A DNA stretch of 32,000 nt from Acinetobacter wanghuae. Its GTDB lineage: Bacteria > Pseudomonadota > Gammaproteobacteria > Pseudomonadales > Moraxellaceae. The notes under the pieces were generated by a model. It saw only the letters and a list, made by a program, of their open reading frames with translations, was not told where the DNA came from and made no database searches. Location of the stretch: NCBI RefSeq assembly GCF_009557235.1, contig NZ_CP045650.1, forward strand, positions 2,220,001 through 2,252,000. The letters are read 5' to 3'. The translations under genes were made by a program, and so were the position numbers. Positions 1 through 32,000 of the stretch are shown piece by piece (the first letter of the stretch is position 1; every line of letters starts with the position of its first letter).

Positions 1-330
1 TTCTTCAAATAAAGTTGAATAATCAAAGCGTAATGCATCCGCTTCAATAATCGTCAAACGTTCTGGATGTGGCACACGACCGGGTAAGCCCGCAGCTAAG
101 TCACGGTCAAGCTCAACTACTGTCAATGCATCACATTCACCAATAAGGGGTGAAGTTAAAGCCGCCAAACCCGGTCCGATCTCTAAAATATTTTGACCCG
201 GACGCGGATTCACTGAGCGTACAATTTTGGCAATGACACGTTGGTCATGTAAGAAGTTTTGACCAAATCGTTTACGAGCCTGATGCCCCTCATCTTTTGG
301 GTTTAAGGCATTAATTTGATACATAGACAT
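1..330 (-). CDS. rsmA: 16S rRNA dimethyladenosine transferase RsmA/KsgA, N-terminal part (C-terminus runs off the left edge)
   Basis: Absent from the ORF track because it is open at the window edge. The reverse complement from ATG at 328-330 reads MSMYQINALNPKDEGHQARKRFGQNFLHDQRVIAKIVRSVNPRPGQNILEIGPGLAALT... It contains the GQNFL and EIGPG SAM-methyltransferase motifs. It lies 24 nt downstream of pdxA, matching the classical pdxA-ksgA arrangement. Confidence 0.85.
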   Translation of the reverse strand, partial: MSMYQINALNPKDEGHQARKRFGQNFLHDQRVIAKIVRSVNPRPGQNILEIGPGLAALTSPLIGECDALTVVELDRDLAAGLPGRVPHPERLTIIEADALRFDYSTLFEE

Positions 331-354
331 TTCCAACGTGTAAATAAGACAAGA

Positions 355-1323
355 TCAATGACGCGCTAAATCAAGCGCTAAATCCACAGCCACATGCAAG
401 CTTGAGCTTTTCGCAAGACCTGTACCTGCGAGGGAGAGTGCTGTGCCATGATCGACAGATGTACGAATAAACGGCAAGCCCAAAGTAATATTGATGGCTT
501 CACCAAATCCTTGCGATTTTAACACAGGTAAACCCTGATCGTGATACATCGCTAAAACTGCATCAGCATCTTTTAGGTTCTCAGGAGTAAATAAAGTATC
601 TGCAGGTAGGCTTAAACTCATGTTCACACCTTGGGCACGATAAGTTTCAAGCACAGGATTAATCACTTCGATTTCTTCCATACCCAAATACCCCCCCTCA
701 CCTGCATGTGGATTTAGACCACAAACTAAAATATGCGGATGCTCAATTTTAAATTTCGATTTTAAATCGTGAATTAAAATATCAATGACTTGATGCAAAC
801 GTTCAGGGGTAATGGCATCTGCGACAGCACGCAATGGTAGATGTGTGGTGGCTAAAGCGACTCTTAAGGTTTTAGTCGCTAGCATCATGACGACACGATC
901 AACACCCGCAAACTCTTGGTAATATTCGGTGTGACCACTGAAATGAATCCCCGCATCATTAATCACCGATTTTTGTACGGGCGCAGTCGCCACCCCCACA
1001 CTTTTACCCGACATCGCGTAATCAGCAGAGCGGCGCAGTTGTTCTAACACGTAAGCTGCATTGTGCGCATTGAGCTCACCGAGTATGACCGATTCATGTA
1101 AAGGCACATGTTCGACATACAACTGCCCTTGGGCTGAAGATGCCGTTTGACCTTGATACTCAATCAGGTCGATCTCTACATTTAAGCTTTGAGCGCGTTG
1201 TGCCAGCATTTTGATATCTGCGAGAACGACAATTGGACGTTCATCAATACGGCTTGCAAGACTTAAACAAATATCAGGACCAATGCCGGCAGGTTCACCA
1301 CTGGTCACATATAAAGGCAACAT
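355..1323 (-). CDS. pdxA: 4-hydroxythreonine-4-phosphate dehydrogenase PdxA
   Basis: 322-aa ORF with PdxA-family blocks: GEPAGIGPDI at the N-terminus, HTEY, and GLNPHAGEGG. It is followed by rsmA. Confidence 0.9.
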   Translation of the reverse strand: MLPLYVTSGEPAGIGPDICLSLASRIDERPIVVLADIKMLAQRAQSLNVEIDLIEYQGQTASSAQGQLYVEHVPLHESVILGELNAHNAAYVLEQLRRSADYAMSGKSVGVATAPVQKSVINDAGIHFSGHTEYYQEFAGVDRVVMMLATKTLRVALATTHLPLRAVADAITPERLHQVIDILIHDLKSKFKIEHPHILVCGLNPHAGEGGYLGMEEIEVINPVLETYRAQGVNMSLSLPADTLFTPENLKDADAVLAMYHDQGLPVLKSQGFGEAINITLGLPFIRTSVDHGTALSLAGTGLAKSSSLHVAVDLALDLARH

Positions 1324-1628
1324 TCTTATTTCTCAATACGCCAAAGCTGCATGAATTATACCGCGTTCCTGATTGATATGTTGTAGTCACGAAATTTGCT
1401 CTGAATAAATTCAGCTAAATTGCTCAATTTAAACGAGATCATAAATATCGGTATGAATTCGCACCCTACAGGCAATTTATCCTTTATTTAAATGCTATTT
1501 TTATGTACAATACAGCGCTTGAAATTCCAATTTTCATTTGTGATTCTAAGTGACTTCGTTTAGAATCGCGTCTCCTTTAGTTTGGACAGATTCCATAGTC
1601 CAAACCAACTATAATAGGTAGTGGTTTA

Positions 1629-2057
1629 ATGAAAACTCTCAGCGCTAAGCCAGCTGAGGTTCAACACGATTGGTACGTTGTTGATGCTTCTGGCAAAACT
1701 TTAGGTCGCCTTGCGACTGAAATCGCTCGTCGTTTACGCGGTAAGCACAAAACTTCTTATACTCCTCACGTTGACACTGGCGATTACATCGTTGTTATTA
1801 ACGCTGAAGAAATTACTGTGACTGGTAAAAAAGCTCACGATAAGAAATACTATCGCCATACTGGTTTCCCTGGTGGTATTCGCGAAACTAACTTTGAAAA
1901 GTTAATCGCGCATAAACCTGAAACAGTTTTAGAAAAAGCTGTTAAAGGTATGTTACCAAAAGGTCCTCTTGGTTACGCAATGATCAAAAAAATGAAAGTG
2001 TACGCTGGTACTGAGCATCCACACGCAGCTCAACAGCCACAAGTTTTGGACATCTAA
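1629..2057 (+). CDS. rplM: 50S ribosomal protein L13
   Basis: 142 aa: [55 protein letters not shown]. This is a typical L13, immediately followed by rpsI. Confidence 0.97.
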
Positions 2058-2069
2058 GGGATACAGCAC

Positions 2070-2456
2070 ATGGCTACTAATTATGGTACAGGTCGCCGTA
2101 AGACCGCAACTGCACGTGTTTTCCTATCAGCAGGTACTGGTAAACTCGTAATCAACAACCGTTCTTTAGAACAATACTTCGGTCGTGAGACTGCTCGTAT
2201 GGTTGTTAACCAACCACTTGAGCTTCTTGAAGCAACTAACAAGTATGACCTTTACATCACTGTTGCTGGTGGTGGTATCGGTGGTCAAGCAGGCGCAATC
2301 CGTCACGGTATTACTCGTGCATTGATCGCTTCTGATGAGACACTTAAGTCTGCTCTTCGTCAAGCTGGTTTCGTTACTCGTGATGCTCGTGAAGTTGAAC
2401 GTAAGAAACTTGGTTTACGTAAAGCACGTAAACGTCCTCAATTCTCTAAACGTTAA
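2070..2456 (+). CDS. rpsI: 30S ribosomal protein S9
   Basis: 128 aa. It has [12 protein letters not shown] near the N-terminus and the S9 hallmark tail [14 protein letters not shown]. The gap after rplM is 12 nt. Confidence 0.97.
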
Positions 2457-2475
2457 TTCGTTTACCGAATCGGAC

Positions 2476-2508
2476 AAAAAAGCCTTGGAATTTTCCAAGG
2501 CTTTTTTT
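2476..2508. terminator. Bidirectional rho-independent terminator between rpsI and a convergent small ORF
   Basis: AAAAA-AGCCTTGGA-ATTT-TCCAAGGCT-TTTTTT. This is a 9-bp perfect stem with an A-run on the left and a T-run on the right. Confidence 0.85.
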
Positions 2509-2517
2509 ATAAGGTTA

Positions 2518-2655
2518 TTATTTTATCGTTTCTAGTTTATTGTTTTTGGATTGATTAACTCCATGCCCTTCATGACACCAATATGTCTTGGTTAAATAAT
2601 AATTTAAGTAGCCCACGACGACCAACAGCATAAATAAAAAAACCTGCATCAACAT
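2518..2655 (-). CDS. Candidate 45-aa small membrane protein (below the ORF-track cutoff)
   Basis: Hand translation gives MLMQVFLFMLLVVVGYLNYYLTKTYWCHEGHGVNQSKNNKLETIK. A strong SD precedes it (TAAGGAG, 8 nt before the ATG at 2653-2655). The N-terminus has one hydrophobic helix, and the ORF ends 10 nt before the bidirectional terminator. Confidence 0.4.
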   Translation of the reverse strand: MLMQVFLFMLLVVVGYLNYYLTKTYWCHEGHGVNQSKNNKLETIK

Positions 2656-2767
2656 CTTGAATTCTCCTTATTGTTTTCATTCAGCATTTTGATCATCGCC
2701 CAGCAAACCGTGCTTTTTCAGTTGATTTTTAGTATCCTATCTTATTCACTTGTTATTGCGTCGGAAT

Positions 2768-3421
2768 ATGTCTGTCGAAACACCTCAAATTCAAGGCATT
2801 ACACTCTATAGCCACGCCGATGACTTTCGTTCTCATTGGATTCGCTACGTTCTTTCAGAGAAACAAATAAAATATAACCTGATCATCGTAGATGAGGACG
2901 ATGAAGATTTGGCAAGTCTTAACCCGTATAACCAATTGCCAATGCTGATTGAAAATGAACTTAAACTCTTCAATACCAGCATTATTTCTGAATATATAGA
3001 TGATCGTTATCGTCAAAATAAACTCTATGCCGATGCACCTATGCCACGCTCCGAACAACGCCAATATATTTGGCGCTTTGAGAATGACTGGCTCAAATTG
3101 GCAGATGTGATGCTGCGCCATAGCGACACATTAGATGAACAACAAAAACGTCAGGCACAAAAGCAACTTAAAGATATCCTGATCTCACTCACGCCATTAT
3201 TCCAACATTTCCCATATTTTATGTCGGAACATTTTAGTATTTTAGATTGTATGCTTGCCCCTATTTTCATACGCTTAGACAGTATGGGAATCACATTGCC
3301 GCAGCAACAATGTCGTCCATTTCATTTATATTGTCAGCGTATTTTTAGCCGTCCTGCATTCGCCAAATCTATGACTTTGCACGAAAAAAATCGCTTTCAA
3401 ACTTTATTACCGAAACAGTAG
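2768..3421 (+). CDS. sspA: Stringent starvation protein A (GST-like RNAP-associated protein)
   Basis: Collinear similarity to E. coli SspA: LYS...SHxxRxVLxEK, LNPYNQLPML, SxIIxEYIDDRY, PYFMSEHFSILDCMLAP. I prefer the ATG at 2768 (MSVETPQ...) over the TTG at 2750 given in the track. sspB follows. Confidence 0.9.
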   Translation: MSVETPQIQGITLYSHADDFRSHWIRYVLSEKQIKYNLIIVDEDDEDLASLNPYNQLPMLIENELKLFNTSIISEYIDDRYRQNKLYADAPMPRSEQRQYIWRFENDWLKLADVMLRHSDTLDEQQKRQAQKQLKDILISLTPLFQHFPYFMSEHFSILDCMLAPIFIRLDSMGITLPQQQCRPFHLYCQRIFSRPAFAKSMTLHEKNRFQTLLPKQ

Positions 3422-3430
3422 AGAAACCCC

Positions 3431-3859
3431 ATGTCTGAACAAGAATTTAATTTAACGCCGACTCGCCCTTATATGGCTCGCGCTATTTATGAATGGATTT
3501 GTGATAACAGCATGACGCCTTATCTACTGGTCGATGCGACTGTTAAATACACCATGGTGCCTGAGCAATTTATTCAAGACGGTCAGATTGTACTAAACAT
3601 TGTGCCGCATGCCGTACACGCCTTACAGATTAGTAATGAAGCCATTACCTTCTCTGCGCGCTTTGGTGGTGTATCACGTGATATTTATGTGCCTATGCCT
3701 GCTATTATTGGCTTATATGCCAAAGAAAACGGTCAAGGTTTATTCTTTGATGCAAGTGAATATGAAAATACACAAATCGAAGCAGATGATTTAAAATCAA
3801 CCATTGAAGAACAAACTGAACAACCAAAGAAAAAACCAACTTTAAGATTATTAGATTAA
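3431..3859 (+). CDS. sspB: Stringent starvation protein B (ClpXP specificity adaptor)
   Basis: SspB blocks are present: TPTRPYMARAIYEWICDNSMTPYLLVDA, DGQIVLNI.P.AV..L, and ARFGG. An acidic linker follows, and the C-terminal LRLLD resembles the ClpX-binding LRVVK tail. Confidence 0.9.
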   Translation: MSEQEFNLTPTRPYMARAIYEWICDNSMTPYLLVDATVKYTMVPEQFIQDGQIVLNIVPHAVHALQISNEAITFSARFGGVSRDIYVPMPAIIGLYAKENGQGLFFDASEYENTQIEADDLKSTIEEQTEQPKKKPTLRLLD

Positions 3860-3875
3860 AATATGGAGTAAATGC

Positions 3876-4520
3876 ATGGCTTTTGATTTAGTACAATATT
3901 TTGTTGAACAGATAGAGACTCAAAAGCCTGAGCTTCTAAGCACATATTCAAAACAAGAACGCCGTGATCAAATTTCTGAGATTAATGCCTTAACTTTAGG
4001 GAAACTGATTAGTGAGTGGAAAAGTAATTCATCTAAGCTTTATCACGAGATCGTGCATCACGATCCGCTTTATGTAGAAGAATTAGCACGCCATTTAAGT
4101 ACATCTTCTAAAAACCAATCTAGTTTGAATCGAGTAGAGCTTGAAACGACCATTTCAGCCTTCCTTCAATTGCAGTTGCTTGAGTTAAAACAACTACATG
4201 ATACGGGTGGACATAATCAAAATAGTATTCAAGAATTATTGTTAGGGCAGATTGAGCACTTATCTGGTCAGGCAGATGATTGGGTTTGGTCAACAAATAT
4301 GCTAACAGAGCTGATTGGTTCTAAACCCATCATTCAAGACACGCTATCATTAGAGCAATCAATGAAGGAGTTCAACCAAATGGTCAGCCAAAATCAGCAT
4401 ATCGATGAAGATGTTAGCCCAGTCACCACAACACCAACTTGGTCAAAAGTTGTAGAACCTGTGGTTGCACTTGTAATTTTATGGGTTCTTGCTTGCGCAA
4501 TGTGCAATATTTTTGCATGA
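3876..4520 (+). CDS. Hypothetical protein, 214 aa, C-terminal transmembrane anchor
   Basis: The ORF starts 16 nt after sspB and is preceded by GGAG. Its last ~22 residues (VVALVILWVLACAMCNIFA) are hydrophobic, and a strong terminator follows. I recognise no family. Confidence 0.6.
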   Translation: MAFDLVQYFVEQIETQKPELLSTYSKQERRDQISEINALTLGKLISEWKSNSSKLYHEIVHHDPLYVEELARHLSTSSKNQSSLNRVELETTISAFLQLQLLELKQLHDTGGHNQNSIQELLLGQIEHLSGQADDWVWSTNMLTELIGSKPIIQDTLSLEQSMKEFNQMVSQNQHIDEDVSPVTTTPTWSKVVEPVVALVILWVLACAMCNIFA

Positions 4521-4544
4521 AATATTATTGTTTGATTTTAAAAG

Positions 4545-4569
4545 AACCAGCCAAAGTGCTGGTTTTTTT
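4545..4569 (+). terminator. Rho-independent terminator of the sspA-sspB-orf214 unit
   Basis: AACCAGC-CAAAGT-GCTGGTT followed by TTTTT. Confidence 0.8.
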
Positions 4570-4835
4570 ATGACAAAGTTAATCTACAATAATCTTTATT
4601 TTTAAAACTCATTGTATTTTTTTGTTAAAACCATTATTTTTATGTAAAAACAACAGCTTAAATTTAACTAATTACATTTTTTTACATATGAGTTTTTCTA
4701 AAAAATCACTTCAAAATATCAATGCATGTCCACAATATAATCACTAAAAAGCAAAGTTCATCACACATTTAAATCCCCTCAACTTCATAGAAAATAAAAA
4801 TATAGAACGTTTAAAATGGGGTGAAATTAATTTAA

Positions 4836-4863
4836 TTGCAATTTATTGTGCCAATCCTATAAT
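4836..4863 (+). promoter_or_regulatory. Candidate sigma70 promoter of the Roadblock/GTPase cluster
   Basis: TTGCAA (4836-4841), 16-nt spacer, perfect TATAAT (4858-4863). It sits at the end of a ~380-nt AT-rich gap and ~85 nt upstream of the ATG at 4949. Confidence 0.45.
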
Positions 4864-4948
4864 AAATTTGAGTAGCAAAAACGCTGATTACTCCTTAGAA
4901 AAAATAAATATTCCATATCTAGAACTTATAACAGAGAGAGCAATAATT

Positions 4949-5308
4949 ATGGCTAAAGTATCTTTGGATTCACTAACAAGTATTGATGGTTTCTACGCCG
5001 CCGCTCTTGTCGACGGTGAAAGTGGTTTGGCACTAGCAACCCAAGGGGGCGGTGATCTTGATTTAGAGCTTGCAGCTGCAGGTAATACCGAGGTTGTTCG
5101 TGCAAAGCGCCGCGTGGCAAACTCCCTTAACCTGAACGACCATATTGTCGATATTCTGATTACTCTGGGTAAAGCATACCATTTAATTCGTCCGCTCGAA
5201 AAAAATGAAAATGTGTTTTTATACCTAGTATTGGATCGTTCTAAAGCCAATCTTGCAATGGCACGTCATGAATTAAAAGCATTTGAAAAAGGTTTAGATT
5301 TCAATTAA
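4949..5308 (+). CDS. Roadblock/LC7 (MglB-like) domain protein, paralog 1
   Basis: About 119 aa from the ATG at 4949 ([35 protein letters not shown]...YHLIRPL...[20 protein letters not shown]). The size and the alpha-beta-alpha sequence pattern fit the Roadblock/LC7 fold. The purine-rich GAGAGAG lies upstream. The track start at 4868 (TTG) would fall at or inside the predicted promoter. Confidence 0.75.
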
Positions 5309-5403
5309 TTTTTAAACCAATGCCCTTTATATAAATCATGTAGAGGGCATGTTATTTCGCTGTATATTGCAAAAAAATAATAGCAAGTGAATAGAGAGTT
5401 AAT

Positions 5404-6381
5404 ATGACTAAGCAATATATTAATATAGGAATTGCAGGTTTAAGCATCCATGACTCTGATGAATTAAAACATAAGATTAGTAATATATTACCGCAGCATA
5501 TTAATATACAGTGGAAAACAGCTTCGGATATCAATTTAGATTGCTTATTTATTCATGAGCATTTTTTTGAAACCGAAGGTATTCAACGCATACTCAATAC
5601 CAAACATTTCCCATGGCTTAAAATTGCCAAAGATCTTGAACGCTCAGGCAAAGTTTCAAACAACACCTTATATTTACCACTGCAAGACACTTATGAGCTA
5701 AACCGTTGGGTTGATCATCATATCCTGCAATCCAATCAAAAGCCTGTTGAAGACATCGATATTGTTCCAGTCATGAACAGCAAACTCCCAGCCAATCATA
5801 CGTATACCGAAAGTTATTTCAAAGATATGTCTAAGCGTGACTCGAATGCGAAGTTACATCTATCTGATGATAATGGCTCTATCGCAGTAATTAAGCCCTC
5901 CAAAAATCTTGTTTGGCTTAATCCAAATCACCCAATTAAACACACAGATTTCAGTTTTAACTATGATCTAGCATCTACCAATGACTTATTAAAAGTATCG
6001 CGTAAAGAGAGTGTTATCTTACAAGATTGGTTATGGAATTTATTTTGGAATTCGAGTGATTTTTATCAAATTGCACCTGAAGATGGTCATTATAAAATTT
6101 TGTTTTGGCCCAAACCCGATGATTCGATCAATCGAAAAAAAATATTCCAAATGTCTGCATGCTTCATACAGGGTGCAAAAATGTCAAAAATTGCAGAACA
6201 GCATGATATTCCGATGCTTATGATTCGACGATTCATCGCTGCAAATATGGCAGCAGGTAATCTTGAAAAAATCAATGTTTGGGATAAACACTATACCCCG
6301 CCCGAAAAAGCTGAAAAAACTGAACAACAAAACTTTATTAAAAGTTTCTTTGGCAAAATACGCAGCAAATTTGGTTTCTAA
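5404..6381 (+). CDS. Orphan 325-aa protein with a C-terminal helix-turn-helix-like segment (DUF742/CvnC-like by eye)
   Basis: It has an ATG start with GAGAG upstream. No signal peptide or TM segment is evident. Residues ~245-292 (IFQMSACFIQGAKMSKIAEQHDIPMLMIRRFIAANMAAGNLEKI) look like a winged-HTH. The C-terminal tail is basic. It sits immediately upstream of the GTPase. Confidence 0.7.
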   Translation: MTKQYINIGIAGLSIHDSDELKHKISNILPQHINIQWKTASDINLDCLFIHEHFFETEGIQRILNTKHFPWLKIAKDLERSGKVSNNTLYLPLQDTYELNRWVDHHILQSNQKPVEDIDIVPVMNSKLPANHTYTESYFKDMSKRDSNAKLHLSDDNGSIAVIKPSKNLVWLNPNHPIKHTDFSFNYDLASTNDLLKVSRKESVILQDWLWNLFWNSSDFYQIAPEDGHYKILFWPKPDDSINRKKIFQMSACFIQGAKMSKIAEQHDIPMLMIRRFIAANMAAGNLEKINVWDKHYTPPEKAEKTEQQNFIKSFFGKIRSKFGF

Positions 6382-6397
6382 TTAAAGGTAGATACAA

Positions 6398-6940
6398 ATG
6401 ATTTTACAAGAATATAAGATTGTATTTGCAGGTACGATGGGTGCAGGAAAAACAGAAGCGATTCGCTCTTTATCAGAAATTCCTGTGCTCTCTACAGAAG
6501 CCCTGAATACAGATCAAAATAGCCATACTAAGATGGAAACCACGGTTGGTATCGACTACGGGGAAGTGACCTTAGATGATGGTGTTAAAATTGGCTTATA
6601 CGGCACACCAGGGCAAAGTCGTTTTGATTTTATTTGGCCGGTCATTTGTAAAGGTGCGATTGGCGCAATTGTCTTAATTGATCATCATATTGACAATCCC
6701 ATTCAGGAGCTAGAAAACTATTTAGAGGTTTTCCAAAACTATACCGATAACATTGCAATTGGCATTACACATACGGATTTAAGCAGTGAACGTTCTACAA
6801 ATATCTATAAAGAATGGCTGATTAGCCAAGATCTTTACTCTCCCCTATTTTTTATCGATGCCCGTAAAAAAGAAGATGTTTTATTACTTTTAGAAGCGCT
6901 CATTACCTCGGTAGAAGTAAACCACGATATTACAACTTAA
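6398..6940 (+). CDS. Small Ras-like GTPase of the MglA/CvnD (ATP/GTP-binding protein) type
   Basis: 180 aa. The P-loop is GTMGAGKT (6431-6454) and the switch-I Thr lies in METTVGIDYG. G3 is GTPGQ (6602-6616) and G4 is THTD (6767-6778). The LYGTPGQSRFDFIW...GAIGAIVLID block resembles conservon CvnD proteins as I remember them. Confidence 0.85.
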   Translation: MILQEYKIVFAGTMGAGKTEAIRSLSEIPVLSTEALNTDQNSHTKMETTVGIDYGEVTLDDGVKIGLYGTPGQSRFDFIWPVICKGAIGAIVLIDHHIDNPIQELENYLEVFQNYTDNIAIGITHTDLSSERSTNIYKEWLISQDLYSPLFFIDARKKEDVLLLLEALITSVEVNHDITT

Positions 6941-6949
6941 GGATGTTTG

Positions 6950-7366
6950 ATGATGTTTAACTTTCAAGAAAAACGTAAAGCACCAGAGGAATTAGTACAA
7001 TGTGCAAAACGTGAGATCCATGATGTAATATCCAATGTTCGCGGCATTTATTATGTGATGGTCTGCTCTACCGATGGATTTGAACTCGCAACTATTCACA
7101 AAAAAGATAACTATAACAACAGTAAGCTTGCTGCTGTAAGTAGCTCAATATTAGCGATGGTGTCTGCCTTTACCAGTGAAATTCACCTTACTGGATGCCA
7201 ATCTATTACCTTAGATGCTGAAAATGGGAAAGCTATTTTAACTGCTGTTCCCGCACCCAAGCATCCGATGATTATTGTCGCCTTAACGGAAAAAGACATT
7301 CTACTTGGACAAGCACTTTATGCGCTTAAGAGTGCAACACAAACCATTGCTGCTGCGGATAAATAA
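6950..7366 (+). CDS. Roadblock/LC7 (MglB/CvnB-like) domain protein, paralog 2
   Basis: About 138 aa. AAGGA lies 6 nt upstream of the ATG at 6950. The sequence VRGIYYVMVCSTDGFELATIHKK...KLAAVSSSILAMVSAF...ITLDAENGKAILTAV...MIIVALTEKD..LGQALYAL follows the canonical Roadblock pattern. The gap after the GTPase stop is 9 nt. Confidence 0.8.
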   Translation: MMFNFQEKRKAPEELVQCAKREIHDVISNVRGIYYVMVCSTDGFELATIHKKDNYNNSKLAAVSSSILAMVSAFTSEIHLTGCQSITLDAENGKAILTAVPAPKHPMIIVALTEKDILLGQALYALKSATQTIAAADK

Positions 7367-7367
7367 G

Positions 7368-7375
7368 TTAAATAA
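7368..7375. repeat. Target-site duplication, left copy (TTAAATAA)
   Basis: This 8-mer directly abuts the left IS end and is identical to 8348-8355. Confidence 0.8.
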
Positions 7376-8347
7376 CCCGAATCGCGGATAAGAAATTAAC
7401 TTGAAAAATAGAAGGACTAGAGCCATCAGTTGAGTTACCACACAAAACTTAAAACTCTAGTCCCGATGTTTAATAGTACCGAATTATTTTGCTTAATTGA
7501 TGATTTCTTTCTTAAATTTGAAGCAACCTACTGGAATTTTCTTAAGCAAAGTAATCGTTCCTTAAGAATCAGAACTGCTCATTTAACCATTTCAGAAATC
7601 TGTTTTATCGCTATTTGGTACAAATGTTCTCATTTCAATAATTTCAAAGCATTTTTCATTTGGTTAAAAGAAGATAAAAACCATTTATTTAAGTATTTGC
7701 CTTGCTATCAAAGGATGATTCATCTGATCAATATGCACCAATTGGCTCTACACGCTTTACATGTGGTGCTGATGAAAGACCAAGGTACACAATATTTATG
7801 GATTGATTCAACAACTCTGCCAGTTTGTAAAAATCAACGTATTCAACGCCATAAATCTTTAGCTAAAATTGCATCTCGTGGTAAAAGTTCAATGGGCTGG
7901 TTTTATGGCTGTAAATTGCACATTGCAATGAACCAATTTGGTGAAATTGCTTGTTCTGCTTTATCGAATGGACATGTTGCTGACATAAAAATGGTTGAGA
8001 GACTCGTTAAAGAGGTGGAAGCAAAGTTGTATGGAGATCGTGGCTATATTAGTCAAGAACTGAAGATTAGATTAAAAGAGCAAGGCATTGATTTAATTAC
8101 CTATCATCGAAAAAATATGCAGGCTACACAACTTTCTGAGTCAGATAAATATCACTTAAAACAGCGTAATAAGATAGAGACTTTATTCAGTTTATTGAAA
8201 GGTCAGTACAATTTAGTGACAAGCAAAGCACGCAGTGTTCATGGATTTCTAGGAGGGATTTACGCGTCCTTGTGTGCATATCAATTGATCCATAAAAATA
8301 AGCCAACAATTCAAATTATGGAGTCATCGGCTTAAACAGGATTCGGG
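7376..8347 (+). mobile_element. IS982-family insertion sequence (ISAba-like), 972 bp, apparently intact
   Basis: The terminal inverted repeats are CCCGAATCGCGGATAAG (7376-7392) and the reverse complement of 8331-8347, CCCGAATCCTGTTTAAG (13/17 identical, first 8 perfect). It has a single DDE transposase ORF whose stop codon lies inside the right IR. It is flanked by the 8-bp direct repeat TTAAATAA. Confidence 0.85.
7466..8335 (+). CDS. IS982-family DDE transposase
   Basis: MFNSTELFCLIDDFF... is the N-terminus typical of IS982-family transposases. DDE candidates are present: WIDSTTLPV, YGDRGYIS and NKIETLFSLLK. The track offers an upstream TTG at 7430 as an alternative start. Confidence 0.85.
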   Translation: MFNSTELFCLIDDFFLKFEATYWNFLKQSNRSLRIRTAHLTISEICFIAIWYKCSHFNNFKAFFIWLKEDKNHLFKYLPCYQRMIHLINMHQLALHALHVVLMKDQGTQYLWIDSTTLPVCKNQRIQRHKSLAKIASRGKSSMGWFYGCKLHIAMNQFGEIACSALSNGHVADIKMVERLVKEVEAKLYGDRGYISQELKIRLKEQGIDLITYHRKNMQATQLSESDKYHLKQRNKIETLFSLLKGQYNLVTSKARSVHGFLGGIYASLCAYQLIHKNKPTIQIMESSA

Positions 8348-8355
8348 TTAAATAA
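8348..8355. repeat. Target-site duplication, right copy (TTAAATAA)
   Basis: Identical to 7368-7375 and directly abuts the right IS end. Confidence 0.8.
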
Positions 8356-8383
8356 AATATAAAAAACTTTCTTCCCCACAAAG

Positions 8384-8418
8384 AAAAACCCCCTCAATCT
8401 TTTGATTGAGGGGGTTTT
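8384..8418. terminator. Bidirectional rho-independent terminator (end of the rrn operon; the pre-insertion terminator of the GTPase cluster)
   Basis: AAAAA-CCCCCTCAATC-TTTT-GATTGAGGGGG-TTTT. The 11-bp perfect GC-rich stem lies ~10 nt downstream of the 5S 3' end on the minus strand. Confidence 0.9.
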
Positions 8419-8425
8419 GAATTAA

Positions 8426-8543
8426 TGAGCTGGCGATGACTTACTCTCACATGGGTAATCCCACACTACCATCAGCGCTAAGAGGTTTCACTTCTGAGTT
8501 CGGGAAGGGATCAGGTGGTTCACTCTTGCTATTGTCGCCAGCA
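8426..8543 (-). rRNA. rrf: 5S ribosomal RNA
   Basis: The reverse complement reads TGCTGGCGACAATAGC...CCGAACTCAGAAGTGAAAC...GATGGTAGTGTGGG...GAGAGTAAGTCATCGCCAGC, collinear with E. coli 5S. Helix I pairing between the terminal sequences is intact. Confidence 0.95.
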
Positions 8544-8716
8544 CAACTGTTTATGATTACTCGCTATGGTCTTAGTTGCTTTCGCATGCCTAGCTTTGGT
8601 CAAAAGAGTTATTAACAGAGATATTTGAGTATCGATGTGTTGTTTAATTTTACTTAGCTTTCAAACTAAATCAAGTTGTTTTGTAGTGATTTCGACTACA
8701 ACACCAACTGTTTGGG

Positions 8717-11625
<2,909 letters not shown>

Positions 11626-12038
11626 CCAAACAGTCGACGGTACCTACAAGGAGCACCTTCAACATACAGTTCGAAGTACTGTGAATTTAATCACTGTACA
11701 GCTTCAATCAAAATCATATACCAAAACGCTTGATTCAGTTAATCGCTAGTTTCTCATTCCTCGTAATTGCTTACTTGAAATGAGCCTTAAACAATTTATT
11801 TCAACTCAAATATTCTGTTAATGATTATCTACGTCCTCATCGGATCGTAGCAACTGTGATAAATCACAGAGATTACCAAGTGCGCGTATCATAACGCTTA
11901 TACTTGTTAATCTCTAGGATCTAAACACTTGATAGCTCAAGGACTAATCAACCTCAGCACCGTATGATCACATACTGCGCGAAGCGTAGCTTCTTGCCTA
12001 AATTTCAAGGAAAAGCATGCTTTTCTTGTCTTGAAATT

Positions 12039-12114
12039 TGGTGGAGACTAACGGAGTCGAACCGTTGACCTCCTGCGTGCAAAGCAGGCGCTCTACCAAC
12101 TAAGCTAAGTCCCC
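12039..12114 (-). tRNA. tRNA-Ala (anticodon UGC), in the 16S-23S spacer
   Basis: The reverse complement is GGGGACTTAGCTTAGTTGGTAGAGCGCCTGCTTTGCACGCAGGAGGTCAACGGTTCGACTCCGTTAGTCTCCACCA. It has the G3:U70 Ala identity pair, the CTTTGCA anticodon loop and an encoded CCA. Confidence 0.95.
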
Positions 12115-12182
12115 AGCTTATCATTTAGATCAATGTATTCTGATTCTCTGTCTTACTCTGCAATTGCTTGCTTCGTCAGTAG

Positions 12183-12259
<77 letters not shown>

Positions 12260-12319
12260 TCAGGTACATCGTATGAAGAACAACTTGTTGTGGATTCTTA
12301 CCAATCGTCAATCTTTCGT

Positions 12320-13857
<1,538 letters not shown>

Positions 13858-14059
13858 AAAATCAGTAGTAGCTTAAAGGCTACCAATCTTGGCTCATCAA
13901 TTTTCTGACAAATATTTCTCAAATAAACTTCGAGTAATTTCTACCATCAATCAATGAAAATAATTTCGATCAATCAATCAGTAAAAATCCACACAAGTTG
14001 TTCTTCATAATCTCTTAATGATCTTCTTGTTGGTTCGTCACCAGCAAGCTAGGTCGGCT

Positions 14060-14087
14060 ATATTACACTAGATTTATCTAGTGTCAA
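14060..14087 (-). promoter_or_regulatory. rrn promoter (proximal)
   Basis: The minus strand reads TTGACA (14087-14082), 16-nt spacer, TAATAT (14065-14060), then the GC-rich discriminator AGCCGACC. An A/T-rich UP-like stretch lies upstream (14090-14135). The promoter is ~200 nt upstream of the mature 16S 5' end. Confidence 0.7.
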
Positions 14088-14198
14088 TCAGTAATTCAAA
14101 TTATTTTAAACTTTCTTTCTAAAATCAATTCTTAACATCTTGTGCTAAGCCATTGTTTTATCAGAAGTTTTAATCTTCATCACTGCCGATGGATGTGC

Positions 14199-14226
14199 AT
14201 TCTACAGCATTTCACACCCAACACAA
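14199..14226 (-). promoter_or_regulatory. Possible second (distal) rrn promoter
   Basis: The minus strand reads TTGTGT-16 nt-TAGAAT followed by GCACATCC. The TAGAATGCACA 11-mer is identical to the -10/discriminator of the tRNA-operon promoter at 16278-16288. It lies ~140 nt upstream of the proximal promoter, comparable to tandem P1/P2 spacing in E. coli rrn operons. Confidence 0.4.
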
Positions 14227-14531
14227 CCCCTATTTTCAATCTTTTCTATCGTCCGCTTATTTATTGAACCAAAAACCTACTTTTTCTCTTCTTTTGGTTG
14301 TTATTGAAGCAATATTTATGTTGTATTCTCCTAAATTTCCTTTTATTCAAAACAATTCCTTCTTCTTTTTCATATAAACACGCATGTTTTGCACATACAA
14401 AATTTAACGCTCTGCACTTTTTTTTAAATTATATTGTTAGAAATAACACTTATCTTATTAAAAAATAACTCACTTTAAGTACATCACCATTTTCATCAAG
14501 AAAAAATAAAGTCGCCTATAGAAGACTATTC

Positions 14532-15749
14532 ATGAAGAATCCGCAAAAAACAGTGTCTCTTATAAGACTTTTTAATCAAGCACAACTCAAGGTGGCATTC
14601 ACGATCACCCTGTTAACCTGTCTCATTTTTTTAGGGTGTGCCTGCTATATCTTAAAAACGCTAATCACCCACAATATTCAACAACAAATTGAATGGGCTT
14701 TATCCTCAAGCAACAAACCAACAAATAACCAAGATTATAGCCAAACGTTAAAACCTGTCATTGAACATGACTTTGCGCTTTCTATTATTCAGTACGATCC
14801 ATCACATCAACTTATCAATATCCAAACCACAACCACCCCACCCCAGTCTTTTGAGAACATGGTGAATTTCGTATTTTTTAAAGATGGGATTCATATCGAT
14901 CTTTATGATGCGAAACCCGCTGTTTCACTTGAAGTTCAATTACGCAGTAAAAATTATTTATTTTATTACTGGCTTTTACTTAGCAGTTTTATAGTGACGC
15001 TCACTTTTATTCCTATTTTTTTATTTTTCTATCTTTATAAAACTCGAAAATTTCTTGAAGCCAACACCAAACCCCTCATTCATGGCATTCACACCTTTAC
15101 TCAGACCGAAAAATGGCAACGCGCACCTTTCACTTATATTCGTGAGTTTCAAATTTTTAATACAACCTTCAACACTTTGATCGAAAAATTTGAAAGCACC
15201 AAACAAAATCTAAATGAACATAACGATCAACTCAATTATCAAGCACATCACGATGTTTTGACCCAAATCCCTAATCGACATTATTTTCAACAATTCATTA
15301 ATCGGGAACTCAATCAAAATCTGAATCACTACTTGGTTTTGCTATATATCGATAACAATAAGTTTAAAGCCATTAATGATACTTATGGACATCAAATGGG
15401 GGATGCAGTCCTCATTGAAACCACACAGCGTTTAAAAAGAAATTTACCAAAAGATGCATTTATTGCGCGCCTAGGCGGAGATGAATTTGCCGTAGTGCTT
15501 AAAACAGTGAAAGATACCCAACAACTCAAAAATTTCTGTCAAAAACTGATAGAAAGCTGCTACGAACCTTTAGTGGTTGATGATCAGCCTATTTATTTTA
15601 CTTTTAGTATTGGCGCAAGCTACGCCTATCATGCGAAAAATTTAGATGAGCTACTACACCAAGCAGATGAAGCCATGTATCAAGCAAAAGCATCGGGTAG
15701 GCATTGGGCGATTTTCAATCCGCAATATTTTGAAGATCACTTGTTTTAA
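14532..15749 (+). CDS. Membrane-bound diguanylate cyclase (GGDEF domain) with an unassigned periplasmic sensor region
   Basis: 405 aa. Two TM helices (about residues 22-44 and 145-168) flank a ~100-aa loop. The C-terminal GGDEF domain has an intact RLGGDEFAV active site, the D..FK.INDTYGH.GD block and a QADEAMYQAK tail. Confidence 0.88.
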   Translation: MKNPQKTVSLIRLFNQAQLKVAFTITLLTCLIFLGCACYILKTLITHNIQQQIEWALSSSNKPTNNQDYSQTLKPVIEHDFALSIIQYDPSHQLINIQTTTTPPQSFENMVNFVFFKDGIHIDLYDAKPAVSLEVQLRSKNYLFYYWLLLSSFIVTLTFIPIFLFFYLYKTRKFLEANTKPLIHGIHTFTQTEKWQRAPFTYIREFQIFNTTFNTLIEKFESTKQNLNEHNDQLNYQAHHDVLTQIPNRHYFQQFINRELNQNLNHYLVLLYIDNNKFKAINDTYGHQMGDAVLIETTQRLKRNLPKDAFIARLGGDEFAVVLKTVKDTQQLKNFCQKLIESCYEPLVVDDQPIYFTFSIGASYAYHAKNLDELLHQADEAMYQAKASGRHWAIFNPQYFEDHLF

Positions 15750-15802
15750 ATGAGAAGAGAAGAAAGCGGATAATAAGAATTGTTTTATTAAATTTTAGGC
15801 AT

Positions 15803-15830
15803 AAAAAAACCGCTTACGCGGTATCTTTTA
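15803..15830 (-). terminator. Terminator of the tRNA operon (it may also stop the convergent GGDEF gene)
   Basis: The minus strand reads ACCGC-GTAA-GCGGT followed by TTTTTTT. The stem is short (5 bp, GC-rich) with a GNRA loop. Confidence 0.55.
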
Positions 15831-15851
15831 TCTCGACCATCTTTGAGAAGA

Positions 15852-15928
15852 TGGTCGGAGCAGTAGGATTCGAACCTACGACCCCCTGGTCCCAAACCAG
15901 GTGCACTACCAGGCTGTGCTATGCTCCG
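15852..15928 (-). tRNA. tRNA-Pro (anticodon UGG), copy 2 (operon-distal)
   Basis: The reverse complement is CGGAGCATAGCACAGCCTGGTAGTGCACCTGGTTTGGGACCAGGGGGTCGTAGGTTCGAATCCTACTGCTCCGACCA. The anticodon loop is TTTGGGA. It is identical to 16159-16235. Confidence 0.93.
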
Positions 15929-15931
15929 AAT

Positions 15932-16008
15932 TGGGGTGAATGATGGGATTCGAACCCACGACAACCGGAATCACAATCCGGGGCTCTACCAACTGAGCTA
16001 CATCCACC
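15932..16008 (-). tRNA. tRNA-His (anticodon GUG)
   Basis: The reverse complement is GGTGGATGTAGCTCAGTTGGTAGAGCCCCGGATTGTGATTCCGGTTGTCGTGGGTTCGAATCCCATCATTCACCCCA. It has the extra G-1 typical of tRNA-His and the ATTGTGA anticodon loop. Confidence 0.93.
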
Positions 16009-16046
16009 ATTGTACAAACTAGATTCTATTTCATCAAACGACCTAA

Positions 16047-16123
16047 TGGCGCGCCTGACAGGATTCGAACCTGTGACCATCCGCTTAGAAGGCGGATGCT
16101 CTATCCAACTGAGCTACAAGCGC
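16047..16123 (-). tRNA. tRNA-Arg (anticodon UCU)
   Basis: The reverse complement is GCGCTTGTAGCTCAGTTGGATAGAGCATCCGCCTTCTAAGCGGATGGTCACAGGTTCGAATCCTGTCAGGCGCGCCA. The anticodon loop is CTTCTAA. Confidence 0.93.
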
Positions 16124-16158
16124 TTAACTGATGAAAATCACCACCGGCCTTGAAGAAT

Positions 16159-16235
16159 TGGTCGGAGCAGTAGGATTCGAACCTACGACCCCCTGGTCCC
16201 AAACCAGGTGCACTACCAGGCTGTGCTATGCTCCG
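16159..16235 (-). tRNA. tRNA-Pro (anticodon UGG), copy 1 (operon-proximal)
   Basis: Sequence identical to 15852-15928. Confidence 0.93.
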
Positions 16236-16282
16236 ATTCATCTCAGCTTTTCGTATCGAAGTGTTCGTTCGGTACGGTGTGC

Positions 16283-16311
16283 ATTCTAGGCGTGACGCCC
16301 TAAGACGTCAA
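16283..16311 (-). promoter_or_regulatory. Promoter of the tRNA Pro-Arg-His-Pro operon
   Basis: The minus strand reads TTGACG (16311-16306), 17-nt spacer, TAGAAT (16288-16283), then the GC-rich discriminator GCACACCG. An A/T-rich UP-like tract lies upstream (16315-16345). The promoter is ~48 nt upstream of the first tRNA. Confidence 0.7.
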
Positions 16312-16389
16312 CACCTATATTTAAAAAAAACCTAAAAACTGCATCAAGTGTATATTAATCATGCATTTCAGATATTTTTTATACAAAAT

Positions 16390-17457
16390 TTAACGTTTTA
16401 ATTGCGCACTGAAGTCCAGCATGCGATCTAAAGGTAATTTTGCACGTTGTGCCAAGGCTGGATCGACGAATATTTCTTGATCACCCTGCTCTAAAACCTG
16501 CAAAATCCCATCAAGTTCATTCATTGCCATCCATGGACAGTGAGCACAAGAGCGACATGTCGCTCCTTCTCCAGCTGTTGGCGCTTCAATTAAGGTCTTA
16601 TTTGGCACGGCCTGCTGCATTTTGTAGAAAATACCACGATCCGTTGCCACAATCAGTTCTTGATTCGGCAATGTTTGTGCAGCCTGAATAAGTTGCGAGG
16701 TACTACCGACTGCATCGGCAATCTCAACCACTGACATCGGTGATTCAGGATGTACCAAGACTGCTGCATTTGGATAGATCGCTTTCATATTGGCAATACC
16801 GCGCGAACGAAATTCTTCATGCACAATACAAGCACCATCCCAAAGCAGCATATCTGCACCAGTTTTTTGTTGAATATAGCGACCTAAGTGCTGATCGGGT
16901 GCCCAAATGATTTTTTCACCCAAGCTATCAAGATATTCAATAATCTCTACCGCACAGCTTGATGTCACTACCCAATCGGCACGTGCTTTCACTGCTGCTG
17001 AGGTATTGGCATAGACCACCACAGTGTGATCAGGATGCGCATCGCAGAACTTGGTAAATTCCTCCACAGGACAACCCAAATCGAGTGAACACGTCGCTTC
17101 TAAGGTTGGCATCAACACAGTTTTATTGGGTGATAAAATTTTTGAGGTTTCGCCCATAAACTTGACCCCTGCCACCACCAAGGTAGATGCTGGATGATCG
17201 CGACCAAAACGTGCCATCTCTAAAGAGTCCGACACACAACCACCTGTCAGTTCTGCCAACTCCTGTACTTCAGGATCACAATAATAATGCGCCACCAAGA
17301 CTGCATCGCGCTTTTCGAGCTCTGCCTTGATTTGAGCAAACTTCTCTTGTTTGGCTTGCACTGTCATTTGATGGTTTTTCGGATCGCTTAAACGATCTAA
17401 ATGCGCCTGTACAATCGATTTGGCTTCATTGGCGATTAAATTGGTCGCATCATTCAT
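16390..17457 (-). CDS. nadA: Quinolinate synthase NadA
   Basis: 355 aa with NadA-family blocks: [26 protein letters not shown] and the CAHCPWM region. It carries the conserved Cys ligands for the 4Fe-4S cluster. Confidence 0.92.
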
Positions 17458-17552
17458 AACACGTTCTACTCTTCCCTATACGTTCGTATCAACAAACGTT
17501 TACCCTACATACTGATCGTTTTTGACCAATCATTAAAAAATTACAGTTATAA

Positions 17553-17579
17553 AAAAAGCCCCACAACGGAGGCTTTTAT
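17553..17579 (-). terminator. Rho-independent terminator after argJ
   Basis: The minus strand reads AAAGCCTCC-GTTG-TGGGGCTTT followed by TTTTTTAT (the stem includes G-U pairs). Confidence 0.6.
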
Positions 17580-17590
17580 TTCAATCTAAA

Positions 17591-18811
17591 TTATGAGCGA
17601 TAATCTGCATTAATCTTGACGTAGTCATAAGATAAGTCACAGGTATAGACTGTATCTTTTGCTTCACCACGACCAAGATCGACACGAATCATCATCTCGG
17701 CTTGTGCCATCACGCGTGCGCCAGCTTCTTCCGTATAGTCTGCTGCTGCACCGCCATCTTTACAGATTTGTACATCATCTAACCAAACTTGAATTTTTGC
17801 AACGTCTAAGTTTGGTACACCTGCATAACCAATCGCTGCCAAAATACGACCCCAGTTTGGATCAGAGGCAAAGATTGCGGTTTTTACTAACGGCGAATGC
17901 GCAATGCTATAGGCAATATCACAACATTCTTGGGTGTTATTCCCACCTTCTACTGCAACAGTAATGAATTTAGTTGCACCCTCTCCATCACGTACGATCA
18001 ATTGTGCAAGGCGTTTCATGGTACGAGTCAGTACATCTAAAATCACAGCATAGCGTGGATCTTCAATTGATGTGATTTCAGCACCACCGGCTTGACCTGT
18101 TGCAATAAAAATACATGAGTCATTTGTTGATGTATCACCATCAATGGTAATTCGGTTAAACGATACATTCACAGTTTCGCTGAGGAGCTGTTGCACCAAC
18201 TCACGACTAATTGGCGCATCCGTTGCGACATAACCCAACATAGTCGCCATGTTCGGACGAATCATGCCCGCACCTTTTGAAATACCAGTCATGGTGTATG
18301 TCACACCATCGAGTTCAAATTGCTCTGATGCACCTTTTGGTGTGGTATCTGTCGTCATAATGCCGGTTGCAGCATCCACCCAAGCATCATCACGCAAGCT
18401 ATCTAATGCAGGTTGTAAACCTTTCACCAAACGTTCAATCGGTAACTGCTCACCAATCACACCCGTCGAAAATGGTAAAACTTCTGCTGCTTGTACACCT
18501 GCAATTTCAGCTAAAGCGGCGCATGTTGCTTCTGCATTTGCCATACCTGTTGGACCTGTGCCCGCATTGGCATTACCTGTATTAATCACAAGGTAACGTG
18601 GATTGCCTACTTTTAAATGCGCTTTAGATAAATGTACGGGTGCTGCACAGAATGCATTTTGGGTAAATACACCTGCAACATTGGAGCCTTCAGCCAGTTC
18701 GAAAATCACGAGGTCACGTCGGTTCTGATAGCGCACATACGCTTCAGCCGAACCAATTTTAACCCCTTTCACCACATGCATCTGTGGCATAGATACGTCA
18801 CCAACTGCCAT
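17591..18811 (-). CDS. argJ: Bifunctional ornithine acetyltransferase / N-acetylglutamate synthase ArgJ
   Basis: 406 aa. The autoproteolytic site context is [14 protein letters not shown]. The GTGPTG and TTDT blocks and the C-terminal [10 protein letters not shown] are typical of ArgJ. Confidence 0.92.
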
Positions 18812-18922
18812 TTTGAATTGTCCAATATTGAAGTTTATGAAAAATACAGCTTAGATGATCTGAGGCAAAAAATCGAGCTAAAGCCAGAACTCTACCACTA
18901 TTTATTCTTATTTTTTTGCAAT

Positions 18923-18950
18923 AAAAAACCAGTCATAGAGACTGGTCTTT
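18923..18950 (-). terminator. Rho-independent terminator after the 116-aa secreted-protein gene
   Basis: The minus strand reads ACCAGTC-TCTAT-GACTGGT followed by TTTTTTAT. Confidence 0.75.
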
Positions 18951-18964
18951 TAAAGTGAACTCGA

Positions 18965-19315
18965 TCAGTTTTTTGCCAATTCGCTTGCTTGATTCAGCAA
19001 TGCTTGTTTCGCTTGCTGTTGGCTTGCAGGTGACAAGGCAGGATTCGATGCCACAATTCGGTCTGCATTCACAGCATTGGCTGCGACAACTGCCGCAGTT
19101 TGCAGCACAATTGGTCGGTTTGGATTAGCAAAAGTGTATTTAATGCCGGTACGTGGACTTTGTACGGTCACTTGACCGTTTGGATCAACAACAACAGGGG
19201 CAGTGGTTGGACCAATCGCTTGTTGAACTTTCTCAACAGTCGTGGTTTCTGCCGCTTGCGCCCATGCCGGAATCGCCAATAGCGCGATCATAAAAGGTTT
19301 TAATACTGTTTTCAT
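18965..19315 (-). CDS. Hypothetical secreted protein, 116 aa
   Basis: It has an N-terminal signal peptide (MKTVLKPFMIALLAIPAWAQA/AE). The mature part is Ala/Val/Pro/Gln-rich and matches no family I recognise. It has its own terminator. Confidence 0.6.
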   Translation of the reverse strand: MKTVLKPFMIALLAIPAWAQAAETTTVEKVQQAIGPTTAPVVVDPNGQVTVQSPRTGIKYTFANPNRPIVLQTAAVVAANAVNADRIVASNPALSPASQQQAKQALLNQASELAKN

Positions 19316-19411
19316 TATGTATTCCGTTTCTCGGTAATCTATCTGCCATTAAATACCACTTAAAGCACTTTACTGCAAATAGTTATGCTGAATTCGCTTT
19401 GCTGTTCACAT

Positions 19412-19441
19412 AAAAAAACAGAGCCAATTGGCTCTGTTTTT
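19412..19441. terminator. Rho-independent terminator after secA (palindromic, bidirectional)
   Basis: AAAAAAA-CAGAGCC-AATT-GGCTCTG-TTTTT, located 11 nt beyond the secA stop. Confidence 0.85.
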
Positions 19442-19451
19442 ACAACATCAG

Positions 19452-22181
19452 TTAAATTTTACCGTGACATTGCTTGTATTTTAGACCTGAACCACATGGA
19501 CATGGCGCATTACGGCTTGCAGGCACTTCAAATACAGGTGCAACAGATGCCGCATTTGCATTTTGCTCTGCATCTATCGCATTTGACTCATCTTCCGCCA
19601 AACCATCAAACTCAGAATGTGACAACTGTAAACGCATCGCTTCGGCTTGCGCTTGTTGTTGTGCTTCCATTTCGAGAAGCTCTTCAGGTGTTGGTACATG
19701 AATACGAGATAAATCCATCACCACATCAGATTTAATCACTGCAAGCATATTTACAAACAAGTTATACGCTTCTTTTTTGTATTCTTGCTCAGGATTTTTT
19801 TGTGCATAGCCACGTAAATGAATACCTTGACGCAAGTAATCCATCGCTGCCAAATGTTCTTTCCAATGGCGATCGAGTGAATTCAACATAAAGTGACGTT
19901 CAAGACTTGCTGCCGACTCAGGACCCATTTGTTCACGACGTGATTGATAACGCGCAAGGATTTCATCGCTAATACGACGAACCAAGGCTTCTTCATCTAA
20001 ACGACGATCTTCTTCTAACCATTGGGCAATCGGAAGCTCAACATTTAAGTCTTCGCGCAATGCTTGCTCAAGACCAGCAATATCCCATTGGTCATGGATA
20101 GACTCAGGTGGAATATAAGTTGCGATCATGCCTTGCATGACTTCGCGAATCATTTCTTCAATATAATCTTGCAAGGTACTTTCAGCTAAGATTTCATCAC
20201 GCTGTGAATAGATAATCTTACGCTGTTCGTTATTTACGTCATCGTATTTTAATAAGTTCTTACGAATATCGAAGTTACGCGCTTCTACTTTGCGCTGCGC
20301 ATTTTCAATCGAACGCGACACCATTTTATGCTCAATGGCTTCATCTTCTTTCAAGCCCATCGCACGCATCATAGAGACAATACGATCACCCGCGAAGATC
20401 CGCATCAAGTCATCTTCAAGTGACAAATAGAAACGCGACACACCTGGGTCACCTTGACGACCCGCACGACCACGTAATTGGTTATCAATACGACGTGATT
20501 CATGACGTTCAGAACCAATAATGTGTAAACCACCTGAAGCCAATACTGCTTCGTGGTTGGCATCCCATTCTGATTTCAAACGTACTTCATCTTCAGGCGT
20601 TGGATTTTCAATTTTGGCAAGTAACGATTTCCAGTTACCCCCCAAAAGAATATCTGTACCACGACCTGCCATGTTGGTGGCAATGGTCACAGCACGTGGT
20701 GCGCCCGCTTGCGCGATAATATCGGCTTCACGTTCGTGTTGTTTTGCATTTAACACTTCATGCTGAATACCAGCAGCTTTGAGCTTATCTGATAGAATTT
20801 CAGATGCTTCAATGGTGGCTGTACCAATCAAAATTGGCGCAACACCCGCGGCATGGACACGTTCAATTTCTTGAATAATCGCGTTGTACTTGCCTTCACG
20901 ATTTAAATAGATCAAATCGTCATGGTCATTACGCACCATCGGACGATGGGTTGGAATCAATACAACGTCTAAACCGTAAATTTCCTTCATTTCCGCAGCT
21001 TCAGTATCGGCTGTACCGGTCATACCTGAGAGCTTTTTATAAAGACGGAAATAGTTCTGGAATGTTGTGGTTGCAAGCGTTTGGTTTTCAGGTTGAATAT
21101 CCAAACCTTCTTTCGCTTCAACGGCTTGATGCAAACCTTCAGACCAACGACGACCCGGCATGGTACGACCGGTATTTTCATCGACAATAATCACTTCACC
21201 TTCGTGAATGATGTAATGCACGTTGCGTTGATATAAATAATGTGCGCGAATGGCTGCAGTTACATGATGCACAAGATTCAGGTTTGATGCTGAATAGAGA
21301 CTTTCGCCTTCCGCTAACAAACCCATTGCAATCAGTTCGTTTTCAACAAACTCAAAACCTGCTTCGGAGATTTCAACTGAACGTTGTTTTTCATCAATCC
21401 AGAAATGACCACCATCTGGCACTTTTTCTTCTTTTTGCGCGTGCAATTTTGGTGGAATGGTATTAATGGCCGCATACAACTGCGATGAATCTTCACTTTG
21501 ACCAGAAATAATCAATGGCGTACGTGCTTCATCAATCAGGATCGAATCGACCTCATCGATAATGGTGTATACAAGACCACGTTGTTTTTTCTCAGCAAGT
21601 GAGAACACCATGTTGTCACGTAGATAATCGAAACCAAATTCGTTGTTGGTACCGTAAGTAATATCTGCACGATACGCTTGTGATTTTTCAGTTGGATCTT
21701 GCATCGAGTAAATCACCCCGATGCTTAAGCCTAGAAATTCGAATAATGGACGGTTTAACTCAGCATCACGTTGTGCCAAGTAATCATTCACCGTAATCAC
21801 GTGAACGCCTTCACCACTGAGAGCATTCAGATAACACGCCAAAGTACCCATGAGGGTTTTACCTTCACCGGTACGCATTTCTGCAATTTTACCTTCATGT
21901 AAGGTAATACCACCGATCAACTGAACATCATAATGACGCATGCCCATGACACGTTTTGCTGCTTCACGGCAGACCGCAAACGCTTCGGGTAATAACTTAT
22001 CTAAGCTTTCGCCTTTATTATATCGTTGTTTGAATTCTTCAGTTTTTGCAGATAGGTCTGCATCGCTAAGGACTGATATCGTCGGCTCGAGCGCATTAAT
22101 CTTATCAACGATTTTACGCATGCGTTTGAGTTCGCGCTCATTTTTAGTACCGAAGATTCCTCCGATCAGACTTGCCAACAT
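19452..22181 (-). CDS. secA: Preprotein translocase ATPase SecA
   Basis: 909 aa. The N-terminus is [20 protein letters not shown]. The Walker A context is MRTGEGKTL, followed by [19 protein letters not shown]. The C-terminal zinc-binding tail is [15 protein letters not shown]. Confidence 0.98.
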
Positions 22182-22532
22182 GTATAGACTCTCTAAAACT
22201 TGCTTGTCAAAATGAATATAAATTCTTAGTGGTTATTATGGTGCTAGAAATTTGAAGTACAAGGGTTTTGCGCGAAAACACCGTAAAAAATCTAATCGCG
22301 ACTTCTAGCGCGCAAAATCTAAGGCAGGCTAATGTATCAAATTTTATACAGACAACATAGTCGCCGAAGCTTGGGATTTTTATAATTTTGCAGCAAATTT
22401 TTCCTATTTTAGCTTTTTTATTCATAAAGAAAGATAAAAACACTATTTTTTTCATCATAAAAAAAATCGGTCATATTCAATCTCGAAATACAGCAAAAAT
22501 TGATAAATAATCATAAAAGATGAGGCAATACA

Positions 22533-23174
22533 ATGAGTTTACGTTTAGGCGATATCGCACCCGACTTTGTTCAGCAATCGAGTGAAGGTGAAATTCGATT
22601 CCATGAGTTCTTAGGTGACAGTTGGGGTATTCTATTTTCCCATCCAGCGGATTACACACCCGTCTGCACAACTGAACTTGGTTTTACTGCAAAGCTGAAA
22701 GATAAATTTGAAAAACGTGAAGTAAAAGCAATTGCTTTATCTGTAGATGATGTTGAATCCCATCAGGGTTGGATCAAAGATATTAATGAGACCCAAGACA
22801 CGACAGTTAATTTTCCGATTATTGCGGATCAAGATCGTAAAGTATCCACACTGTATGATTTCATTCATCCGAATGCAAGCGAGACCTTAACGGTTCGTTC
22901 TTTGGTAATTATCGACCCGAATAAAAAAATCCGCCTGATTATTACGTATCCCGCATCAACAGGCCGTAACTTCCATGAAATTTTACGTGTGATTGATTTA
23001 TTGCAATTGACGGACAATCACAAAGTCGCTACGCCTGCCAACTGGCAACATGGCGATGATGTAGTGATTGTGCCGTCGCTGAAAGATGAGGACGAAATCA
23101 AACAACGCTTCCCTAAAGGCTATAAGGCAGTCGCTCCTTATTTACGTCTCACGCCACAGCCTGAGCAAGGATAA
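22533..23174 (+). CDS. 1-Cys peroxiredoxin (Prx6-like)
   Basis: 213 aa. The sequence runs MSLRLGDIAPDF...SHPADYTPVCTTELG (peroxidatic Cys in the PVCTTE motif)...WIKDI...NFPIIAD. The length and the C-terminal extension fit the 1-Cys class. Confidence 0.88.
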   Translation: MSLRLGDIAPDFVQQSSEGEIRFHEFLGDSWGILFSHPADYTPVCTTELGFTAKLKDKFEKREVKAIALSVDDVESHQGWIKDINETQDTTVNFPIIADQDRKVSTLYDFIHPNASETLTVRSLVIIDPNKKIRLIITYPASTGRNFHEILRVIDLLQLTDNHKVATPANWQHGDDVVIVPSLKDEDEIKQRFPKGYKAVAPYLRLTPQPEQG

Positions 23175-23326
23175 GCAGAGCACCGCTCTGCCCTTGCGCA
23201 AGATTCACAGCTATGCTGTGAATGTGAGGATAAAATCAAATGTTGCTACATGGGAGCGCAAGAGCCATAGCTATGCTATGGCTAGCAAGGATAGGTAAAA
23301 CATTACCTTAATTTGCCGCAAGGCAA
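23175..23326. repeat. Array of short stem-loops / palindromes downstream of the peroxiredoxin gene
   Basis: Three similar hairpins: GCAGAGC-ACC-GCTCTGC (23175-23191), TTCACAGC-TAT-GCTGTGAA (23204-23222) and GCCATAGC-TAT-GCTATGGC (23264-23282). There is also the palindrome CTTGCGCAAG (23193-23202) and TTGCC-GCAA-GGCAA (23313-23326). The pentamer GCAAG occurs six times between 23165 and 23375. Confidence 0.6.
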
Positions 23327-23535
23327 ACGAAGTGCGCAGTTCATATAAAAAAGCACTGCTTTAAGTATTCGCAAGACAGGCAAAGCCTTGCTCCATCCCC
23401 CTTCATCTGCGTCAAAGTTGATCTGACGAGCCAAGTTTAAGTGCAGATGGAGAATCTAAATCTGAAACACTTTATTACTTTATGAAGTCAGATGATTGGT
23501 TAGACTAAAAACCTCCATAACAATAAAAATATTTT

Positions 23536-24135
23536 ATGAAAGTATTTCCTCTTCTCCTCTGTGTATTATCGCTTTCATTGCAAGGCTGCGTTCGCACGCC
23601 TGATTTACCTGAGCATGAACGACCTGAACATTGGGGACAGCTGATTCATGAAACCCATAATTTTTATAAAATAAGTGACTCAGTGTTTAGAAGTGAACAA
23701 CCCAACCATGAACTCAAACCCTTATTACAACAGCACGAAATTGCTGTAGTGATCAATCTACGTTCTCGTGATAAAGACAGTAAAATTTTGGCAGCCGAAA
23801 ATCTAAAACTTCGGCATATTCCTATTCATACATGGGCATTAGATCGAGATGATTTACTTAAGGTGATGCGGGAGATTCAGAGCGCTCAACAGCACAATCA
23901 ACGTGTGCTATTACATTGTTATCATGGTTCAGACCGAACAGGTGCAAGCGTGGCAATGTATCGCATTATTTTTGAACATTGGTCGATTGATCAGGCATTA
24001 CAAGAAATGAAACATGGTGGTTACGGTTTTCACCGTATTTGGGGCAATATCGAAAATCTCTTTACCCCTGAAAATGTAAAATGGATTCGAGATCAACTCT
24101 CGAATCCATCTTTGGTGTCACACGATATGCATTAA
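23536..24135 (+). CDS. Exported Cys-X5-Arg dual-specificity/tyrosine phosphatase lipoprotein (TpbA-like)
   Basis: 199 aa. The signal peptide has a lipobox (LSLSLQGC). The active-site signature is HCYHGSDRTGA (C-X5-R-T). The size and the export signal resemble the periplasmic phosphatase TpbA of P. aeruginosa. Confidence 0.8.
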   Translation: MKVFPLLLCVLSLSLQGCVRTPDLPEHERPEHWGQLIHETHNFYKISDSVFRSEQPNHELKPLLQQHEIAVVINLRSRDKDSKILAAENLKLRHIPIHTWALDRDDLLKVMREIQSAQQHNQRVLLHCYHGSDRTGASVAMYRIIFEHWSIDQALQEMKHGGYGFHRIWGNIENLFTPENVKWIRDQLSNPSLVSHDMH

Positions 24136-24138
24136 GCT

Positions 24139-25140
24139 TTAATTACGTTTATCTAAAGGCACCCATTCGTTCACCCACGCAGATTTCATATTAAGGCTTG
24201 CATCACTAGCAATCTTTTTGCGTGTTGCATCAGCTGCTTCACGATTTTTAGAAGGACCCACCATAATCCGTACCCCTTTTGAAGTTGGACTCTTGGTGAC
24301 TTTGTAGCCTTTAGCACGAAGTTTCGCTGCAATGGCATCAGCATTGGCTTCATTAGCAGCCAGTGCCACTTGCACCATCCACTGTTTTGCATCATCGCCT
24401 TCAAGCAACTTACGCGCTTTTTCAGCTTCGGCTTTTTTCTTCGCTTCTTCTGCTTTGTGCTTTTCGTCAGCTTTACGCTTTTCTTCTGCCTTATGTTCAG
24501 CCGCTTTTTTATCCGCAGCTTTCTGTGCTTCTGCCGCTTTTAACTTTTCTGCTGCTTTACGTTTCTCTTCAGCCGCCTTTTGCTCTTCCGCTTTTTTCTT
24601 GGCTAAAGCCGCTTTTTGCTCAGCCTCTTTTTTAGCTGTATCTGTAGATGCATGTGCTTTTTGTTGTTCAGCTTTTTGCTGCTCTAATTTCTTTTGAGCC
24701 GCGGCTTTATCTTCAGCTAAACGCTTTTGTTTGGTTTTTTCATCTTCAACTAATTCAGGCGGAATATTATCTGAACTTTGCTGTCCTAAACGATGTGCAT
24801 TTAAAGCAGCATATTCTTCTGCAGCTTTACGTGCAGCATCAGCTTCTGCTTGTTGCTGCATCGCCAAAAATTCCGCCGCACGTGCTTCTTGTTCTGCAAC
24901 CGATTTTTCACGGTCACGACGTTGCTGTTCCAATAAACGTTTTTCAGTCGCCACATCTACGGTTAATGAATTTAACTTCGAATTGGGATGATCTTCAGCA
25001 CTGTCCACTTGCTCAGAAGAATCCGGAAATTGTTGATGCTGAACATCAATTTCATCCTTCCCTTTAAGAAGCAATGCTGCCAACAACACACCACCACCGA
25101 GTAAAACTACGCCACCCATCCAGCGTTGTTTGTTATTCAT
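24139..25140 (-). CDS. SPOR-domain cell-division protein (DedD-like)
   Basis: It has an N-terminal TM helix (GGVVLLGGGVLLAALLL), then a long Lys/Ala/Glu-rich low-complexity linker. The C-terminal SPOR domain reads WMVQVALAANEANADAIAAKLRAKGYKV...VRIMVGP. It follows folC as dedD does in E. coli. I prefer the ATG at 25138-25140 (GGAAG lies 7 nt upstream and it makes an ATGA overlap with the folC stop) over the track start at 25194. The ATG at 25146 is also possible. Confidence 0.8.
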   Translation of the reverse strand: MNNKQRWMGGVVLLGGGVLLAALLLKGKDEIDVQHQQFPDSSEQVDSAEDHPNSKLNSLTVDVATEKRLLEQQRRDREKSVAEQEARAAEFLAMQQQAEADAARKAAEEYAALNAHRLGQQSSDNIPPELVEDEKTKQKRLAEDKAAAQKKLEQQKAEQQKAHASTDTAKKEAEQKAALAKKKAEEQKAAEEKRKAAEKLKAAEAQKAADKKAAEHKAEEKRKADEKHKAEEAKKKAEAEKARKLLEGDDAKQWMVQVALAANEANADAIAAKLRAKGYKVTKSPTSKGVRIMVGPSKNREAADATRKKIASDASLNMKSAWVNEWVPLDKRN

Positions 25141-26420
25141 TGACATTCTTCCAAATACTCCCATACCGCTTCTAAAGTATGAAATGATCCACATACCAAA
25201 ATCAGCTGATTATTATTCGTTTCATCGAGCGCTGATTTAAAAGCTAATTTGATGTTATCGAAGTGCTGTACCGTTTGGCCTGCCAAAGCTTGATCCAAAA
25301 CCGTGATGTCTGCCGCACGAGCCACTTCTAACTGTGCAATTCTCCACATTCCAATGTGATCTTTCAACAGCTCAACGACAGATTTTATATCTTTATCTGC
25401 CAACATTGAAAAAACGCATTGCACTTCAGTATATTGTTTATTGTGATTTAAATAATAACGCAATTGTTTTAATAAAAATTCGACCCCGTGTGGATTATGT
25501 CCCGCATCAAAAATCACAGTTTTATTGTGAATTTGACGGACTTCAAATCGACCGGGTAATTTTGCAGATCGAATCCCTTGCGCAATCGCCTCTTGTTCAA
25601 CGCTTAGCCCACTTAACAAAATAGCAGCCACTGCGGTTGAAATATTATCGAGCGCCAAACTGCCTGTTGGGAAGGTTAAGGTTGTCCCTGATGATGCAAA
25701 GTTCCAAGATTGTCCATCTGCATTTGCTACATAAAAATAATCACGATTGATTGCATACAACGGCGCATTATTTTCAGCTGCTTTATTTAAAATAGCTTGC
25801 GGAATATCTTGTTGCCCACCAAACACGACTGGAATATTCGGTCGTATGATGCCTGCTTTTTCAAAAGCAATTTTCTCGATGGTATCGCCAAGCCAATCAG
25901 TATGATCGAGTCCGATATTGGTGATGACTGCGACATTAGGATCAACCACATTAACCACATCTAAGCGACCACCGAGACCAACTTCGAGCACCCAAACATC
26001 ACATTGTTCATTTTTAAAAATAACAAAGGCTGCAAGTGTGGTGGCTTCAAAGAAAGATAAGCTGAGATCGCATTCGCGACGTGCTTGATCAACTTGCACA
26101 AAAGCATCAATCAAGAACTGATCTTCAACTTCAATGCCGCGCAATTTCACACGTTCATTAAAGCGATAGACATGCGGAGATTGATAAAGCCCGACTTTAA
26201 AACCTTGCGCATTTAAAATGGCAGCCAAAGTCGTTGTGGTTGAGCCTTTACCATTGGTACCGGCAACCGTCAGTACTTTAGCATTTGGACGGACAACACC
26301 GAGCTTTTCAGCTACAGGAATTACCCGTTCCAAACCTAAATCAATACCCGTAACGTGAACATGGCTCCAATAATCGAGCCATGTATCAAGTGAATCAGTT
26401 GCTAGTGGTGCTGTGTTCAA
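25137..26420 (-). CDS. folC: Bifunctional folylpolyglutamate synthase / dihydrofolate synthase FolC
   Basis: 427 aa. The Mur-ligase P-loop is [10 protein letters not shown], and the FEATT and ITNIGLDH blocks are present. The TTG start overlaps the accD stop (TTGA). Confidence 0.9.
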
Positions 26421-27313
26421 GGCAAATTCATCAATTTCGCGACAATACGATAAACTGTATCACGTAATGCGTGACGATGAACAATTTGGTCGATCACACC
26501 ATGATCAAGCAAATATTCAGCACGTTGGAATGGTTCTTCCAATTTTTCGCGTACAGTTTGTTCAATCACACGTTTACCCGCAAAACCGATCATCGCTTTT
26601 GGCTCAGCCAAATGTACGTCACCGAGCATCGCTAAAGATGCAGTTACACCACCATATACAGGATGGGTCAGGACCACGACATAAGGTAAACCTGCTTCTT
26701 TTAAACGTTGAATTGCCGCAGAAGTACGTGCCATTTGCATTAAAGACAACATGCCTTCTTGCATACGTGCACCACCAGAGGCAGCAAAACAAATCAGCGG
26801 TTGTTGCAATTCAATCGCACGTTCAGCAGCTTGGACAAAACGGTCACCGACCACTGTACCCATTGAACCGCCCATAAAGTCGAATTCAAATGCTGTCGCA
26901 ATCATTGGTACGCCTTTGAGCAAACCTTGCATCACGACCAAAGCTTCTGTTTCGCCGGTTTTCTTTTGCGCTTCCGCCATACGATCTGGATAGGCTTTGC
27001 TATCAACAAATTTCAACGGATCTTTAGCAACGAATTCTTGACCCATTTCTGTTTGCACTTGGTCAAAGAACCAATTTAAACGGTCACGGGCTTTCATACG
27101 CAAATGTTCATCACATTGTGGACAAACATAGGCGTTAAACGACATTGCAGTACGCGTCACCAAAGCATGACATTCTGGGCACTCAATGGTCGGCTCGGTA
27201 AATGTCGCTTTAAGTGTCGTTTGCTCATCTGGCATATGAATCCCGGGAACATGACGTTCAGTCCATGGGGTCGATGGGCTCAGAATTTTGCCTGATTTGA
27301 CTGGTTGACTCAT
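26417..27313 (-). CDS. accD: Acetyl-CoA carboxylase carboxyltransferase beta subunit AccD
   Basis: 298 aa. The N-terminal Cys4 zinc ribbon is CPECHALV...CPQCDEH. The GGSMG and SGGARMQEG blocks are present. Confidence 0.95.
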
Positions 27314-28113
27314 ACTAACTCATCGAGCGCGGCTCGAAGCTCCTTGACTTTATTCACTGTTTCGACAACAGCTTGTTCTGGTGTGAGCGTTGCAAATTGC
27401 TTCACAAATGCACTTCCCACAATAACGGCATCGGCAGCAACACCCATCGCTTTCGCAGATGCAGCATCACTAATACCAAAACCTACGCCCACAGGAACAT
27501 TGGTCACAGCTTTAATCTTTTCAATGCGGGCAGCCGCTTCAGATACATCTAAAGTTGCTGCGCCTGTGACACCTTTCAATGACACATAATAAATAAAGCC
27601 ACTGGCTTGTTTTACCACATGTTGAATACGTGCATCGGTTGAAGTGGGTGCAAGTAAGAAAATTTGATCCATATCGTATTGTTGTAATACAACTTTCAAA
27701 TCATCTGCTTCTTCAGGCGGTAGATCCACCAAAAGCACACCATCCACACCGCATTCGTTGGCATATGCCACAAATTTTTCATAGCCAATCACTTCAACAG
27801 GATTTAAATATCCCATCAATACCACTGGTGTTTCGCTGTCTTTTAAACGAAATTCTTTCACCATATTTAAGGCATCAAAAGTGTTGGTTCCGCCTGCTAA
27901 AGCGCGTTCTGCCGCTAAAGCAATGACTGGACCATCTGCCATTGGGTCTGAAAAAGGAAGACCTAACTCAATCACGTCTACACCCGCATCCACCATTTGA
28001 TGAAGTAACGGTACAGTTACCTCAGGATGTGGATCACCCGCCATCACATAAGAAACTAAAGCTTTACGCTGTTGAGATTTAAGTTGACCAAATCGAGTAG
28101 CTAAACGTGACAT
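27310..28113 (-). CDS. trpA: Tryptophan synthase alpha chain TrpA
   Basis: 267 aa. Matching blocks are [43 protein letters not shown] and VGFGIS. The stop overlaps the accD start (ATGA). Confidence 0.95.
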
Positions 28114-28479
28114 AGGGTTGTGCGTTCCTTAACGTGTTTCAAACTTGAGGCATTGACTATGTAAAAAATACAAGACTCCGCATTGTAACGCTATTTTTTG
28201 TGCATTGAACAGTACACAACATAGCGTAAAGTGATTTGATTTCCTGTGCGTAGATTTCAGAACAACCCGAAAGACTATATTTACGAATATTTTGATTTTT
28301 TTAACAATGATCAAAGATGCCTATTTTCGGTAATTCATAAAATAGTGAATATTTAGAAAAACTTATTTTTATCGTTAAAAAAATGTTAAAAATGGCTGTC
28401 TTAGCTTATTTACTTATTATTTTATGAAATAGCAAAACCTGCTTTATACTACGCCTATTCTCCTATTTTTTTATCTCCT

Positions 28480-29817
28480 ATGCAGACTGAATCTGAAGGC
28501 ACAGTGCATGCGCGCGCCATTGCACTGCTCCCCCTCATTGTTTTTTTAACCATTTTTTTAGGTAGCGGAATCTATCACACTTTGATTGGAACAGAAATGG
28601 CGTTCTATCAAATCAAAGCCCCTGTTGCCGCATTGCCTGCGATTATCTTGGCTGCATTAGTGTATCGCGGCAAACTCAATGACGGTATTGAAGCATTCCT
28701 TAAAGGTGCTAGTCATCCAAATTTAATTTTGATGTTTATGGTGTTCATGCTTGCCGGTGCCTTTGCCAGTGTAAGTTCCGCCATTGGCAGTGTCGATGCC
28801 ACCGTACAACTCGGCTTATCGATTATTCCACCCGCATTTGTGCTTCCGATGTTATTTGTCATTTCAGCCTTTATTGCGACAGCAATGGGCACCTCGATGG
28901 GCACCATTGCGGCATGTGCGCCCATTGCTTTTGGCTTTTCTGAAGTCACTGAGATTAGTGTTGTCGCTGCTATTGGTGCTGTCGTGGGAGGATCAATGTT
29001 CGGTGATAATTTATCGATGATTTCCGATACCACTATTGCAGCCACCACCAGTCAAAAAGTGCAATTACGTGACAAATTCAGAGTCAATGTATGGATTGCA
29101 GTGCCAGCATCTGTGATTACAATTTTAATTTATATTCTGGGTAGCGGTGCATCGAATGCTGTGGAATATAAAGATTTTAATGGTTTATTGGTATTGCCGT
29201 ATTTGGCAGTGTTTGTCTTGGCATTTAGCCGCTTGCATGTCCTTGCAGTTCTCAGCATTGGTGTGATTTTATCTGGAATTTTTGGTTTAGTTGCCACATC
29301 TGAATTTGACTTACTCAAACTTAATAATGCGATTTATGATGGCTTTGTGGGTATGTTTGAAGTGGCGTTACTATCCATGTTCTTAGGCGGCTTGTCAGCC
29401 ATCATGCAACATGAAGGTGGCTTACGTTGGCTCATTGAACGTATTTATGCCATGACACGCTTATTTAAAGTGGGGCGTCAACGCGCAGGTGAAATTGGCA
29501 TTAGTATATTGGTGGTCTTTTCAAATCTATTCGTTGCCAATAATACAGTTGCAATTATTTTGTCTGGGGATATGGCACGAGAGGTCGCAAAGGAATACGG
29601 CGTCGATCCAAAACGTGCTGCGGCACTGATGGACATTTTCTCTTGTGTCGTCCAAGGCTTAATCCCCTATGGCGCACAGTTATTACTTGCATGTTCAATC
29701 GCGCAGCTTTCTCCAGTTGAACTGATTGGAGGTGTCTATTATTGTTGGATTTTAGCAATTTTTGCTGTACTTGCGATTGCCTTTAGGTTTCCAAAAATCA
29801 AAAATGTACATGCATAA
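28480..29817 (+). CDS. NhaC-family Na+/H+ antiporter-type membrane transporter
   Basis: 445 aa and very hydrophobic (about 11-12 TM segments). The FGDNLSMISDTTIAAT block resembles the conserved NhaC-family motif. No clear SD precedes the ATG, so the start is uncertain. Confidence 0.75.
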   Translation: MQTESEGTVHARAIALLPLIVFLTIFLGSGIYHTLIGTEMAFYQIKAPVAALPAIILAALVYRGKLNDGIEAFLKGASHPNLILMFMVFMLAGAFASVSSAIGSVDATVQLGLSIIPPAFVLPMLFVISAFIATAMGTSMGTIAACAPIAFGFSEVTEISVVAAIGAVVGGSMFGDNLSMISDTTIAATTSQKVQLRDKFRVNVWIAVPASVITILIYILGSGASNAVEYKDFNGLLVLPYLAVFVLAFSRLHVLAVLSIGVILSGIFGLVATSEFDLLKLNNAIYDGFVGMFEVALLSMFLGGLSAIMQHEGGLRWLIERIYAMTRLFKVGRQRAGEIGISILVVFSNLFVANNTVAIILSGDMAREVAKEYGVDPKRAAALMDIFSCVVQGLIPYGAQLLLACSIAQLSPVELIGGVYYCWILAIFAVLAIAFRFPKIKNVHA

Positions 29818-29825
29818 ATAAAATG

Positions 29826-29854
29826 AAAAAAGCGACCAAATCGGTCGCTTTTTT
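29826..29854. terminator. Bidirectional terminator between the transporter and the AraC gene
   Basis: AAAAA-AGCGACC-AAATC-GGTCGCT-TTTTT. The T-run overlaps the stop codon of the convergent AraC gene. Confidence 0.8.
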
Positions 29855-30884
29855 ATGGCTGATTCAGTTGTCTTTTCCGACTTAAAAGGGTCTGTCCTGT
29901 CGCAGCTTTATAAGCTCGTGCTAAGGCAGATTGATCCGAATAATCAAGTTGCTGTGCAATAGTGCTCAATGACATATTTTGCGCTAACAATGCATCACAA
30001 CGTTTGATACGCTCATGTTCTAACAATTTTTTAAAAGAAGTGCCTTCATCATTCAACTGCCGCTGTAATGTGCGCATAGACAGATTTAACACATCCGCCA
30101 ATTGTTTAATTTTCATGACTTTTTGTTTGTTTCTAAGATGTTCCGCAATGTGTTTCTGCGCACGCTGTAGAGTCGACTCAATCTGAGCCTTATCGGAAAT
30201 CGCTTGCTCTGCTTGTTGTAAGAGCAATTGCAATAACATCGGGTCTGGTTGTTCAGACTTAAGATTTAGACCGTGTACATCAATAATAAAACCATAATGA
30301 TCTTGAGCAAACGATATGGGTGCGGCAAAGAAATGCTGCACATATTTCGCTGCCATTTTAGGTTTATGGGCAAAGTTGACCTGCTTGAGTAGCAATTGAT
30401 GGTGTTCTAGAATTGAACGTGCTAACTGCAACATTGCCGCCATGGTTAGTTCATTGAGTAGATTATATTTTTCATCCAAAAACGCCCAACACAGCTCAAT
30501 TTCATTGGCACTTTGTTTTAGTTGTACTGGTACCAATTCATTGCCATCAATCACTAAGCGCTGAAAACGCATGATATAGCCAATCATTTCTGCAAGGTCT
30601 TGGCTTTTTGATGCCATATAGCCTAGCAACCCGAAATGTTCTGGACGAATCGCGTCAACAATATTAAAAATTAATTGCGGTCGGTTTAAGTGCTTTTGAG
30701 TCGTGAAGATGATGCGATTGAGCAATGCAAGTGGCACTTGAGTATCAAAGGATTGCTCAAGTCGCGACCCAAGCTCATGTTGAAACTCCTGCAAAAACTC
30801 AGCCGTTAATGGTTCTATACCTTGGCTGCGCAAATAACTTGCCCACAATTGAATATAACCATTTGAGATATAAACATCTTGCAT
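29853..30884 (-). CDS. AraC-family transcriptional regulator with N-terminal ligand-binding domain
   Basis: 343 aa. The C-terminal double HTH reads IKQLADVLNLSMRTLQRQLNDEGTSFKKLL...LSTIAQQLDYSDQSALARAYKAATGQT. It is divergent from the downstream enzyme gene. Confidence 0.88.
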   Translation of the reverse strand: MQDVYISNGYIQLWASYLRSQGIEPLTAEFLQEFQHELGSRLEQSFDTQVPLALLNRIIFTTQKHLNRPQLIFNIVDAIRPEHFGLLGYMASKSQDLAEMIGYIMRFQRLVIDGNELVPVQLKQSANEIELCWAFLDEKYNLLNELTMAAMLQLARSILEHHQLLLKQVNFAHKPKMAAKYVQHFFAAPISFAQDHYGFIIDVHGLNLKSEQPDPMLLQLLLQQAEQAISDKAQIESTLQRAQKHIAEHLRNKQKVMKIKQLADVLNLSMRTLQRQLNDEGTSFKKLLEHERIKRCDALLAQNMSLSTIAQQLDYSDQSALARAYKAATGQTLLSRKRQLNQP

Positions 30885-31027
30885 GCAGCGCCCCTTTTAA
30901 GCATCTTGAATCGGTAAATTATTGTTATTATTTGGCATAAAATGTATAAAAAATGGCTGTAACTGTCAAAACAATTCAGTGACTGTAGGAGATACTGTTA
31001 TCATTGCCATCACACAGAATAATCAAA

Positions 31028-31906
31028 ATGAATGCAGTCCTAAAAACCCCTATTCACCCTGTGGTTCGCAGCAATCTTGATTTTAAACTGAATGACATTC
31101 CGCGCTATTGGTTTGGGGGTGATCCATTTATCACGCGGATGTTTGATGCCTTAAGCCTGACATTTCCTGACGGCGAACGCTATTTTATTCAAAGTGTACG
31201 TTTGTTTCGCGACCAGATTACCGATCCTGATTTACAAAAACGCGTGGCTGACTTTATTCGTCAAGAAGCGCAACATGGCATTGCCCATGAAAAAATGAAT
31301 CAGGTGATGCGTGAACAAGGCATGCCTGTTAATCAATTTATTGCACGCTTAAATCAAATTTTTAAATTTGAACTCGAAAAACGTTCACCTCAATACAATA
31401 TTGCCATGACAGCTGCGGCTGAACATTTAACAGCGCTGATGGCAGAAACATTTTATGGTCATAAATCGACATTAAGGCATGGGCATCCTTATGTGAGAGC
31501 ATTATTTGCATGGCATGCGATTGAGGAAATGGAACACCGCGATGTGGCATTTGATGTGATGAAAGACGTTGCGAAAACTCCTGAATGGTTAAGAAGGTCG
31601 ACGCTCCTCACCACTACCGTCTTGATGTTTGCTTTCACACTGTATCGCGCCAATGTCATGCTGAAATATGATGGCTTTAGTCCGTTACAGCGCTTACACA
31701 TGAATATTAAAGGGTTGCCTTGGTTCTTTGGTAAAAATGGCACCTTAACGCGCATGAGTAAGCAATATCGAGATTGGTTTAAAACCGATTTTCACCCAAG
31801 TCAACATCCTGTTATTGCACAATATGATGTTTGGGTTAAAACACTTGAAGAAACCAATGATCCAATTCAGGCTGGAGAAGCTTTTTGGCAAGCAGCGAAA
31901 GATTGA
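31028..31906 (+). CDS. Protein of the family usually annotated 'predicted metal-dependent hydrolase'; it carries a di-iron-like E / ExxH / E / ExxH motif set
   Basis: The ATG at 31028 (MNAVLKTP...) is preferred over the TTG at 31004. Sequence blocks: FPDGERYFIQSVR, RQEAQHGIAHE, AAAEHLTALMAE and IEEMEHRDVAFD. A terminator follows. Confidence 0.8.
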   Translation: MNAVLKTPIHPVVRSNLDFKLNDIPRYWFGGDPFITRMFDALSLTFPDGERYFIQSVRLFRDQITDPDLQKRVADFIRQEAQHGIAHEKMNQVMREQGMPVNQFIARLNQIFKFELEKRSPQYNIAMTAAAEHLTALMAETFYGHKSTLRHGHPYVRALFAWHAIEEMEHRDVAFDVMKDVAKTPEWLRRSTLLTTTVLMFAFTLYRANVMLKYDGFSPLQRLHMNIKGLPWFFGKNGTLTRMSKQYRDWFKTDFHPSQHPVIAQYDVWVKTLEETNDPIQAGEAFWQAAKD

Positions 31907-31910
31907 ATCG

Positions 31911-31941
31911 AAAAAAGCCTTCTCATCTGAAGGCTTTTTTT
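31911..31941. terminator. Bidirectional rho-independent terminator
   Basis: AAAAA-AGCCTTC-TCATCT-GAAGGCT-TTTTTT. Confidence 0.8.
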
Positions 31942-31942
31942 A

Positions 31943-32000
31943 TTACCACTTGGCATAGTGTTGTTCTAATAATCCATATTCATTCGAAAAGACAATATCT
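31943..32000 (-). CDS. Possible 3' end of a minus-strand gene running off the right edge
   Basis: The open frame on the minus strand ends ...ILSFSNEYGLLEQHYAKW-stop (TAA is the reverse complement of 31943-31945), right next to the bidirectional terminator. It is too short to identify. Confidence 0.3.
   Translation of the reverse strand, partial: DIVFSNEYGLLEQHYAKW

Follow-up and report, generated by a model that had tools for sequence, protein, structure and literature searches.

A putative MglA Group 3 small-GTPase switch with two unlike Roadblock proteins in Acinetobacter wanghuae

The window analyzed here, a 32,000-nucleotide stretch of Acinetobacter wanghuae DNA (contig NZ_CP045650.1, positions 2,220,001 to 2,252,000 of the forward strand), contains four co-oriented genes spanning positions 4949–7366, which encode, in this order, Robl1, a protein termed DUF, a GTPase, and Robl2. 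The components are a CvnD-like GTPase of the Ras superfamily, two non-interchangeable Roadblock-fold proteins, and a multidomain partner with a pseudo-receiver, a winged helix-turn-helix (wHTH), and a basic helix. Judged from the encoded sequences, these genes represent in Acinetobacter the MglA Group 3 switch, a kind of system known since 2014. We consider it probable that the four proteins form a cytoplasmic G-protein module, which would work as a small-GTPase switch without a histidine kinase and by the Robl1/Robl2 and DUF mechanism proposed below. To our knowledge, the polarity switch of Myxococcus is the only bacterial Ras-like GTPase switch that is well understood, together, in part, with the actinobacterial conservons. 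The locus is a core-genome, promoter-defined unit across Acinetobacter, and because the genus includes genetically tractable species of the calcoaceticus-baumannii complex, A. nosocomialis and A. pittii among them, the search for its cellular output is practicable. The four open reading frames lie where a preliminary description of this DNA had placed them (Table 1), and the record is corrected here in three respects: the locus is no island, the large protein is no orphan, and arrangements of this kind were already on record.

Table 1. Features of the locus and its flanks. Nucleotide positions are those of the window; residues are those of the DUF protein.
Feature	Position	Strand	Basis or remark
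TM214, 214-aa gene	3876–4520		between sspB and the upstream gap
Sigma-70-type promoter, TTGCAA-16-TATAAT	4836–4863	+	pattern scan score 10/12
Robl1, 119-aa Roadblock/LC7-fold protein, highly conserved "second MglB" type	4949–5308	+	AF2 fold and Foldseek
13-bp stem-loop	5320–5350	+	terminator-like scan; just past the Robl1 stop codon
Group 3 "DUF" protein, 325 aa	5404–6381	+	AF2 pLDDT 84
Flavodoxin/receiver-like N-domain without acidic pocket	residues 1–111
Variable linker	residues 112–135		varies in family alignment
Trp-rich alpha/beta domain	residues 136–240
Winged HTH	residues 244–290
Conserved basic C-terminal helix, FIKSFFGKIRSKFGF	residues 309–323		preceded by a disordered spacer after the wHTH
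Small Ras-like GTPase, MglA Group 3 (CvnD-like), 180 aa	6398–6940	+	Pfam ATP_bind_1 E 9e-10, Ras E 2e-5
Robl2, 138-aa MglB/CvnB-type Roadblock protein	6950–7366	+	Pfam Robl_LC7 E 1.1e-6, 28.7 bits (cut-off 23)
IS982 transposase	7430–8335		between Robl2 and the rrn operon

MglA Group 3 systems are a computational class of beta- and gammaproteobacteria (Wuichet & Sogaard-Andersen 2014, Genome Biol Evol 7:57; PMC4316618), for which that source lists genera including Neisseria, Dichelobacter, Xanthomonas, Ralstonia, Stenotrophomonas, and Acinetobacter. Groups 2 and 3 are defined there by TT in G2, GTPGQ, a G4 motif that lacks Lys and so deviates from [NT]KxD, and a DAR G5. Table S2 of the same paper enters A. 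calcoaceticus PHEA-2 and A. oleivorans DR1 as "MglA Group 3: DUF>MglA>MglB"; the type of module was thus already catalogued in 2014 with two Acinetobacter species. No experimental study of MglA Group 3 systems, biochemical or genetic, was found in the literature, nor was a functional description of such a module in Moraxellaceae, as the preliminary description had also stated.

The GTPase, an exact match to WP_153372445.1 of A. wanghuae, carries the motifs G1 GTMGAGKT, G2 TTVGIDYGE, G3 LYGTPGQ, G4 THTD, which has no Lys, and G5 DAR. All five are kept in a set of 65 orthologs, in which LYGTPGQ and ETTVGIDYGE reach at least 95% conservation. The TT, the GTPGQ, the G4 without Lys (IGITHTD), and the DAR of IDARK are those of the Group 3 GTPases as defined in the catalogue. 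The Pfam matches and these motifs uphold the earlier assignment to the MglA/CvnD branch of Ras-like GTPases, the protein being of the type of CvnD and MglA Groups 2–5. Its 67% identity to the 186-aa A. calcoaceticus GTPase of the same synteny, whose genus entries are catalogued in Group 3, together with the gammaproteobacterial host, suggests that it belongs to Group 3. In an alignment with five CvnD proteins, it is 28–34% identical to CvnD, with GTPGQ and DAR common to both. Where Group 1 proteins have an intrinsic arginine finger beside the G2 Thr and TVPGQ, the A. wanghuae GTPase has TT and GTPGQ, and the lack of these hallmarks speaks against the idea that the module, like MglA/MglB in Myxococcus and Bdellovibrio, is a polarity or type IV pilus regulator that sets a cell pole or governs twitching, surface motility, or competence pili. 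We regard such a role as unlikely, since MglA is also not among the best 60 PDB sequence matches of the GTPase, and pil, romR, and frz genes lie near none of the loci examined, even though Robl1 resembles MglB at the fold level and many of the listed Group 3 genera, from Neisseria to Acinetobacter, are type IV pilus twitchers. A polarity or pilus role could, moreover, coexist with the preferred reading of a Group 3 GTPase switch, as the output of the module.

The two Roadblock proteins flanking the DUF and GTPase genes were recognized by different means. Robl1 falls under the Pfam Robl_LC7 cut-off (E 0.029; 14.5 bits versus a gathering threshold of 23). The AF2 model (pLDDT 75, pTM 0.70) has the Roadblock topology alpha-beta-beta-alpha-beta-beta-beta-alpha, and its top PDB matches in Foldseek are MglB, LAMTOR2, and p14 (E ~1e-6, TM 0.73–0.81), the best being M. 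xanthus MglB 6hjm (E 1.4e-6, TM 0.76). The earlier identification of Robl1 as a Roadblock protein is therefore borne out by the predicted fold and not by the Pfam threshold; in several species, Robl1 also carries the NCBI and JGI name roadblock/LC7. The Asp-Gly pair D13-G14 is invariant. With 78–93% identity across Acinetobacter, Robl1 is one of the best-conserved proteins encoded here, which marks it as the subunit to mutate first. Robl2, which exceeds the Pfam cut-off and matches five conservon CvnB proteins in hhalign (97.3%, E 1.7e-11), is a Roadblock protein as had been proposed; it is 57–73% identical across the genus and contains a DG pair (STDGF). NCBIfam gave no match for Robl1, DUF, or Robl2. 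Similarity between Robl1 and Robl2 is not detectable in pairwise comparison, in keeping with the earlier statement that the two are different Roadblock paralogs. In hhalign, Robl1 scores 0.5% versus Robl2 and 4.9% versus CvnB, so that its fold is unproven by sequence and called for structure prediction.

Group 3 systems have one or two coupled MglB genes with the Asp-Gly pair, and the DG pair is present in both Robl1 and Robl2. The catalogue's 1:1 entry for Acinetobacter (DUF>MglA>MglB) differs from the present locus, in which a second, Pfam-negative Roadblock gene lies upstream; the Acinetobacter system is therefore in fact 1:2 and has a rearranged order (MglB'>DUF>MglA>MglB). Robl1 shares 54% identity with the second Roadblock protein, of 119 aa, encoded in a Ralstonia DUF>GTPase>Robl>Robl locus and 57%, over a tblastn alignment, with that of a Comamonas locus of the same order. 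Robl1-type proteins from Acinetobacter, Ralstonia, Comamonas, Streptomyces, Nocardia, and Deinococcus share 52–59% identity. Two observations count against the preferred reading: DUF>GTPase>Robl2 occurs without a nearby Robl1 in Psychrobacter and in a Pseudomonadales MAG, indicating that Robl1 is not universally required, and in Streptomyces and Deinococcus some Robl1-type genes have no GTPase gene close by.

The 325-aa protein had been called an orphan, but a profile search extended its family to 307 clusters at 50% identity, as far as Psychrobacter, and it corresponds to the protein called "DUF" in the MglA Group 3 catalogue. The window's own protein had no match in Pfam or NCBIfam. As in the Group 3 partners of the catalogue, a receiver-like N-terminus comes first, then a linker that varies, and a wHTH lies in the C-terminal part (Table 1); the receiver likeness is suggested by weak Foldseek matches to VpsT (prob 0.97) and RssB (prob 0.90) at E ~0.06, and the full-length model gave nothing in the PDB at E<=0.001, with weak flavodoxin and receiver matches only. 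Neither the alpha/beta domain in the middle nor the conserved helix at the C-terminus figures in the Group 3 description in the parts of PMC4316618 cited here. The motif of this helix is kept in distant family members, out to Psychrobacter, and similar tails are seen in the partners of Ralstonia, Comamonas, and Deinococcus and, by eye only, in DUF742. Its hydrophobic moment (0.24–0.43) is unremarkable and not discriminating, which speaks against the preferred reading, and anchoring of the helix in the membrane is a guess on our part. The preliminary description had further taken the C-terminus for a fused DUF742-like piece. Pfam DUF742 matches only 1 of 34 DUF family members (E 0.063), and hhalign scores DUF against DUF742 at 0.7% for the full profile and at 36.5% (E 3.7e-4) over 44 HTH columns only; the fusion is thus undemonstrated beyond the presence of a C-terminal HTH. 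Values of 0.7–36% in hhalign are too weak for a claim of homology, a weakness that also counts against the preferred reading.

An alternative is that DUF, with its pseudo-receiver and wHTH, is a DNA-binding regulator like an atypical response regulator, so that the GTPase/Roadblock switch would control its promoter occupancy and the output would be gene expression. Such a gene-regulatory role was already suggested for DUF in the 2014 catalogue (PMC4316618), and it is consistent with the wHTH of the AF2 model, the net positive charge of the HTH segment as read from the sequence, the receiver-like N-domain, and the Pfam matches within the family (HTH_40 in 20, HTH_23 in 11, and Sigma70_r4 in 6 of the 34 members). 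The recognition helix of DUF is, however, largely hydrophobic (consensus TVQQFIAANIAS), as in DUF742, whose sole characterised member acts as a GEF (PMC11343762); a conserved basic amphipathic tail beyond a disordered spacer is atypical for soluble DNA-binding regulators; and the 160 nt preceding Robl1 showed, beyond the promoter hexamers, no palindrome that is conserved. We give the GTPase-gated transcription factor a modest chance of being correct, below that of the preferred switch.

The gap upstream of Robl1 is AT-rich (23.8% GC), as first described, and measures 428 nt (4521–4948) rather than the ~380 nt given before. As a bare pattern, TTGCAA-16-TATAAT is no more frequent than chance predicts for DNA so rich in AT (9 sites found versus 12.7 expected). 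Among 69 distinct Acinetobacter upstream sequences, conservation is at least 90% at the TTG of the -35 element and at each of the six -10 positions but not in the remainder of the spacer, which is real evidence for a promoter at this position; the earlier claim of a near-consensus promoter is thus backed by genus-wide conservation, not by the pattern count. A search of the whole window against Rfam returned rRNA and tRNA only, with no match in the 428-nt leader. The spacers between Robl1/DUF, DUF/GTPase, and GTPase/Robl2 are 95, 16, and 9 nt, and the ribosome-binding sites AAGG and AGGA precede the GTPase and Robl2 genes, respectively. A strong stem-loop just after Robl1 had been overlooked; short-spacer species have stems of 11–17 bp at the same site, with unrelated sequences and a median z of -2.9, and the element is possibly an attenuator or partial terminator. 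It may uncouple expression of Robl1 from that of the other three genes, which counts against the preferred reading. Two further genes had also escaped notice, namely TM214 with its terminator on the upstream side and an IS982 transposase on the downstream side (Table 1).

The order sspA-sspB-TM214-Robl1-DUF-GTPase-Robl2 is kept in ~68 of 71 Acinetobacter species loci, from which we conclude that the four genes are real. A conjugative plasmid of A. wuhouensis carries a diverged copy of all four, in a different order, on a segment flanked by IS elements. The four genes are thus inherited together, as a core-genome unit that is also found on a plasmid. The GC3 of the four genes (0.31–0.32) falls within the range of the other genes of the window (0.29–0.40), and the compositional distinctness proposed earlier is not sustained for a locus that is core and syntenic. 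The plasmid copy and the IS982 element adjoining the cluster might hint at a recently acquired island, mobile cargo, or a defence system, in line with the earlier remark on composition. This is very improbable and already largely refuted by synteny, as the chromosomal site beside sspAB is the same in ~68 of 71 species, GC3 equals that of the flanks, and IS982 is missing from all related loci; normal GC3 and conserved order together indicate that the locus is not an island. The defence-system variant was rejected after a PADLOC scan of five proteins gave no match for any of them.

As reported before, a kinase gene is missing: no kinase ORF or Pfam match was found in positions 2750–8335 of the window, and the A. 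calcoaceticus, Psychrobacter, and Pseudomonadales MAG loci have none. In the mycobacterial conservon, the Roadblock protein MfpD is the GAP of MfpB, and the DUF742 HTH protein MfpC is its GEF (PMC11343762; PMC9769811); MglB shows GAP as well as GEF behaviour (PMC13408092). These published roles, with a Roadblock protein as GAP and an HTH protein as GEF, led us to a working model for the Group 3 switch of Acinetobacter. Robl1 and Robl2 would pair as a heterodimer, which would contact a single GTPase across the switch regions and set its nucleotide state, as a GAP and possibly also by promoting exchange, by analogy with MglB and MfpD. Robl1 would be the switch-contacting subunit, a role from which its extreme conservation would follow. 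DUF, like the DUF742 protein MfpC, would use its module of wHTH and terminal helix to bind the GTPase and would serve as an exchange factor and/or a GTP-dependent effector, while its basic amphipathic tail may tether the complex to the membrane or dock on a partner and its pseudo-receiver may be the input surface in place of the missing kinase. We infer this mechanism, in which the GTPase is under the control of the Robl1/Robl2 pair and DUF is its exchange factor and/or effector, to be the most likely one. More speculatively, and in our view doubtfully, the Robl1 type might be an unrecognised, ultra-conserved Roadblock subfamily, one that in every heterodimeric Roadblock regulator supplies the subunit in contact with the switch regions. 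Joined by a Roadblock specific to the lineage and by a wHTH protein anchored through its tail, it would make up a bacterial counterpart of the eukaryotic Ragulator-Rag arrangement, in which the conserved C-terminal "LLGxLRR" helix of the partner, shared with DUF742, would drive nucleotide exchange or membrane tethering.

Among known systems, the conservons (CvnA-D of Streptomyces, MfpE-B of Mycobacterium), which constitute MglA Group 2, resemble the locus in the match of Robl2 to CvnB (hhalign 97%), in a GTPase with GTPGQ and DAR, and in an HTH protein encoded beside the GTPase. They differ in that the sensor kinase CvnA/MfpE, present in all five actinobacterial loci fetched, is missing here, in that G4 is THTD here and NxFD in CvnD, and in that the switch-I insertion of CvnD is lacking. 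The partner is a multidomain protein of 325 aa in place of a DUF742 protein of ~110 aa, to which its homology is unproven, two Roadblock paralogs stand in place of one, and the host is a gammaproteobacterium. With MglA/MglB of Myxococcus xanthus and Thermus thermophilus (Group 1), the locus shares a Ras-like GTPase and Roadblock-fold regulators, and the Robl1 model superposes on MglB 6hjm, 6izw, and 3t12 at TM 0.74–0.80; unlike that system, it has a GTPase lacking the intrinsic arginine finger and bearing GTPGQ at G3 in place of TVPGQ, no RomR, RomX, or Frz partners nearby, and a pair of dissimilar Roadblocks where that system has a homodimer of MglB. In the eukaryotic Ragulator/LAMTOR-Rag complex, heterodimers of Roadblock-fold proteins scaffold and regulate small GTPases at the membrane. 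The Acinetobacter module likewise has Roadblock-fold proteins, and LAMTOR2/p14 are among the best structural matches of Robl1, whereas Rag GTPases carry Roadblock domains of their own; the likeness to Ragulator-Rag is an analogy only.

The four co-oriented genes of the preliminary description were all recovered, with exact coordinates, in a six-frame ORF list. They encode two Roadblock/LC7 proteins, Robl1 upstream and Robl2 downstream, with a 325-aa protein (DUF, after the partner type of that name in the catalogue of Group 3 MglA systems) and a GTPase between them. The intergenic spacers are 95, 16, and 9 nt, and ribosome-binding sites AAGG and AGGA precede the GTPase and Robl2 genes. Public A. 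wanghuae proteins are identical to the GTPase (WP_153372445.1) and SspB (WP_153372437.1), and the annotation of this species names Robl1 a "roadblock/LC7 domain-containing protein", DUF a "hypothetical protein" (locus tag GFH30_10525), and the GTPase a "GTP-binding protein".

The gap upstream of Robl1 is 428 nt long, with 23.8% GC. As a bare pattern, TTGCAA-16-TATAAT was not above chance in the AT-rich stretch of the window (9 sites versus 12.7 expected). The 160-nt regions preceding Robl1 in 69 distinct Acinetobacter sequences were aligned, and conservation was 90% or higher at the -35 TTG and at each of the six -10 positions but not in the spacer around them; we therefore accepted this element, as first proposed, as the promoter. 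TM214, a 214-aa gene product overlooked in the preliminary description, has a hydrophobic C-terminus and matched nothing in Pfam or NCBIfam. Its gene follows sspB in nearly all Acinetobacter loci (53–70% identity) and seems to be part of the sspAB unit rather than of the GTPase module. None of the 76 related loci has the IS982-family transposase gene that lies beyond Robl2 here. Contigs of many relatives stop approximately 1 kb past Robl2, consistent with a directly adjacent rrn operon. A role in polarity or type IV pili is a possible output of the module, but it finds no support in this genomic context.

Features of the locus (window nucleotides) and predicted domains of DUF (residues)
Feature	Position	Strand	Remarks
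TM214	3876-4520	+	214 aa, conserved
Terminator-like hairpin with T-run	4545-4569		closes sspA-sspB-TM214 unit; upstream gap begins after it
Promoter TTGCAA-16-TATAAT	4836-4863	+	pattern scan and genus-wide conservation
Robl1	4949-5308	+	119 aa
Stem-loop, 13 bp	5320-5350	+	just 3' of Robl1 stop
DUF	5404-6381	+	325 aa
GTPase	6398-6940	+	180 aa
Robl2	6950-7366	+	138 aa
IS982-family transposase	7430-8335	+	NCBIfam E 4e-75; parts Robl2 from rrn operon
rrn terminator hairpin	8385-8418		between IS982 transposase and 5S
rrn operon	5S 8428-8542, then 23S, 16S		convergent to cluster
DUF flavodoxin/receiver-like N-domain	residues 1-111		predicted structure
DUF linker	residues 112-135		predicted structure; variable, low-confidence
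DUF Trp-rich alpha/beta domain	residues 136-240		predicted structure
DUF winged helix-turn-helix	residues 244-290		predicted structure
DUF terminal helix	residues 309-323		predicted structure; after disordered spacer

In a synteny survey of 71 Acinetobacter species loci from GTDB representatives, the order sspA-sspB-TM214-Robl1-DUF-GTPase-Robl2 was kept in approximately 68, and the GC3 of the four genes (0.31–0.32) equaled that of the flanks. The locus is therefore core genome and not an island, and the compositional distinctness once suspected for it was not borne out. Conservation across the four proteins was very uneven, with genus-wide identities to the window proteins of 78–93% for Robl1, 65–85% for the GTPase, 57–73% for Robl2, and 31–64% for DUF. 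All four genes travel together; a diverged version of the complete set, arranged as GTPase>Robl2>DUF>Robl1, is present on the conjugative A. wuhouensis plasmid p1_010062 (NZ_CP033119.1), where it runs across the record origin and is flanked by IS5, IS3, and IS1595 transposases (identities to the window: Robl1 76%, GTPase 60%, Robl2 51%, DUF 25%). Beyond the genus the core is smaller: the unit of Psychrobacter and of one Pseudomonadales MAG is DUF>GTPase>Robl2, with a DUF of 433–469 aa, and Robl1 was not found near these units. A. modestus has a partial second chromosomal copy of the set.

The GTPase matched Pfam ATP_bind_1 (E 9e-10) and Ras (E 2e-5); its nearest solved structures by sequence were eukaryotic Rabs, and MglA was absent among its 60 best PDB sequence matches. 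The motifs GxMGAGKT, TTVGIDYGE, LYGTPGQ, IGITHxD, and IDARK were conserved in 65 orthologs and aligned with five actinobacterial CvnD proteins, taken from plasmid-borne conservons, in agreement with the original assignment to MglA/CvnD-type Ras-like GTPases. Like MglA Groups 2/3, the protein has TT replacing the intrinsic arginine finger, GTPGQ, a G4 without lysine, and a DAR G5, features that the 2014 classification of Wuichet and Sogaard-Andersen (PMC4316618) gives for Groups 2–5 generally and Groups 2/3 specifically. In A. ursingii DSM 16037 (locus ~6314-7864), the GTPase match stops at residue ~114 and Robl2 lies ~1.5 kb on, which suggests that the gene is interrupted by an insertion, a possible natural knockout.

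Of the two proposed Roadblock proteins, Robl2 was confirmed by its sequence, lying above the Pfam Roadblock threshold and reaching 97% probability against a profile of five CvnB proteins. Robl1, which has no recognizable sequence similarity to Robl2, failed by Pfam score (14.5 bits versus 23) and was upheld by predicted fold: its AlphaFold model (pLDDT 75, pTM 0.70) has the Roadblock order alpha-beta-beta-alpha-beta-beta-beta-alpha and superposes on M. xanthus MglB, LAMTOR2/p14, and archaeal Roadblocks (E ~1e-6, TM 0.73–0.81). Robl1-type proteins, for which no Pfam or NCBIfam model reached its threshold, formed 5765 90%-identity clusters in a word-index search. They span Proteobacteria, Actinomycetota, and Deinococcota at 52–59% identity, including replicons of Streptomyces, Nonomuraea, Nocardia, and Deinococcus, and reach 38–41% in Hymenobacter. 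At a Ralstonia locus arranged as DUF>GTPase>Robl>Robl, the second Roadblock (119 aa) shares 54% identity with Robl1, and at the Comamonas locus of this arrangement the product of the fourth gene shares 57% (over the tblastn alignment). Robl2, by contrast, is only 22% identical to its counterpart in Ralstonia, and the DUF proteins can hardly be aligned. On a Streptomyces plasmid, a Robl1-type gene has as neighbors a second gene of Robl1-like type, a Roadblock gene, and the gene of a 271-aa winged helix-turn-helix protein; no GTPase was found within 8 kb.

The DUF protein of the window had no Pfam or NCBIfam match, and its model (pLDDT 84) comprised the domains listed in the table. The receiver fold of the N-domain was weakly matched by Foldseek (VpsT, prob 0.97; RssB, prob 0.90; E ~0.06). 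Conserved acidic residues were absent at the phospho-acceptor pocket positions in an alignment read by eye, so this domain is at best a pseudo-receiver. HTH_40 was matched by 20 of 34 family members, and HTH_23 or Sigma70_r4 by others; such domains bear on the main rival to the mechanism proposed below, namely that DUF is a DNA-binding output regulator, as suggested in the 2014 paper (PMC4316618). A basic helix is conserved at the end of the family after a variable spacer (FFGKIRSKFGF in the window, region 6300-6381; LGFLxRLRRKLGL in distant members); no other short motif of this fast-evolving family is as well conserved. Partner proteins from Ralstonia, Comamonas, and Deinococcus likewise end in a conserved "LLGxLRR"-like helix, as do DUF742 proteins (LLxxVLxGLxxL). 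DUF parallels DUF742 in its HTH, spacer, and terminal helix beside a GTPGQ/DAR GTPase and a Roadblock. The DUF742-like C-terminus proposed earlier was not established by homology searches: Pfam DUF742 was matched by one of the 34 members (E 0.063), and profile-profile comparison with five DUF742 proteins gave 0.7% for the full family and 36.5% for the HTH segment (115-sequence alignment; E 3.7e-4, 44 columns).

In species with a short Robl1-DUF spacer (~83–95 nt), a stem of 11–17 bp with unrelated sequence stands where the window has its 13-bp stem-loop (median z -2.9), followed in some species by U-runs; the haemolyticus/junii clade has a 150–165 nt spacer without a stem-loop. Because a structure-conserved stem-loop follows its stop codon, Robl1 may be expressed at a level different from the three downstream genes, and the stem-loop of the window may be an attenuator setting Robl1 stoichiometry. 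A single operon of all four genes is plausible.

In the Mycobacterium conservon, MfpD is a Roadblock GAP and the HTH protein MfpC, of the DUF742 type, acts as a GEF (PMC11343762, PMC9769811); MglB, likewise a Roadblock GAP, shows both GAP and GEF behavior (PMC13408092). From these published roles we infer that a Robl1/Robl2 heterodimer would bind one GTPase and set its nucleotide state, with Robl1 as the subunit touching the GTPase switch. DUF would bind the GTPase via the module formed by its winged helix-turn-helix and tail and would serve as exchange factor and/or effector, and the pseudo-receiver would offer an input surface in place of the absent kinase.

The 2014 survey describes Group 3 systems as almost exclusive to beta- and gammaproteobacteria, and its Table S2 has entries for A. 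calcoaceticus PHEA-2 (BDGL_002466) and A. oleivorans DR1 (AOLE_02455), both given as "DUF>MglA>MglB" with a 186-aa GTPase (PMC4316618). The window GTPase is 67% identical to the 186-aa A. calcoaceticus protein and the gene order is the same, which makes the window locus orthologous to a Group 3 system already in that table. The preliminary description had identified the parts largely correctly, and what it called an orphan is the "DUF" of this system. The module belongs to an already catalogued, uncharacterised kind; our literature search turned up no experimental work on a system of this group. A variant locus on the Ralstonia solanacearum megaplasmid has a GTPase 38% identical to ours, followed by a 436-aa protein that joins a P-loop ATPase to a dual-specificity/tyrosine phosphatase domain, and by further Roadblock genes, suggesting a related switch with a different output. 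The interest of the module lies in its being core across the genus, in the unusual conservation of the Robl1-type subfamily, and in the complete lack of functional data on Group 3 systems. The 2014 table gives the Acinetobacter loci one MglB, whereas the upstream 119-aa gene was present in all Acinetobacter loci recovered here; the Acinetobacter system therefore has two Roadblocks, not one.
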